DNA of 64,000 nt, taken from assembly GCA_027451365.1 (NCBI GenBank), contig DAIDJN010000063.1:1-64000 (forward strand), in the 5' to 3' direction. The position numbers and the translations under genes were made by a program. The notes under the pieces were generated by a model that had not been told where the DNA came from, searched no databases, and saw nothing but the letters and a program-made list of their open reading frames with translations. Position 1 is the first letter of the stretch. Each line of letters begins with the position of its first letter. The DNA is from Phycisphaerales bacterium (GTDB lineage Bacteria; Planctomycetota; Phycisphaerae; WQYP01). This document shows, in pieces, positions 1 through 64,000 of the stretch.

Positions 1-1
1 C

Positions 2-271
2 TACGGCTTCCTTTCCGACCAACTCAACCGCGCATCCGTTTCCATCGCCGCCAATATTGCCGAAGGCAATGGACGATTCACCATTCCGGACCGGAGAAAT
101 TTTTTCATGATCGCCAGGGGATCCGTGCAGGAATGCGTGGCACTAATGGAAATCGCCTTCCGCCGCAAATTAGTAGCTGCAGACGCCCATTGCCGACTTC
201 GTTCGGATCTGGAAGAAATTTCCAAAATGCTCTCCGGACTGATCAACGGCCTGGAAAACCGGAAAACATAA
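2..271 (+). CDS. Four helix bundle protein (23S rRNA IVP-like family), 5' truncated by window edge
   Basis: Not in ORF track. Frame 2 translates as YGFLSDQLNRASVSIAANIAEGNGR...FFMIARGSVQEC...KMLSGLI*, with the QxxRAxxSIxxNIAEG and ARGS motifs of the family; TAA at 269-271. Confidence 0.85.
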   Translation, partial: YGFLSDQLNRASVSIAANIAEGNGRFTIPDRRNFFMIARGSVQECVALMEIAFRRKLVAADAHCRLRSDLEEISKMLSGLINGLENRKT

Positions 272-717
272 TGAGCTGCCGCATTTGACAATTGAAGCCA
301 TTCACAGCATCCGTAAAAAGTTCTATTGGTGTCCTGTCGCCCCGATTTTTGCCAAAGGCAAAAATAGAGCAGGAGTTTTGAGTGAGTAGATAGTAGAGCA
401 AAATAAGGCTGGGACAAAAGACTTGCTGACGCACGCAAAGACAGCACCTACCGCGGTCACCTGCTCACCTGATCAAAAAGGTCGCACCCTTCGCTTCGCC
501 GGCCGGCCAAGTCACTGGCGATTCCTTGACCTATGGCCTAAAATCCGACGCTATCGGGAATGGGAAAGTTCAGAAACCTTCCCATAATGACCGATATTTC
601 AACGTCCGCGTGAATTTCCTGGCTTGGCCAAGGCGCGGAATGCGAAAACCATGTCCTGCCGGCGATTGTTGGAAATATTCGGCAGGACCCGATAATAATT
701 CTATTTTGGGGTTGGTA

Positions 718-2067
718 ATGAAAATAGCGGTCATTGGCTGTGGCTATGTGGGCCTGGTAAGCGGAACCTGTTTAGCATCGCTCGGGCATACTGTTATCGG
801 TGTAGATGTCGATAAACGCCGCGTGGAGGCTCTTACCCGTGGCGAAGTTCCGATTTATGAACCCGGCCTTTCGGAACTTATTACCGCCCAGACCGCCCAG
901 GGGCGGCTCCGCTTCACCACAGATACCGCCATGGCGGTGCAGGCAAGCGCCACTATATTTGTCGCCGTCGGCACGCCGCCATCGCCAGCCGGAGGCGCCG
1001 ACCTGAGCATGCTGTACGCCAGTGTGGAAGAAATTGCCCGCACCGCAGACGGCCCCAAAACCCTGGTCATTAAAAGCACAGTGCCCCCCGGCACCGGCGA
1101 GGAAGTCGCCCGGCGTGTAAAAACCTGCAAACATCGTATTGAGGTCGTGAACAATCCGGAATTTCTGCGCGAAGGCACCGCCATTCAGGATTTCATGCAG
1201 CCAGACCGTATTGTATTCGGCGCCAACACCCACGAAGGCCTGGCTGCATTGCGCGAAATTTTTCAGCCGCTCATTGACCGCGGCTTTGCCATTTTTTCCA
1301 TGAGCCGCGCCAGCGCTGAACTTTCCAAATTCGCCGCCAACGCCATGCTTGCCATGCGCATCAGCTTCGTCAATGAGCTTTCACTTCTGGCAGCGAATAT
1401 TGGCGCGGATATTGAAAGCGTGCGCGTCGGAATTGGCACTGATAAGCGCATCGGCCCCGGCTTTCTGAAAGCCGGTGTGGGCTACGGCGGATCCTGCTTT
1501 CCTAAAGATGTCGCCGCACTGGTTTACCAGATGCAGCAATTCGGCATAGAACCCTATCTGCTGGGTGGCGTTGAAAAGGTGAACCAGCGGCAAAAACTGG
1601 TTTTTGCGCGGCGTATTCTGCAGGCGGTCAAAGATTCTCCCAAGCCGCATATCGCGGTATGGGGATTGGCATTTAAATCTGACACCGACGACATGCGCGA
1701 AGCACCCAGCGTGGACATTATTAAATCGCTGGTGTCCGCCGGCGCGGTGGTCAGAGCCTATGATCCGCAGGGTATGGCGAACGCAAAAAAAATGCTCGGC
1801 GATATCATTACCTGGACCAGCGGTGTCGATGAATGCACCCGCGGTGCCGATGCCGTGGCCGTTATCACGGACTGGCCCGAATTTATCACCCAGGACTGGC
1901 ACCGTATCGCCGGCCTGATGCGCGGCAAACATATATTTGACGGCCGCAACTGCCTGGCCAGTGGACGGGTTGCCGCAGCCGGCCTTTATTACCACGCCGT
2001 CGGCCGACCTGAACTGGAACCAGGTTCCGGCAAACCCGGCAGCATGGGTGTGGTATCCGCGGGCTGA
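718..2067 (+). CDS. ugd: UDP-glucose/GDP-mannose 6-dehydrogenase
   Basis: MKIAVIGCGYVG Rossmann start at 718, NPEFLREG, catalytic GYGGSCFPKD, WGLAFK..TDDMREAP. Confidence 0.93.
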   Translation: MKIAVIGCGYVGLVSGTCLASLGHTVIGVDVDKRRVEALTRGEVPIYEPGLSELITAQTAQGRLRFTTDTAMAVQASATIFVAVGTPPSPAGGADLSMLYASVEEIARTADGPKTLVIKSTVPPGTGEEVARRVKTCKHRIEVVNNPEFLREGTAIQDFMQPDRIVFGANTHEGLAALREIFQPLIDRGFAIFSMSRASAELSKFAANAMLAMRISFVNELSLLAANIGADIESVRVGIGTDKRIGPGFLKAGVGYGGSCFPKDVAALVYQMQQFGIEPYLLGGVEKVNQRQKLVFARRILQAVKDSPKPHIAVWGLAFKSDTDDMREAPSVDIIKSLVSAGAVVRAYDPQGMANAKKMLGDIITWTSGVDECTRGADAVAVITDWPEFITQDWHRIAGLMRGKHIFDGRNCLASGRVAAAGLYYHAVGRPELEPGSGKPGSMGVVSAG

Positions 2068-2087
2068 TTGGCGTAGAATGCAATCCT

Positions 2088-3128
2088 ATGGCTAACCCCC
2101 CTGTTCTCCCAACCAGTACATCCGAATCCAGCCCGATCGCGCTTTTTGCGGGCTATCAGGGCCGGCCGGTCCTTGTAACCGGCGGTGCTGGATTCATCGG
2201 GTCCCATCTGGTTCGCGGCCTGCTGGAAGCTGGTGCCCGCGTCCGCGTGCTGGATAATCTCTCCTCCGGCACGATGGAAAATATTGCGGAAGTGCAGGAA
2301 CAGATTGAATTTCATCAGGCGGATATCACGGTACCAGCCGCGTGCCAGAAGGCCGCGGAAGGATGCACCATCGCTTTTCACCTTGCCGCGCGCGGCAGCG
2401 TTCCAGGCTCGGTCGCCGATCCGGTAGGGTACAACACCGTCAACGTTAACGGCACGCTGAACGTGCTGGAAGCATGCCGCACCGCTGGCGTGAAGCGCGT
2501 GGTCTATTCCGCCAGCAGCAGTGCTTATGGGGACAGCCCAACGCTGCCCAAACGTGAAGATATGCCCACCGCGCCCAAAAGCCCCTATGCCGTGGGAAAA
2601 CTCACGGGCGAACTGTATGCCCGTGTGTATGCCGGGGTTTATTCGCTTTCCACCATCAGCCTGCGGTATTTTAATGTCTTTGGCCCCCGCCAAAACCCCA
2701 CGAGTCAATACGCCGCGGTCATTCCCGCCTTTATTTCCGCGGTCCTGCGCAGTCAGCCACCTAAAATTTACGGCGATGGCGGCCAGACCCGTGATTTTTG
2801 CCATGTGTCCAATGTGGTGCGGGCCAATATGCTTGCGGGCATAACCAACAACACACTTTCCGGCGAAGTGGTGAATATTGCCTGCGGACAAAATATAAGC
2901 CTAAATGCCATGCTGGAAAAAATAATCGCGCTATTAGGGCAGCGGGTATACCCCCAATATCTGCCCCCGCGGGCCGGCGATGTACGCGATTCTCTGGCGG
3001 ATATCGACCTTGCCGGGAAAGTTCTCGCCTATAATCCGGTGACCTATTTTGACGAAGGTCTGGCCCAAACCGCCGCCTGGTACGCCAAACAATACCGACA
3101 GAAGACCACAAGCGCGGCAACAATGTGA
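2088..3128 (+). CDS. NAD-dependent epimerase/dehydratase (extended SDR, WbpP/TviC-like)
   Basis: VTGGAGFIG, YSASSSAYG, SPYAVGK (YxxxK), LRYFNVFGPRQ, GDGGQTRDF. Confidence 0.9.
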   Translation: MANPPVLPTSTSESSPIALFAGYQGRPVLVTGGAGFIGSHLVRGLLEAGARVRVLDNLSSGTMENIAEVQEQIEFHQADITVPAACQKAAEGCTIAFHLAARGSVPGSVADPVGYNTVNVNGTLNVLEACRTAGVKRVVYSASSSAYGDSPTLPKREDMPTAPKSPYAVGKLTGELYARVYAGVYSLSTISLRYFNVFGPRQNPTSQYAAVIPAFISAVLRSQPPKIYGDGGQTRDFCHVSNVVRANMLAGITNNTLSGEVVNIACGQNISLNAMLEKIIALLGQRVYPQYLPPRAGDVRDSLADIDLAGKVLAYNPVTYFDEGLAQTAAWYAKQYRQKTTSAATM

Positions 3129-3262
3129 ACCTTACAGGGCAACTAAAGCGTATAGACTCCGTGTATTTCTTTTCTGGAAAAGCTGACGTCACTATGAATA
3201 AAAACATCGCACAGCGGGCCAAGATGTCCGAAACCAATAAAAACTACTCCATCAGGCATACC

Positions 3263-4024
3263 ATGCGTCTGGCTTGCGGCATTTTTCTGCTCACCTTGCT
3301 GACAATCTGGTGCGGAGGATGTGTCGACCTTACCGGCCTTCCGGAAGACCCCGTGGCCGGCACCATTTCCGCCAGCCACGCGGCAAAATACAAATACCCC
3401 GGTCACGTTTACGCCATGCGCGGCTTTCTGGGAATCTTCAGTACCGGCATGGACACGTTGGCGTTTACCCTTTCCAAGGAACATCTGGTGGAAGCCGCGC
3501 CCGTGGCCGATGAGGCGCGCGGCCCGTTGAAAGACTTCCTGTTGAAAGCCGAAGCCGAACACCGCCTCAATGACGGCCCGCTGATTCTTGTCGGTCATTC
3601 CTGGGGTGCCGACGATCAGGTTCGCATTGCCCGGTCGCTGGGCCACCATGGCATCAAGGTGGACCTTCTTCTGCTGATTGACCCGGTCACTCCGCCACAC
3701 ATTCCCGTCAACGTTGTACGTTGTATTGATATCTACAAAAGTCACCCATTGACCGACTGGTTCCCGGCATGGCGCGGCGTTCCAGTGACTGCGGCAAACC
3801 CGGCTTTGACAAAACTGACCAACATTAACCTGCGAACCACACCCGAAAACTTTGATACACAGGACATCAACCATGTGTACATAACCGCCAGCCGTGGCGT
3901 GCAGCGCATGATGCGCCACGCCATTTACCGCGCCTGCAAACGCTGGGAAGCCGAGCATCCAACCGGACCCTGGACGGCCCCAAAACAACCAGCCGAGATA
4001 CCTATTCCCCCCAAATCCGATTGA
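3263..4024 (+). CDS. Putative exported/lipoprotein with alpha/beta-hydrolase-like GHSWG motif
   Basis: Hydrophobic N-terminus ending WCGGC, LILVGHSWGADD nucleophile-elbow-like motif, LLIDP and late His; start uncertain (ORF open from 3125). Confidence 0.55.
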   Translation: MRLACGIFLLTLLTIWCGGCVDLTGLPEDPVAGTISASHAAKYKYPGHVYAMRGFLGIFSTGMDTLAFTLSKEHLVEAAPVADEARGPLKDFLLKAEAEHRLNDGPLILVGHSWGADDQVRIARSLGHHGIKVDLLLLIDPVTPPHIPVNVVRCIDIYKSHPLTDWFPAWRGVPVTAANPALTKLTNINLRTTPENFDTQDINHVYITASRGVQRMMRHAIYRACKRWEAEHPTGPWTAPKQPAEIPIPPKSD

Positions 4025-5387
4025 AATCAAATCGCGATTGCAGCGGCTCGCCCGGACCTGATGATTTTCCCTCCGCTTCAACCGTATTTCCCGCGCCCGC
4101 TTCCGCGGTCGCATCCAGACCGGAAACCAGGTAACGCAGCGCGTCCAGCGCGTGGTCGCGCCCCAGAAATGCCCGCGGACCGGGATTTCCGGCGGACCGA
4201 ACGGCATAACGATATTCCGCCGCCTCTGAAAGAAGATTCACACACTGCGGATCCACTTTCAGGAGGCCGGTTAACAGCCGCGATTCCACCAGGGCAACGC
4301 CCGCTTCAATTCCGCGTCCCGGCGGCGGCCGACATAAAATATCCGCGCGATTCAACGCATGAATCAATTCCGGCCGAGCCGGGTCCGCAAAGGTCGCTTC
4401 CACATTCCAGCGGGCACACAGGCCGGTCAATCGCGACAGCAATGAGTCCAGCGGAAGCTTCTGGACGTACATTTCTTCTACAATGTGCAATACATTTTGC
4501 GCATCAGCCACCCCCACCAGCACCGCCAGCGGATCGGTCCAGCCCCAGTCAATTCCCATATACACTCTGCGGCCGGGGACCAGCGCCTGGGCGTTAAATT
4601 CCCGCACGGCTCCGGCCAATTCCGGGTAAACAATGCCTTCTGGCTCCGCCCAGATACCATGCAGCAGTTGGTCGCGCCTTGGTCCGCTAAGCCGTTCCAG
4701 GGTTTTTAAATATTCCACCCCGGCCGGCTTCCACTGGCCACTGCGCTGGTCAAACAGCAAAGGATTATCCTGATGCCGGCTCACCAGCCGCTGCATAAGC
4801 CCGGCATTTGCCCGCAGATTCAGCCAGTGTCCGGGGAAAGATGGATTGCATTCGGCAATCGCCTGATGAAAGGGCATCATGCCGTTTCGCAGTCGCGTGA
4901 TAAGTTTTTCCCAGTCATCAAGTTCCAGTTCCGTGGCTTCGCAGGCCAGCACCATGTCATATTCCGTGGACATCATGCGATCCGGATTATCCATCGACCC
5001 GAGCACCAGTTGCGAACCGTTGGACAGCGCATAATGCGTGCGATGCCCGCGTCCCGGTCCGCGCAGCATGGAATGGCCCGCGGGCACCACTTTGGTTTCC
5101 CACGTGACCAGGGCGGACTGGGTCAGACTCAGCCGCGTTTTGCGCACCAGCAGAGCGCGCATTCCGGGATAATTGCACATGCAGATAAACAGCTTCTCGA
5201 GTGCCGCGCGGGTTTTGCCCGTGCCCGCCGGCCCGGCCAGCAGCACTTCGCGCTGGTGCGAATAAAGCAGCTTTTCCGCGGCACCGACCGCCATAAACGG
5301 CCGCTGACCCGCGGATGGTTGATCGGATTGCGCATCGTTTCGGCCAGACCTGCCGGCACCGCCGGATAAGGGCGTTTTGGAATTCAC
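4002..5387 (-). CDS. Phage terminase large subunit (PBSX/Terminase_3-6-like)
   Basis: Walker A GPAGTGKT, LLVRKT motif, Walker B-like MVLACEATE, ECNP motif C, nuclease domain GIDWG..DP and DHALDALRY. Confidence 0.9.
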   Translation of the reverse strand: MNSKTPLSGGAGRSGRNDAQSDQPSAGQRPFMAVGAAEKLLYSHQREVLLAGPAGTGKTRAALEKLFICMCNYPGMRALLVRKTRLSLTQSALVTWETKVVPAGHSMLRGPGRGHRTHYALSNGSQLVLGSMDNPDRMMSTEYDMVLACEATELELDDWEKLITRLRNGMMPFHQAIAECNPSFPGHWLNLRANAGLMQRLVSRHQDNPLLFDQRSGQWKPAGVEYLKTLERLSGPRRDQLLHGIWAEPEGIVYPELAGAVREFNAQALVPGRRVYMGIDWGWTDPLAVLVGVADAQNVLHIVEEMYVQKLPLDSLLSRLTGLCARWNVEATFADPARPELIHALNRADILCRPPPGRGIEAGVALVESRLLTGLLKVDPQCVNLLSEAAEYRYAVRSAGNPGPRAFLGRDHALDALRYLVSGLDATAEAGAGNTVEAEGKSSGPGEPLQSRFDFNRIWGE

Positions 5388-5425
5388 ATCGTCACCTGGT
5401 TTATCGACTGATTCGGAATTCTCCG

Positions 5426-5968
5426 TTATATCTCATGCATCCGCACATTTAAATATGTCTTTTCTGGTTCGCGAACCCCGGGCGCGACGCCCTTGTCTTT
5501 TCCCTGTTTCAGATATTCCTTGCCCAACATGAAAATAAGCCGCAAATCCGGTTCCTTTACTGCGGCCATGGTTAATTGCTGCCGCCGCAGCGCCTGCTGC
5601 AAAAGGGCGCGTCCGAAGCGGAAATCCCGTCTGTTTGCGGGGCTTAATTTTTTTGCCGATGTTCGCAGCAGAGCCGCTATTTCGCCAAGTGTAGCCCCGG
5701 TCTGGGCCAACTGTTGAATCTGTTTTCGGCGGTAACGAATCGGCACAGACCGGGGCACCTCCATACCCGGAGCCACCGCTGACCCGGGCACTGCCGGCAC
5801 CTCTGCGGATGCCGCCGCCGCAGGCTGCCCCGCCGGAATCCCCAGAACCATGCGGGCATTCACAGTTGCCTGTGGAACGGCCTGAACAGTGGCGGGCTTC
5901 GGAGTGGCAACCCGGTATTGGGTATTTTTGCCAAGCGGCAATGGCAACTTGTTGACAGAATTGGACAT
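5426..5968 (-). CDS. Putative terminase small subunit-like HTH protein
   Basis: Directly upstream of TerL. HTH-like LAQTGATLGEIAALL followed by ALRRQQ...LIFMLGKEYLKQ, resembling the LRRxQ...LIWLGKQxLGQ pattern of phage proteins that precede TerL. ATG at 5968, 2 nt after the upstream stop. Confidence 0.6.
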   Translation of the reverse strand: MSNSVNKLPLPLGKNTQYRVATPKPATVQAVPQATVNARMVLGIPAGQPAAAASAEVPAVPGSAVAPGMEVPRSVPIRYRRKQIQQLAQTGATLGEIAALLRTSAKKLSPANRRDFRFGRALLQQALRRQQLTMAAVKEPDLRLIFMLGKEYLKQGKDKGVAPGVREPEKTYLNVRMHEI

Positions 5969-5970
5969 AT

Positions 5971-7176
5971 TTATCCCACCCATACAAATGAGCAAATCCT
6001 CCGCGATCCATAGGGGCGGGTACGGCGCCGGCCCGCGTGTGCCGGTCGGCAAATGCCGATGGCCGTAGTCCGCCAGCAACGGCTTGCGTGCAAAGACCGT
6101 ATCATTCCCGGATGGCTGGTAACCAGGCTCAAACGCCGAACCGCGGGGGCCTCAATTGCGGCCACAGTGTCACGAAAAGCCGAACCAATGCCGATTCCCT
6201 GAAAATCCGGTAAAACCACCACCCGGCTGAACCGCCAGTAACCCCTGAACCCGGCCACCGGTGCCACCGCTGCAAACGCCACCGGCTTGGGCGACGCGTT
6301 CGTGTCGTTCAGGCCGCTGCCGGCAGTCAGCAGGCCGGCATAACAGCGTATCGCCGCCGGCAAAGACTGACTTAAATAGTGATGACGCTTAAACAGGTTC
6401 CAAACGCCGGCATTGCACCGATGGACCGAAATTCTGATTCTCGGCCGACAAAGCAACCCCCGTGTGCGCCGCGGCTGGTGGACACGGGGAAGATCCGGCG
6501 CCACGGTTCCCGCCGTTGGTTGGCAAGCGGCCTGCGGCATATCAGCCGCGTGAAAGCGCGTCAGTTGGCCCGTTGCCATGTCCAGGCACCAGTCCGGGCA
6601 AAGCCAGTCCAGTACATCGTAATGACAGGACACAGCCACAAATCGCCGCTGTATGGATCCGGCCCGAATGGCTCCCGCCACCGCGGCTGCGCCCACGCGA
6701 GCCGCGGTGCGGTCCACCAGACTGGTGAATTCATCCATCACCACGGGGATATCCGGACCAGTGGCGGCCAGCAGCATTCGAGCCAGGTCCGCGCGGAATT
6801 GTTCTCCACCGCTAAGTGTGCCATAAGGCCGCAGCCAAGCCGGCGGAGAGGCAAACCCCACCGCCGTCAACATGCGGGTAATCTGATGGATGTCGCCATC
6901 CAGGCAGTCCACAATCGCCCGATCGGCCGGCCAAACCAGCGGCCAGACCGGCGGCCGCAACGAACCGGCAAACGCACTGCGCGCGATGTGGGTTTTACCG
7001 CTGCCTGAAGGGCCGACAATCAACCCAATTTTCCACGGTTCACTTTCCGCCGGAATTTCCGCGCAAAACTGCTGCACGCTGTTTTTAGTTATCGCAATAT
7101 CAAAAAGGCCGGCAACCTGCCGAACACGAAATGAATCCGCAATTGAACAACTGACAGTGGTGGTGATTTCCGGCAT
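5971..7176 (-). CDS. Soluble ABC-type ATPase fused to GNAT (Mom-like) acetyltransferase
   Basis: Walker A GPSGSGKT, signature LSGGE, Walker B VVMDEF, H-loop SCH; C-terminal WNLFKRHHYL and acetyl-CoA motif RVVVLPDFQGIGIG; no TM segments or permease partner. Confidence 0.85.
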   Translation of the reverse strand: MPEITTTVSCSIADSFRVRQVAGLFDIAITKNSVQQFCAEIPAESEPWKIGLIVGPSGSGKTHIARSAFAGSLRPPVWPLVWPADRAIVDCLDGDIHQITRMLTAVGFASPPAWLRPYGTLSGGEQFRADLARMLLAATGPDIPVVMDEFTSLVDRTAARVGAAAVAGAIRAGSIQRRFVAVSCHYDVLDWLCPDWCLDMATGQLTRFHAADMPQAACQPTAGTVAPDLPRVHQPRRTRGLLCRPRIRISVHRCNAGVWNLFKRHHYLSQSLPAAIRCYAGLLTAGSGLNDTNASPKPVAFAAVAPVAGFRGYWRFSRVVVLPDFQGIGIGSAFRDTVAAIEAPAVRRLSLVTSHPGMIRSLHASRCWRTTAIGICRPAHAGRRRTRPYGSRRICSFVWVG

Positions 7177-7266
7177 AAACCTTCCCGCGGTTTAAGGGAA
7201 TATGAGAAAGATATCCGGCGGACGCCTTCCGGAATCAGGCGGCGATAATAATCTGAATCGCGGACA

Positions 7267-7407
7267 TCACGCCGGCGGCCGCCCCTTCAAATAAAGTAAC
7301 CCCGGCGCTTGGTCAGAATATAATTTCAGGGTACGCAGCGACCTTATGCGGCAGAAGTCGTATGATTTGGGGCAGACCGCTCCAACATTTTGGGCATGAC
7401 CAAGCAT
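7267..7407 (-). CDS. Possible 46-aa small ORF within the phage-like module
   Basis: MLGHAQNVGAVCPKSYDFCRIRSLRTLKLYSDQAPGLLYLKGRPPA*; an AAGGA SD overlaps the ParB stop; fills the 240-bp gap; no recognisable motif. Confidence 0.25.
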   Translation of the reverse strand: MLGHAQNVGAVCPKSYDFCRIRSLRTLKLYSDQAPGLLYLKGRPPA

Positions 7408-7415
7408 CAGTTTCC

Positions 7416-7976
7416 TTACAGTGTCATCAACCGCACCTTGCGGCCCTGCCCCGCAAGCTGCTGGTACAATATTTTCTGATCCGCCTCGTCATGACATTCC
7501 ACGGCAAGTTCATACAAGTGCGGAATGTCGTGAATCTGCGGCAAATTTTCCGGCAGTTGCAACGGTGCCACCCCGGCGGCTTGTAACAACGCATTCAGTG
7601 ATTCATCAGAAAAACCGGTGGCAATTTTCAGCAGATCATCCAGCGATTCAAATTCGCTTTTAAGTGCCGCAAGGTCCCATTGGGCAAGTTCTGCGGTGCG
7701 GTTGTCCGCAATGGCGTAGGCAATTGCATCGGGTCCGGAAAGATCGGTTACGAGCACCTCTATGGACGACCAGCCCAATTCACGTGCCGCCTGATAGCTG
7801 CCGTTGCCGGCACGAATAATATTATTGCGGTCCACCACAATGGGCTTCTGCTGGCCGAAGCGGCGCAGGCTGGCCTTAATTGCCGCAATATTTTCCGGAC
7901 TATGCCGCCGCACATTGGCAGGATCCGGAGAAATGGAATCAAGCGGCACGGTTTTTATGAGCGGCGTGGTTTTCAT
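7416..7976 (-). CDS. ParB/Srx N-terminal domain protein (phage type) with small C-terminal domain
   Basis: PDPANVRRH..I..SLRRFGQQKPIVVD...IRAGNG..AA, AYAIADNRTAELAQWD; C-terminal YELAVECHDEADQ..LY..L...G.KVRLMTL; no methylase domain attached. Confidence 0.85.
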   Translation of the reverse strand: MKTTPLIKTVPLDSISPDPANVRRHSPENIAAIKASLRRFGQQKPIVVDRNNIIRAGNGSYQAARELGWSSIEVLVTDLSGPDAIAYAIADNRTAELAQWDLAALKSEFESLDDLLKIATGFSDESLNALLQAAGVAPLQLPENLPQIHDIPHLYELAVECHDEADQKILYQQLAGQGRKVRLMTL

Positions 7977-8029
7977 ATTTCAGTTATAGCAATCAAGGAA
8001 AGCGGATAATCAAAATCACCCATCGCCCC

Positions 8030-8400
8030 AACCTGGCGGGCGGGCATCTTGCCCGCCAAACGCCAGTGCGTAGCCCGGCCGCCCGGCGGCCCGTGCTTCA
8101 CGCCAAACACGATATCCGCATTTTTCAGAATGAGGTAATAAAATTATTGAACCATGACCCGCGCAAAATTGATGACGCCCTCCATTATTAAGCGATGCCC
8201 CCCATCTCCTCTCATTAAGTGAGGCAACGCCGAAGTCTCATTAAAGCCGCCGCGGGCGGCTGTCTTATTATGCGTAGCGCCGCCGCCCATCGTCCTCCGG
8301 GTTGCTCGTTGGTCGATGATCGTTCGCCGTTGTTAACCCCCCCGCCTCCCAACCGCCAATGAGAACCTGGCGGGCGGCCGTCCCGCCCGTGCTTCATGCC
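8030..8400. repeat. Cluster of GC-rich REP-like palindromic elements
   Basis: AACCTGGCGGGCGG at 8030 and 8364; GCCCGTGCTTCA(C/T)GCC ending at 8104 and 8400; GGCGGGCATCTTGCCCGCC also occurs inverted at 21666. Confidence 0.6.
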
Positions 8401-8706
8401 GCAGCCGGGACTATCCAAAGGACCGGCAATGGAGCATAATTTGTGGGGAAGGAAATGGCACGGCGATGAAGGTACTCAGTCCGTTGAGTCATAAGCGTAA
8501 AATTGCTTTCCATGTTTTCCTATCGAAAGGTCGGACTGACGCAATCGCTATAATTTACACAAGCATCGAAAGAACAGCCGCCTCACCTTGACTGGTGGTT
8601 TTGGAAGGAACCGGCCGATATTATCCTAGAGATGAAATCGTTATGATTGTTTTGTCAGGGTTATAGGCTTCATCAAGGAGCCGGTCAGTCGGAAAAAGGG
8701 TTGGTC

Positions 8707-9885
8707 GTGGCACGGATTCGCGCTTTAATCACGCCATCGGTTCTCAAATGGGCCCGCGTCCAAGCCGGCTATGGTATTGAAGAGGCGTCAGAGAAGCTCG
8801 GGATTCCAGTGGATACCCTGGAAAAATGGGAGGGTGGAAATCAACGGCCTACCCTCACGCAAGCGCGCGACGCGGCGCGGATTTATCGCAGGCCGTTGGC
8901 AGCATTTTACTTGCCCAAACCGCCCGTCGATTTTCAAACGCCCCGTGATTTTCGCAGACTGCCAACTCGCTCTCCCCGGCGATTCAGTCCGGAAATGCTT
9001 TTTCTCGTTCGTACACTCGTCTATTGCCAGGAATGGTTAGGGGAATACCGACGGGATGCGGGCTATTCCGAATTTTCTGCGGCACAAGCCACCCAGCCCG
9101 CCAACGCTGCGGCGGTAGCCAATGCCATACGTGCAACACTCGGTATCGGGGTTGATTGGTACCAGAACTGCAAGCATCAGGAGGATGCCTTGCGTTCTTG
9201 GACCACGGCCGCCGAAGCAATAGGCATTTGCGTCCGTCGTGATCCCGGCATCGAGCTCACGGAGGTCCGCGGATTGGCTCTATGCGATAAATGGGCCCCC
9301 CTGATCTGGATTAACAGCAAGGATACCGCGGTAGCTCAGTTGTTCACGCTTGCTCATGAACTGGCACACATCTGGCGGGGTGAATCAGGCGTCTCCAACC
9401 TTTCGATGGCGGGAACATCCACGACCGGAGCAGCGGAAATAGAGGTCTTTTGCAATCAGGTCGCGGCCAACCTGCTGGTGGCTCCAGAAGTGTTTGAACG
9501 CGAGTGGCAATCGCTGGGCGATAGCGCTTTTCCAGTCGCGGCTGTCACCAAGGTCGCTGGACGATTAAAGATAAGCGAAGAGGTCGTAGCACGATTGCTT
9601 TTGAGTCGCCATTTGATCACCAATTCCACATATCAGCACATGCGTAACGATTTTACGGAGCGATGGCGGCAGCGCCCGCGCAAAAAACACCCCGGCGGCC
9701 CAGATTACGCAACCTTGAAGATATCGCAGAATGGCCAGCAGTTTACCCGCGAAGTCCTCAGCGCATATTTTGAGGACTATACAACCGCGACCGAAGCCTC
9801 CGACCTGCTTGGTCTGAAAGTTAACCATTTTCCCAAGGTCGCTTCCAAGCTCCAACTTCTTCCGGGCAAGGGGATTGACCCTTGA
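8707..9885 (+). CDS. XRE-HTH / ImmA-IrrE family metallopeptidase (COG2856-like)
   Basis: N-terminal XRE HTH (LKWARVQAG...TLEKWEGG..PT), FTLAHELAH (HExxH), EVFCNQVAANLL; GTG start at 8707. Confidence 0.9.
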   Translation: MARIRALITPSVLKWARVQAGYGIEEASEKLGIPVDTLEKWEGGNQRPTLTQARDAARIYRRPLAAFYLPKPPVDFQTPRDFRRLPTRSPRRFSPEMLFLVRTLVYCQEWLGEYRRDAGYSEFSAAQATQPANAAAVANAIRATLGIGVDWYQNCKHQEDALRSWTTAAEAIGICVRRDPGIELTEVRGLALCDKWAPLIWINSKDTAVAQLFTLAHELAHIWRGESGVSNLSMAGTSTTGAAEIEVFCNQVAANLLVAPEVFEREWQSLGDSAFPVAAVTKVAGRLKISEEVVARLLLSRHLITNSTYQHMRNDFTERWRQRPRKKHPGGPDYATLKISQNGQQFTREVLSAYFEDYTTATEASDLLGLKVNHFPKVASKLQLLPGKGIDP

Positions 9886-10409
9886 CCGACCGATACTGCC
9901 TTGATACCAACGCACTTATTCGGCCGTGGAACGGATATTACGCGCCGGCAATTTGTCCGACCTATTGGGAATTATTAGCGCAGCTGGCCAAAAAGGGAAT
10001 CGTTTTTTGCCCGGACGAAGTTCGCCGGGAGTTGGAGAAAAAAGATGATGGCCTTTTTGCTTGGGCGAGGAAAACCCCGGATATGTTTGCCCCAGCAACG
10101 GAAATTGTGCAGGAACACCTCGGTCAGATTTTAGCCAGATTTCCCCGCCTGCTTGACACAAGAAAGGGGCGCAACGCCGCTGACCCATGGGTAATAGCGA
10201 TTGCTATGGCACAGAAGGCCACCGTTGTAACTCAGGAAAAGATGCGCAACCGTGGTACGGACCGGTATGGAATTCCAGACGTTTGCGCAGGCTTTAATAT
10301 TAATTGTATTGACGACCACCGCTTCGTTCATGACATTGGTTTTCGTTTTACGGCAACACTCGACCCGCCGTTGAATGGGCGCCCTGATTTGGGATTCCAG
10401 TTAAGCTAA
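9882..10409 (+). CDS. DUF4411 family PIN-like nuclease
   Basis: YCLDTNALI, EV..EL, ADPWVIA.A, VVTQE, IPDVC; TTGA overlap with the ImmA/IrrE stop. Confidence 0.85.
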   Translation: MTDRYCLDTNALIRPWNGYYAPAICPTYWELLAQLAKKGIVFCPDEVRRELEKKDDGLFAWARKTPDMFAPATEIVQEHLGQILARFPRLLDTRKGRNAADPWVIAIAMAQKATVVTQEKMRNRGTDRYGIPDVCAGFNINCIDDHRFVHDIGFRFTATLDPPLNGRPDLGFQLS

Positions 10410-10540
10410 GTTCACATATTGCATGAGGACGATATACAAACGCACGACAATCAAGAATAATTTCAGGGAATTGAGGTTAACGCCTGTTTACTTCTGGGAT
10501 TGTGACCTATGGCATTGAATTTTCGGCGGCCGGGTTTCGG

Positions 10541-11767
10541 TTACGCAGCAGATGGGGATTTTCCGCCGAAAACCGCGCGATATTCTTTGGGCGTTTTTCC
10601 TTCGTGTTGCCGAAATATGCGATGGAAATGGCGACTGGTACCGAAACCGGCACGTTTGGCGACGCGATGCAAAGGCCAGTTGGTTTCCAGCATAAGCTGT
10701 CTTGCACGCTGGATATGGGCGGTCATGATGGCCGCGTTTACGGTTTTTCCGGTCACCCGTTTGAAATGGTTTTCCAGACTGCGCCGGGAAATTCTCAGAT
10801 ATTCCGCCACATCGCTGACCGCCAGAGGATCAGCGGAGTGCTCACGTATAAATTGTTCGGCAAGATAGACCGGTCGATCTGGAATGCTTTCGGCATCCGA
10901 CGATTGGCGAACATACAACAGCCCGGTGGGTTCCACCAGAGTTGTTTCCGCCGGCGGCTTTTCACCCGTCAACAAACGGTCAAGCAGGCGGGCGGCTTCA
11001 TGGCCCAGGCGCTCGGCAGGCAGGACGGCGGCGGAGATGGTCGGCTCAATACTTTCAGCCAGAACGGCGTCATCATCCCAGGCGACCACAGCCACCTGTT
11101 CGGGCACGCAAATGCCAACGCGCTGGCAAGCCTGAACAATGGTTCTGGCCTGCGGCATATTCCAAGCGAACACGCCCACAGGTTTGGGCAAACGGCGCAC
11201 CCATTTGACCAGCGCGGACATTGTGGGTGCGGACCCCAGGCCGGCTTCGGTCATCTGACAAGGGCAGGCTACGGTTCGGGCGAAATTCAGAATTGCCGCC
11301 GCGCGATAATCGATACAGCGAACGGGACCGCGTATGCCATAATATGCGAATTGCCGAAAGCCACCGGCAAGAAAATGGTTGCCAATGGCCATGGCGACGG
11401 CATCGTCATTGACACGCACGGCGGGAATATCTTTCAAGGCTCGCGGCGGCCGGGCGGAAAATGACACGACGCGGGTATGGGCATCGCGGATCAAGCCGCG
11501 CACGGCGGCGACTTCGCCAAGCACGTGGGTAAGAATTCCATCCCAGTTTTGCCGGCGGTGAAATATTCCGCCAGCCTCGTTGGCACCGCTGACAATATAA
11601 AGCCGCCAATCCGGTTTGGCATGCGCATAACTTTGGATGCCGCGCATGACCTGTCGGCACCAGTCGGACCAATCCCATAACCGCACGGCGATACGCAACT
11701 GGCGAGGCGGTGAGGCATCCGTAGCCACGGATTTATGGCGATTCAGGCTATCACGGGTCTGCGGCAT
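10541..11767 (-). CDS. XylR-type transcriptional activator (periplasmic-binding-protein-like sensor plus AraC HTH)
   Basis: LPKPVGVFA, VPEQVAVVAWDDD, VRQSSD, C-terminal AraC double HTH (SRRSLENHFK...AGFGTSRHFHRIFRQHEGKTP); start uncertain. Confidence 0.88.
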   Translation of the reverse strand: MPQTRDSLNRHKSVATDASPPRQLRIAVRLWDWSDWCRQVMRGIQSYAHAKPDWRLYIVSGANEAGGIFHRRQNWDGILTHVLGEVAAVRGLIRDAHTRVVSFSARPPRALKDIPAVRVNDDAVAMAIGNHFLAGGFRQFAYYGIRGPVRCIDYRAAAILNFARTVACPCQMTEAGLGSAPTMSALVKWVRRLPKPVGVFAWNMPQARTIVQACQRVGICVPEQVAVVAWDDDAVLAESIEPTISAAVLPAERLGHEAARLLDRLLTGEKPPAETTLVEPTGLLYVRQSSDAESIPDRPVYLAEQFIREHSADPLAVSDVAEYLRISRRSLENHFKRVTGKTVNAAIMTAHIQRARQLMLETNWPLHRVAKRAGFGTSRHFHRIFRQHEGKTPKEYRAVFGGKSPSAA

Positions 11768-11796
11768 GAGGCATAGCATATACGCAGATATCATAT

Positions 11797-11868
11797 TACG
11801 CAAAATGTCTATACTTTTTTGCTCATTCGCTTTTCGTCTCAGGTCTTCTGACCTGCATGTTGTAGACT
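11797..11868 (+). promoter_or_regulatory. Shared operator/promoter motif, copy 1 (upstream of PEP-CTERM 12157)
   Basis: TACGCAAAATGTCTA (11797), then TTCGCTTTTCGTCTC (11826)-N20-TGTAGACT (11861). Confidence 0.6.
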
Positions 11869-12156
11869 TTACCTTAATGGAATCTAAAGGTCGGCTCTGC
11901 GAGTTGTGCATACGCCGATGCAGAATAACCTGCTTTAAAGAAAGCTCGCAACCGGAGGCAAACGGATTAGCCTTGAAAAAGGCAAGCTGCCGTTCGCTTG
12001 CCGCGTGGTTGCGGTAAACCAGACCACGGGGAAGATCAGAGCATCATTTTATTTTCCAAGGCGTCGATTGAATTCAAAATCTTCGGGAGATCGCCCGGTG
12101 GTGTGTTACCGCAGGGGAATTGCGCCTTCCGGATTCTATTTTTTAAGGAGTGTCCA

Positions 12157-12981
12157 GTGAGAACTTCCGGCAAACTGGCTGTTTCTGCGGTGGCCCTGTG
12201 TATCGCAGCTTCGGCGGCCGCACTGCACGCAGCCACCATTAATGCGATCAGCTACAATTTCGGCGATGGCCAGTCCTACCACCCGGTCACACTGTCGGAT
12301 GTAATTGGAGTCGTGCCGGTCGCAAATTGGAATGACGCCTATCGAAATAATATTACAATTCCGAACAATGATGCGGGCGGCAACACCACTCTGGATGATT
12401 ATAATTATGACAGCAACGGGAATATAATCGGCCAGTATAACAGCGGCACGAATACGACCACTGGCGTTACAGCCACCTATAGCGCCAATGACAATTGGAG
12501 CGTGACAAAATCCGGCACCAGCGCCGACACGGCGTATGATACAACCCCCGATGCCATCATGAACAACTCGTATCTTGACACAAATGTCACCCTTACCGTC
12601 AAGAATATCCCCTACGCAATTTATGATGTGTATGCGTATGTCGGCGCAGACGTGAACGGCAGGCTTGGTCAGGCCTACATTCAAAGTAATACCGGCACCT
12701 CACAATATTTCAAGACCGATGATCTGACCGGGACGACCTTTACCGGCTATGTCGACAACTCGGCTTCAACGGCGGCCGGTGCCGGGACTGCCACCTATAT
12801 CGAATGGACCAACGTGACCGGTTCCACTTTGCAGTACAACCAGATTACCCCGAGTGGCGGTGGTAATAACGGGCTTCACGGCCTGGAAATTGTGCAAGTG
12901 GTTCCGGAACCGGCGACATTGGGTTTGCTGGGGGCTGGCGCCATGGGCCTGCTGCTGGCCCGGCGACGCAAAATCGCATGA
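12157..12981 (+). CDS. PEP-CTERM sorting domain-containing secreted protein
   Basis: AAGGAG SD then GTG 12157; signal peptide; Asn/Thr/Gly/Tyr-rich body; C-terminal VPEPATLGLLGAGAMGLLLARRRKIA. Confidence 0.9.
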   Translation: MRTSGKLAVSAVALCIAASAAALHAATINAISYNFGDGQSYHPVTLSDVIGVVPVANWNDAYRNNITIPNNDAGGNTTLDDYNYDSNGNIIGQYNSGTNTTTGVTATYSANDNWSVTKSGTSADTAYDTTPDAIMNNSYLDTNVTLTVKNIPYAIYDVYAYVGADVNGRLGQAYIQSNTGTSQYFKTDDLTGTTFTGYVDNSASTAAGAGTATYIEWTNVTGSTLQYNQITPSGGGNNGLHGLEIVQVVPEPATLGLLGAGAMGLLLARRRKIA

Positions 12982-13015
12982 ATTCAGCTTGACGCAATGA
13001 AATGACACTGAAATG

Positions 13016-13050
13016 AAGGACGGCCAGTTAATAATCTGGCCGTCCTTTTG
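13016..13050 (+). terminator. Intrinsic terminator
   Basis: AAGGACGGCCAG-ttaataat-CTGGCCGTCCTT followed by T-rich sequence, between convergent genes. Confidence 0.75.
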
Positions 13051-13181
13051 CGTTTAATGGTTCAAGGCATTACACCATGTATAATATAATGTTGATAGCT
13101 ACACTTCTTAATTACACTCCACATGCTGCATGACAGGCCAATGGTTTGGGTAGCGCCGGTATAAGGCGCGACGCGGTCCGA

Positions 13182-16103
13182 CTACAGCACAAGTTTTACC
13201 GCTTCGCCAGCGTAGGCAATCACTCTGTCGGGCGCAGCGGCCGGTTCCAAGCCGCCGCCATGGCCGGGCTTTACCAGCACAATATGAAAGGTCCGCTGTT
13301 TCAGCATTCCGGGGAACTGTCCGTGCCGCGGGCCAATGTGCAGTTCGCGGGTATGGTCAATCCAATTAAAATCAATGGTGGCATAAACGCCGCGTTCATA
13401 GTTGTATGAATCGCATTCATCCTCATATAAGGTAAAGTTGCCGTCGGCACCGGCATAAATACGAATCTCCAGCGGGTCCGCGGGCTGGGCGGCATATTGC
13501 ACAACCGGCCCCAGCGGCACGATCGAACCGCTGCGGATAAACAGCGGCATGGAATCCAGTTCCGCCGCCGCGCTGACATGGGTATTGCCTTTGTACACTT
13601 TGCCCGTCCAGAAATCATGCCATTGGCTGCCTGCGGGCAAATACACCGCGCGTGCGGTGACCCCCGGTTCCAGCACCGGATTGACGAGGATTGCCGGGCC
13701 GAACATGAACTGATCGCCGATATTGTGCACTTTCCGGTCCGTGCGGAAATCCATAATAAGGCCGCGCAGCATGGTATAGCCCCGCTGCGTAACCATCCAC
13801 GATACGCTGTAAATGTACGGCAACAGGCGGTAACGCAGGTGATCGAACTTGACCAGCATGGGCATGATTTTCGGACCAAAACGCCACATTTCCTTGGGGT
13901 AATCGGTGCCATGCACACGGAACAGCGGGCAAAACGCGCCGAACTGAAACCAGCGTACAAACAATTCCTGATAGGCGGGGTCCTGCGGACTCTGGTGGAT
14001 GAAAAAGCCGCCAATATCGGTATTCCAATATGGAATGCCGCTGAGCGCAAAGTTAATGCCGCCGGCAATCTGCTGGCGCAGCACCTGCCAGGTGCCCTGA
14101 ATATCCCCGGACCAGGTGATGGCACTGTTGCGTTGCTGCCCGGCCCAGGCCGACCGCGTGAGAATCATGACGCGCTTTTGGGAAGTGGTCGCCCGCTGAC
14201 CGTCATAAACAGCTTTGGTGTGCATCAGTGGATAGGCGTTGTAAACAAATGCGCCCCAGCCCATATATGTTTTAATATTGGCAAATTCACCCCAGCGCAT
14301 ACAGAGTTCGGGTTCTGAGGCGTCCAGCCACCAGGCATCCACACCCAGCGAAAACAGTTGTGTTTTAAGATTATGCCAGTACAACTCGCGGCCCAAAGGA
14401 TTGAATGGATCGTAATAGCGATCTTTGCAATTAGTTGGATACAAGACGCCCGCCTTTTCCATTTCGTCATAATTGGCGGATCCTGGGGCAAATCTACCCC
14501 ACACACTGATCATAAAATGCAGGTTTTCCTTATGAATGGCGGAAATCATGTCGCCTGGATTTGGATAGCGGACCGGATCAAATTTATTGGAGCCCCATGG
14601 GTATGGTACCCAGTAATACCAGTCCTGAATAATGCCATCCATAGGTATATGCATGGAACGGTATTCCGCCGCCACACCCAGCACCTGAAGCTGCGTGTTG
14701 TAATGTTCCTTGCACTGCCAGAAGCCCCAGACCCAGCGGCCCATCATGGGCGCAGGCCCGCTTATCTGGCGCCAGGCGGCAATCACATCGTCCAGTTCCG
14801 GGCCGCGCATCACGTAATAATCGATCCAGTTACCCACGGCAGACTGCCAGATCAATTTCTGTTCTGCCGCATTTTCAGCCGGCGTCTGCCAGCCAAGTTG
14901 AAAGGCGCTTGGACCGCCCTGCTGAAAATATTCGATTTTAATGCTGTATTTTTTTCCTTCTTCCAGATGTATGCGCCCCATGGATGTCGTTGCAGGCTGG
15001 GTGTGCCAGTCATTAATGATCTGCTGGCCGTCGATCCACAGGCGTGCGCCATCGTCGCTGGTGGTGGCAAACGTATACTCACCAGTTTTTGGCGCCAGAA
15101 TTTCACCGTGCCAGCGAATGGAAAATTTGGTTGCTCCGATTCCGTTCACCGGTCCATGGCCCCAAGTGGTGTTGGAATTAAAGTCAAAACTGGAATCCAC
15201 ACGGGTGGCCTTAAGAGATTGAAAGTCCGTTCCTGAGTAATAGTCACCTGTCAGACCGCCCGAAGTGCCGGAAGCATCAAATAAATTCCCGGCGGGTATT
15301 GCGACAAGCATCGCGCCGCCGGCACTGACATCGGTAATGGCGGGGTTGTCCCAGAAAATGCCATACCCGCGGCTGGAAAGCAAAACCGGAACGGCGACAT
15401 GGCGATTTTTCTGCATCAGCCGCACGGACTTGCCATGGTAATTCATGACACCGTGCTGATGCTGGCCCAGGCCATAAATGGCTTCATCCGCCTGTATTTC
15501 AAATTCCTGCTTCACCTTGCAGGTGGGGACATCTTTAAATTCAATGGGCGTCATGAATTTTCCGCCGGTGGGCGTTTCCGAAAGAAATTCCTTTCCGTCA
15601 GAATCCAGGAATGTGATGGCCCCGGTTTTACGGTGCACCCGCGCGGTCAGATGTGTTGTGAATACATCTATATGCGATTTTGATTCATGCAGTTGCCAGT
15701 GCGCCTCCGCAGGCGCGGCAATAACCGCAAGGCTTTCATGCTGTGGTTGGCTTGCACCGAGCGGAGAAAACAACACGCGGATCACGCGATCCGAATAAAC
15801 CAGCAGACGCAGGCAGCCGACGGACATGGTCAACTCCGCACCATGGGCCAGGCGTTTGACGGCCCGGACAGCCACCGCGCCATTCACCGCGGGAAAAGGT
15901 TGATCTGCCGATGCGGACGGTAATGTAGTCTGGGCCGCGTGCAGCGCCTGGTCGGCCGGGGCCGCACAAACAGCCAAGGTTCCCACCGCTGTGCCCGCAG
16001 CGACTTTTAGAAATGTCCGCCTGTCCGGATGGTTATGCGACGGGGAATCGTGCCCTGTATCGGTGGATGCGATAGTTGGCTGGACTTTTGCGGAATTTGC
16101 CAT
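13182..16103 (-). CDS. GH31 glycoside hydrolase (alpha-xylosidase-like) with PA14 insert and Tat signal
   Basis: DRRTFLK twin-arginine signal, IYGLGQHQ, PA14 (FSIRWHG..SDDGARLWIDG), WWLDASEP nucleophile, WSGDI, WNTDIGGF; GGAGG SD before ATG 16103. Confidence 0.9.
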   Translation of the reverse strand: MANSAKVQPTIASTDTGHDSPSHNHPDRRTFLKVAAGTAVGTLAVCAAPADQALHAAQTTLPSASADQPFPAVNGAVAVRAVKRLAHGAELTMSVGCLRLLVYSDRVIRVLFSPLGASQPQHESLAVIAAPAEAHWQLHESKSHIDVFTTHLTARVHRKTGAITFLDSDGKEFLSETPTGGKFMTPIEFKDVPTCKVKQEFEIQADEAIYGLGQHQHGVMNYHGKSVRLMQKNRHVAVPVLLSSRGYGIFWDNPAITDVSAGGAMLVAIPAGNLFDASGTSGGLTGDYYSGTDFQSLKATRVDSSFDFNSNTTWGHGPVNGIGATKFSIRWHGEILAPKTGEYTFATTSDDGARLWIDGQQIINDWHTQPATTSMGRIHLEEGKKYSIKIEYFQQGGPSAFQLGWQTPAENAAEQKLIWQSAVGNWIDYYVMRGPELDDVIAAWRQISGPAPMMGRWVWGFWQCKEHYNTQLQVLGVAAEYRSMHIPMDGIIQDWYYWVPYPWGSNKFDPVRYPNPGDMISAIHKENLHFMISVWGRFAPGSANYDEMEKAGVLYPTNCKDRYYDPFNPLGRELYWHNLKTQLFSLGVDAWWLDASEPELCMRWGEFANIKTYMGWGAFVYNAYPLMHTKAVYDGQRATTSQKRVMILTRSAWAGQQRNSAITWSGDIQGTWQVLRQQIAGGINFALSGIPYWNTDIGGFFIHQSPQDPAYQELFVRWFQFGAFCPLFRVHGTDYPKEMWRFGPKIMPMLVKFDHLRYRLLPYIYSVSWMVTQRGYTMLRGLIMDFRTDRKVHNIGDQFMFGPAILVNPVLEPGVTARAVYLPAGSQWHDFWTGKVYKGNTHVSAAAELDSMPLFIRSGSIVPLGPVVQYAAQPADPLEIRIYAGADGNFTLYEDECDSYNYERGVYATIDFNWIDHTRELHIGPRHGQFPGMLKQRTFHIVLVKPGHGGGLEPAAAPDRVIAYAGEAVKLVL

Positions 16104-16249
16104 GAAAACCTCCAAATGTGAGTCACCAGGTCAAGGGTCATTGTCTGATAGGCGATCAGATTTTCAGCGACCCAATAGCGAGTCAAAATACGCCTTTCAT
16201 ACAAACGAAGCAAATGCAATTTCATTTCAATGGACGGATTGCTGAATTA

Positions 16250-16323
16250 TACGCAAAACGTCGCTTATATTTTATGTTGTTGCGCTTTTTGTCTCTGGTA
16301 AATCGGTGTTTATGTTGTAGAGT
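16250..16323 (+). promoter_or_regulatory. Shared operator/promoter motif, copy 2 (upstream of PEP-CTERM 16634)
   Basis: TACGCAAAACGTCGC (16250), then TGCGCTTTTTGTCTC (16281)-N20-TGTAGAGT (16316). Confidence 0.6.
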
Positions 16324-16569
16324 CTAAGTGACGGAACTAAGTCGACTGGCTCGCGGGCACCGGCACGTTTGCCCAGATAGGCTTTTTCGTCCGGACGGCA
16401 GGTTCATACGGGCCATTTCCCATGGGAGCGGCCGCGTTGGGCGCGTCTTGGGCAGATGTGTTCCGCCTGGCATACTCCTCAGGAGTATTCAACAGGCCTT
16501 TGCCGCAGCGGCTTCTTGGCTTTTTAGCCGGCCCGCAGGCCCATCGCAAAATTGCGTAAACACCCCGTT

Positions 16570-16695
16570 CGGCATTGTGTGCCGAGTGAGGGAAGAGTTT
16601 TTTTCATAAGTTCTTAGAAAAGGAGAACAGAGTATGCGTACTGGATTAACCTTCAAGATTGGCATTACTGCGATGGCGCTGGCCGCCACGGCGGC
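16570..16695 (+). repeat. 126-bp direct repeat copy 1 (leader plus signal peptide cassette)
   Basis: Matches 20522-20647 with 5 mismatches by manual alignment; offset 3952 bp. Confidence 0.95.
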
Positions 16696-17524
16696 TCTTG
16701 GGCCAGGCCTCAATGCCTCTGCGGCAGCCCTGACAAGCCTTACCATCGGACCAGCCGCACCAACGCCAACTGCCGGCGATGTTTATAATTTCGTCGGCTC
16801 CGGCAATGATTTTGGTAACGTAAACACGACTTCCGCGGGCGGATATGGAACCAATTCGAGCAGCACGGGCGGGCTTGGCGGTAACGACGTATACCAATAC
16901 GTGTCGGGAAATCGACCGGACCAAGGCCAGACATTTACGACAGGCGCCAACCCAACGGGTTATACCCTTACATCAATTTGGCTTGAGCATGTAGGTTACA
17001 ATAGTTCTAATGTCTCAGGGCCGGATAATAATGGCACCTATTGGCAGCTGGGCTCCGGCGCGAAATTAACGGTGCGCGTAACAAATCCCAGTTTGGCCGG
17101 CAAATCCGGTTTCGCTTTGGCTACCGAAACCTATACCGCAGCAGGTAACGAAGCCTCGCCGCACACTTGGGCGGCCGGCCAGAACAACTTTACGGGAGAC
17201 GGTTACTGGATGGATTTCGTGTTGAGCAGCCCAGTCACATTGCAGGCCAACACGCAATATGGATTCGATGTTTCATCGCAAAGCAGCAACGGCTATTTTG
17301 AGATTCTCGGGACCGATGGCTCGGCAACTGGGTATAATTTTACCGGCGGGTCAGCCTACAACGGCAGCACAAACGGGGCGTCGGATAATGCTCTTAATAC
17401 GTTGAGCGGAAGCCGGGTGTTTCTTGCATCCATGACGGCCAATCCGGTTCCCGAACCGGCGACCTTTGGTCTGCTGGCTTTCGGGGCGATCGGATTATTG
17501 CTTCTGAAGCGCAAGACGGCCTGA
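16634..17524 (+). CDS. PEP-CTERM sorting domain-containing secreted protein
   Basis: AGGAG SD; signal MRTGLTFKIGITAMALAATAALG; C-terminal VPEPATFGLLAFGAIGLLLLKRKTA. Confidence 0.9.
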   Translation: MRTGLTFKIGITAMALAATAALGPGLNASAAALTSLTIGPAAPTPTAGDVYNFVGSGNDFGNVNTTSAGGYGTNSSSTGGLGGNDVYQYVSGNRPDQGQTFTTGANPTGYTLTSIWLEHVGYNSSNVSGPDNNGTYWQLGSGAKLTVRVTNPSLAGKSGFALATETYTAAGNEASPHTWAAGQNNFTGDGYWMDFVLSSPVTLQANTQYGFDVSSQSSNGYFEILGTDGSATGYNFTGGSAYNGSTNGASDNALNTLSGSRVFLASMTANPVPEPATFGLLAFGAIGLLLLKRKTA

Positions 17525-17663
17525 TTAGTGGTTAGGCCCCGCCGATTGACGATAGCGATTAGTTCGGCTGCTTGTTGACCGGTTTTTAGCTGGTCGCTCT
17601 TGCATCGGTTAAAAATGGGGTGCGTTATCGCGATTTGCCGCGAATTCAAACAGTGATACCATT

Positions 17664-17705
17664 GGCCGCCGGAAGAACATCAAGATTCCTCCGGCGGCCT
17701 TTTTT
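17664..17705 (+). terminator. Intrinsic terminator
   Basis: GGCCGCCGGA...TCCGGCGGCC stem followed by TTTTTT. Confidence 0.7.
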
Positions 17706-17742
17706 ATTCTATCGGCCATACTTTTGCAACGGAGCTCGGGCT

Positions 17743-20154
17743 ATGGTTCGTATACGCGATTTTATTTCCGTCATGGTGATCGCCTTTGTCGGATTTTCTC
17801 TTAACAGCAATATTTCCAGGTTGGCCGCCTCCACTCAAGTCGCGGTAACGATTCATCCGGGCCAGGTGCGCAACACAATCAGTCGGGGTATTTACAGCCA
17901 GTTTCTCGAGCATATTTATCATTCGGCGGACAATGGCCTTTGGGGAGAAATGATCTGGAACCGCAGCTTTGAAGAGCCATTGCATAGCACTGGCAGCCAA
18001 TGGGTGCGAAAAGGAAAGGAAATTCGGCAGTTAAGCCTTGCGCCGAATATCCGGAAAAACATTGGCGCAACCGACTGGCAAAATTATCGGATTTCGCTGG
18101 ATGCAAAAAAACTGGGCGGAGCCGAAGGGTTCATGATTTTCTTCTATAACCACGGCGACCATTGGTTTGACCTGAACCTGGGCGGATGGGGCAACACCCG
18201 CGATGTGTTACAGCGTGGGGGTGCAAACCCGCGGCCGGGAATTCTTGCTTCCAAACCCACATTGCATATCCATCGCGGGCGCTGGTATCACCTTCGCTTG
18301 CGCTGTGAAGGGCCACATATTCAGGTTTGGGTTAACGGCAAATCGTATTTCGATCGGACCGTGAAAAATGGAATATTCAGTGGCGGCATCGGCCTGGGTA
18401 CCTGGCGCACTCAGGCGGCGTATAAGAATATTGTAGTGACCTCGGTTACCGACGGTAAGGTTCTTTACAATAGAGTTCCTGCGGGAGAAAAAAAGGTGAT
18501 TCAACACCTTTCTACCCGGTTCTGGAATCGCTTTGGTCCGGGAGCGGCAACGCGCACCACAACCGATCCGCGGAACAGCCGTATCTGCATTAAAATCACT
18601 TCAACAAACGGTGAAACGGGTGTGCAACAGCCGAATATCTGCCTGCCTTCGGCGGGAAGTTATCGCGGGTCACTTTGGGTACGCGACGCGACCGCACACC
18701 AGATTGTTGCCAGCCTGCTGAATGGCAAAATGCTGTTGGGCAAGAAAAATGCAATTGTTGACTCTGCCAAATGGAAGCGCATCAGGTTTTCATTCAGCAC
18801 GGCATCGCCTGTGCATCATGCAACGCTGCGGATTGGGTTTACCGGAAAGGGAAACGTTTATCTGGATCAGGTCTCCATGATGTCCGATGCGGCCCGAAAA
18901 CTGGGTGGCTTTCGACCGGATACGCTTAGGGCGGTTGAGGCGCTTAAACCAGCAATGATTCGCTGGCCCGGCGGGGGCTATTCCGATAGTTATCACTGGA
19001 TGGATGGTATCGGCCCACAGGTGGACCGCGTTTCTGAAGGCGAGATATGGGACGACATGGACCCCAATGCGCTGGGCACGGACGAATTTATTCATTTGTG
19101 CCGTTTAACTGGCGCAAAACCGGAAATATGCATTAATATCGGCCCGCCAAATTCCAGCGCAAATGTGCGCGAACAGTATGTTCGGGAAGCCTGCCATTGG
19201 CTTGAATATTGTAACGCGCCCGCAAGTAACAAATGGGGTGCGTTGCGCGCCAAATATGGCCATGCCGCACCATATAATGTCAAATACTGGGAAATTGGAA
19301 ATGAGGTATGGTGGGGAGCAGACGGCCTGAAGGCAGCCAGGTATGCGAAAATCCTGAGGCTGTTCGTAGCCGCTATGAAAGGGATTGATCCAGCCATACG
19401 CATCATCGCTTGCGGCGGCAGCGGGCTGGACCAAAAATGGAACCAGCAGCTTCTAAACTACGCGTCAGGATCGTTTGATTATCTGAGTCTGCACCAATAT
19501 GTGCCGCCCCAAGGCTTTTTGACGGCGGCAGAACAATACACCACCTTTTTGCGGAAAACCGGGCAAAGTATAAAGGCATCCTCAAATCCGCATTGCAAGA
19601 TATTTGTATCTGAATGGAATGCCCAGTCTATTGATTGGCGGACGGGTCTGTTTGCCGGGGGAATTCTAATCGGGTTTGAACGCCAGGGAGCGGTCGTACG
19701 CCTTTCCACCCCCGCGCTGTTTCTGCGCTGGGTTGGAGCCGGTGCATGGAACAACGCTTTTATTAATTTTAATCGTTGTTCATGGTTTCCCGCGCCCAAT
19801 TATGTTGTTGAGCAGCTTTGGCGCAATCACTTTGCCAAATATCGTGTGGCCGCCACGTCGGCCAAGCCCCTGGAAGCGGATGCCACACTGGTCGCAAATC
19901 GCAAAACCGCCTATTACAAGGCGGTCAATCCGACCAGTCGAACCATCCATCTGGAATTGAACATGGGAGGCGGCTTTCCACTGGCCTCCGCATTGGCACA
20001 AAGCGTGACGGCTCCATCACTGTTCGCTCAGAACACCATGCGAAACCCCAACCGCATCGCCGCGCGCAGCCTTGCGATTACGGTCAGCGGGCAAAAGGTT
20101 GATGCGGTCCTGGCCCCCTATTCGGCGACAGTTGTCACGATGAAACGGAAATAA
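17743..20154 (+). CDS. GH51 alpha-L-arabinofuranosidase-like protein with inserted beta-sandwich (DUF1080/LamG-like) domain
   Basis: IYSQFLEHI, GLWGEMIWNRSFE, IRWPGG, GTDEF, YWEIGNE (acid/base), FVSEWN (nucleophile); N-terminal signal peptide. Confidence 0.88.
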   Translation: MVRIRDFISVMVIAFVGFSLNSNISRLAASTQVAVTIHPGQVRNTISRGIYSQFLEHIYHSADNGLWGEMIWNRSFEEPLHSTGSQWVRKGKEIRQLSLAPNIRKNIGATDWQNYRISLDAKKLGGAEGFMIFFYNHGDHWFDLNLGGWGNTRDVLQRGGANPRPGILASKPTLHIHRGRWYHLRLRCEGPHIQVWVNGKSYFDRTVKNGIFSGGIGLGTWRTQAAYKNIVVTSVTDGKVLYNRVPAGEKKVIQHLSTRFWNRFGPGAATRTTTDPRNSRICIKITSTNGETGVQQPNICLPSAGSYRGSLWVRDATAHQIVASLLNGKMLLGKKNAIVDSAKWKRIRFSFSTASPVHHATLRIGFTGKGNVYLDQVSMMSDAARKLGGFRPDTLRAVEALKPAMIRWPGGGYSDSYHWMDGIGPQVDRVSEGEIWDDMDPNALGTDEFIHLCRLTGAKPEICINIGPPNSSANVREQYVREACHWLEYCNAPASNKWGALRAKYGHAAPYNVKYWEIGNEVWWGADGLKAARYAKILRLFVAAMKGIDPAIRIIACGGSGLDQKWNQQLLNYASGSFDYLSLHQYVPPQGFLTAAEQYTTFLRKTGQSIKASSNPHCKIFVSEWNAQSIDWRTGLFAGGILIGFERQGAVVRLSTPALFLRWVGAGAWNNAFINFNRCSWFPAPNYVVEQLWRNHFAKYRVAATSAKPLEADATLVANRKTAYYKAVNPTSRTIHLELNMGGGFPLASALAQSVTAPSLFAQNTMRNPNRIAARSLAITVSGQKVDAVLAPYSATVVTMKRK

Positions 20155-20198
20155 GGCGGGCGGAATTTATTCAATGGGCAAGCGGCGTTTGACCGTGT

Positions 20199-20272
20199 TG
20201 CGTGAAATATCCCTCTTTTTTTTGGAACTTGCGCAGAACGTCTCTTGTTTCCGGTTGGGTTTGTTGTAGAGT
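20199..20272 (+). promoter_or_regulatory. Shared operator/promoter motif, copy 3 (upstream of PEP-CTERM 20586)
   Basis: TGCGTGAAATATCCC (20199), then TGCGCAGAACGTCTC (20230)-N20-TGTAGAGT (20265). Confidence 0.6.
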
Positions 20273-20397
20273 GAATGTACTGAACAAATTCGATGCCCGG
20301 CCAGCATCGTCGAGGTGCGGGCAATAGCCCAAATTGCGAGGAGAAGTTTGGCCGCGTTACAACGACTCACCTTCCGGACGGATAAACGGATATGTGA

Positions 20398-20421
20398 TAT
20401 TGACCGAAAATTCGGTCAATA
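20398..20421. promoter_or_regulatory. Perfect inverted repeat, possible operator or RNA hairpin
   Basis: TATTGACCGAA-AA-TTCGGTCAATA. Confidence 0.45.
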
Positions 20422-20521
20422 CCTTGACTCGCCGGATACGTGACTCCTCATACGGAAGCTGAATTGAATTACCCGAAAATGCCCGGAATTCTTAAGAATA
20501 CGAAGTTGTCTGACGCCCACC

Positions 20522-20647
20522 CGGCATTGTGTGCCGAGCGAGGGAAGAGTTTTTTTCATAAGTTCTTGGAATTGGAGAACAGAGTATGCGTACTGGATTA
20601 ACCTTCAAGATTGGCATTACTGCGATGGCGCTGGCTGCCACGGCGGC
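20522..20647 (+). repeat. 126-bp direct repeat copy 2 (leader plus signal peptide cassette)
   Basis: Matches 16570-16695. Confidence 0.95.
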
Positions 20648-21425
20648 CTTGGGCGGCATGGCCGTACCGGCGGCGCAGGCTACGCTAATCCATCAGTACA
20701 CTTTCAATGATGGCACGGCCAACGACAGCGTCGGCGGTGCCAACGGAACGCTGGTTGGCGGGGCTACCATAACCAACGGCCAGCTTGATCTGAACGGGAG
20801 CAATACCCAATACGTAAGCCTGCCCGCGGCGACCATCGACATCAGCTCTTACACTGCGGTATCATTTTCCATCTGGTTTACTGCGCCGACCACGCCGGCG
20901 GTCAATAGTCAACTTTTTGCGTTTGGCGGCGACTACAGCGGAAACGGTTACGGCTATATTATTGCCAACCCGAACAGCGGGGGAAGCTCCCCTGACTATA
21001 GAACCGCAATCAGTGCTGGTCCGACCGGAACGCCAGGATGGCAGTACGGCGAAACATCCATCAACGGTGGATTGACGAGTACGATTGTCGGCAATGGCCA
21101 GCATCAAATTGTGGTCACCGACAACAATAGCACGCTGAGCATTTACCTGGACGGAACGTTAAAAACAAGCGCCAGCATTCCGTCGAAGAACCTCCTTTCC
21201 GGTCTCTCCGACTCTCTGGCGTATATCGGAAAGTCAGTTTATTCAAGCGACCCTGGCTTCGCCGGATCAATTAACGAGTTTGATATTTACAATAACGCAC
21301 TGAGTGCCACGGATGTGGCGAATGCCTACGCGGCCGGTCCTGTCCCCACCCCCGAACCAGCGACCATTGGTCTGCTGGCAATCGGGGCAATCGGGCTACT
21401 GCTGCTTAAACGGAAGACGGCCTGA
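20586..21425 (+). CDS. PEP-CTERM protein with LamG-like jelly-roll domain
   Basis: LIHQYTFNDGTANDSVG...HQIVVT...IYLDG...YIGKS..FAGSINEFDIYNNALSA (LamG pattern); C-terminal TPEPATIGLLAIGAIGLLLLKRKTA. Confidence 0.9.
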   Translation: MRTGLTFKIGITAMALAATAALGGMAVPAAQATLIHQYTFNDGTANDSVGGANGTLVGGATITNGQLDLNGSNTQYVSLPAATIDISSYTAVSFSIWFTAPTTPAVNSQLFAFGGDYSGNGYGYIIANPNSGGSSPDYRTAISAGPTGTPGWQYGETSINGGLTSTIVGNGQHQIVVTDNNSTLSIYLDGTLKTSASIPSKNLLSGLSDSLAYIGKSVYSSDPGFAGSINEFDIYNNALSATDVANAYAAGPVPTPEPATIGLLAIGAIGLLLLKRKTA

Positions 21426-21501
21426 AAACCGGTCTGGCACCGCTGGAATAAATGCCGATTCCATTTCAGCGGGCCGCAATATGAACATGCCTCCCCACTG
21501 G

Positions 21502-21540
21502 CCGCCGGAGCTACCGCAAGGATACTCCGGCGGTTTTTTT
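21502..21540 (+). terminator. Intrinsic terminator
   Basis: CCGCCGGAG...CTCCGGCGG stem plus 7 T; resembles the terminator at 17664. Confidence 0.75.
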
Positions 21541-21665
21541 ATTGTGGTAAAAGGATTGCCTTGGAGTGCGCGAAAACAGAGCGTCCCGATATGCCGCATC
21601 ATTCGGCATTTGGGAATTTCGCCCTCTGGCTCAACAGACTTCGGAACAAGGAAACGCTGGAGTAC

Positions 21666-21690
21666 GGCGGGCAAGATGCCCGCCCCCCAG
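21666..21690. repeat. REP-like palindrome
   Basis: GGCGGGCAAGATGCCCGCCCCCCAG, near reverse complement of the element at 8033-8057. Confidence 0.55.
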
Positions 21691-21842
21691 ATTATTGCAA
21701 GCGAGCGGGGGCAAGATACAGCAGTACAACGCGGTGGGGAGTTTTTTCCAGCGGCATTCTCTGCGGTCTGGATGGCTGGGCCACGCCATTTGAATCCCGG
21801 TAAATTATTATTTGGTTCTGGCGTAACGATCGTCACTGGTCT

Positions 21843-22041
21843 TACGCAAAATCTTTTTTCTGTATTTGGTTATTAAACGTATATTGTCTCCTGCTTTCGA
21901 CATGGCGGGATGTAGAGCAAAAGTGCCGGATTGAATGCCCCTCTGCATCGCGTCAGGCCAAGTGTCAGCGGGCGGGCGAATCGCCCGTTCGAAATGGCGT
22001 AATTTGTCATAAATATGTTATTGTTCTGCGTTTTTTGTCTC
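21843..22041 (+). promoter_or_regulatory. Shared operator/promoter motif, copy 4 plus an extra half-site pair (upstream of prepilin-like gene)
   Basis: TACGCAAAATC (21843), AACGTATATTGTCTC (21876)-N20-TGTAGAGC (21911); second pair GGCGTAATTTGTCAT (21996) and TGCGTTTTTTGTCTC (22027), 31 bp apart. Confidence 0.55.
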
Positions 22042-22240
22042 TATCATTCCTGTCTTAACACCTGTTACCATATTGAGAGGTCACCGATCGGGACCTTAGG
22101 CATCCAACTGCACGCAGAGCGTGGCTGGAACCGGCCTGTTTGCCGGTAATGCGGCGATATTAGTGAATACGAATAACCGGCGTTTGACTACCCCAAGCCG
22201 CCCGATCTGGCCGATAAAATATTTTGCGGAGGATGTTATC

Positions 22241-23146
22241 ATGTGCACGTACCATCATCGCCCGGCTTTACGTTCTGGAAATGCGCCGATTCATTACCCG
22301 ATGGCCCCGGTGGCCCTGGCGGCTGGCAGGTACCGCCGGCGTGGGTTCACACTTATCGAATTGCTGGTAGTGATAAGCATTATCGGTCTGCTGATATCGC
22401 TGCTGCTGCCGGCATTGGCGACTGCGCAAAAGGTGGCCCGCACGACTCTGTGTGCATCCAATATGCGGCAACTGGCTATTGGCGAGACTGAATACGCATC
22501 TGAATATGCTGGTTCAGGAACACCATTCTGTACGGATGGTGGCGCAAACGACATAGACTGGACATGGTCCACGCATTTCTGGGAATCATTGCTGATGCCG
22601 ATGGTAAACAATCAGGCCAAGGTATTTGTCTGCCCGCAGCTTATTATTGATGGCAACGTACAAACCAATTATTGGCGAGCCAATTTCAGTCCGCTGACCC
22701 ATCCTTTTCGCAGTGTCATGATTAATGCCTATCTTTCATCGGTGCTTCAGCCCGATGGTCAAAGCGTATCCGCCCTCGCCAATGGCGGCTGGGGAACGGT
22801 GCCCCAGGCATTCCCGCTTTCATCCGTCCAAGGACCAGCTTCGGTACCATATATTGCAGAACTTTCAGCCGCGTGGCCGAATCAGATTGCAGGCTGGCCA
22901 TATGGACGAAGCGGCGAAACCTATTTTAGCTCTACCGCAAACCTGCAGTGGAACCATTTTATCATGGCCACCGGGGGCCAGTTTATCGGCTGGCAAAACA
23001 GACTCTATCCGGACACCAGCGGCGTGGACAACATCGCATTTGTTGATGGCCATGTGGATTCTGTCAAAATCACCATGACTTCCAGTTCAAATGGCAGGAA
23101 CGTGCAGTATGTCCCCAGTGAATATCTGCGGTATACCCCCGAATAA
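22241..23146 (+). CDS. Prepilin-type N-terminal cleavage/methylation domain protein (DUF1559/H-X9-DG-CTERM-like)
   Basis: [42 protein letters not shown]-terminal [16 protein letters not shown]. Confidence 0.9.
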
Positions 23147-23260
23147 TAACTTCCACCATGGCACGGACGCGCATTGGCTGCCGCTGATTTCCGGTTCAAC
23201 GCAACAGAATCCCATCGGTCGGCGAACGCCCCCTGGAATGATGGAGAAATTGGTTCAATT

Positions 23261-23776
23261 ATGTTTGATAAAGTTGTATACACACTTAATGCCCGCTTCG
23301 GCAATGCCCGCAACGCGATACTGCTTGCCATTGCGGTTTTCCTGCTGCTGGCCATTTTGGTATTGCACAGCCTTTTCTCTGCGTCCCGCAGTGTTCCAAC
23401 CGGGCAACAATATGATTACTCCACCGATAACGGGCGCACTTTCTTCAGCAGTTCCACCATCCACATTCCGCCATTTCGGCACAATGGGAAAAAGACTTTC
23501 CAGGTTGGTGTTTTCGTGAACAGCAAAGGACAGCCATTTGTCGCGTATGTTTTTAAATATACGCCTACAGGTCAGGGCATTCTGCAGGGGTTGCCGAAAA
23601 TCGACGGCCAGACCGTTGACAACAGCCAAATGCGGCAGGACGCGGCCAAACATTGCCTCGTACGCCGCCCGGGCGGCAAAACCTGGGTTCGCTGGAATTC
23701 ACCGGCCGGACAGAAAATTGTCAACGGACCGCATTTGGCCAACGGAAAACCCGCGCTGCCATATGGCGGTAACTGA
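23261..23776 (+). CDS. Hypothetical single-TM membrane-anchored protein
   Basis: One hydrophobic helix (AILLAIAVFLLLAILVL), then YSTDNGRTFF..PPF..GK; follows the prepilin-like gene. Confidence 0.65.
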   Translation: MFDKVVYTLNARFGNARNAILLAIAVFLLLAILVLHSLFSASRSVPTGQQYDYSTDNGRTFFSSSTIHIPPFRHNGKKTFQVGVFVNSKGQPFVAYVFKYTPTGQGILQGLPKIDGQTVDNSQMRQDAAKHCLVRRPGGKTWVRWNSPAGQKIVNGPHLANGKPALPYGGN

Positions 23777-23945
23777 CGCCTGAAATATTCATCGGTTCGC
23801 CATTATGCCCAACGCAGGCGGGCTTTGGTATGGACAGCCACGGCTGGTTTCGGCAGGCTCCTAAGGGCCGCTTCGCAGGGGTGCGGTGGCACCGACAAGG
23901 GCGATTTTTAATGTTGCACAACAACAGCCGCGCGGGGGGGGCGGA

Positions 23946-25058
23946 TCAGGCGGGCTGGCCGCCGCCATACGGCCCGGTGCTTTGTCCAGTGATCAGCCTT
24001 GTGCGAAGCATCATGTGCACGGGAGGCAGGTCTTTCTGAACAATCCGCTGAATAAGCCGGGTAACCGCAACCAGGCCCATTTCCTCGAAGGGGCCGTCAA
24101 TGGTGGTGAGTTTGGGCAGACCGAGGGGCGGTTCAAAGTTGTCAAATCCACAGATGGATAAATCCCGCGGGGCCGAAAGGTTGTGGCGGGCAAGTTGCGT
24201 CATGATTTGATAACCTATGTAATCATTCATACATATCCATGCGGTAACGCCATTCTTGCGAATCTGCCGGGCGACATGGTCAGCCAGAAGCGGAATGCGA
24301 ATATTCAGATCAGCCGGGGCATCAGGCAATGTGGCATTGGCAGGATCATAAACCATGCCGCGTTCCATAAGGTTCTGCACATAGCCGGCGAACCTGGCCG
24401 TATAAGAGGGCTGATCGTACAGTGAATCAATCAGGCCAATTTTACGATGGCCGAGTTCCAGCAGATGATCAAACAGCAGACTCATGGAACCGAGATTGTC
24501 CTCGGTTACGCAGTCGGTCGTGGTACAGTCGGAATAGCGTTCAAAATTAATACAGGGCATCACGTTGGCCAGCGAATGAACCACCGCCGAAGTGGGTTGA
24601 TTCACCAGCAGAGCGCCGGAAACAAATGCATCACGTACCACCTGTGGATGCCCCCCGGCGGAGGCCAGTAAATCAAATTCAGCCGATGAAAGAAATTCGA
24701 CATGCAGCGAAGCCCGATTGGCACGGGCACCGCGTGACATACCCTGTATCAGGCGCAATGCCACAAGGTTGTGAACGGAATTGGGATTGATCGAACCACG
24801 GCATATTGCCGCCAGCGGAACCAGGCCTTGAACAGATTTTATGGCGGCATCGGATGAGGATGCGGTGCTCGCGGTCGACCGCGAACCGGGCAGACGACCG
24901 CGTCCTGCCGGGTTTACTTTATAGCCGAACCGCACGGCCGCCTCGCCAACCCGCGCCCGGGTCTCCGGGCTTATAGCCGGGTGATTCCGCAAAGACCTGC
25001 TAACGGTGGCCACAGAAATATTAAGTGCTTCGGCAATTGTAAGCTGGCTTACAGTCAT
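23946..25058 (-). CDS. LacI family transcriptional regulator
   Basis: TIAEALNISVATVSRSL HTH, LLELGHRKIG, ICMND, PRDLSICGFDN, LTTI. Confidence 0.9.
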   Translation of the reverse strand: MTVSQLTIAEALNISVATVSRSLRNHPAISPETRARVGEAAVRFGYKVNPAGRGRLPGSRSTASTASSSDAAIKSVQGLVPLAAICRGSINPNSVHNLVALRLIQGMSRGARANRASLHVEFLSSAEFDLLASAGGHPQVVRDAFVSGALLVNQPTSAVVHSLANVMPCINFERYSDCTTTDCVTEDNLGSMSLLFDHLLELGHRKIGLIDSLYDQPSYTARFAGYVQNLMERGMVYDPANATLPDAPADLNIRIPLLADHVARQIRKNGVTAWICMNDYIGYQIMTQLARHNLSAPRDLSICGFDNFEPPLGLPKLTTIDGPFEEMGLVAVTRLIQRIVQKDLPPVHMMLRTRLITGQSTGPYGGGQPA

Positions 25059-25213
25059 GCAAATAATGGTAGCAATAACGCGGAATCGGGGCAATGCAAA
25101 ACGGCGATATTTTAATAATTTTGTTAAAAATGCCAGAAATTATTCATTTTTCAGCACAAAAACATGCCTTGCAGGAGATTCAACGCCATATTCATTAAAG
25201 GTAATATTTACGT

Positions 25214-25231
25214 ATTGCATTTAAATGCAAT
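25214..25231. promoter_or_regulatory. Perfect 18-bp palindrome upstream of the LacI gene
   Basis: ATTGCATTTAAATGCAAT. Confidence 0.45.
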
Positions 25232-25422
25232 TTCAGGCCTTCGTCTGCCCAGATAGGGCAGGCGAAGGACCGCAGAGCCATCATCATGCATCACGCCCAA
25301 AAAAAGGACCAGCCCATCGGAAACCGGCGGACTGGTCCTTTAAGGAAAACATTTTGCAATTTCAGCCATTTGGCTTGTGCTCTGTCAGGCCTCCAACCGG
25401 AGATTGACAGAGTACTCACACA

Positions 25423-25716
25423 TCAATGCTTGTCGCCACGGATGGCGATACGCAATTGGCCGATCGCTTCATTGGTAAGCTTCAGTGCGGCAACACGGTG
25501 GCCATGAAAATCGTGGGCACCTTTCATAAGCTGTTTTCGCGCGAACATCAGGCCGTGCATGGCGCGAAACAGAAATGGATGACGTTCATGGTGCGCGGCC
25601 GCAACCTGGGCGGCGGCCGGGCCAGACGACCCGGTGGCCAGAACGGCCGTTAAAATTCCAGCGCTGACCACGCCACCAAGAATGAAGCTAACCACGGGTT
25701 TGGCGATATTTTTCAT
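25423..25716 (-). CDS. Small secreted His-rich helical protein
   Basis: AGGAG SD, signal peptide, HHERHP..RAM..L..A...L..GAHDFHGHRVAAL..T.EAI.QL. Confidence 0.7.
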   Translation of the reverse strand: MKNIAKPVVSFILGGVVSAGILTAVLATGSSGPAAAQVAAAHHERHPFLFRAMHGLMFARKQLMKGAHDFHGHRVAALKLTNEAIGQLRIAIRGDKH

Positions 25717-26421
25717 AGAAATACTCCTCTGCTGAAAGACAGACATTGTGCGAACGGGAAATTCCGTTCGCCACCCGACAACAAGTCGGCAATCGGGACA
25801 GCTCCCGGAAAGCGGTCGCCGATCAAGCCGAACTGTAGAGCAACATGCTCTGAAAACTATCACGCGCACCGCAAGGAAAAGTTGCAGAGACGTAAATATT
25901 GGGATACAAATGTGAATACGAAAAGACCTGAACTTCCGGCCGATAGGCTTGGGCGGGATGTCGGCTAATCTTCCAATAGATAGAATGCTAAAAAGACAGC
26001 GGTGGCGAATCTCGTTCATTTATGTCATAAGTCATTGTGGCATAACCAGTTACCCATAAGCTTGTGTCCATTTTCCGCCGCGACATGAATTGCGTTATTC
26101 GGAGATATTAAACCGGATGTCTTTTAGATGACCACATTCGGATCGCATCGCTGCAATAACCAGTTACGTGCATTGCGGTCCGAAAATTTTGGCTGGCGTT
26201 TGGGGTTCTGTGGCGATTGCAGAGCAGAATTGAAGGCGGGCCATGAGTTTGCGGGCTTAGCCCAATGGGCGGGATGGGATCAAAACAAAGAACGACCTGT
26301 ATTCCGCGACGGATATTTTGACAAAGGTGTCGGACAACGCGATGCGGTGGCATTTGGCGCGGCGAAGCCGGATAATTGTCGGTCAGGAACCGAATTCAGG
26401 TTTTCGCTCAGGAGTACGGAA

Positions 26422-27951
26422 TTGAAATTTGCCAAACATTCAGCCGCGGCTTTCTGCATTGCCATGATAAGTATATGCGGCACATCGTCACCTGCGGCTG
26501 TCGCGGCGCATTCCGCCGAAACAATAAGGCCGATCCACCTGACTGCAACGCTGGAAATGTCGCCTGTCCGAGCGCGCATCAGCCGGTCATTCATGGGGCT
26601 ATCCATTGAATGGGGACTGGTGGATCGGCTGTTGACCAGAAAGTATGGCCGCCAGAAAACGATGATACGACTTTTGAATATGCTGGGGCGGGAAAACGGC
26701 CCGCCGGTCCTGCGCATAGGTGGCAATTCACAGGATGAAGCGGCGTTCGATCTTTCGGGCGACCGGGGGCTGCCGAAGTTTGTGCACATTAATATTTCCC
26801 CCCGCACACTGGAGCGCCTGGCGGAGGTTTCAAAAGCCACAGGCTGCCAGCTTATCATTGGTCTGAATCTGGCGGTGAACAGGCCCGCGCTGGCGGTTAA
26901 ACTGGTGCGCGAATGCCGGAAAATCATCGGGGACAAACACATACTGGCGTATGAGATCGGCAATGAACCGGATTTTTTCAGGCGATTTGGCGGCATCTGG
27001 AAAAAGGATAATTTCAAGCTTTATCTGCGCCGCTGGAACCGTTATGACCGGGCGATAAATGCGTTGCTTGCGGCGGGGCGGCCACACATTGAGGGTCCGG
27101 CCTTCGGCGGCGGTTGGAACCGACAGATTCCGAATTTTATAAAACGATTGCATCAGAAACTCAACGTGGTAGGCCTGCACCGGTACGCGCTGGGCGCGCC
27201 GGTGAAAAATCCTGAATCTCCGGAGTTCGCGAGCATTCCGAATCTGTTAAAGAATTCATCGGCAAAGGGGTTTGTGCGTCTGGTGGGGCCAATCATGCGA
27301 ACAGCCGCGGTGTATCACCTTCCCGTGCGGTATACGGAAATGAATTCGGCGTGGGGCGGCGGGAAATTGGGCGTATCCGATACATTCGCATCGGCATTGT
27401 GGTGCACCGACACACTTTTTGAAATTGCCAACGCGGGTTTAACGGGAGTTAATATTCATCTATCCGAAGGGCTGGACCAGTTTGGCGGCTACTACGGACC
27501 GGTCTATTTCAAGCGGCATCAGCCGCTGCGCGTGCGGCCGATGTTTTATGGAATGCTGCTGTTTGCCAACGCCATTGCCGGGCGATCGGAACTAATAAAT
27601 GTCCATATAAAACAAGGCCAACAATGGGAAGGCGAAGTGAATATCTGGGCGGTTCGGGCGGGCAAGCATACCGTGCGGGTTGTCATCATCAATAAAAATA
27701 TGAAACGAAAGTGTCTGGTTAGAATTGATGCCCGCGGTGCCAGAACCATTACTGAATACCGTCTTTGGTCGCCGGCCATGAATTCGGTTTACGGCCTGCG
27801 ACTGCGCGGCCAGAGTTTTGATGGCGGCAAGAATGGGCGCCTGACCGGTCAGCGAAGCGTCTCCCGACCGGTTCAATGGACAGACACGAGTGAATTAATG
27901 GCGCCGCCACACTCGATTGCGGTCTATATTTTTCACAGCCAGACTGATTAG
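26422..27951 (+). CDS. GH79 family glycoside hydrolase (beta-glucuronidase/heparanase-like)
   Basis: LRIGGNSQD, YEIGNEPD, YTEMNS, GVSDTFASALW, RPMFYGML; TTG start after AGGAG; signal peptide. Confidence 0.85.
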   Translation: MKFAKHSAAAFCIAMISICGTSSPAAVAAHSAETIRPIHLTATLEMSPVRARISRSFMGLSIEWGLVDRLLTRKYGRQKTMIRLLNMLGRENGPPVLRIGGNSQDEAAFDLSGDRGLPKFVHINISPRTLERLAEVSKATGCQLIIGLNLAVNRPALAVKLVRECRKIIGDKHILAYEIGNEPDFFRRFGGIWKKDNFKLYLRRWNRYDRAINALLAAGRPHIEGPAFGGGWNRQIPNFIKRLHQKLNVVGLHRYALGAPVKNPESPEFASIPNLLKNSSAKGFVRLVGPIMRTAAVYHLPVRYTEMNSAWGGGKLGVSDTFASALWCTDTLFEIANAGLTGVNIHLSEGLDQFGGYYGPVYFKRHQPLRVRPMFYGMLLFANAIAGRSELINVHIKQGQQWEGEVNIWAVRAGKHTVRVVIINKNMKRKCLVRIDARGARTITEYRLWSPAMNSVYGLRLRGQSFDGGKNGRLTGQRSVSRPVQWTDTSELMAPPHSIAVYIFHSQTD

Positions 27952-28015
27952 CCGGATTGGCGGGCCGCTAATGGCAGTGTGGTGGGCCGCGGCGGATGGT
28001 GCCAGGACGCGTTTT

Positions 28016-28921
28016 TCAGCGTGAGACCACAAGCTCGCGCGCTGAAGATTTACACAGGCTTGAAAGCGTATGTTCGGCGGCGCGCAGTTCACGGCCAGCC
28101 TTCCAGGCCGTGCACCAGGTGCAGAGGAGGCGCGTACCGGGTGGCCGGAGCCAGACGAGTTCACCAGCTTCGACCTCGCGGCGGGCGATCCAACTCGCCA
28201 GAAGACTCACGCCGAGGCCAAGTTTAACCAACTCCTTGATCGCCTCCATGGAACCGAGTTCTGTGAATTGTCCCAGGGGCGAGCCATTGCGGGCGAGATA
28301 ATTATTGACAATATGAAAGGTGACGCTTTGCCGGGAATAAAGCACGTAATGCTGGCGTGCCAATTCCGCTTTATCGACTTTTTTCGCCCGCGCCCAGGGG
28401 TGGAGCGGGTTTACCAGAAACCCAAGTTCATCCTCCAGCAGCGGCTCATAGGTAAGCTGACGGGATTTTGGTCCGCATAAAAGAATGGCCAGATCTATCT
28501 GGCTTTCTGCGAGCAATTGACCAGCCTGCGGTGAATCGGCGGGCGTAATGGCCAGAGTCCAGGCTGGATAACTTTCGGAAAACTCGCGTACGGCGGCGGG
28601 AAGAATGAACTGACAGGCGGTGGCCGGCGCGCCGATGCGGATGCGGCCAATATCCGGTCGAGCCGCGGTGGCGACAGCATCCTTCATTTCAGCGATGGCG
28701 GTGAATACCCGCTGCGACTCACTTAGCAGAACCTGCCCAGGCTGGGTAAGGGTAATGGTGCGGCCGGCGCGCAGAAAAAGCGGGCATCCGACCTGCTTTT
28801 CCAGGGCTGCGATCTGATGGCTGACCGCAGACTGGGTCAGCCGCAAAGATTGTGCAGCCCGCGTAAAGCTTAGTTGTTGTGCAACGGCCTGAAATATCCG
28901 GAGCTGGTGCACATCATCCAT
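28016..28921 (-). CDS. LysR family transcriptional regulator
   Basis: SFTRAAQSLRLTQSAVSHQIAALEKQVG.PLF.R, GSMEAIKELVKLGLGVS. Confidence 0.93.
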   Translation of the reverse strand: MDDVHQLRIFQAVAQQLSFTRAAQSLRLTQSAVSHQIAALEKQVGCPLFLRAGRTITLTQPGQVLLSESQRVFTAIAEMKDAVATAARPDIGRIRIGAPATACQFILPAAVREFSESYPAWTLAITPADSPQAGQLLAESQIDLAILLCGPKSRQLTYEPLLEDELGFLVNPLHPWARAKKVDKAELARQHYVLYSRQSVTFHIVNNYLARNGSPLGQFTELGSMEAIKELVKLGLGVSLLASWIARREVEAGELVWLRPPGTRLLCTWCTAWKAGRELRAAEHTLSSLCKSSARELVVSR

Positions 28922-28930
28922 GCATCACCT

Positions 28931-28976
28931 ATGACCAATATTCATCCAAACAAGTTTATCCATGATTTTGATTTAT
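28931..28976. promoter_or_regulatory. LysR T-N11-A boxes
   Basis: ATGA-N7-TCAT at 28931-28945 and degenerate ATGA-N7-TTAT at 28962-28976, next to the LysR start. Confidence 0.55.
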
Positions 28977-29108
28977 AGTACAGAATCTGCCAGAATGCAA
29001 GCGTCGGCAATGAACAGCGGCCAAGCGAGATTCAACGCCAAATGCAAGCCCCGCAGACAAAGGGCCGCAACACGCGGAGCATGGTGGAAAAGGGCCGCGA
29101 CCGCAGGG

Positions 29109-29123
29109 TGGCACAAGATTTGC
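29109..29123 (+). promoter_or_regulatory. sigma54 (-24/-12) promoter of nitrate assimilation operon
   Basis: TGGCAC-AAGAT-TTGC with exact GG-N10-GC spacing, ~90 bp upstream of 29212. Confidence 0.7.
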
Positions 29124-29211
29124 CGCCGGATGGGAATCAGACCCGGTTTCGGTAGCCGGAAGCCAAGTGTGTGCGGCAACTGCCGGGTTCTGATTGTAAA
29201 AGGAAAAAGCC

Positions 29212-30540
29212 ATGCGCATAGGATTTGTCCGTTTAATTGATGCCGCACCACTGATCATTGCACGGGAGAAGGGCTTTTTCGCCGATGCGGGCGTAGGCGT
29301 GACGCTGCACCGGGAGATCGGATGGATCAACATTCGCGACAAGTTGACCTATGGGTTATTGGACGCCAGCCATGCGCTTCTGGGCATGGCTGTGATGAGC
29401 CAATTGGGCCGTGGCGATTTTGTGGAACCGCTGGTGGGAGTCATGGAACTGGGAGCGGGCGGCAATACGCTCGCGGTATCGCGGCATCTGGCGGAAATGG
29501 GAATCACCTCAAGTGCGGCGCTGGGAAATCTGGTGCGAACCGGCCTCTTCGGGCGGAAAATTGTCTGCGCGCATGTGTCCAGCTTTTCCATGCATCATTA
29601 TCTGTTGCGCGACTGGCTGGCGGAAGGCGGCATGAACCCTGACCGCGATGTGCAACTTTGCCAACTGACACCCATGCAGGTGGCCGAACACCTGGATCGG
29701 GGATATATCGATTTGTTCTGCGTTGGCGAACCGTGGGGAACGCTGGCACAGGAGCAAAAATGGGGAGCGGTTATCGCCACATCCACCGATATTTTACCGG
29801 CGCATCCTGAAAAAATTTTGGCGGTACGGCAGCATTTTCTGCGGGACCATGCGGATGAAGTTGGCCGGGCGGTGGGTGCCATTCTGCAGGCCTGCCGGTT
29901 CTGCCAGAATACGGGAAACATTTCCGAAATTGCGGCCATTCTGGCCCGACCGGAATATTTAAATGAAAGCGCCCAGCTTCTGGAACGCTGCCTGCATGCC
30001 GATTCGGCCGGCACCGGAAGTCTTTCGGCGCAGCGCGCGCGCCCCAAGGACTGGTTCTTGCGAAACTGGGGTGATGCGTACACATTTCCTTCCTGCACGC
30101 ATGTGGTCTGGATGCTGCGGCAAATGATGCGATGGGGCGAATTGGCGGCCGACGCACCGGTGCGGGAGCTGGCTGAAAGATCCTTGCGATCCGACTTCTA
30201 TCGCCCGCAGGCGGCGAAACTTGGCATTGCAATACCGCTTACCGATTTTCCGGATATGCCGCTGCGGCGCGGCCTGCTGACCATGAAGGACGAAGCCTGT
30301 GGCTCGCCTGAAAACAATCCCAAGGGCGGTGCGCCGGTCGCGCAATCAGGGGCGGTGATGAAAAAACCTGCCGCCCAGCGCCACCCAAGACGACTGCGCG
30401 AAGATTCCGCACCAGGTTCCGCCGGAATGCGAAAAGCGGCCACGGCGGCAATTGCGGGAACCGTGGCTGTCAGGGCTGTTTTTAAGCCAACGGCGGTGGA
30501 CGGATTCAGCCGGTCCGCCGCAGCGGCAATACGATCGTGA
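29212..30540 (+). CDS. CmpA/NrtA family nitrate-binding protein lacking a signal peptide (NasS-like sensor)
   Basis: Begins directly MRIGFVRLIDAAPLIIAREKGFF; W..IRDKL..G.LDA.H.L, FCVGEPWG, HPEK; low-complexity C-terminal tail. Confidence 0.82.
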   Translation: MRIGFVRLIDAAPLIIAREKGFFADAGVGVTLHREIGWINIRDKLTYGLLDASHALLGMAVMSQLGRGDFVEPLVGVMELGAGGNTLAVSRHLAEMGITSSAALGNLVRTGLFGRKIVCAHVSSFSMHHYLLRDWLAEGGMNPDRDVQLCQLTPMQVAEHLDRGYIDLFCVGEPWGTLAQEQKWGAVIATSTDILPAHPEKILAVRQHFLRDHADEVGRAVGAILQACRFCQNTGNISEIAAILARPEYLNESAQLLERCLHADSAGTGSLSAQRARPKDWFLRNWGDAYTFPSCTHVVWMLRQMMRWGELAADAPVRELAERSLRSDFYRPQAAKLGIAIPLTDFPDMPLRRGLLTMKDEACGSPENNPKGGAPVAQSGAVMKKPAAQRHPRRLREDSAPGSAGMRKAATAAIAGTVAVRAVFKPTAVDGFSRSAAAAIRS

Positions 30541-30593
30541 TTTTTCGGTCCGTCCGTTGAAGGTGACCAGACGAATTTTTCGGGAGTTTGACA

Positions 30594-33044
30594 ATGATTC
30601 GCAACAACACCCAGCGGCTGGTGATAATAGGCAACGGCATGGCCGGGGCGCGCGTGGCGGAGGAAATTCTCAATAGAGACCCGACTCGGTTTTCCATCAC
30701 GATGGTGGGTGTGGAACCGGGGGGCAACTACAATCGCATTCTGCTGTCCAACGTGCTCAATGGCAGCCAGTCGCCTGAACAAATCACACTCAATCCGCTT
30801 GACTGGTACGAACGCAACGGGATTGAACTGATCACATCGCAGGCGGCGATCGGACTGGACCGCGCCAGGCGCCGCATCATGCTGATAAGCGGGCGCACAC
30901 TGGACTATGACAAAGTGATCATTGCGACGGGCAGCCGACCGTTTGTGCCCCCGGTGCCGGGGGTGGAATTGCATGGGGTGTTCGTATTCCGCACACTGGA
31001 AGATTGCCGGGCGATAGAGAAATGGGCGAAAAAATCGCGCGGAGCCGTGGTAATCGGTGGCGGCCTGCTGGGACTCGAAGCGGCGCGCGGACTGCTGACG
31101 CATGGGCCGAAAGTCGATGTCGTGGAAATTGCCAGCCATCTGATGGCGGTACAGCTTGACGCGGCCGCCGGCGCCATTCTGGGGCGCACGATCGGGGCGA
31201 TGGGTGTGACCGTTCATTGCGGGCAAACCGTTGCCGCGCTGCACGGCAACGCGCAAAGCGCCGTGTGCGCGGTTGAATTTAAAGGGGGCGGAAGGATCGC
31301 ATGTGACATGGTGGTCATTTCCGCCGGCATACGTGCGAACAAGGAAATCGGGGCCGATGCGGGCCTGCAGACCGAGCGCGGCATTCTGGTAAATGACCAG
31401 ATGCAGACATCAGACCCGGACATTTACGGCGTGGGTGAATGCTGCCAGCACAACGGGCAGGTGTATGGGCTGGTCGCGCCGATCTGGGAACAGTGCCAGG
31501 TACTGGCGGACCACATTACCGGACGGAATCCGACCGCGCGTTATCGCGGGTCGGTCACCGGCACCAAGCTGAAAGTAATGGGCGTGAATGTGGCAGGAAT
31601 GGGAGAACGCGACGGACTGCCGAGCGACGACATTGTCCGTTATGAAGAACCGGCCAGCGGCCAATATAAAAAATTGGTCGTGCGCGATGGCAAACTCGTG
31701 GGCGCGACGCTTCTTGGAGATACCGACAGCTTTTCCGATCTGCTGGCGCTTGTGCAGTCCGGTGCCCCGCTGCCCACGCGGCGCGCCGACCTTTTGTTCG
31801 GAACCGCGGCGGCGACGACGGGCGGATATTCGATTGCGGATTTGCCGGATGATAAACAGATATGCGACTGCAACGGTATATCCAAAGGGCAGATATGCAA
31901 GGCCATTAAGGCGGGCAAAACCACAATTCCCGCGGTGGGCAAGGCCACGCGCGCGGGCACGGGCTGCGGAAGTTGCAAAAAAATGATCCGAGAACTGATC
32001 GAGGAGATTGCCGGACAGATAAAGGCCGACCCGAGCGAATCCTGGTATGTGTCGGCAATACCTATGGATAAGCCAACTCTGCGCGCCGCAATTCTGGAAC
32101 GGGGACTTAAAAGCGTCTCATCGGTGATGGCACAGCTGGCCACAAAGGATGATGACAAATCCCGCATGGGACTTGCGATTCTGCTGCGGTCGATATGGCA
32201 TAAGGAATATGTGGATGAACGGGACTGCCGCTATGTGAATGACCGTGTCCACGGGAACATACAGAAGGACGGAACCTTTTCGGTTATTCCGCGCATCTAC
32301 GGCGGCGTGACGACTGCGGATGAGTTGGTGAAAATAGGGCTGGTGGCGAAAAAATATAACGTGCCGACCGTGAAGCTTACCGGTGGCCAGCGGATTGACC
32401 TGCTGGGGGTGAAAAAAGAACTTCTGCCGGATATTTGGCGTGACCTGGGCATGGTCAGCGGATATGCGTACACCAAGGCGTTTCGCACCTGCAAAACATG
32501 CGTCGGTTCCGAATGGTGCCGCTTCGGCACCAACGATTCAACGGCCCTGGGGATCGCCATTGAAAAGCGATTTGCGGGACTGGAAACGCCTGCCAAAGTG
32601 AAAATGGGCGTTTCCGGATGTCCGCGCAATTGTGCCGAAGCGACGGTGAAAGATGTGGGAATAATCGCGACGGAAGGCGGCGAATGGGAAATACTTGTGG
32701 GGGGCGCCGCCGGGGTTGGCGTGCGTAAAGCGGATTCACTTTGCCGCGTGAAATCGCAGCAGGACGCAATTCGCGTAACCGAACGCTTCCTGCAATATTA
32801 CCAGGAACATGGCCGCTATCTGGAAAGAACGTACGATTTTGTCCCGCGTATCGGGATTGAAAAGTTGCGGAGCATTCTGGTTGAAGACAGCGAAGGCCTT
32901 TGCGCCGATCTGGACGAACGCGCTGCGGCCAGTATTCAGGCCGCACTGGACCCCTGGGAAGATGACAGCCGCAGTCCGAAATATGCCGGGCAGTTTTCTC
33001 CGGTACGCCAGGTGGCACTGCCGGTTCTTACGCCGGCCGGCTAG
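30594..33044 (+). CDS. nirB: Assimilatory NAD(P)H nitrite reductase large subunit
   Basis: IGNGMAG, YNRILLS, GGGLLGLE, ICDCN..GTGCGSC, siroheme/4Fe-4S motifs KTCVGSEWC and SGCPRNC. Confidence 0.93.
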   Translation: MIRNNTQRLVIIGNGMAGARVAEEILNRDPTRFSITMVGVEPGGNYNRILLSNVLNGSQSPEQITLNPLDWYERNGIELITSQAAIGLDRARRRIMLISGRTLDYDKVIIATGSRPFVPPVPGVELHGVFVFRTLEDCRAIEKWAKKSRGAVVIGGGLLGLEAARGLLTHGPKVDVVEIASHLMAVQLDAAAGAILGRTIGAMGVTVHCGQTVAALHGNAQSAVCAVEFKGGGRIACDMVVISAGIRANKEIGADAGLQTERGILVNDQMQTSDPDIYGVGECCQHNGQVYGLVAPIWEQCQVLADHITGRNPTARYRGSVTGTKLKVMGVNVAGMGERDGLPSDDIVRYEEPASGQYKKLVVRDGKLVGATLLGDTDSFSDLLALVQSGAPLPTRRADLLFGTAAATTGGYSIADLPDDKQICDCNGISKGQICKAIKAGKTTIPAVGKATRAGTGCGSCKKMIRELIEEIAGQIKADPSESWYVSAIPMDKPTLRAAILERGLKSVSSVMAQLATKDDDKSRMGLAILLRSIWHKEYVDERDCRYVNDRVHGNIQKDGTFSVIPRIYGGVTTADELVKIGLVAKKYNVPTVKLTGGQRIDLLGVKKELLPDIWRDLGMVSGYAYTKAFRTCKTCVGSEWCRFGTNDSTALGIAIEKRFAGLETPAKVKMGVSGCPRNCAEATVKDVGIIATEGGEWEILVGGAAGVGVRKADSLCRVKSQQDAIRVTERFLQYYQEHGRYLERTYDFVPRIGIEKLRSILVEDSEGLCADLDERAAASIQAALDPWEDDSRSPKYAGQFSPVRQVALPVLTPAG

Positions 33045-33109
33045 AACGGCGGCATGGCTTGCGTGTCTTTATTCACATGCAGATACTTACATCATTCTAA
33101 GGACAGGTT

Positions 33110-33511
33110 ATGCCCGACATAATGGAAATAACAGAATCAGCCGACGGTCTGGAAAGTCCGGCGGAATCGATCACGGCGGCGGGCACCCAGCCGAACACGA
33201 TGGCTGTGGCCATCTGCCCGGTCACGGATTTACCTCTCGGATTGGGCCGCGCATTCCAAATCGGATCGCGAACGCTGGCGCTGTTTCTGACACGATCGGG
33301 CGGCGTGTTCGCCATGGACAACCGCTGCCCGCACAAAGGCGGCCCGCTGGCGGACGGGATGATATCCGACGGTGCGGTGGTCTGTCCGCTGCATGCCTTC
33401 CGGTTCAACCTGACCAGCGGCACCTGTGACCAGGAAGGGCAATGCCCGGTGAGGGCCTATTCGGCACATGTGGAAAAGGGCATGGTTATTGTTGATTTGC
33501 CGGTGGAGTGA
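33110..33511 (+). CDS. nirD: Nitrite reductase small subunit (Rieske)
   Basis: NRCPHKGGPLADG..VVCPLH Rieske motifs; follows nirB. Confidence 0.88.
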   Translation: MPDIMEITESADGLESPAESITAAGTQPNTMAVAICPVTDLPLGLGRAFQIGSRTLALFLTRSGGVFAMDNRCPHKGGPLADGMISDGAVVCPLHAFRFNLTSGTCDQEGQCPVRAYSAHVEKGMVIVDLPVE

Positions 33512-33517
33512 CAGACG

Positions 33518-36500
33518 GTGATTCAGCCGGCACCAGAATTCGACCACCCGCGGGCGCGACGTGGCGGAATACATAAAACCACCTGCTGCTATTGCGGCGT
33601 GGGGTGCGGCATTGAAATTCAGCGCGACCGCAGTGGCGAGCTTTCGCTGCGGGGCGATGCAAGCCATCCGGCGAACCATGGCATGCTGTGCGGCAAAGGT
33701 AAAACACTGCTGCATGTGGCGGCGAGCCGGGCGAATCGCCTGACGAATCCCTTGATGCGCGCGGATCGCCGCAGCGCCACAGGCGGTCCCGCCACACCAG
33801 TGACCTGGGACCATGCGATAGGGCATATTGCCGGTGAATTCAAGCGGATTATTGGGACCCACGGGCCGGACGCGGTGGGATTTTACGGCTCGGGCCAATG
33901 CCTGACCGAAGAATATTACCTGATCAACAAAATTGCCAAAGGATTTCTGGGAACCAATAATTTTGACACCAATTCACGCCTCTGCATGTCTGCGGCGGTA
34001 ACCGGCTACAAACTGACGCTTGGAGCCGATGGGCCGCCAACGACCTACGCGGATATAGAGTTGGCCGACACATTTCTGGTGGCCGGCGCGAATCCTGCCT
34101 GGTGCCACCCGGTGCTTTTCCGTCGGATGGAAGCCCGCAAACAGTCGGATGCGAATGTAAAAGTAATTGTGGTCGACCCGCGGCGCACGGGCAGTTGCTC
34201 AATTGCGGACCTGCATCTGCAAATTATACCTGGCACGGATGTGGCGCTTTATAACGCACTGGCTCGCGAATTGTGGAAAACGGGGCAACTGGACTGGAAT
34301 TTTATAGAAAATCACACCACGGGCTGGCCGCAGATGGCCGCGGCCATAGAACCATATACCGCGGAAGCGGCGGCGCAGATCTGCGGAATTTCAGCAGCCG
34401 AAATACGAAAAGCGGCGGAATGGCTGGGCGGCAATCGACGCTTTTTAAGCCTGTGGACAATGGGACTAAACCAGTCTTCCCGGGGCGTGGATAAAAATAT
34501 TGCACTCATTGCGCTGTCCCTGATTACCGGGAAAATTTCCCGGCCCGGGTCAGGCCCGATGAGTCTGACCGGCCAGCCCAACGCCATGGGCGGCCGCGAA
34601 GTTGGCGGCATGGCGACACTTCTGCCCGCACATCGGGACATGGCCAATCCGCAACATCGGCAGGCGGTGGCCGATTACTGGAAAGTTAAGTCCCTACCCG
34701 CCAAAGCGGGCTTAGCAGCAGTGGAAATGTTTCAGGCGCTGGCCGAAGGCAAAATGAAAGCGATCTGGATTGTGGCCACCAATCCGCTGGTTTCGCTGCC
34801 GAATTCCTGGCAGGTGCAGGCCGCGCTGGAAAAGGCGGAACTGGTGGTGGTACAGGATATTTATGCCGGAGAAACCAGCGAGCTTGCGGATGTGATTCTG
34901 CCCGCGGCGACTTGGCTGGAAAAAACAGGCACCATGACCAATGCGGAACGGCGGATAAGCCTGCTGGAAAAAGTCATTGATCCACCCGGATTGGCGCTGC
35001 CGGACGTGGAAATTCTGCTCCGTTTCGCCGATGCCATGGGTTGGGGCGAACATTTCCAACAGCGAACGCCGGCGGAAATTTTTGATCAGCATGTCGGCCT
35101 GACTGCGGGTACCGATGTGGACATGACTGGATTGTCCCATAGTCTGCTGCAATCGCGCGGACCTGCGCAATGGCCGTTTCCGGCCGGCTCGGCCAAGGAT
35201 CCGGCGATGGACAGCCGTCTTTATGAAGATCACCAGTTCGCCACACCGGATGGACGCGCGCGATTGCATCCAATAGTCTACGCCCCGCCGGCGGAAACGC
35301 CGGATGTGGATTTCCCGCTGATAGTCACGACCGGGCGTGTGCGCGATCAGTGGCACACAATGACCAAAACGGGCCAAGTGGCGAAATTGCGACAACACAC
35401 GCCGTCGCCGGCCTGCGACATTCACCCGGATGACGCGACCCCGCGCGGCATTGGGGATGGGGACATGATCCGGCTGGTCAATCGGCGGGGCGAAATTTGT
35501 GTACCGGCGCGTCTGACCAGAGACATTCGCGCTGGAACGGTTTTTGTACCCATGCACTGGGGCCGTCGGGAAAACGAAGCCGCCGGACGCGTAAACAACC
35601 TCACCAGCCCAGCGCTGGATGTGCTATCCAGCCAGCCAGAACTGAAATTTGCCACCGTCAATGCCATCCGTTACACGCCGCCGCGGCGGAAAATTATTCT
35701 GGTCGGCGCCGGCGCGGCGGCCATGGCGTTTATCCGCGCCCATCGGGCTTTTAATACGGAAGACCGCATACTGCTTTTCAGTGCGGAAAAAGAGCTGGTT
35801 TATAACCGCGTGATGCTTCCGATGTACATTAACGAATCCCGTGGCTGGCCGGAATTGCTGGTGGCGACAGCCGATGAACTTTCGGCATTGGGGGTGGAAT
35901 TCCACCCGCAAATGGCAATCAGCCGCCTGGCCTTGGGAGAGAAAAAAATAATGACCGCCGCGGCGGCGGAACATGATTACGATGTGCTGATCCTGGCGAC
36001 TGGTTCGCGCCCGCTTATCACGTGGCAAGGCCCCCTGCCGCAAACGGGGGTATATACCCTTCGTACCCGCGGCGATGCGGATCGGATATCCACCGATGCG
36101 CGGACCACACGGGAAGTTGCGATTATCGGCGGCGGACTGCTGGGAATAGAACTGGCCGCGGCACTTAACGACCGCGGCCTGAACGTGACGCTGGTGCACA
36201 GATCGTCGCGGTTAATGAGCCGACAGCTTGATTCGGTCGCCGCCGATCTGTTGAAACGCGAACTTATGGCGCGCGGCATAAGGGTCATATTGCGGTCCGA
36301 GTTGGCGGGTATTCAGGGGTTGCTGCGGCCGGAACATGTTCGGTTAAGCACCGGCGAAACACTGGCCGCGGGAATGGTGATATTTGCAACGGGGGTCGAA
36401 CCGCGGGCCGACCTTGGTTGCGCCGCGGGCCTGAAAACCGCCCAGGGAATATGCGTGGATGAATTCCTGCGGACCAGCCATCCGGATGTTTTCGCCATGG

Positions 36501-37129
36501 GAGAATGCGCTCAGCTGCAGGGCCACCTTTTCGGCACGACGGCCGCGGCCCAGGCGCACGCGCGGGCGCTGGCCGAATACCTGCGCGGCAATGTGCATGC
36601 GCCATTCCGGCATGTTCCCGCGGGCAATGTGTTAAAAATCTCGGATTTTCAACTGGCCAGCGCCGGCGAAACCGACCCCGCGGATTCCGCGGAAACCCAG
36701 GTGATCAGTCTGACGGATATGGCGCGCGGCTATTACCAGAAATGTGTGATTCGGCAGGATCGGCTGGTGGGAATGGTCATGGTGGGTGATACAAGCCGCT
36801 ATCCGGAATGGCTGAAACTATTGCAGGAGGGCACGGAACTCGAATCTCTGCGCGGCGGGCTTCTGCGGCCCGGTGCCACACCGCCCGTGTCCGTGGAAGG
36901 CAAACTGGTATGCAGTTGCCATCAGATTGGTGAGCAAACAATCCGCCGGTGCGCCAGCCAGCCGGCCGCAACTCTGGCCGGCGTGGTGCGGGCAACGCAA
37001 GCCGGCAGCGCCTGCGGAAGCTGTCGACCGGAAATTTCCGCGATTCTGGCCCAATGTGCGGAAAGACCGCCGGAATCAGCACCTCCGGCAACGGCATTCC
37101 GGTCAGTGGCGTTGGGCGTGGCAGGTTAG
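33518..37129 (+). CDS. nasA: Assimilatory nitrate reductase catalytic subunit fused to FAD/NAD(P)H oxidoreductase and BFD-like [2Fe-2S] domain
   Basis: TCCYCGVGC..LCGKG, DTNSRLCMS, GQPNAMGGRE, TTGRVRDQWHTMT; then GAGAAA/YNRV/GGGLLGIE diaphorase; ends VCSCH..AGSACGSC. Confidence 0.88.
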   Translation: MIQPAPEFDHPRARRGGIHKTTCCYCGVGCGIEIQRDRSGELSLRGDASHPANHGMLCGKGKTLLHVAASRANRLTNPLMRADRRSATGGPATPVTWDHAIGHIAGEFKRIIGTHGPDAVGFYGSGQCLTEEYYLINKIAKGFLGTNNFDTNSRLCMSAAVTGYKLTLGADGPPTTYADIELADTFLVAGANPAWCHPVLFRRMEARKQSDANVKVIVVDPRRTGSCSIADLHLQIIPGTDVALYNALARELWKTGQLDWNFIENHTTGWPQMAAAIEPYTAEAAAQICGISAAEIRKAAEWLGGNRRFLSLWTMGLNQSSRGVDKNIALIALSLITGKISRPGSGPMSLTGQPNAMGGREVGGMATLLPAHRDMANPQHRQAVADYWKVKSLPAKAGLAAVEMFQALAEGKMKAIWIVATNPLVSLPNSWQVQAALEKAELVVVQDIYAGETSELADVILPAATWLEKTGTMTNAERRISLLEKVIDPPGLALPDVEILLRFADAMGWGEHFQQRTPAEIFDQHVGLTAGTDVDMTGLSHSLLQSRGPAQWPFPAGSAKDPAMDSRLYEDHQFATPDGRARLHPIVYAPPAETPDVDFPLIVTTGRVRDQWHTMTKTGQVAKLRQHTPSPACDIHPDDATPRGIGDGDMIRLVNRRGEICVPARLTRDIRAGTVFVPMHWGRRENEAAGRVNNLTSPALDVLSSQPELKFATVNAIRYTPPRRKIILVGAGAAAMAFIRAHRAFNTEDRILLFSAEKELVYNRVMLPMYINESRGWPELLVATADELSALGVEFHPQMAISRLALGEKKIMTAAAAEHDYDVLILATGSRPLITWQGPLPQTGVYTLRTRGDADRISTDARTTREVAIIGGGLLGIELAAALNDRGLNVTLVHRSSRLMSRQLDSVAADLLKRELMARGIRVILRSELAGIQGLLRPEHVRLSTGETLAAGMVIFATGVEPRADLGCAAGLKTAQGICVDEFLRTSHPDVFAMGECAQLQGHLFGTTAAAQAHARALAEYLRGNVHAPFRHVPAGNVLKISDFQLASAGETDPADSAETQVISLTDMARGYYQKCVIRQDRLVGMVMVGDTSRYPEWLKLLQEGTELESLRGGLLRPGATPPVSVEGKLVCSCHQIGEQTIRRCASQPAATLAGVVRATQAGSACGSCRPEISAILAQCAERPPESAPPATAFRSVALGVAG

Positions 37130-37220
37130 CGGCATGGCCGGGGCCAGACGCGCCAACCGGTCGCCGCGGGAGTTGTGCAACTTGCGAACAATCAGCGTAC
37201 GACGGCAGCGCGGACCGGGC

Positions 37221-38255
37221 ATGAATTTGATACAATTTTATCCATCAGTAGGCCCGCAGGGCAAAGGAGTCCGTTTGCCGCATGAGATGACCAATCGGAG
37301 GATTCGGTACCTGCGCCTGTCTTTGACACAGGCTTGCCAGATGCGGTGCGTCTATTGCCGACCCGATTTTCACACCAATGCCAATGCGTACGACCTTAAG
37401 CCCGTTGAACTCGAACAGTTGGTGAAGCATCTGGTGGACCGCCATGGTGTGCAAAAAGTCCGCCTGACCGGCGGTGACCCGACCGCAAGACCTGAATTAC
37501 TGGAAATTATGTCGCGCATTAGCCGCCTGCGAACGCCGGAAAATCAGCGGTTGGAACTGGGCATGACAACCAATGGGCTGTCGCTGGTCAGCCACGCGCG
37601 CCACTATGCCGCGGCCGGCCTGCAGAGGGTGAATGTGAGTCTGGATTCGCTGGATGGCGACACGTTTCATCAAGTCACGGGGGTTGATGCGCTGCCGCGG
37701 GTGCTGGCGGGAATTGAAGCAGCAGTCGCCGCCGGATTAACGCCGCTGAAAATAAATTGTGTGGTGTTGCGCGGCTTGAACGACGGCCAATTGCCGGAAC
37801 TTCTGCAATTTGCTGCCACACGCGGGCTGGAATTACGCCTGATAGAAATGATGCCGATGGGGCCGCTGAAATTACGGTGGCAAAGCCTGTACATGCCGGA
37901 GGCGGAAATACGAAAAATTCTGGAACCGGAAGTGGACTGCTGGCGGCCGCTGGTGCAGGGGGCGGATAGTGCGCGGAATTACCGGGTTATCACACGCCAG
38001 GGCCAGGCGGTAACGCTGGGCTTTATTACGCCGATGAGCTGCAATTTTTGTGCCCATTGCGACCGGCTGCGCATCACCGCCGACGGGCGGGTTTTCCCAT
38101 GCCTGATGGACGAACCACGCGGGTCACTTCTTTCGGCGCTGCGGCCAACCTTTAACGCGACGGAATTCGATCAGATTCTGACCCGGGCCTATGAACGCAA
38201 GATGCCGGAGCATCCGGCGTGGGGCCATACCATGATGACCCAGTTGGGAGGTTGA
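37221..38255 (+). CDS. moaA: GTP 3',8-cyclase
   Basis: YLRLSLT.ACQMRCVYC radical SAM motif, FCAHCDRLR...PCL, C-terminal QLGG; start uncertain. Confidence 0.92.
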   Translation: MNLIQFYPSVGPQGKGVRLPHEMTNRRIRYLRLSLTQACQMRCVYCRPDFHTNANAYDLKPVELEQLVKHLVDRHGVQKVRLTGGDPTARPELLEIMSRISRLRTPENQRLELGMTTNGLSLVSHARHYAAAGLQRVNVSLDSLDGDTFHQVTGVDALPRVLAGIEAAVAAGLTPLKINCVVLRGLNDGQLPELLQFAATRGLELRLIEMMPMGPLKLRWQSLYMPEAEIRKILEPEVDCWRPLVQGADSARNYRVITRQGQAVTLGFITPMSCNFCAHCDRLRITADGRVFPCLMDEPRGSLLSALRPTFNATEFDQILTRAYERKMPEHPAWGHTMMTQLGG

Positions 38256-38623
38256 TGATGATCCCGAAATCTGAAAAGTCCGGGCCGACACCGCCGGAAA
38301 ATGTTCCGGCGACTTTCAAGGCGTTTTTACGCAAATTTCCCGCGTTGGGGAATGCCCATGAAAATATTGCCCGCGCGGTGGATGCAGCCGGACCTGTGGA
38401 TCCCAAAACGCGTGAATTAATTAAAATGGGTATCTGCATGGGCGCGGGGTTGGAATCGGCGTTCCGTTCGCATGTGCGCCGCGCCGCCGCCCATGGCGCA
38501 ACAGAAGCGGAAATTGAACAGACTGTTTTAATGGCCATGAACACGGTCGGTTTTCCGCGCACCGTCGCGGCGTGGCAATGGGCATTGCAGCAACTGCAGC
38601 GCGACAGCGCGGAGGGCGGATGA
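38255..38623 (+). CDS. Carboxymuconolactone decarboxylase (CMD) family protein
   Basis: GPVDPKTRELIK, SHVRRAAAHGATEAEI, GFP; no CxxC. Confidence 0.8.
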   Translation: MMIPKSEKSGPTPPENVPATFKAFLRKFPALGNAHENIARAVDAAGPVDPKTRELIKMGICMGAGLESAFRSHVRRAAAHGATEAEIEQTVLMAMNTVGFPRTVAAWQWALQQLQRDSAEGG

Positions 38624-38877
38624 AAGCGCGCCGCCTGACGATCAGACTTTTTGGCCCGCAGGCCAAAGCCATCGGCGCGCCGCTGGTCTGCGTGCATGTG
38701 GCCGCTGATACGGTTTCTTGTGGCGCACTGCGCCAGGCCCTGGCGGACCAGCATCCGGCACTGGCCCAAAGCGTTGCCATAAGCCGCTTGGCGGTGAATT
38801 GCGCTTTTGTGCCGGATGATGCCGTGGTTTGCGGTTCAGAGGAAATTGCGCTGATTGGCCAGGTGAGCGGCGGATGA
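38620..38877 (+). CDS. moaD: Molybdopterin synthase sulfur carrier
   Basis: LAVN..EEIALIGQVSGG C-terminal diglycine. Confidence 0.88.
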   Translation: MKARRLTIRLFGPQAKAIGAPLVCVHVAADTVSCGALRQALADQHPALAQSVAISRLAVNCAFVPDDAVVCGSEEIALIGQVSGG

Positions 38878-39290
38878 TTGATTCAATGCTATTTCATGTG
38901 CAGGTAGTGGACGGGCCGATACCGGAAAGCGCGCCGCGGCCGCCGGCGGGCACCGGCGCGATGCTGGAATTCCGTGGTGTGGTCCGGCCCCAGGAGGACG
39001 GTCGAAAGATAACCGGATTGAATTACCAGACATATGATCCGATGGCGCAAAAGCAACTCGAACGGCTGGCCGAGGAAACCGCGAAGCGGTTTGCCCTTAC
39101 AAGCATACATGTGGTGCATAGCCGCGGATTTGTGGGAGCCGGATTCTGTTCCCTGTGGATTGCGCTGGCGGCGGTGCGCCGCAAAGCCTGCCTTGGCGCG
39201 ATGGACTGGCTGATAGACCAGATCAAGGCCGACGTGCCAATATGGAAATCAGCGGTATTTGCGGACGAATCGCAGGCGGGCCAACCATGA
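38874..39290 (+). CDS. moaE: Molybdopterin synthase catalytic subunit
   Basis: GA..EF.GVVR, Y.PMA, H..G, IKADVPIWK. Confidence 0.9.
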   Translation: MIDSMLFHVQVVDGPIPESAPRPPAGTGAMLEFRGVVRPQEDGRKITGLNYQTYDPMAQKQLERLAEETAKRFALTSIHVVHSRGFVGAGFCSLWIALAAVRRKACLGAMDWLIDQIKADVPIWKSAVFADESQAGQP

Positions 39291-40540
39291 CCAGCCCACC
39301 GGCACAAACCCAACCGCGTGCCACCGCGGGAGTGGATTCAACCGGGCATCCGCGCGACGTTTTTGGCCGACTGGCGGATCTGACGAAAGCTACGCAGTCC
39401 ATTATTCTGCCCGTGGAAACGGCTGTGGGAATGATCACCGCCGAGCCGCTGAAGGCCGACCGCGACAGCCCTCCTTTTGATGCCAGCGCCGTGGATGGAT
39501 TTGCCGTTTCCCGCGATATACTTAATAATGTCAATACTACCATACCATTAGCGCCCTCGGCCGTGGCGATGGGCTGTGCCCCGCCGGATCTGCCGCCCGG
39601 CCACGCGATTTGCGTCCCGACGGGCGGACCGGTACCCGCTGGTGCGTGCGCCGTTATTCCGCTGGAGGATGTGATTCAGCAGGCGGGCGGCATTCTGATA
39701 CGGCCGGGCGCGGACAATCCGCGGTATACCAACATCCGAAAGCAGGGAGAGAATGCCCGCGCCGGGGATGTTGTTCTGGCCGCCGGTCGCGTGATTCACC
39801 CGGCGGTGGCCGCGGGACTGGCCGCATTTGGCCGCACACACATTGCGGTTCATACACCGGTGAATGTCACCCTGATTATCACGGGCGACGAGCTGATGTC
39901 CCCCAATGCGGTGGAGGTGCCGCATTGGCACATAAGAGATTCCAACGGGCCGGGCCTGCGGGCGGCCGTAGGGGCGTTGAAATGGCTAAACCTGCGGCGG
40001 CTGGTGCGGGTACCGGACAACCTGGAGAGCCTGCGCGCGGCACTGCACGATGCCTTGGCGGATTGCCAATGCATTATTCTGACGGGCGGCGTGTCGGTGG
40101 GCGCACGGGATTTTGCCCGTCCGGCGATTGAATCGGTCGGCGGCAAGGTGCAATTCCATCGGCTGGCAATAAAACCGGGGCGGCCGGTGCTTGGTGCCAT
40201 CGGGCCGGCCGGACAAAGCATTTTCGGCCTGCCGGGAAATCCGGTATCCGCGCAGGTGCTTTTCCGGGCATTCGTTCTGGATGTACTGGCCAGACAGGCC
40301 GGGCTGACTGAAGTGCCGGGGGCCGACGCTTTGCTGCATTTAACCGAGCCGACGGACAGCCTTCCGACGATGCACTGGTTTCGTCCGGTTCGGCGGCTTG
40401 GATTGGACCGCGCAGTCTGTCTGGCCGGTCACGGCTCCGGCGATATACCGATGATGGCCGGTTCCGACGGCTTTGTGGAAATTTGCCCTGGCGCGGCGGG
40501 TTCAGGCCCTTATCCGTTCTACCGATGGAGTGGCTCATGA
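39287..40540 (+). CDS. moeA: Molybdopterin molybdotransferase
   Basis: SPPFDASAVDGFA, TGDEL, IRDSNG, TGGVSVG, IKPGRP, GLPGNPVS. Confidence 0.92.
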   Translation: MTSPPAQTQPRATAGVDSTGHPRDVFGRLADLTKATQSIILPVETAVGMITAEPLKADRDSPPFDASAVDGFAVSRDILNNVNTTIPLAPSAVAMGCAPPDLPPGHAICVPTGGPVPAGACAVIPLEDVIQQAGGILIRPGADNPRYTNIRKQGENARAGDVVLAAGRVIHPAVAAGLAAFGRTHIAVHTPVNVTLIITGDELMSPNAVEVPHWHIRDSNGPGLRAAVGALKWLNLRRLVRVPDNLESLRAALHDALADCQCIILTGGVSVGARDFARPAIESVGGKVQFHRLAIKPGRPVLGAIGPAGQSIFGLPGNPVSAQVLFRAFVLDVLARQAGLTEVPGADALLHLTEPTDSLPTMHWFRPVRRLGLDRAVCLAGHGSGDIPMMAGSDGFVEICPGAAGSGPYPFYRWSGS

Positions 40541-41046
40541 AAAAACGCACCGCAAAAAAGCTCAGCCATATCAATGCGAATCATCAGGCGGCGATGGTGG
40601 ATGTGGGCCAAAAGCCGATCACCGCCCGCACGGCCACCGCCGCGGGCACGGTACACATAAGCCCGGCGCTGGCCAGCGCGATTCGTCGCAACCTGTTGGC
40701 CAAAGGAGATGTTCTGGCCACCGCCCGGCTGGCGGGTATTATGGCATGCAAACGAACGGCGGAAATAATTCCACTCTGCCACAGCATTCCTCTGGAAATA
40801 ATTGAGGTGCAGGTGGCCCTGCGCCGGGGGGTGGTGCATATTCAGGCAACGGTGCGCGCCTGCTGGAAAACCGGCGTGGAAATGGAGGCCCTTGTCGCGG
40901 TTACCGCGGCGGCTTTAACGGTGTACGACATGGGCAAAGCGGTGGATCGCGGCATGGTGATTGGCAGCATTCGCCTGCTGACTAAAACTGGCGGCACCCG
41001 GGGGGACTACCGCGCGCCGGATACAGCATCAGGAGCGGCACCATGA
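40537..41046 (+). CDS. moaC: Cyclic pyranopterin monophosphate synthase
   Basis: MVDVGQK, KGDVL, IPLCH, TGVEMEAL, YDMGKAVD, KTGG. Confidence 0.93.
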   Translation: MKKRTAKKLSHINANHQAAMVDVGQKPITARTATAAGTVHISPALASAIRRNLLAKGDVLATARLAGIMACKRTAEIIPLCHSIPLEIIEVQVALRRGVVHIQATVRACWKTGVEMEALVAVTAAALTVYDMGKAVDRGMVIGSIRLLTKTGGTRGDYRAPDTASGAAP

Positions 41047-41582
41047 ACGACCGGGAATTGTCCATCGCCGTTCTGACCTGTTCAGACCGCTGCTTCGCCG
41101 GCAACACCATGAACACCGGTGGGCCGGCAGTGGCGCAAGCCGCTGTGCGGATTCTGGGTGGCCAGGTAGTCGCGGAATGCTGTGTACCCGATAATCAGGC
41201 GGCCATTTGTGAACAGTTGCGCCGTTGGACTCAGACGGGAGCCGAGATTCAACCGGATATCATATTTACCACCGGCGGGACCGGACTTGCGCCGCGGGAT
41301 GTTACGCCGGAAGCCACGCTGGCCGTGCTGGACCGGCGGTGCGCCGGCCTTATGGAACTCGCCCGGCTGCGCTGCATGGGCAAAAATCCACGGGCCTGCC
41401 TTTCACGCGGGGAAGCGGGCACCGTGGGACAGCAACTGATTATCAACCTTCCCGGATCGCCGCGCGGCGCGGTGGAAATGATCGAGGCGCTGGCCGATAT
41501 TCTGCCCCATGCGCTGGGCGTATTGCACGGCCAGGACAATCATCCGGACAGCCGCGTGCCTCCACCACACGCGGAGCCTTAA
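41043..41582 (+). CDS. mog: MogA/MoaB family molybdopterin adenylyltransferase
   Basis: LTCSD, TTGGTGLAPRDVTPEA, INLPGSP. Confidence 0.88.
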   Translation: MNDRELSIAVLTCSDRCFAGNTMNTGGPAVAQAAVRILGGQVVAECCVPDNQAAICEQLRRWTQTGAEIQPDIIFTTGGTGLAPRDVTPEATLAVLDRRCAGLMELARLRCMGKNPRACLSRGEAGTVGQQLIINLPGSPRGAVEMIEALADILPHALGVLHGQDNHPDSRVPPPHAEP

Positions 41583-42212
41583 ATGATTCAGCCGATTGCA
41601 TGCATTCTGGCTGGCGGCCGCAGCAGCCGATTTGGTTCGGATAAAGCGCGGGCGCGGATTGGCGATGCCGTGCAGATTGTGCGTGTGGCCCGCGCAATCG
41701 AACCGTTCGCATCCGAAGTGATTATCGCCGCCGAAACCGCCGGTAAATATGCGGACCTTGGCCTGAAAACCATTGCCGATCACGCGCCGCGCCAGGGGCC
41801 GGCGGGCGGCCTGCGGACAGCGCTGGAATATGCCGGGCCGGACCGGTGCGTGCTGCTAGTTTCCTGCGACCTTCTGGAAATTCGTCCGCAATGGCTGCAA
41901 CGGTTAATTCTGGCGGCGGAAAATTATTTTCCAGCCTGCTCCGCGGTTGACGCCGCGACACCCGCACCGCGAGCCGTGGCATTCCGACATACGCATTGGG
42001 AACCGCTGGTGGCGATGTACCACGGCAGCGCGTTGCGGCGAATAGCTCGCCATTCCGGCGTTGCCGAGGGGCATTCCTCGGCGACCATCGGCTTTTCCGG
42101 GCCGCTCTGGCGGATTCTTGAAACACTTGATGCGGTGGCATTGCCGCTGCCAATCGACTGGCCGGCCAGGGTGCAATTCAATTCACCACTGGAATTGCCG
42201 CAGGAGGGTTAA
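41583..42212 (+). CDS. mobA: Molybdenum cofactor guanylyltransferase
   Basis: ILAGGRSSRFGSDKA, GPAGG, SCDL, EPLVAMY. Confidence 0.88.
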   Translation: MIQPIACILAGGRSSRFGSDKARARIGDAVQIVRVARAIEPFASEVIIAAETAGKYADLGLKTIADHAPRQGPAGGLRTALEYAGPDRCVLLVSCDLLEIRPQWLQRLILAAENYFPACSAVDAATPAPRAVAFRHTHWEPLVAMYHGSALRRIARHSGVAEGHSSATIGFSGPLWRILETLDAVALPLPIDWPARVQFNSPLELPQEG

Positions 42213-42352
42213 ACCGGCTCCTGCGGGATGCGAACGGCCGGAATTAAAAAGTTTTTTTTGCGGATGGTCAGGAAAAAGTCGCAAAGTCCGGCGGGATGCG
42301 ATATTATTCCTGCCGAGGGTGGCATGAAAATTTGAAGGGATGCGTTGGCACT

Positions 42353-43669
42353 ATGGACACTTCTACCCCCGGCATTTCCAGTCTTCCGACGACGGCAACT
42401 ATTACATTCGCGGATAAGACACTGACCTATCCGGTAGTGACCGGAACGGAAGGCGAGCGCGGCATAGATATTTCGCGTTTGCGCGCGGACACCGGCCTAA
42501 TTACCCTCGACCAGGGCTACGGCAATACCGGATCATGTCAAAGCGCGATCACTTACATTGATGGCGACCAGGGTATTCTGCGCTACCGCGGAATTCCGAT
42601 AGAGGAATTTGCGAAAAGCCCGGACTTTATTGAAGTGGCGTGGCTGCTTATTTTCGGTCGCCTGCCCAACGCGACGGAATCGACGCGGTTTCGCGCCCGG
42701 CTGACAGCCAATGCCCACCTGCATGAGGCAATGAAACATACTTTTGAAGGCTTCCCGGCCACCGCTCCGCCCATGGCGATTACGTCCGCCATGATTAATA
42801 CACTCGGCTGTTTTCATCCGGAAATGTTTCTGATTCGGGATGAGGAGGTTTTTGAAGAGGCGGCCGCTCGCCTGATCAGCAAAATCCGAACGATAGCGGC
42901 ATTCACCTATCGGCGGGTCAATGGACTGCCATATATTTATCCAAATCCGAAACTGCGGTATTGCGACAACCTGCTGCACATGATGTTTTCCATGCCGTAT
43001 GACCAGCGCGTGCCGGACCCGGAAATTTCCCTGGCCATGAACCTGATTTTTATTCTTCACGCGGACCATGAACAGAACTGCTCCACCAGCACGGTGCGGA
43101 TGGTCGGCAGCAGCAAGGCCAACCTGTTTGCCAGTTGCGCCGCCGGGGTCTGCGCCCTTTGGGGGCCGCTGCATGGCGGCGCGAACGTGGAAGTGCTTGA
43201 AATGCTGGGGCAGATTCATCAGGGCGGACTGACGGCTGAAAAATACATTGAAATGGCCAAGCAGAAGGGAAGCGGAACACGCCTGATGGGCTTCGGTCAC
43301 CGTGTCTACAAGAATTACGACCCGCGTGCGAAAATGCTGCAAAGTGTATGCGAACGCGTGCTCAAAAAAATGAATTCCCGCGACCCCCTTCTGGACATTG
43401 CCCGCAAGCTGGAAGAACTGGCCCTGAAGGACCAGTATTTTATAGACCGCAAACTGTATCCGAATGTCGATTTCTACAGCGGCCTGATTATGCGCGCCGT
43501 CGGCATTCCCACCAACATGTTTACCGTCATGTTCGCCATCGGACGCCTGCCGGGCTGGGTGGCCCATTGGAAAGAACAGCATGATGATGCGTCTTCCAAA
43601 ATTGCCCGGCCACGACAGATTTACACCGGACCGGTGAACCGGCATTATGTGCCGATGGAATTGCGCTAA
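42353..43669 (+). CDS. gltA: Citrate synthase
   Basis: LHADHEQNCSTS, LWGPLHGGAN, LMGFGHRVYKNYDPRA, YPNVDFYSG. Confidence 0.96.
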   Translation: MDTSTPGISSLPTTATITFADKTLTYPVVTGTEGERGIDISRLRADTGLITLDQGYGNTGSCQSAITYIDGDQGILRYRGIPIEEFAKSPDFIEVAWLLIFGRLPNATESTRFRARLTANAHLHEAMKHTFEGFPATAPPMAITSAMINTLGCFHPEMFLIRDEEVFEEAAARLISKIRTIAAFTYRRVNGLPYIYPNPKLRYCDNLLHMMFSMPYDQRVPDPEISLAMNLIFILHADHEQNCSTSTVRMVGSSKANLFASCAAGVCALWGPLHGGANVEVLEMLGQIHQGGLTAEKYIEMAKQKGSGTRLMGFGHRVYKNYDPRAKMLQSVCERVLKKMNSRDPLLDIARKLEELALKDQYFIDRKLYPNVDFYSGLIMRAVGIPTNMFTVMFAIGRLPGWVAHWKEQHDDASSKIARPRQIYTGPVNRHYVPMELR

Positions 43670-43769
43670 GGTGCCGGCGCCATATTTGCGAAGCGGCACC
43701 GGTACGCTGTCGCGCCCGCAAATCGCAAATCAGGATTGACGGAGGGCTGGCCTTACTTGAGGAGCAGAC

Positions 43770-44732
43770 ATGCAATATCGGCGGTTGGGTGACGCGGGCG
43801 TGCGGCTTTCGGAAATCGGCCTTGGCGGCTGGCTTACCGTGGGCAACGCGCAGGAAATGGAACAGACCAGTGCCGTATTGAACAAGGCGTTTGAACTGGG
43901 CATTAATTTTCTGGACACCGCCAACGTCTATGCCGGCGGCAAGGCCGAGGAAGTATGGGGACAGTTGCTGGCCCCGCGACGCCGCAGCGATTACGTTCTG
44001 GCCAGCAAAGTATTTTTCCCCATGGGGCCTGGCCCCAACGACCATGGCCTGTCGCGCAAACATATTTTTGAACAATGCCATGCCAGCCTCAAACGGCTGC
44101 GCACTGATTACATTGATCTGTACCAGTGCCACCGCTACGCCATTGCCGGCATTGACGATGGCGTCGGTCTGGAAGAAACCATTCGCGCGATGGATGACCT
44201 GATTCATCAGGGAAAGGTGCTGTACTGGGGATTTTCCGAATGGCCTGTTGAAAAAATTGTAGAGGCGCTGGGCATCTGCGGCGACCGTTTTTACAAACCC
44301 AAAAGCAGTCAGCCGCGCTACAGCGCCATACAGCGGCATTGGGAAGAGCCGCTGTTTCCGCTCTGTCATGCCGCGGGCATCGGTCAGGTGGTATTTTCAC
44401 CGCTGGCGCAGGGAATTTTGTCGGGCAAATACAAGCCGGGGCAGCCGCTGCCACCGGACAGCCGCGCCGCGGACGACCGTCAGAACCAGTTCATTAAACG
44501 AAACGTGGAGGACCAGGAACTGCTCAAGCGCGTAGCGCGGCTTGCGCCCATCGCCGCAAAGTTCAAGCTGACAATGTCGCAATTGGCGCTGGCGTGGGTG
44601 CTGCATCACCCGCAGGTCACCAGTTGCATTGTGGGCGCTTCGCGACCGTCACAGCTTGAAGAAAATGCCGCCGCCAGCGGAGTGGCATTGGATGATGCAA
44701 CCGTCAATGAAATCAACACCATCCTGGGATAG
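43770..44732 (+). CDS. Aldo/keto reductase (Kv-beta/Tas-like)
   Basis: GINFLDTANVY, SLKRLRTDYIDLYQCH, FSPLAQG.LSGKY, IVGAS. Confidence 0.92.
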   Translation: MQYRRLGDAGVRLSEIGLGGWLTVGNAQEMEQTSAVLNKAFELGINFLDTANVYAGGKAEEVWGQLLAPRRRSDYVLASKVFFPMGPGPNDHGLSRKHIFEQCHASLKRLRTDYIDLYQCHRYAIAGIDDGVGLEETIRAMDDLIHQGKVLYWGFSEWPVEKIVEALGICGDRFYKPKSSQPRYSAIQRHWEEPLFPLCHAAGIGQVVFSPLAQGILSGKYKPGQPLPPDSRAADDRQNQFIKRNVEDQELLKRVARLAPIAAKFKLTMSQLALAWVLHHPQVTSCIVGASRPSQLEENAAASGVALDDATVNEINTILG

Positions 44733-44851
44733 GCCCCGTTGCGGCCGGCAACGCGGATCAGGTGAATTTAGAACAGGTCAGCAGGAGAGCGAATAAGGAT
44801 GGGACAATAAAGCGGCTGTCGCCGAAACGCAACGCCGCGCCTGCGGTCTTT

Positions 44852-45239
44852 TTGGGGGTCGGGACTCTGGCCCGACAATCGTCAATCGCTTGGGGCGCGG
44901 GCGGCTTGCCGACCGCAGAAATCCTGATCTGAAATTTTAAATCCACACGCGCCATCCCCGGTCTACGCGTGCCCCAGCGTCCCCTGCGGCGAATTTTACG
45001 TCAACCTCCCGCGCGGTAAGGCAAGGCCCAAAAATGGGTTGCCCGCGTGCCGGACGCCATCTTCCGTTAACTCCGTGGCTCACTGATTAATTTCAGCCGG
45101 CGGCATAACGCATAGACATATGATTATTTGGCTATTCATTTAAGAACGTGCCCCATGTGCCGCCCTATACGCTTATCCTTCAATATCTGAGTGAACGCCT
45201 GTGGTGCACGACCTGTCGGGCGGGACGCCCGACCCCCAA
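44852..45239. repeat. REP-like palindromes in inverted orientation
   Basis: TTGGGGGTCGGGACTCTGGCCCGAC (44852) versus GTCGGGCGGGACGCCCGACCCCCAA (45215), plus a degenerate copy near 44890. Confidence 0.5.
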
Positions 45240-45351
45240 TCTTTGGGCCGCAGCAATGCAGAGGAGGTGAGCAGCAGAGCGGATAACGGGCGGGATGACT
45301 GTGCTTTAACAAAAGACAAGAATGTCTGTCTCACCGAGCCGGCGGAGGCAG

Positions 45352-46080
45352 TCAGCGGTTGAAGCGGTTGATTTCCCCCCAGCGTTCATGCCAGATGGTA
45401 TAAAGGATTTTGACTCCAGCGGAAAAAACGCCGCGCAAGGTACCGGAAATTTTTGATTTTCCAATTCGCCGCCGGTAATCCACCGGAATTTCCAGGCAGC
45501 GCAAGCCCGCCTGGGCACAGCGAATCTGCATTTGAATGGTCCAGCCGAAGTCGGGGTCATCCATCTTTAATAAAGCCAGACTGCGGGCGCCAATGGCGCG
45601 AAACGGACCAAGGTCTGTGTAACGGGCCTGCCAGATTGCGTGCATAAGCATACAGGCCAGCGCGCCACCAAGGCGCTGCTGGAGTGTAAGGGAACCGCGC
45701 TGGCGTTGGCCCAGAATCCGCGAGCCTGCGACAAAATCGGCGCGGTTTTCCACAATCGGCTTCACCAGTTGATCCATCCGGGCGGGATAATCGCTTAGGT
45801 CGCCATCCACAAAGACCACCACATCAGGCCGGTCTGCGGCACCTATGCCGGCCAGGCACGCACTGCCATAGCCGCGGCGCGCGGCATGAACCACCCGTCC
45901 GCCATGCGCGACGGCCATATCCACCGTGCGATCGGTCGAGCCGTTGTCACAGACAATAATTTCCGTCACCCAGCCGGGAATTTCATCTATGACCGCCCCA
46001 ATCGAATGCTCTTCATTCAGTGCGGGAATCACCACTGAAATGCGGCAATCCGGCGGAAGCCAGGCGGGAAAGGACTCCAT
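45352..46080 (-). CDS. Glycosyltransferase family 2
   Basis: VVIPALNEE, CDNGSTD, GYGSACLAG, FVDGD, TDLGPFRAI. Confidence 0.9.
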   Translation of the reverse strand: MESFPAWLPPDCRISVVIPALNEEHSIGAVIDEIPGWVTEIIVCDNGSTDRTVDMAVAHGGRVVHAARRGYGSACLAGIGAADRPDVVVFVDGDLSDYPARMDQLVKPIVENRADFVAGSRILGQRQRGSLTLQQRLGGALACMLMHAIWQARYTDLGPFRAIGARSLALLKMDDPDFGWTIQMQIRCAQAGLRCLEIPVDYRRRIGKSKISGTLRGVFSAGVKILYTIWHERWGEINRFNR

Positions 46081-46140
46081 GAAAATGCTCTATTCGTATA
46101 ATGGGGAGAGCGGCATACCGCGCAGGCGGCCCGCACAATC

Positions 46141-47931
46141 TTAGCCGGCTATGCTTCCTGCGGAATATTCGCGCGTCCGGGCATTGGCGATGGCTCGCTC
46201 AATTCCCGGCAGAACGTAGTCCTTGGCCACAACTTCCCAACTCATGCGCCGCGCCAGGGCATAACCCTGCTGAAGATTGGCTTCAAAATGCACCGGCTTG
46301 CGGGGCAGCCTGCGGAAAATTTCGTTGGCAATATCACCGGCGACCGCCGATTCAACAAGGTCGCGGGCCTTGCGGTCCATGTGCAGGAAATCCTCTATGC
46401 GTTCACCTTTTATTTCAGTGGAGACGGTGTAATCAACCGGCAGCGCGTTTTCGGTTTCTCCACCGGCGGCATGGCGCACAAAGCCTGCGCAACCGCACAA
46501 AGATGTAAACACGCACAATCCACCAAAGGAAATCGGTTCCACCTGGGCAATGCCGAAAGGCTCATAAATGGACTGGCCAAATTCCACATCCGACCCGTGC
46601 CGGATATCCATAAATTCCATATCCTGCGGCATGCGTTCGCCGCAAACCCGCCAGTCAAACCCGAACTGATTGATATACACCACCTTGCAGTTTCGGCTGC
46701 GGGCGTTGAATTCCTGAACGCCGGCGTAAAAGGCGGCTTCACCACCGGTCAGATCCGGATAACCTTCGCGATGTGCCACGGGCCATTTGTAGCCGGATTC
46801 CATGTTGCGGATATCATCTCCGCGACGCGCGGAAGTTTCGGTGGAAAGGACAAAAAGAACCGCCGAGCGGTTTTCATGGCGAAACAGCCGTTCGAGATGG
46901 TCCATCACTGTAATATCCCGCCAGAGGCCTTTGGAAAGCACCATTCGGGTAACATGGGTAAAAATATAATCCGGCCTGAAATCCAGCAGATTTTCGCAGT
47001 AATGCTGCAATCGGGTGCGGGAGGCCATCTTTTCCTCCAACGATATCTCAAATGACGGGACGCCGTTGTAAGCAAGGTCAATATTGCGGCTTTTAAAGGC
47101 CTGATCCAGAAAGCGGAATTCATCCGCGACGTAATCGCCCACGGCGAAAATGTTGTCGCAATATTTCGCGGCCACCACCAGCGGGGTCTTGTAGAATGAA
47201 TTTTGAGACCCGAACACATCGGTGACATATTTGTGCTGCTTCTGGGCCAGCCGCATGGCGTTGTAAAATGCGACATCATGACCGGGATGGGCTTCGACAA
47301 TTCGGCGCATGGGGGCAACTTCATGCGCATAAAAAATGGTCCGGAACTGCGCCGGCGCGTTAAGAATTGCCGCCAGCACGGTCGGCATTCCCATGTATTC
47401 GTGGGAAAAAATAATCGCAGGGTCCGGTCCGGAGCCGCAGCCCATGGCCAGTAGCGCATCAACCGCCGGTTCAGCGATGCGGCAATACTGTTCAAAATCC
47501 CAGATATGGTCGTACTGGTTGGATTCTATTCCGAAACGCTCAAACAGGCGGAACTTGAATTTAGCCATGCGGGCTTCATCGTAGTGGCCTACACTGAAAA
47601 GAAGAACTTCCGGATGTGATTTGACGCCCGTGAATTTGTCAAAAAAAACCTTGCGGCCATATACGATACTCACGTGGTAACGGCGTTCGACTTCCGAAAA
47701 AGCGGCAGCCAGCGGATGGCGCACAATACCATCCATAGAGCTGTAAAGCACTTCACCACCATCACCCAGGCGCGATTCCGCCGGGCCATGGGTATCAAAC
47801 AGCGGTCCAACGAGGATATCACGATCGATCGCCTGGGAATAATTTTTGGCCGTCAGCAGCCCATGCAGAACCGCGCCGATTCCGCCAATTTTCTGTACCG
47901 CCTCATGGGTCACGTGCACAACAGTTTTCAT
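46141..47931 (-). CDS. GT-B glycosyltransferase resembling GT3-type glycogen synthase
   Basis: N-terminal THEAVQKIGGIGAVL (cf. KxGGI), HEYM, NGVP, SKG, and E-X7-E motif YEPFGIAQVE. Confidence 0.65.
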   Translation of the reverse strand: MKTVVHVTHEAVQKIGGIGAVLHGLLTAKNYSQAIDRDILVGPLFDTHGPAESRLGDGGEVLYSSMDGIVRHPLAAAFSEVERRYHVSIVYGRKVFFDKFTGVKSHPEVLLFSVGHYDEARMAKFKFRLFERFGIESNQYDHIWDFEQYCRIAEPAVDALLAMGCGSGPDPAIIFSHEYMGMPTVLAAILNAPAQFRTIFYAHEVAPMRRIVEAHPGHDVAFYNAMRLAQKQHKYVTDVFGSQNSFYKTPLVVAAKYCDNIFAVGDYVADEFRFLDQAFKSRNIDLAYNGVPSFEISLEEKMASRTRLQHYCENLLDFRPDYIFTHVTRMVLSKGLWRDITVMDHLERLFRHENRSAVLFVLSTETSARRGDDIRNMESGYKWPVAHREGYPDLTGGEAAFYAGVQEFNARSRNCKVVYINQFGFDWRVCGERMPQDMEFMDIRHGSDVEFGQSIYEPFGIAQVEPISFGGLCVFTSLCGCAGFVRHAAGGETENALPVDYTVSTEIKGERIEDFLHMDRKARDLVESAVAGDIANEIFRRLPRKPVHFEANLQQGYALARRMSWEVVAKDYVLPGIERAIANARTREYSAGSIAG

Positions 47932-48635
47932 AGTGGGAATCCTTGTATCTTTCAGTTCCGGCAATTCACCGGAGCTTAGGCCATACCCTGCAACTTTACA
48001 AATCTTCCGGAAATGCCCGGACTATGATGCCGCCTGCTTAAGGGGCAAAAGTTCCGAACCCGCCGAATGATTGTCCATGAATCGACCGGAATGCTCAACT
48101 GGCTATAAAGAATCCTCGGTAAAGCTCCGTGCCTGCTTGCTTCGGGAAGGCCCCTAAGCGGCAATTCGACGATATTTTTGTAATCGTCAGGCGCCGTGGT
48201 GTTCTGGCGATTAAAGAATCAGAATCGCGGCTGTTTTATTTTTCTGGCAGGATGCCGCCAAAAAAAAGCCAGTCGGGCCAGACGCCCGCCGCCCAAAATC
48301 GGCCTGATGCAAAACTGGGCGCTATGTCTGATTTTCGTGTGCAGCAAGCGCCTGAGTCTGTTGCGCCGGGAAATCGGTGTAGTCTCATTTCATGTTTTGG
48401 CTACAGCCACGCCATTTTCCCATCCTTCGTATGTGCCCAGGTTCCTACGCGCAATAGATGCAGGCACTGTGATTCCGGGGCAACGCTGGCGAGCGTTTCA
48501 GTTGGCAGTGTCGTAACGCGAAGGAAACTGATTTTTAGCAAAGCTGCTCGACCATAGCCCTGGCTATACCATGCAATTTTTCCCCTTCCCGAAATAAGCG
48601 GGCACACCCCGCGGTTTTATTTTGGTACTTTTATC

Positions 48636-48664
48636 TTGACATTACGGGTTTACCGGTTTAGCAT
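48636..48664 (+). promoter_or_regulatory. sigma70-type promoter
   Basis: TTGACA-N17-TAGCAT. Confidence 0.55.
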
Positions 48665-49392
48665 GATTATCGGCGGTGATCTGGAAGAGGTTATTCCTTC
48701 CCGGTTTACCAAGGTTTTGCCAACGTCTGGTGTTCGTTTTATTTTTGAACGCCGTTGTGTTGGCTGCCATCATTTTCCTTTTATTTCCCATGCAAGGCCG
48801 TTTCTATTGGCCAGTGCATCGGCTTTCGGTTCCCGCCAAGGTATGCCCGGCTGCCCGTTCTTATGAGCCAAACGGGCGATGCAGCATTCCTATCCGAATG
48901 TTCGCAAATATGCGAATCTTTGATTCGATTTGCGAAATTAATTGGATATGGAAGCTCGGCGTACCCATCCGCTCGGCTGTTCGACGCCGTTTTTTCGCTG
49001 CATCCGCCTGATTATGGCTCTTCTCATTTTTCTTATTCCCATTCATGATGTTCGCGCCCATTGGCCGATACATGAACCGGGAGTTTGAGTAGCGACAGGA
49101 ATGCAAGCGTCCGGCTTTGCGGACGGGGCTGTTGTTGGGCCATGCGGCTCAGGCTTCCGTTTGAATTGCGGACTCATCACGTTTCGGTACGGCTATTTTG
49201 GGCAGTACGGTGTGTTACCGTCGGGCGGCGAAAGCCGCAGTTTGCCCAGCCGCCCCACCCGCACCGGGGAAACCCGGTATTTGATTCGCCGCGGTCTTAT
49301 TATTATTTTGATTGCGGAATAATCAATCGCTCTTATTTTTTCGCCTGCACTCACGCACCAGGCCGCTTGCAGCTTTGAAGGAGGACATTCCC

Positions 49393-50388
49393 ATGAGGAA
49401 TCGTCAGTTAAAACATCGAGGGTTCACCCTCATTGAGCTGCTGGTGGTTATCTCCATCATTGCACTGCTCATCGCCATTCTGCTGCCCAGCTTGGCACGT
49501 GCCAAGGAACTGGCTAACCGGGCGGTCTGCTCGGCCAATGTTCGCGGCATCATTCAGTCCATGGTGGTATATGCCCAGACCAACGGGAATGTGTTCCCGT
49601 GCGTACAGGGCGACGCCACAGCCGGTGCCTATCAGAAGCCCGAATTTATTGTTGCCGCAACCGCGACCACGCCGACTGCTGGCTCGCTGTTAAGCGCCAC
49701 CTCTCCGGGGTACTATTCCACGAGTTCAGCGTCCGGCGGTGATGTGCTGGCCTGCATGTGGATTCTGGTACTGGAGAACCAGATCACTCCGAAAAGCTTC
49801 ATTTGCCCGTCCGATCCGACGGCCACATCCCCTTCGGAACAGTATTATCCCAATTCAACCAGCACCCCACCTTCGGTCTGGGCGAATTTCAACCAAGGCA
49901 GCGGCACCGCCGCCGTGGCATCCACTGGCCAAGGCGAAAGCTATTCAATCGCCTTCCCGTGGTCTGATGGCGGCGCTTATGCCGGCGCAGCCCCATGGTG
50001 GAACGGCAACCAGGGTGCGGATGTTCCGCTGGTTTGCGATATGGCCCCGTACAGCACGGTTACCACCGGCACTGCGGCGCGTATAACCACCACGCCGCTG
50101 ACCAACAACACCTATGGCCCGTACATTTTCAATTCGGGTAACCATGGTGGCGATGGCCAGAACGTCGGATTTGGTGACGATCACGTGGCCTTTGAAACCA
50201 ACCCATATGTTGGCCAAAGCCAGGCGAACATCTTTACCACATACACCATTTCCAGCGGCCCGGCCACACAAACGGCAAGCCCCGGCTCCGGCTCGGCTAT
50301 CTACACCACTACCAATTACTCGGCCACAGCGCCGTATGACATCATCATGGTGCCAGATCGCAACGTCGCAGCTGGTACCTGGCATTAA
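49393..50388 (+). CDS. Prepilin-type N-terminal cleavage/methylation domain protein (H-X9-DG-CTERM-like variant)
   Basis: [65 protein letters not shown]. Confidence 0.9.
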
Positions 50389-50461
50389 CCGGACGTTAGC
50401 CTGAACCGGTCGGGCACCGCCCGGCTGGCAAAGCCGACAGTCGGTTAAATTAGAATCCTTC

Positions 50462-50502
50462 GCGGCTCGTTTCGGTTCGCCGAAACGAGCCGCTTTCTTT
50501 TT
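50462..50502 (+). terminator. Strong intrinsic terminator
   Basis: Perfect 14-bp stem GCGGCTCGTTTCGG-TTCG-CCGAAACGAGCCGC plus T-rich tail. Confidence 0.85.
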
Positions 50503-50576
50503 ATCCCATTTTTTTGGGTGGCGCATTGGGCATTTGCATTTAGGCGTATGCGTTCCACCTGCCTTGCGCCACAGAT

Positions 50577-50783
50577 TTGTGGTTCGTGGTTTGTGGTGCG
50601 GGCGTCTCGCCTGCCGTCCATATAATTCTAACCAGCAGGCAAGATGCCTGCACCACAAATGAACGGCCTGCAACACAAAGGAGCGGATTGCATCACAGAC
50701 CTGCTGATTGTGGATTGTGGTTTGTGGTGCGGGCGTCTCGCCTGCCGTCCATACAACTTTAACCAGCAGGCAAGATGCCTGCA
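50577..50783. repeat. Tandem duplicated REP-pair (BIME-like) element
   Basis: Two ~76-bp copies (50577, 50708; period 131), each GTGGTGCGGGCGTCTCGCCTGC...GCAGGCAAGATGCCTGCA. Confidence 0.8.
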
Positions 50784-50807
50784 TTCAACCACCTGGGAGA
50801 AACTCAA

Positions 50808-51629
50808 ATGGCAGCCATGCGTTATCCGCGAACAGACAAACAGGATCAGCCCGCCGTTATAAAGCCCAATCCGGCCGTGCAATTAAACATTCTGCATGAG
50901 GATGGAGATATTCTGGTGGTTTACAAGCCGGCGGGATTGGTTTCGCAACCCGGCCTTGGCCACACCACTGACGCCTTGCTTAACGGCCTGTTTGCGACCC
51001 ATGGCAATCTGTTGCGAAACATGGGCGCGGCGCGCGACTGGGGCATGCTGCATCGGCTGGACAAGCCCACCAGCGGACTGCTGGTGGTGGCCCTGCGTCC
51101 GAAGGCGTATGACCTGTTGCGTGCTGAATTTGAACAGCGACGCGTGGTGAAGGAATATCTGGCTTTGGTGCGCGGCAAGCCGGTTCCGCCGCAGGGCGTC
51201 ATTCAGGCCCGCCTGAAAGAAGTTCTGGCCACCGTGAAAAAGGTCATCATATCCCGTGCCGGACAAGAGGCGATTTCCGCCTATCAGGTCATTTCTGGAA
51301 ATGAATTCGCATCGCTGGTAAGCATAAAAATTAAAACTGGCCGCCTGCATCAGATACGCGCCCACATGATGTTTCTGGGGAACCCTGTGCTGGGCGACGA
51401 CCTGTACGGAATAAATACGAAGCCCCCCACCAAAGCGCCTGGTGTGCCGCGGCTGTGCCTGCATTGCCTGAAACTGGGCTTTCGCCATCCAGTGCGGAAT
51501 ACCTGGATCGAATTCACCGCGCCGTTACCGCCAGACCTGGCCGCAACCGCGAAAAAATTCAATCTGACCGTACCAACGGAATATTTACCAAAGGCCGCCC
51601 CCGCGGCAAAGCCGACCGCGGTTGAATGA
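50808..51629 (+). CDS. RluA family pseudouridine synthase
   Basis: KPAGL, HRLDKPTSGL, TGRLHQIRAH, GDDLYG, LHCLKLGF. Confidence 0.92.
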   Translation: MAAMRYPRTDKQDQPAVIKPNPAVQLNILHEDGDILVVYKPAGLVSQPGLGHTTDALLNGLFATHGNLLRNMGAARDWGMLHRLDKPTSGLLVVALRPKAYDLLRAEFEQRRVVKEYLALVRGKPVPPQGVIQARLKEVLATVKKVIISRAGQEAISAYQVISGNEFASLVSIKIKTGRLHQIRAHMMFLGNPVLGDDLYGINTKPPTKAPGVPRLCLHCLKLGFRHPVRNTWIEFTAPLPPDLAATAKKFNLTVPTEYLPKAAPAAKPTAVE

Positions 51630-51924
51630 GCCTTAGGCGATCTTTCCATCGACTGCGTCAGCGGCTTTGTGACTCCGCTACCGTCCCGCTTGCCAGCGGC
51701 TAAAAGGATTACTTTGCCGGACGGGCAAATATCCGCTGAAAATTAAATTTATTGATCATTGACAAAGTATTGTTCACCGCAGAGGACACAGAGTAACGCA
51801 GTGGTTAAATATTGAGGGGCTTTACGATTGGCACCCGCACCCTTGCGAATATTGCGCCATAGCGAGCGGGCATGACATTCATTCGGCTTAACCGGATAGT
51901 CAAGCCTTACGGCATCATGGTCGT

Positions 51925-52758
51925 TCAACCTTCCCCGCCACGGTTGCGATACCCAAGAAGTTCTCGCGAATCAAGATCGTCGGGCGGAACGAGTCTGTAA
52001 TGTCTTTCTGAAAGCAGCCGAATCGATTTCGCTGGCCCATTATGTTGCTCTTCAAATAAAAACATTGCGATTAAACCATTTAGCGTAAATTGCGCTGCAA
52101 TCGGGTGGCATATTAACGAAGAAAACTTGTCGCGGCACATCGCGATATCTTGCTCAATCTGGACAATATTGATATAGTCCCGACCGCTTTTGGCCTGAAC
52201 GGGTAAAATATAATGAACTCCCCGTTTATCTACACCAATATAAACGTCATCTGTTTCCACCTGCCCGATTCCTGGTACCGTGGTTCGCAGATGACTTTGC
52301 AGCGATTGGCAAGTAAGTCCGGTAAAAATATCAACCAGACGGTTGTATCGTAACTTCGCCAGGAGGGCCTGTTCATCGGAAAGCGCGTACATGTCAATAA
52401 TGCCGGGCGTTGAATCAGGAATTTTTGTTTCCGCAAGGTTCGCATTTGGGGTAACCACCGATAGGCTCACGGCAACAAAGCGGTATCGCGATTTCCCGTT
52501 GGGGCGAATAATCCAGTGGCGGCCAGTCGGTGCCCGCTGCCGAATTGTCTTAGGCAGCTGGACCCGATAGCGGAATGTATAAATTAAATCGCCGAGGTTT
52601 TTCGGCAGACGAACACCCAATGATTTCGCGGCGCTCTCAATGTCGGTTCTGTGGAACTCAACCGTTTCGACGCCGGGCTTGAAACGCTCGAGGAAAATCC
52701 TTTCGATCAACTTCGTATACAGATTGGCCGCGGTCGAAACTTTGCGATTTTCAATCAT
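51925..52758 (-). CDS. Putative type II restriction endonuclease (PD-(D/E)xK-like)
   Basis: EQALL helix, QVETDD...PVQAK catalytic-type motif; ATGA-coupled to the upstream methyltransferase. Confidence 0.65.
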   Translation of the reverse strand: MIENRKVSTAANLYTKLIERIFLERFKPGVETVEFHRTDIESAAKSLGVRLPKNLGDLIYTFRYRVQLPKTIRQRAPTGRHWIIRPNGKSRYRFVAVSLSVVTPNANLAETKIPDSTPGIIDMYALSDEQALLAKLRYNRLVDIFTGLTCQSLQSHLRTTVPGIGQVETDDVYIGVDKRGVHYILPVQAKSGRDYINIVQIEQDIAMCRDKFSSLICHPIAAQFTLNGLIAMFLFEEQHNGPAKSIRLLSERHYRLVPPDDLDSRELLGYRNRGGEG

Positions 52759-54131
52759 CGGCTGGCACTCCCTTTTTTGCCAACTCCGGGCCATTCCAAC
52801 AGCACCACTTCCTCGCGAAGTTGCTCGCCCGTGGCGGTTGCCAACCGAGTGCGAAACAGGTCGATTCCCTTCACCCGGTATCCGCGTGATTCGGCGATAT
52901 CCGCGAGGATTTCACCAGTGCGAATCATGACGCGTAAGTAAGACGCCTGATCTCCAACCACATAGGCCAAGCGTGCACCGGGGCGGAGCCATGGCTTGAG
53001 ATTCTCAAAATGTCGCGCCATCCCGCCGAAATAGCTTCGCGCTACGGTTGCGTACATGCGCTCAAAGCCACTGGTTTTTCCCTGTTCGAGCCTTCGCTTT
53101 TCTATCTCCGCGGCGATCTTTTGAATTTCCCGATGGGACTCCACCCAATGGTGATCATCATCGCCGCAGTATACGTTGCGGGTATTGGACCGAACCAAAG
53201 ATTGTTTAAGTCGTCTTAGGTCAGCCTTGTCTTTGATAAAGCCGAGAATGACGGATTCCAGACGCGTGGTACGGGTATAATCCTTTTCGTTGGGATATGG
53301 CGGTGAAGTAATCACGGCGTCAATACCGCCCGGTTCGAGGCCGTCGGGGATCGCCCGGGCGTCGCCAGCCAGAACGCGACTGACGGCCGGCGGAATTTGC
53401 CGCAGCCCGTCCAGGTCAATCGCTATCGCCGCGACCCGTGTAAACCATTCCCGCACCACTGCGGCGTCCGCTTTGGGTTTTCCCACGCCCACCTCTGGTC
53501 CGAAATGCAGATTGCCTGTCGCTTCGACTAGGGCACGCGCCAGCGCCAGGCGGCAGTAGTCAACCAACGGAGCCGGGGCGAGCTTGTGTATTTTCTCCAG
53601 CAGCACCAGCGTTTTATGGAGCGGGATTGGACTGATGGAGGCACGAAGCAACAGTTTGAATTGTGGTTCGTCGAGTGTCAGAAGCGTCGAGTGCCGCTTC
53701 ACGCGCCGGGCAACGTCAAACAGCGGCGCCTCGGCGTCATCGGGATACCCCTGTGCGGCCAAATCGGTGTTGGTCGATTCCGCGATCTTCTGCGCCAAGG
53801 CAAGCAGTTGCCGCCCGGAAACGCCCCATTGCGTCTTGACGGCCGATGCAAAATGAGCCATCGGATTGGCCTCTATTCCAAGGCTGCCGATACTTAACTT
53901 CTTGCACTCCACCAGTGTCGTACCGGTGCCGCAGAAAGGGTCAAGCACGATCTGTCCCACTCCAACGTTGAACCGTTCAAGATACTGGCGGACCAGGTGC
54001 GGCGGATATGAGAGGACAAACCGATACCATTCGTGTCCGGCGCGATCTGAAGGCAATAATCGGTTTGAGGCAACGCAGGCCCGCACCTTCCGTGGGCGTT
54101 CAACTATTGCTCGGTCAGATTCAAACATCAT
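52755..54131 (-). CDS. Amino-DNA methyltransferase, alpha order, probably N4-cytosine
   Basis: Motif I LDPFCGTGTT near the N-terminus, motif IV ITSPPY, YVVGD. Confidence 0.85.
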   Translation of the reverse strand: MMFESDRAIVERPRKVRACVASNRLLPSDRAGHEWYRFVLSYPPHLVRQYLERFNVGVGQIVLDPFCGTGTTLVECKKLSIGSLGIEANPMAHFASAVKTQWGVSGRQLLALAQKIAESTNTDLAAQGYPDDAEAPLFDVARRVKRHSTLLTLDEPQFKLLLRASISPIPLHKTLVLLEKIHKLAPAPLVDYCRLALARALVEATGNLHFGPEVGVGKPKADAAVVREWFTRVAAIAIDLDGLRQIPPAVSRVLAGDARAIPDGLEPGGIDAVITSPPYPNEKDYTRTTRLESVILGFIKDKADLRRLKQSLVRSNTRNVYCGDDDHHWVESHREIQKIAAEIEKRRLEQGKTSGFERMYATVARSYFGGMARHFENLKPWLRPGARLAYVVGDQASYLRVMIRTGEILADIAESRGYRVKGIDLFRTRLATATGEQLREEVVLLEWPGVGKKGSASR

Positions 54132-54479
54132 CACTTCCAGTCGCATCCGAAATATATGAATTCCGATGATATACCGGCTCGCTTGAGATTCAAAACAGGT
54201 TGCAAAGAATTATCAGTTCATAACAGTATGCGCACTGACTGCAATTGTGTTCGGCTAAACCTTAAACCAGTTTGGACTTCAGTGGGCCACCAAGCCCAAA
54301 ACGTCGGCAAATGGAAGTCAATACCTGGACTCAGCGGGCCGTTGATATCTGCGGCCTGCGCCCATTTGCGCGATTTGGAACGCCCGCTTGAATGAATCCG
54401 GTCCATGGCGGATAATTCCACTTGCCCGTATCGGGAATTGGATGTCGCAACGGAACGCGGACAGGAGACGGCCTGCGCC

Positions 54480-55238
54480 ATGCTGAGTAACTTATTTCTC
54501 ATCTGCGCAGTGGTCGGAGGCACCGTATTTGTGTGCCAATTCGTTTTAAGTCTGTTTTCACTGGGCGGACATCTTCCGGGCAGTCACGCCACGCATTTGC
54601 CGACCGGCCACGCCACGCATCTGCCGGGCGGCCACGTGCATACCATGCCCGCAGACCATTCCTTGCGCGGCACGCTGCAGAATGCCCATGCCGCCATTCC
54701 GCACGGTGGGTCTCCCGTCAAAGACGGCCCGCCGGGCTGGATGGGCGGTCTGATGCGCCACGCTCTGGGCCTGCGTCATGCCACCGGCGGAGCCGGTGAA
54801 ACCTGGCTGGCCGGCATGGTCAGTTTTCAGGGAATTGTGGCGGCGGTTACCGCATTTGGGCTGGCGGGAATGGCCGCACTTTCCATGGGCTGGTGGACTG
54901 GACTGGTGCTGCTGGCCGCGGCGGTCGCCGGCGCCGGCTGCAGTGCCCTGACCGCCGGCATGCTGCAATGGCTGATGCGCCAGCAGGACGACGGCACCGT
55001 ACAAACAGCCGACTGCGTCGGTGCCACGGGAACCGTGTATCTTTCTGTGCCGGCCACCAATGCCGGAATGGGCAAAGTGCTGATTCATGTGCAAGGCCGT
55101 ACAATGGAATACGCGGCGATTACCTGGGTGGACCGGGAACTGGCTGCCGGTGAAGAAATTATTGTCGTTGGCGTACATGCAGCGGGCGTGCTGGAAATAG
55201 CCCCGGCGGCAAATGTACCGATTCGAGTAGAACTTTAA
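54480..55238 (+). CDS. NfeD-like membrane protein with His-rich loop
   Basis: TM helices, HATHLP repeats, C-terminal OB-fold-like VGATGTVYLSVP...GKV.I.VQGRT.EY.A.T; upstream of the flotillin gene. Confidence 0.78.
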   Translation: MLSNLFLICAVVGGTVFVCQFVLSLFSLGGHLPGSHATHLPTGHATHLPGGHVHTMPADHSLRGTLQNAHAAIPHGGSPVKDGPPGWMGGLMRHALGLRHATGGAGETWLAGMVSFQGIVAAVTAFGLAGMAALSMGWWTGLVLLAAAVAGAGCSALTAGMLQWLMRQQDDGTVQTADCVGATGTVYLSVPATNAGMGKVLIHVQGRTMEYAAITWVDRELAAGEEIIVVGVHAAGVLEIAPAANVPIRVEL

Positions 55239-55253
55239 GAGAGGTATTGCACC

Positions 55254-56996
55254 ATGTCTGTTCCAATCTGCATCCTGGCGATGGCGAATTTTCCAACGGA
55301 ATGGCTGGTACTGCTGGCGGCGTTTGTGGCCGCGATTTTCCTTCTTTTTGTCATTATGGCGTTAAGCCGCTTCAAGCGGTGCCCGAGTAATCGGATACTG
55401 GTGATTTACGGCAAGGTGGGAAGCGGCAATACCGCCCGGTGCGTGCATGGCGGCGCGGCGTTTGTGCTGCCGCTGATTCAGGATTATTCATTTCTGAATC
55501 TTGAGCCGTTGCAGATTGAAATACCACTGGCCGGCGCATTGTCCATAGAAAATATCCGCGTGAATGTACCCAGCGTGTTCACGGTGGCCATCGGCACGCA
55601 GCCGGAATTAATGCAGAATGCGGCCATCCGCCTGCTGGGGCTGGATATGAAACGAATTCAGGAACGGGTGGAACATATTATTTTCGGTCAGCTTCGCGAA
55701 GTGGTCGCATCCATGCGGATTGAAGACATCACACGCCACCGCGAGCAGTTTCTCAAAAATATTCAACTGTCCCTGGAACCGGAATTGAACAAACTCGGTC
55801 TGGTGCTGTTAAATGTAAACATTACCGATATTACCGATGAATCGGGCTATATTGTGGCCATCGGAAAAAAGGCGGCTTCCCAGGCCGTGCAGCAGGCGCT
55901 GGTGGATGTTTCACAGCAGGAAAAGCTTGGCGCCGGCGGCGTGGCCGATGCCGAACGCGAACGCGCTATTCAGGTGGCCAACGCACAGAAACTTAAGGAA
56001 ATCGGCCTGCATGAAGCCCAGAAGGACCAGGCTGTGCGCATTGCCGAACTGGAAAGAGACCAGAAACTTGGTGAACAGCAGACCTTGCGCGACCAGGCCG
56101 TGCGTATGGCCGAATTAAACAAGGAACAGAAAATCGCGGAGCAGGCGGCAAGTTTTGAACGCGATTCAAAAATTAAGGAAGCCGAACAGGTCATGCGTAT
56201 TTCCGTGGCCGAAGCCAACGCCAAGGCCATCGCGGGCGAAAGTCTGGCACAGGGGGATGTCGCCCTGGCACAATCGCAATTACAGGTAAAACAGGCTGAA
56301 GCGTTCCGGCTTTCAGAAACAAAAAAACGCGAAGCAGACGCCGCGGTGCAGGAAGCCCAGAATCTGGCCATGGCCAAGGCCGCACTGGCCAACGCCCAGC
56401 GCGTGGAAGCTGAACGCCGCGCCGCCGTCGAAGCTCCCGCCAAAGCCGAAAAGGCCAGAATTCTGGTTGAAGCCCAGGCCGCGGCGGAAAAACGCCGCAT
56501 GGAAGCGGAAGCCGAAGCCAACGCGTTATTCGTGCGGCTGGAAGCCGAAGCCAAGGGCCAGTACGAAATTCTGGCCAAAAAGGCGGAGGGTCTTAAACAG
56601 ATCATCGAATCCTGCGGCAGCGCCGATAAGGCGTTCCAGATGCTGATGCTCGAACATATGGACAAACTTGCCGAAACGGCCGCGACCGCCATTTCCAACA
56701 TCAAATTCGACAAAGTGGTGGTATGGGAAGGCGGAAGAAACTCGGAAAACGGCACGGCTTCGGCAAATTTCCTCCAGGGCATGGCCCGCAGCATGCCGCC
56801 GATGCTGCAGGTGCTTCGCGATATCGGCGGCGTGGAATTACCCGCCTTCCTGGGCCGATCGTCAGACTCGCCCCGCCCGGCCGGACGCGATCCGGAATCC
56901 GCGGCCAGCGAAAACGGCAGCCATGCGGACACCCATGCCGGTGAGCCGGTTGCGGTTAAACCATCGGACGCGGAACCTTCCACCCCAGTCACATAA
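55254..56996 (+). CDS. SPFH/flotillin family protein
   Basis: TM, CPSNRILVIYG, SPFH domain (VPSVFTVAIG, NVNITDI), long AEA-rich coiled coil, IKFDKVVVW. Confidence 0.9.
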   Translation: MSVPICILAMANFPTEWLVLLAAFVAAIFLLFVIMALSRFKRCPSNRILVIYGKVGSGNTARCVHGGAAFVLPLIQDYSFLNLEPLQIEIPLAGALSIENIRVNVPSVFTVAIGTQPELMQNAAIRLLGLDMKRIQERVEHIIFGQLREVVASMRIEDITRHREQFLKNIQLSLEPELNKLGLVLLNVNITDITDESGYIVAIGKKAASQAVQQALVDVSQQEKLGAGGVADAERERAIQVANAQKLKEIGLHEAQKDQAVRIAELERDQKLGEQQTLRDQAVRMAELNKEQKIAEQAASFERDSKIKEAEQVMRISVAEANAKAIAGESLAQGDVALAQSQLQVKQAEAFRLSETKKREADAAVQEAQNLAMAKAALANAQRVEAERRAAVEAPAKAEKARILVEAQAAAEKRRMEAEAEANALFVRLEAEAKGQYEILAKKAEGLKQIIESCGSADKAFQMLMLEHMDKLAETAATAISNIKFDKVVVWEGGRNSENGTASANFLQGMARSMPPMLQVLRDIGGVELPAFLGRSSDSPRPAGRDPESAASENGSHADTHAGEPVAVKPSDAEPSTPVT

Positions 56997-57011
56997 TATA
57001 AGGATATTGAT

Positions 57012-57698
57012 ATGCTTAAACGTATTGGCAATCTGTTCAGAGGCATGGTCGGATCTTCCGTATCGGCCGTGGAACGTCGAAATCCGGAAATGCTGCTGGA
57101 AGTGGAAAAGGAGAATCTGCGTACCCAGATCGGCAAATTCAACCGCGGTCTGGCGGCGCATGCCGGGCTTTGCGAACGGTTGATGGCGCGGGTCAAGGCA
57201 CTGGAATCTGACCAGCAGGACATGACCGAACGCACGCGGGCACATCTGGCGGCGGGGAACCGCGATGCCGCCGCGCAATACGCCCTGCGGCTGAAGACCA
57301 CCACCAAAGACCTGGATGAAAACCGCCGCCAGCTCTCCGCGGCGGAGGAAACCTATTCCACCCTTATCAAACAGCGTGACGTGGTTGTGGATGCCGCCCG
57401 GCAGAAAATTGAGGCCTTGCGTCAGTCCATTGACGAATTGAAGGTAAAAAAAGCCATGGCGGAAATGACTGAAATGGCCTCCGGCATGGTGACCGGTATC
57501 GGTGGCGGAGATACGCTGGCCCGATTGCGCGAAATGGTCGACTCGGAAAAGGCCAACGCCGCGGGAAGAATCCGCGTCGCCAAAGATTCCATGAGCCTGA
57601 CCGATCTGGATATTAAAGAGCGCGAACAAAAAGCGCTGGCCGATCAGGCGCTGGCGGAATTTGAAGGCAAGCCGCAATTGCCTTCCGGCGAAAGCTGA
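57012..57698 (+). CDS. PspA/IM30 family protein
   Basis: Amphipathic MLKRIGNLFRG, E..NPE.LL, coiled coil, ALAEFE; AAGGA SD. Confidence 0.85.
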   Translation: MLKRIGNLFRGMVGSSVSAVERRNPEMLLEVEKENLRTQIGKFNRGLAAHAGLCERLMARVKALESDQQDMTERTRAHLAAGNRDAAAQYALRLKTTTKDLDENRRQLSAAEETYSTLIKQRDVVVDAARQKIEALRQSIDELKVKKAMAEMTEMASGMVTGIGGGDTLARLREMVDSEKANAAGRIRVAKDSMSLTDLDIKEREQKALADQALAEFEGKPQLPSGES

Positions 57699-57921
57699 AA
57701 AAGGCCGCAATAGACTTTAGCCCCCCCGCTTTCGGGCGGTGCATTTTTAACCACAAACTGCCTCCTGTTTTGCCTGGTTGCAAAACAGGCTGAATTTTTT
57801 CAGGAAACAAGGTCACCGGAACACAGGACACAAAGTGAATTGTGATTTGGGCAAGCCGCGCCACATGACCCCGCAATTGCTTTCCACCCGCAATGCTTGG
57901 ACCGGGCGACCGAGCCGCAAT

Positions 57922-58323
57922 TCAGCGCGAATTGCCGGTTTTGCCCGGGCCGCGATAAATGCAGCGACTGGTACAGGTTTCCTGAACCACAATCTGTGAA
58001 AGGCCGGGCAGGCCCGGGGCCAGATGTTCCCATATCCAAACGGCCAGATTCTCGCTGGTTGGATTTTCCAATCCGGGAATATCATTCAGATACTGGTGGT
58101 CCAGAATGTCATGCAGCGGTGCGAATGCTTTTTGCAAGTCCGCAAAATCCAGAAGCCAGCCGGTTTCCGGCGGTACCGGACCGTGGACGCAGACTTCTAT
58201 GCGAAACGAATGACCATGCAGACGGGCGCATTTATGGCCCGCCGGAACCTTTGGCAGGCGGTGGGCGGCTTCAAAACGAAACTCGCGAACCAGGGAGACT
58301 TCAAATGCGGGGGAATTTTTCAT
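57922..58323 (-). CDS. queD: 6-carboxy-5,6,7,8-tetrahydropterin synthase
   Basis: [34 protein letters not shown]. Confidence 0.92.
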
Positions 58324-58425
58324 GGCCGGATTTTAACCGAATCCGTGCCAACCGCGTAGCGGACTCAAGACGGCGGCCATGCCCGAATTTCACAATCGGT
58401 AAACAGGGTGCCCCAAGACTCCTGT

Positions 58426-59115
58426 CTATTTACGCCAGTGGTAATTTTCCAGCAGCGCCCAGAGTTTGTTGATCGAATCGGTGTTTACCGCAATAGCATT
58501 GCGCAAATAACGCGAAAGTCCAGGGCCGGCGCGGGCGGCCTTGGCTTCTTTTTCGGCGGCTTTATCCAGGGCCAGTTGCCAGGAATAATCCATGTACATC
58601 ATCACCAGATATCGCTTCTGGAAATCGGCGGAATTGCTGTGCAGAAGCAGGCCGCCCTCATCATCGGCAATAATTCCCTGAGCCTTGCCGAACAGCGCCG
58701 GCCGCCGACGATAGGTCAGACTGACCGCGTGACGGCCTGCCCAGGATTTTAATTCCGCCAGCAATTTTCCCTGAGTTTTGGACATATAGCTGTTGAAGGC
58801 CTTCACGGGCACGGTAAGACCTTTGAAGTCCGCCAGAAAGGCCAACTGTGTTTTGTCCTTGTGGGCTTTGGCCAGCGATGGCAGCAAAGCATATATGCGA
58901 TACATTGCGGCGTTCGGGGCAGCCTGTTTCAGCGGTATGGTCGGTGGCGACACGCTGGCACATCCGGTCAGGGCGGCCGCCAGCAATAGGATCAGCAGGC
59001 AGCGAAATACCGCGACCGCCGGTGAAAAGGCCATCGCAGCAGGAACCGCTTTGGATAATGATGGTTCAGCAGGCCCGCCGCGCGTGCGGATAAACAGGCA
59101 ATATTTTGGCGGCAT
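58426..59115 (-). CDS. Hypothetical lipoprotein
   Basis: Lipobox LLLAAALTGC; helical body; start uncertain (59115 or 59034). Confidence 0.6.
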   Translation of the reverse strand: MPPKYCLFIRTRGGPAEPSLSKAVPAAMAFSPAVAVFRCLLILLLAAALTGCASVSPPTIPLKQAAPNAAMYRIYALLPSLAKAHKDKTQLAFLADFKGLTVPVKAFNSYMSKTQGKLLAELKSWAGRHAVSLTYRRRPALFGKAQGIIADDEGGLLLHSNSADFQKRYLVMMYMDYSWQLALDKAAEKEAKAARAGPGLSRYLRNAIAVNTDSINKLWALLENYHWRK

Positions 59116-59143
59116 GGTGGTAACTCCCGGCTTTGGCTGCGGT

Positions 59144-59653
59144 TCAGGCCGGGGCAGCGGATTTTTTCCCGGACAGCAATCTGCCAAGTGTGATATTTCC
59201 CGGCCCCAGCAGCAACATGGCAATGGTAATGACTAACAGCGAAAAGGGGAATTGCGCCGCGAAAATAACCGCAGTAGGATGCCCCGGATTTTTTGCGTGT
59301 GCGGCGATCGCCTTGGCCACGGCGGCATTGTGGGCAATCGCCCCGTGCGCTGAGACAAAGGTTGCGACCAGCATATTAAAAGCCAGCGGTATGGCAAACA
59401 GCCGCTGGCCGGTACCGATCAGAAAAAACAGCCCGCCAAAAAATTCAGCGCAGGCGCTAAGTGTGGCGCTGACATAGGGCATCGGCGCGTGCATCATGGT
59501 AAGGAACGCCGCGAAACCGGCAATACCAGGCCCGCCAAAGGCGCCGAAAAGCTTCTGTGAACCGTAGTACAGGAAAATTGCCGCAAAAAGAAGGCGAATC
59601 AGAAGCAATGCAATGTCCTGAATCGGGGTGGTGGATCGGGTGCTGTTGACCAT
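59144..59653 (-). CDS. DoxX family membrane protein
   Basis: LLIR..F..YGSQKLFG, AEFFGG, GPG; GAGGAG SD. Confidence 0.85.
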   Translation of the reverse strand: MVNSTRSTTPIQDIALLLIRLLFAAIFLYYGSQKLFGAFGGPGIAGFAAFLTMMHAPMPYVSATLSACAEFFGGLFFLIGTGQRLFAIPLAFNMLVATFVSAHGAIAHNAAVAKAIAAHAKNPGHPTAVIFAAQFPFSLLVITIAMLLLGPGNITLGRLLSGKKSAAPA

Positions 59654-60042
59654 GACGAGTCTCCTCAAACAAGTTTAATACTAAACTATAATTTAATGAT
59701 ACTACCGGTTCAGTCCATGTGTCAAGCGGTTATTCACTGGATTTCCATGTGGGTCATAACGCGATATGCGGTTAAAGCTTGTTATAGAATTCAACGAACG
59801 GGGAATTATTGGCCTATAAAATTAGCCTCCGCGGCGACAAGCGGCGCGGAATGGCTGGCGATACGGAGGAATTGGGCGTTTTGTTAAAATTATATTAAAA
59901 TGAAAAAATAAACTATTTTTGCAAAAAATGTTTGACTTAAGGGTTACGCACGGGGATAATCCGACCACTGCCAACTGGCGAAGCTTTGTTGCCCGCCAGA
60001 TTATTATCGGCAGAAAGGCATCCTTTTCAGGAGTACCATCTA

Positions 60043-60810
60043 ATGGTTCGTTTGAAGAATGGAGTCTCCAAATTGCTGCTACCGGCTGCCGCGGCCGCCG
60101 GTCTGCTGCTCGCGGGCGTTGGAAACGCCGGGGCAGCACCCGTCATTGAATACAGCCTTAATGGCGGGGCCAGTTTTTCCACCATCAGCCCGAGTACAGG
60201 CAGCCAGACCGTTGGCGCATATACGATCACGGGCCTAAGTGTCACCGCGACACAAAGCCTAACCAGTTCGGTGCTGGATTTATCTTTCAGTTCGCTGACA
60301 TCTACCGCGACCAACCAATCGCTGCTTCTGGAAGCTTCCGATACCGGGTTCACTTATGATCCGGCCACGGCATATCTGAATTCCGCGGCTTCAACATCGG
60401 TGAACGAATCGGCCGGATCTTCCGGCGGCGATACGATCAGCATGTCGGCCGGTTCAGATTCCGCAAATGCGACCTACGTCTTTAGCACTTCGGCTTCGCC
60501 ATCGCCGAACAGCTATTCCTCGCCAAGCTCCCAAAGTGGCGGGACCTATACCCCCACTTTCACCACGGGGCAAACCGCGACTACGAACATTAATTCAACG
60601 GGATATTCGCTTTCGACGTCGATCTCCGCGGCCATTCTTGGCAGCGTCGGTTTTAATGCATACGACTCGTTTGGTCCGACAACTTCAACGGCCTTTATCA
60701 CCACACCCGCAGGCCCGGCTCTGGCGATTCCGGCCACCGGCTGGCTTTCGCTGGTTGGCGGATCGGCGATGTTTGGCGGCCTGGCGATTCGCCGCCGCAT
60801 GAAATCCTGA
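60043..60810 (+). CDS. Ser/Thr-rich secreted protein with a variant exosortase-type C-terminal sorting signal
   Basis: AGGAG SD, signal peptide, S/T-rich body, C-terminal PALAIPATGWLSLVGGSAMFGGLAIRRRMKS (TM plus basic tail). Confidence 0.75.
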   Translation: MVRLKNGVSKLLLPAAAAAGLLLAGVGNAGAAPVIEYSLNGGASFSTISPSTGSQTVGAYTITGLSVTATQSLTSSVLDLSFSSLTSTATNQSLLLEASDTGFTYDPATAYLNSAASTSVNESAGSSGGDTISMSAGSDSANATYVFSTSASPSPNSYSSPSSQSGGTYTPTFTTGQTATTNINSTGYSLSTSISAAILGSVGFNAYDSFGPTTSTAFITTPAGPALAIPATGWLSLVGGSAMFGGLAIRRRMKS

Positions 60811-60841
60811 CCCACCTGCTGTTTATAATTAACTTTCCATT

Positions 60842-60879
60842 GCGGGATGGCCGATCATTGGCCACCCCGCTTTTTTTTT
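60842..60879 (+). terminator. Intrinsic terminator
   Basis: GCGGGATGGCC...GGCCACCCCGC plus 9 T. Confidence 0.75.
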
Positions 60880-61053
60880 GCGATTTCACATCAATCAGCC
60901 ACCGGAATACTTTATCGCAATTTTGGCTTTTTCGCGGGAAGCCGGGCCGCCTGAATGCCACCGCAAAACCGATTCGCATTCAGCACTACCCGCGGCTGCC
61001 GCCATCATCTGCTCCGTGCTGACGTTTCCCGGCCGGGGCGGTATAACTTGGCC

Positions 61054-61488
61054 ATGGCAATCTTCGGACATGGCATAGACATGGTGGAAATTGACCGCAT
61101 CGACGGGCTGTTGGCCCGCCATGGCGACCATTTTCTGACACGCTGCTTTACACCAGCGGAACGCACCTATTGTGCCGCCAGACACACACCGGCCATGCAC
61201 TTTGCCGCGCGCTTTTGTGTGAAAGAAGCGCTGGTAAAGGCGCTGGGAACAGGCTTTCGTGGCACAATGGCCTGGACGGACATAAGTGTGGAAAGCGACC
61301 CACTGGGCAAGCCACGCGTGCGGTTAAGCGGGGCCACGGCGGACATTGCCGCCGCACGCGGCATTACATATTGGCATATTTCAATATCTCATACCAGACA
61401 GCATGCCATCGCCAGCGTCATTGCCGAATCAGCCGCGGTCGCCACCGGGACGGTATTGCGCAAAACAGACACTCAGCCTCAATATTGA
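61054..61488 (+). CDS. acpS: Holo-[acyl-carrier-protein] synthase
   Basis: GHGIDMVE, FAARFCVKEA.VKALGTG, GKP, HISISH. Confidence 0.93.
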   Translation: MAIFGHGIDMVEIDRIDGLLARHGDHFLTRCFTPAERTYCAARHTPAMHFAARFCVKEALVKALGTGFRGTMAWTDISVESDPLGKPRVRLSGATADIAAARGITYWHISISHTRQHAIASVIAESAAVATGTVLRKTDTQPQY

Positions 61489-61537
61489 AAAAAAACAAAC
61501 CGCCCCGCCGGCCGACGGATGATTCTCTGGGGCTGTT

Positions 61538-61927
61538 TCAGACCGTGGCCGTGGTGGCGGCGCGGAATTCCGCCCAATCTGCGTTGTCCCAGCCGACATG
61601 GCTGCCGATGGGAAACTCTGTCGCCGGCTGGTTTTCAGGCAACTTGACGGTGACTTCATAACCGGTCTGCACGCGCAATTCATTGCGATGCACATTCTGT
61701 TCCAGCACCATGCCCTGCATGCGCCGGGGGCGGCCGAACAAAGGTTCCACATAATTTCCACCCAGACTGACCATTTCCGCTTTACGCGCATAGGCGTAAA
61801 CTTCACCCACCACGCGGCTGCCAATCTGGGGCGGTTCGCCGACAAATTTGAAGGTGTTGCAATAATTGGCATTGAGCATTTTAAGGGTCACCAGGCCATC
61901 CTGGGTTGCGTCCACAATAAATTTCAT
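61538..61927 (-). CDS. Hypothetical protein
   Basis: GGAG SD; natural-looking beta-rich sequence GGNYVEPLFGRPRRMQG; no function recognised. Confidence 0.6.
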   Translation of the reverse strand: MKFIVDATQDGLVTLKMLNANYCNTFKFVGEPPQIGSRVVGEVYAYARKAEMVSLGGNYVEPLFGRPRRMQGMVLEQNVHRNELRVQTGYEVTVKLPENQPATEFPIGSHVGWDNADWAEFRAATTATV

Positions 61928-62299
61928 GCGTCGGGTCTCCAATTCATACGGCCACCAGTCCATGGCCGAACCGGATTATACGCGCGCCGCGGCCGGCGGC
62001 AAAGGGCCGAGCGGGCAGTCGGGCCACGGGGAAGCTGCTTACAGCGACCCTATTTTGCGGATATTGAACATGACTTGCCAAAGACCCATGCTGGCTTATT
62101 GCACGGCTTTGCGCGGGGAGAATGCGTTGCCGATGGATCGGGACGATGTATGAATGCGGTCCTGATTATCTTTATGGCGTGAGCGCCAGCGTGCCGGGCG
62201 GAACGCCGGGCACCTGATTTTGCCGCTCCGATCACTCTGCCTGAATCACGGCGCTGCGCTTCAGCCTGCTGCCGCATAAGAAGCCAGAACGGGCGGAAA

Positions 62300-63169
62300 T
62301 TATTTGCGATCGCGCACCGCGAAGCGAACCGCGGCGGTAAATACCAGCACCAGAGTGACGAGAGCCAGCACGCCGGTCCAGGCCTGATGCCGCCAGGAAA
62401 GCTCCGCGGATTGCGAATATTGCCAGATTTTCAATGTCAGCGATGGATAAGGCTGATTGGGGTCATACACGGCCTGATCATTGCCCAGCGCCGTAAAAAG
62501 CAACGGCGCGGTTTCACCGGCCACACGGGCAATCGCCAGCATAATGCCGGTGGCGATGCCGGCTTTGGCCGCCGGCAGAATAACCAGCATTAGCGTTTGG
62601 GCCTGTGAAGCCCCCAGTCCAGCGGAGGCTTCCCGATGGGGGTGTGGCACAAGACGCAGCATTTCCTCGGTGGCTCTGGCAATAATCGGCACCATGATAA
62701 ACGCCAGCGCCAGTGCCCCGGACCAGCCGGACTGATGATGCATGGGTACCACCACAAGCTGCCAGGCAATCACCCCAAGAAGAATCGTTGGCGTGCCAGC
62801 CAGCAGATCAATCACCAGGCGGGCCGCATGGGTGAACAAACCTTTTCCAGCATATTCGGCCAGATAAATTCCGCACAACATGCCCAATGGAACGCCCAGT
62901 ACACTGGCCAGCATAACCAGAATCACCGTGCCAATAATGCAGTTGCGCATCCCTTCCGGAGACTGCAACGGCAGATTGGTAAAAAACGCCGGGGTGATAT
63001 ATTCGAATCCGCGAATACCTATATACGACAGCACCACAAACAGCACCGCCAAAGCCAGCCCCGTGGATATGATGCAAAGCGCCGCCACGCCGCGGCTTAT
63101 CCAGCGGCGGCCGGGCCGGCGGCCGGCGAAAGGATTGCTCAAATCTGTTGGCGTTGCGGTCTGATTCAT
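62300..63169 (-). CDS. pstA: Phosphate ABC transporter permease PstA
   Basis: GIYLAEY, LAGTPTI, ARVAGETAPLLFT. Confidence 0.92.
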   Translation of the reverse strand: MNQTATPTDLSNPFAGRRPGRRWISRGVAALCIISTGLALAVLFVVLSYIGIRGFEYITPAFFTNLPLQSPEGMRNCIIGTVILVMLASVLGVPLGMLCGIYLAEYAGKGLFTHAARLVIDLLAGTPTILLGVIAWQLVVVPMHHQSGWSGALALAFIMVPIIARATEEMLRLVPHPHREASAGLGASQAQTLMLVILPAAKAGIATGIMLAIARVAGETAPLLFTALGNDQAVYDPNQPYPSLTLKIWQYSQSAELSWRHQAWTGVLALVTLVLVFTAAVRFAVRDRK

Positions 63170-63200
63170 GCGCGGTCTTTCCTGAAGTTCAGTTACATTT

Positions 63201-64000
63201 TCAGTGGGTGCCTTTGCCGCCGCTGATTCGGGACAAAAGCAGCCTCGCCGAGACATTGGTCAGCAACGAACTGACCATTAAAACCAATGCGACATAGAAC
63301 ATGGCGCTTAAATAAATCGGATGGTCGGCTTCCATAAATTCATTGGCAAGCACGCCCGACATGGATTGTCCGCCGGCGAAAAGACTCGCGCTGATCGAAT
63401 CGGTATTCCCAATGACCATAATAACCGCCATCGTTTCACCGATTGCCCGAGCCATGCCCAGCATGACGGCACCGAAAATTCCGGCCCGGCAATAGCCCAG
63501 CGCCAGGCGAGTGGTTTGCCACCAGGTCGCCCCAAGGCCATAAGCGCCCTGCTCCAGTTCCGCGGGAAACTGCCGCAGAACATCGCGCGTGATCGCCGTG
63601 ATAATAGGAAGAACCATAATGGTCAGAATCAGACCGCCGGCGAGAAAATCACTGCCTGAAGGACCACCGCGAACCAGATTGGCCGGAAAAAATTCGATAC
63701 GTCCACTCGGATATTTTCCCACGGGAAAGAGTTTAATGTGTCTTAACACAGCGTAAATCGCCGGTTCCAGGTAGTTCTGCAGCCACGGGGACATCACAAA
63801 ACAGCCCCACAATCCGTAGGCAATGCTGGGAATTGCGGCCAGAAGTTCCACCAGGAACGAAACCGGCCCGGCCAGCCACCGGGGTGAAAGTCTGGTAATA
63901 AAAATGGCCACGCCTAGGCTCAAGGGCACACCAAACACAAGTGCCAGCAGCGTTGTAATTCCCGTACCGTACATAAACGCCAGTACGCCGTATTGGTCGC
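63201..64000 (-). CDS. pstC: Phosphate ABC transporter permease PstC (5' truncated by window edge)
   Basis: ELLAAIPSIAYGLWG, LGATWWQ, ARAIGETMAV.MVIGN. Confidence 0.92.
   Translation of the reverse strand, partial: DQYGVLAFMYGTGITTLLALVFGVPLSLGVAIFITRLSPRWLAGPVSFLVELLAAIPSIAYGLWGCFVMSPWLQNYLEPAIYAVLRHIKLFPVGKYPSGRIEFFPANLVRGGPSGSDFLAGGLILTIMVLPIITAITRDVLRQFPAELEQGAYGLGATWWQTTRLALGYCRAGIFGAVMLGMARAIGETMAVIMVIGNTDSISASLFAGGQSMSGVLANEFMEADHPIYLSAMFYVALVLMVSSLLTNVSARLLLSRISGGKGTH

Follow-up and report, generated by a model that had tools for sequence, protein, structure and literature searches.

The likely packaging module of a dispersed, domesticated phage gene set resembling gene transfer agents in a Phycisphaerales genome

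The four-gene block at positions 4002..7976 of the window, by which we mean the whole analysed stretch of 64,000 nucleotides, probably serves DNA packaging in a domesticated and scattered HK97-type phage gene set that is inherited vertically and likely works in the manner of a gene transfer agent (GTA), packaging host DNA. The domestication of a phage gene set is well supported, and gene transfer by the resulting particles is moderately probable. In the source genome (G000), the particle gene set is split over about seven chromosomal sites. The original prediction, that the system is GTA-like and domesticated and has its structural genes at other places in the genome, gains support from the dispersed modules, their presence in one host clade, and purifying selection. 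Its description of the block as an orphan holds for the 64-kb window, but not genome-wide, as capsid, portal, neck, tube, and tail-end genes were found on other contigs. The following features were located in the window:

4002..5387, minus strand: TerL large terminase, 461 aa, ATPase and nuclease motifs intact (PF04466; phrog_2, E 3.7e-28)
5426..5968, minus strand: TerS-like small terminase with a predicted N-terminal helix-turn-helix (HTH), 180 aa (phrog_309 matches of its family, alignment, model)
5971..7176, minus strand: ABC-ATPase/GNAT acyltransferase fusion (ABC-GNAT), 401 aa (phrog_11143, E 2.7e-80)
7416..7976, minus strand: phage-type ParB N-terminal-domain protein, 186 aa (PF02195; phrog_620, E 5.9e-38)
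7984..8009, minus strand: putative promoter motif, TTATC-N15-CTATAA, located 7 nt upstream of the ParB start codon and shared with the other modules
8647-10409: HTH-IrrE/M78 and DUF4411 PIN pair (profile matches)

The ORF list, profile matches, and alignments confirmed four co-oriented and intact minus-strand ORFs with their catalytic motifs preserved. PF02195 scored above its cut-off in ParB, and the TerL was the sole phrog_2 match in the source genome. Across 15 aligned TerL copies, Walker A, Walker B E150, and the nuclease residues D280/D335/D415 show little or no variation, and the same applies to Walker A, D148/E149, H185, and the GNAT LPD-QG motif of the ABC-GNAT among 47 aligned relatives. 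The predicted model of the latter comprises an ABC domain (1-210) and a GNAT domain (246-401); of the 61 phage records with a match, 56 hold full-length relatives, and a fold search with the GNAT part returned Mu Mom with a Z of 12.8, level with many other GNATs. For TerS, the longest frame covers 5426-6079 with the ATG at 5968 as the likely start. The window protein itself gave no TerS profile match, and phrog_309 was matched by 10 of 18 aligned family members (best E 5e-6). Its N-terminal region is conserved and HTH-like according to alignment and predicted model, with weak single fold matches (Z <=5.1). The gene order ParB, ABC-GNAT, TerS, TerL is retained in 12 fetched genomes from five genera. 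A primase adjoins ParB in one genome (G020).

As originally observed, the 3′ end of TerL runs 23 bp into a convergent ORF, which is hydrolase-like and ends at 4024, and no portal follows. Misassembly was ruled out as the cause of the missing portal because contigs from three of four sequencing runs bridge the TerL junction (X2 3924-4379, X3 3331-4962, X4 3896-4467), while X1 breaks there; all four runs belong to one study and possibly include the source sample. The palindromes upstream of the block were not accepted as module components, and the repeats around 8030-8400 occur on other contigs as well. Likewise, the IrrE/PIN pair is considered a strain-variable insert outside the module, since three runs lack it and join 8444 to a point near 10475. 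The rest of the 64-kb window appears to hold host genes, judged by inspection of the ORF lists.

Six contigs of the source genome carry modules, and no integrase was seen beside them. The modules outside the window are:

C22: portal (PF04860)
C22: sigma-factor gene pair
C54:13196-14818: tail-end genes, assigned by gene position, no family match
C56:7180-8532: capsid (PF05065)
C70:73725-75903: adaptor, closure, terminator, and tube, the tube by gene position
C81: tail-end genes, assigned by gene position, no family match

The portal is interrupted in G000 by a repeated element at the contig end, and contigs of the same species continue it. No protease was found in G000 and no endolysin beside any module; holin-like and unimolecular-spanin-like (u-spanin-like) proteins were recognised by topology. 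Tube, tape-measure, and tail-end genes were assigned by position without family match. A short ORF of 106-188 aa follows the tube where related prophages carry a long tape-measure-like gene, and its assignment is only positional because hhalign (probability 0.05) and hmmsearch detected no homology to the long proteins. The capsid module also holds lineage-variable genes of 500-680 aa. Not counted as members were the C85 and c45 neighbours, namely an AhpC/TSA protein and a membrane protein that matched no family.

The distribution of the gene set was surveyed in 45 genomes of the family, of which 32 belong to nine carrier genera and 13 to others; the host itself is known from metagenome assemblies only. 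Capsid (29 genomes), portal (28), adaptor (30), TerL (27), and the tail gene c81 (29) occur in 26-30 of the 32 carrier-genus genomes versus 0-1 of the 13 others and are nearly always single-copy, the sole exception outside the nine genera being a partial TerL of 36% identity in G004. The three carrier-genus genomes missing the capsid are 65-69% complete. Among 400 further genomes from the phylum, c81 gave three weak matches, and capsid patterns recovered 29 loci across 185,579 species genomes, 28 of them labelled Planctomycetota or Phycisphaerae. The set is not patchy but tracks one host clade, which is also recovered as such in the rooted RpoB tree (SH-aLRT 98). The host genes flanking the modules vary from genus to genus. 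A tree of 14 particle genes has 12 of 17 splits in common with the RpoB tree (shuffles: mean 0.27, max 4); the deep branching disagrees and one supported conflict lies inside g3, with both trees made by fast IQ-TREE and FastTree. In the TerL tree, viral relatives fall outside a seven-genus clade (support 92) and reach only 46-50% identity, G015 clusters with prophage copies, and G012 takes an ambiguous position. The closest homologues were not found to sit in complete prophages. The gene trees largely follow the RpoB clade, and vertical inheritance with the host is firm for seven genera and uncertain for g12 and g15.

Instead of relaxed selection, purifying selection was found on the gene set. 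Within-genus dN/dS medians ranged from 0.04 to 0.23 for 15 genes, at a dS near 1 and with pairs that are not independent. The medians in the block were 0.11 for ParB (12 pairs), 0.136 for ABC-GNAT (15 pairs), 0.16 for TerS (14 pairs), and 0.136 for TerL (17 pairs); the sigma pair reached 0.26 and 0.19. A functionless, decaying prophage with its pieces scattered by rearrangement would account for the broken portal in G000, an internal stop in the TerL of G019, lost or shrunken tail genes, and clustered relatives in prophages. However, this reading is very improbable given these dN/dS medians at a dS near 1, the genes being kept as single copies by 26-30 of 32 genomes, and several operon-split genes carrying the motif described below. 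It was also considered that host terminase or structural proteins poison the assembly of related phages without forming a particle of their own, and phages of the ancestral family are indeed present as prophage-like clusters (G047, G053) and a viral contig (L389). This packaging interference, which had been proposed as an alternative, is disfavoured and very improbable because a nearly full set of head, neck, tail, lysis-like, and regulator genes is kept with intact catalytic residues, whereas one dominant-negative gene would presumably be enough.

The motif TTATC-N15-CTA(T/C)A lies upstream of 56 of 106 module-leading genes versus 0 of 92 internal genes, counted in the very upstream regions from which it was derived. 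A matrix trained without G000 ranks the site at 7984..8009 second in that genome. Only 2 of 25 TerL upstream regions carry the motif, both where TerL is split from TerS; the split-off genes with the motif are TerL in G053 and G047 (variants in G046 and G002) and c82 in G000 and G001. Genome-wide enrichment was not seen (15 versus a permuted mean of 6.4, max 30), and the prophage clusters G047:C147 and G053:C66 showed no strict copy of the motif. A Sigma70_r2-like gene is present in 22 of the 32 carriers with a single weak match among the 13 others, and a full r2+r4 sigma gene adjoins it in 21 loci.

The top-scoring motif in G000 lies on a helicase-like element on C82, whose helicase-like gene was rejected as a conserved run-off replication factor, being present in only 11 of 45 genomes. 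This element, together with a satellite-like element (C58:88.7-94.1 kb) carrying a primase-helicase, an integrase, and a TerS paralogue, and the predicted HTH kept in TerS, would also fit a gene set kept in the service of resident satellites, with a sequence-specific TerS through which it packages chiefly these elements. This is improbable, since the C82-type helicase is patchy compared with the near-universal particle genes in the clade, and parasites would not easily explain vertical retention at the level of the host.

GTAs are typically encoded at multiple loci, and known GTAs share a TerS without a detectable DNA-binding domain (PMC11841831). Here, a tailed-phage origin is indicated by terminase, portal, HK97 capsid, neck, and tail genes, the tube and tail-end genes being assigned from their position alone, and the loci are multiple in G000 without a linked integration or replication module, the primase of G020 aside. 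The conserved, predicted HTH-like region of TerS departs from known GTAs. The marks of an inducible prophage, i.e., a contiguous genome, integrase, replication genes, and patchy distribution, were not found. The RcGTA type (Rhodogtaviriformidae) likewise has an HK97-type head, terminase, and tail genes, vertical inheritance in a host clade, and several loci (PMC11841831; PMC9662315). Compared by description, our gene set differs from RcGTA in its phylum, in lacking a contiguous core cluster of head and tail genes with terminase, portal, and capsid all apart, in a TerS that keeps its predicted HTH, and in a sigma-factor pair as candidate regulator. A short tail, as predicted here, is a further feature of RcGTA. 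BaGTA (Bartonella) and VSH-1/BhGTA (Brachyspira) are, by description, also independent phage domestications in one host lineage each (Table 2, PMC9953437), but a conserved gene for run-off replication was not detected here, the motif-linked helicase candidate being patchy.

An operon that combines ParB with a terminase and an enzyme of the modifying type matches phage ParB-Tls loci, for which PMC4738411 predicts DNA modification during packaging. Gordonia phage Axumite carries ParB, ABC-like, methyltransferase, and terminase genes, and in phage Jace ParB adjoins the ABC protein; actinophage terminases (28-33%) were the closest of the GenBank phage TerL matches listed. In contrast to these loci, the block is chromosomal, single-copy, vertically inherited, and separated from the portal. 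The prophage and phage relatives G047:C147, G053:C66, and L389 (identity of the latter: TerL 50%, portal 43%, protease 53%, capsid 63%) hold the same genes in phage order, but are contiguous, with a portal of 743-826 aa directly after TerL, and the two prophages have a tape-measure-like gene of 893-1005 aa.

PBSX of Bacillus subtilis is a defective phage kept by its host that packages host DNA, has its own sigma-like factor, and forms one contiguous element with a contractile tail, whereas our gene set is fragmented. A domesticated, DNA-filled particle of this kind with another job, such as killing competitors, acting as a decoy, or releasing DNA into biofilm, would fit the conservation and selection data equally, and the lineage-variable 500-680-aa genes could be adhesins. 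Nevertheless, this is rather unlikely, as no sheath-sized gene lies next to the tube in the fetched loci, the tail is predicted to be short and non-contractile, and the packaging motor is under purifying selection, which implies that the DNA cargo matters.

For the preferred GTA-like particle, the sigma factor may read TTATC-N15-CTA(T/C)A and turn on all modules together. Portal, protease, and capsid would form the prohead, and TerS/TerL would cleave the host chromosome and load the heads in headful mode. Given the predicted HTH kept in TerS, packaging would probably begin at preferred sites. Adaptor, closure, and terminator would join a short non-contractile tail, predicted from the 106-188-aa ORF that replaces 893-1005 aa of the related prophages. 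As the weakest step, ParB and ABC-GNAT may acylate the packaged DNA or a packaging protein. Release of the particles would fall to the holin-like and unimolecular-spanin-like proteins. With the genes dispersed, no single particle could carry them all. A more far-reaching and tentative idea is an independent GTA lineage in Planctomycetota between intact prophage relatives and full fragmentation, in which every gene that split off acquired its own copy of one promoter for a dedicated sigma factor, the tail became smaller, the operon acylates cargo DNA so that transferred genes escape restriction, and satellites tap the same promoter and terminase.

Sequence-based GTA discovery outside Alphaproteobacteria is an open problem, and detection is hard because GTAs resemble remnants of prophages and have their genes dispersed across numerous loci (PMC11841831). 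Apart from the TerS, the genomic hallmarks of GTAs were found here in another phylum, for which the titles and abstract openings of the searched literature described no planctomycete GTA, so that a GTA would be a new case by this record. Living phage relatives display the ancestral gene order, and a testable route for phage domestication emerges via operon fission, promoter gain, a dedicated regulator, and tail reduction. The retained HTH of TerS and the DNA-modification-type operon would test ideas on non-specific GTA packaging. If the particles move DNA, they would offer an uncultured clade of bacteria a way to exchange genes.

The four minus-strand ORFs of the packaging block (window 4002..7976), encoding ParB, an ABC-GNAT protein, TerS and TerL, were recovered where the original prediction had placed them. 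TerL matches PF04466 and phrog_2, being the sole phrog_2 match in a search of its own genome (G000), and its catalytic motifs are intact as claimed, with ATPase and nuclease residues conserved across 15 aligned copies. The closest solved structures to its profile are the large terminases 5oe8, 2wbn, 4idh and 4dkw, several of which come from headful packagers. The ParB N-terminal domain scored above the Pfam cut-off. The 401-aa protein combines an ABC and a GNAT domain, connected by a low-confidence linker in the predicted model (pLDDT 86.5), and a fold search with this model gave Z 13-15 to both folds. The window's putative TerS is assigned through its family, in which 10 of 18 members match phrog_309. 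TerL does overlap the convergent host gene by the reported 23 bp, and contigs bridge this junction in three of the four runs containing the window, all mine drainage metagenomes from a single study. The upstream toxin-antitoxin-like pair does exist, but as a variable element that three runs skip:

Window 8445-10474: HTH-IrrE/M78 and DUF4411 PIN pair on a 2-kb strain-variable insert

Adjacent GC-rich palindromic repeats (window 8030-8400) have further copies on contigs C59, C37, C65 and C73. Secreted proteins are encoded at window 11998-12981 (with a PEP-CTERM-like tail end), 16634-17521 and 20586-21422, near sugar-utilisation genes.

The remaining particle genes were sought in G000 with proteins from relatives' loci. 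Structural genes were located elsewhere in the genome, as anticipated: the capsid maps to C56 and the portal to C22, C70 carries a neck cluster, two genes were recovered from C54, and the tail-end gene c82 sits on C81. Protein families support capsid, portal, adaptor and tail terminator, with head closure below the cut-off. Interference is a very improbable alternative role for this set.

Modules of the phage-derived set
Module A: ParB-ABC/GNAT-TerS-TerL
Module B: portal-protease
Module C: capsid, small membrane gene, lipoprotein, small membrane gene, variable large gene, glycosyltransferase
Module D: adaptor-closure-terminator-tube-short ORF
Module E: c81-c79(-c82)

The G000 portal ends after approximately 295 codons at a repeated element end, and the protease was not found in G000. 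As same-species contigs from runs X1-X3 continue the portal beyond this point, the interruption is a feature of this one strain or assembly.

L051:1-140 (G000 contig C22): repeated element end cutting the portal; copies at the ends of C4, C5, C66, C41 and C53

The module C lipoprotein combines a lipobox-like cysteine with a hydrophobic segment at its C-terminus, a topology like that of unimolecular spanins in the available text of PMC6139136; no endolysin was found adjoining any module. In some 20 genomes, as well as in the prophage copies, the capsid gene is accompanied by a two-domain glycosyltransferase (L050:11869-13422, C56).

The family search spanned 45 genomes from 17 genera and recovered capsid in 29 of them, portal in 28, adaptor in 30, TerL in 27 and c81 in 29, all confined to nine genera (32 genomes, the carriers) apart from a partial 36% TerL in G004; additional matches were mostly contig-end fragments or divergent prophage-like copies. 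Capsid-bearing genomes are labelled Planctomycetota, Phycisphaerae or Phycisphaerales. Strong hits to ParB (12) and ABC-GNAT (13) occurred in the 16 carrier-genus genomes of a 41-genome set, and the four-gene order of module A is intact in 12 fetched genomes from five genera. TerL lies apart from TerS in genus g2 and G053, and only in prophage-like copies does the portal directly follow TerL. G020 alone has a phage-type primase directly upstream of ParB (L035:12423-14825). In G019 (L040:9551-10528 and L043), TerL contains an internal stop, and a second TerS-TerL fragment lies on another contig.

Carriers form one clade in a rooted RpoB tree (SH-aLRT 98; 42 rows, G012, G047 and G060 having no RpoB and four partial sequences left out). 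The particle tree was built from 14 concatenated genes (3,803 columns) of genomes with at least four genes, leaving out G004, the G059 prophage copy and the phage-like c81/c79 of G012. On 20 taxa it has 12 of 17 splits in common with the RpoB tree, where 1,000 shuffles averaged 0.27; the deep order differs, and the one conflict with support of at least 90 lies inside genus g3. Within-genus Nei-Gojobori dN/dS medians, from non-independent pairs with dS around 1 (pairs with pS ≥0.70 or dS ≤0.05 dropped), were 0.136 for TerL (17 pairs, 0.07-0.22), 0.16 for TerS, 0.136 for ABC-GNAT, 0.11 for ParB, 0.06 for capsid, 0.10 for portal, 0.044 for c81 and 0.022 for RpoB. Domestication of the phage-derived set is very likely, and its decay very improbable.

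The promoter-like strict motif TTATC-N14-16-CTA(T/C)A lies upstream of genes that lead modules (portal 8/16, ParB 4/16, capsid 12/26, adaptor 14/21, c81 18/27) and occurs ahead of 0/92 internal genes and 2/25 TerL genes, against a background of 0.0023 per 260-nt window; it was derived from the same upstream regions in which it was counted, and the kin are non-independent. Both motif-bearing TerL genes belong to genomes in which TerL is split from TerS; G046 and G002 have motif variants there, G018 and G012 none. Where c82 is split off (G000, G001), it also bears the motif. No genome-wide enrichment was found. A two-gene operon located 2.7 kb upstream of the C22 portal codes for a sigma-70 protein with r2 and r4 regions and for a second, r2-like protein. 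The r2-like gene is present in 22 of 32 carriers, with a weak match in one non-carrier and inside the G047 prophage copy, and adjoins the sigma-70 gene in 21 loci. We infer that this sigma factor reads the motif. The top-scoring motif site precedes an excisionase-like HTH gene and a 724-aa helicase-like gene (C82:48470-50950, L221), the latter type being patchy (11/45 genomes).

The prophage-like copies G053:C66 (L074/L098) and G047:C147 (L073/L096) hold the same genes in a single cluster, with a tape-measure-like gene (1005 and 893 aa, respectively) ahead of c81 and c79. The closest virus among those listed is the viral contig L389; together, these three look like an undescribed phage family in which portals are long and glycosyltransferases sit between the genes for capsid and neck. 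In a TerL tree with 21 viral sequences, one clade unites seven genera (92), another joins G015 to L389 and the prophage copies (92), and G012 is placed without support. As neither strict motif, sigma-like gene, ParB nor ABC-GNAT was found in G015 in these searches, it may represent a separate or earlier stage. Its gene set (L044, L070, L165) is nearly contiguous but contains insertions, PEP-CTERM-like ones among them, and an ORF of 188 aa occupies the tape-measure position. The post-tube ORF of carriers measures 106-188 aa, except that it reaches 277 aa in G012 and is missing from g6, and profile comparison and profile search detected no homology between it and the long tape-measure-like proteins; its position suggests a short tail.

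ABC-GNAT was found in 61 phage records; in the Gordonia phages Axumite and Jace its neighbours are ParB and terminase, and in two others inspected it lies amid tail genes. ParB-terminase loci are predicted, in the available part of PMC4738411, to modify phage DNA during packaging. By context, DNA acylation is the likeliest role, with protein acylation as a possible alternative; the GNAT fold search did not single out Mom.

A satellite-like element in G000 (C58:88726-94148; L055:4727-10149) carries a primase-helicase, an integrase at tRNA-Lys and a same-family paralogue of TerS, and it may hijack the particle. That the set itself serves as a satellite helper is quite improbable. Contig C18 encodes a phage P2 gpA-like replication protein (L223:1246-2664, PF05840).

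ICTV recognizes the GTA families Rhodo-, Barto- and Brachy- (PMC9953437, PMC9662315), and "Planctomycet" is absent from the available text of both papers; no planctomycete GTA was found in the literature listings searched, with subscription papers and supplements outside their scope. According to the accessible part of PMC11841831, TerS of known GTAs has no HTH, whereas TerS here keeps a predicted one, and this is what speaks most strongly against a classical GTA. Since this TerS differs and cargo and transfer are putative, the set is placed in no GTA family. A particle with a job other than gene transfer is a less likely alternative. On balance, we favor a host-controlled GTA-like particle that would package chromosomal DNA, with a predicted packaging bias given the retained TerS HTH.
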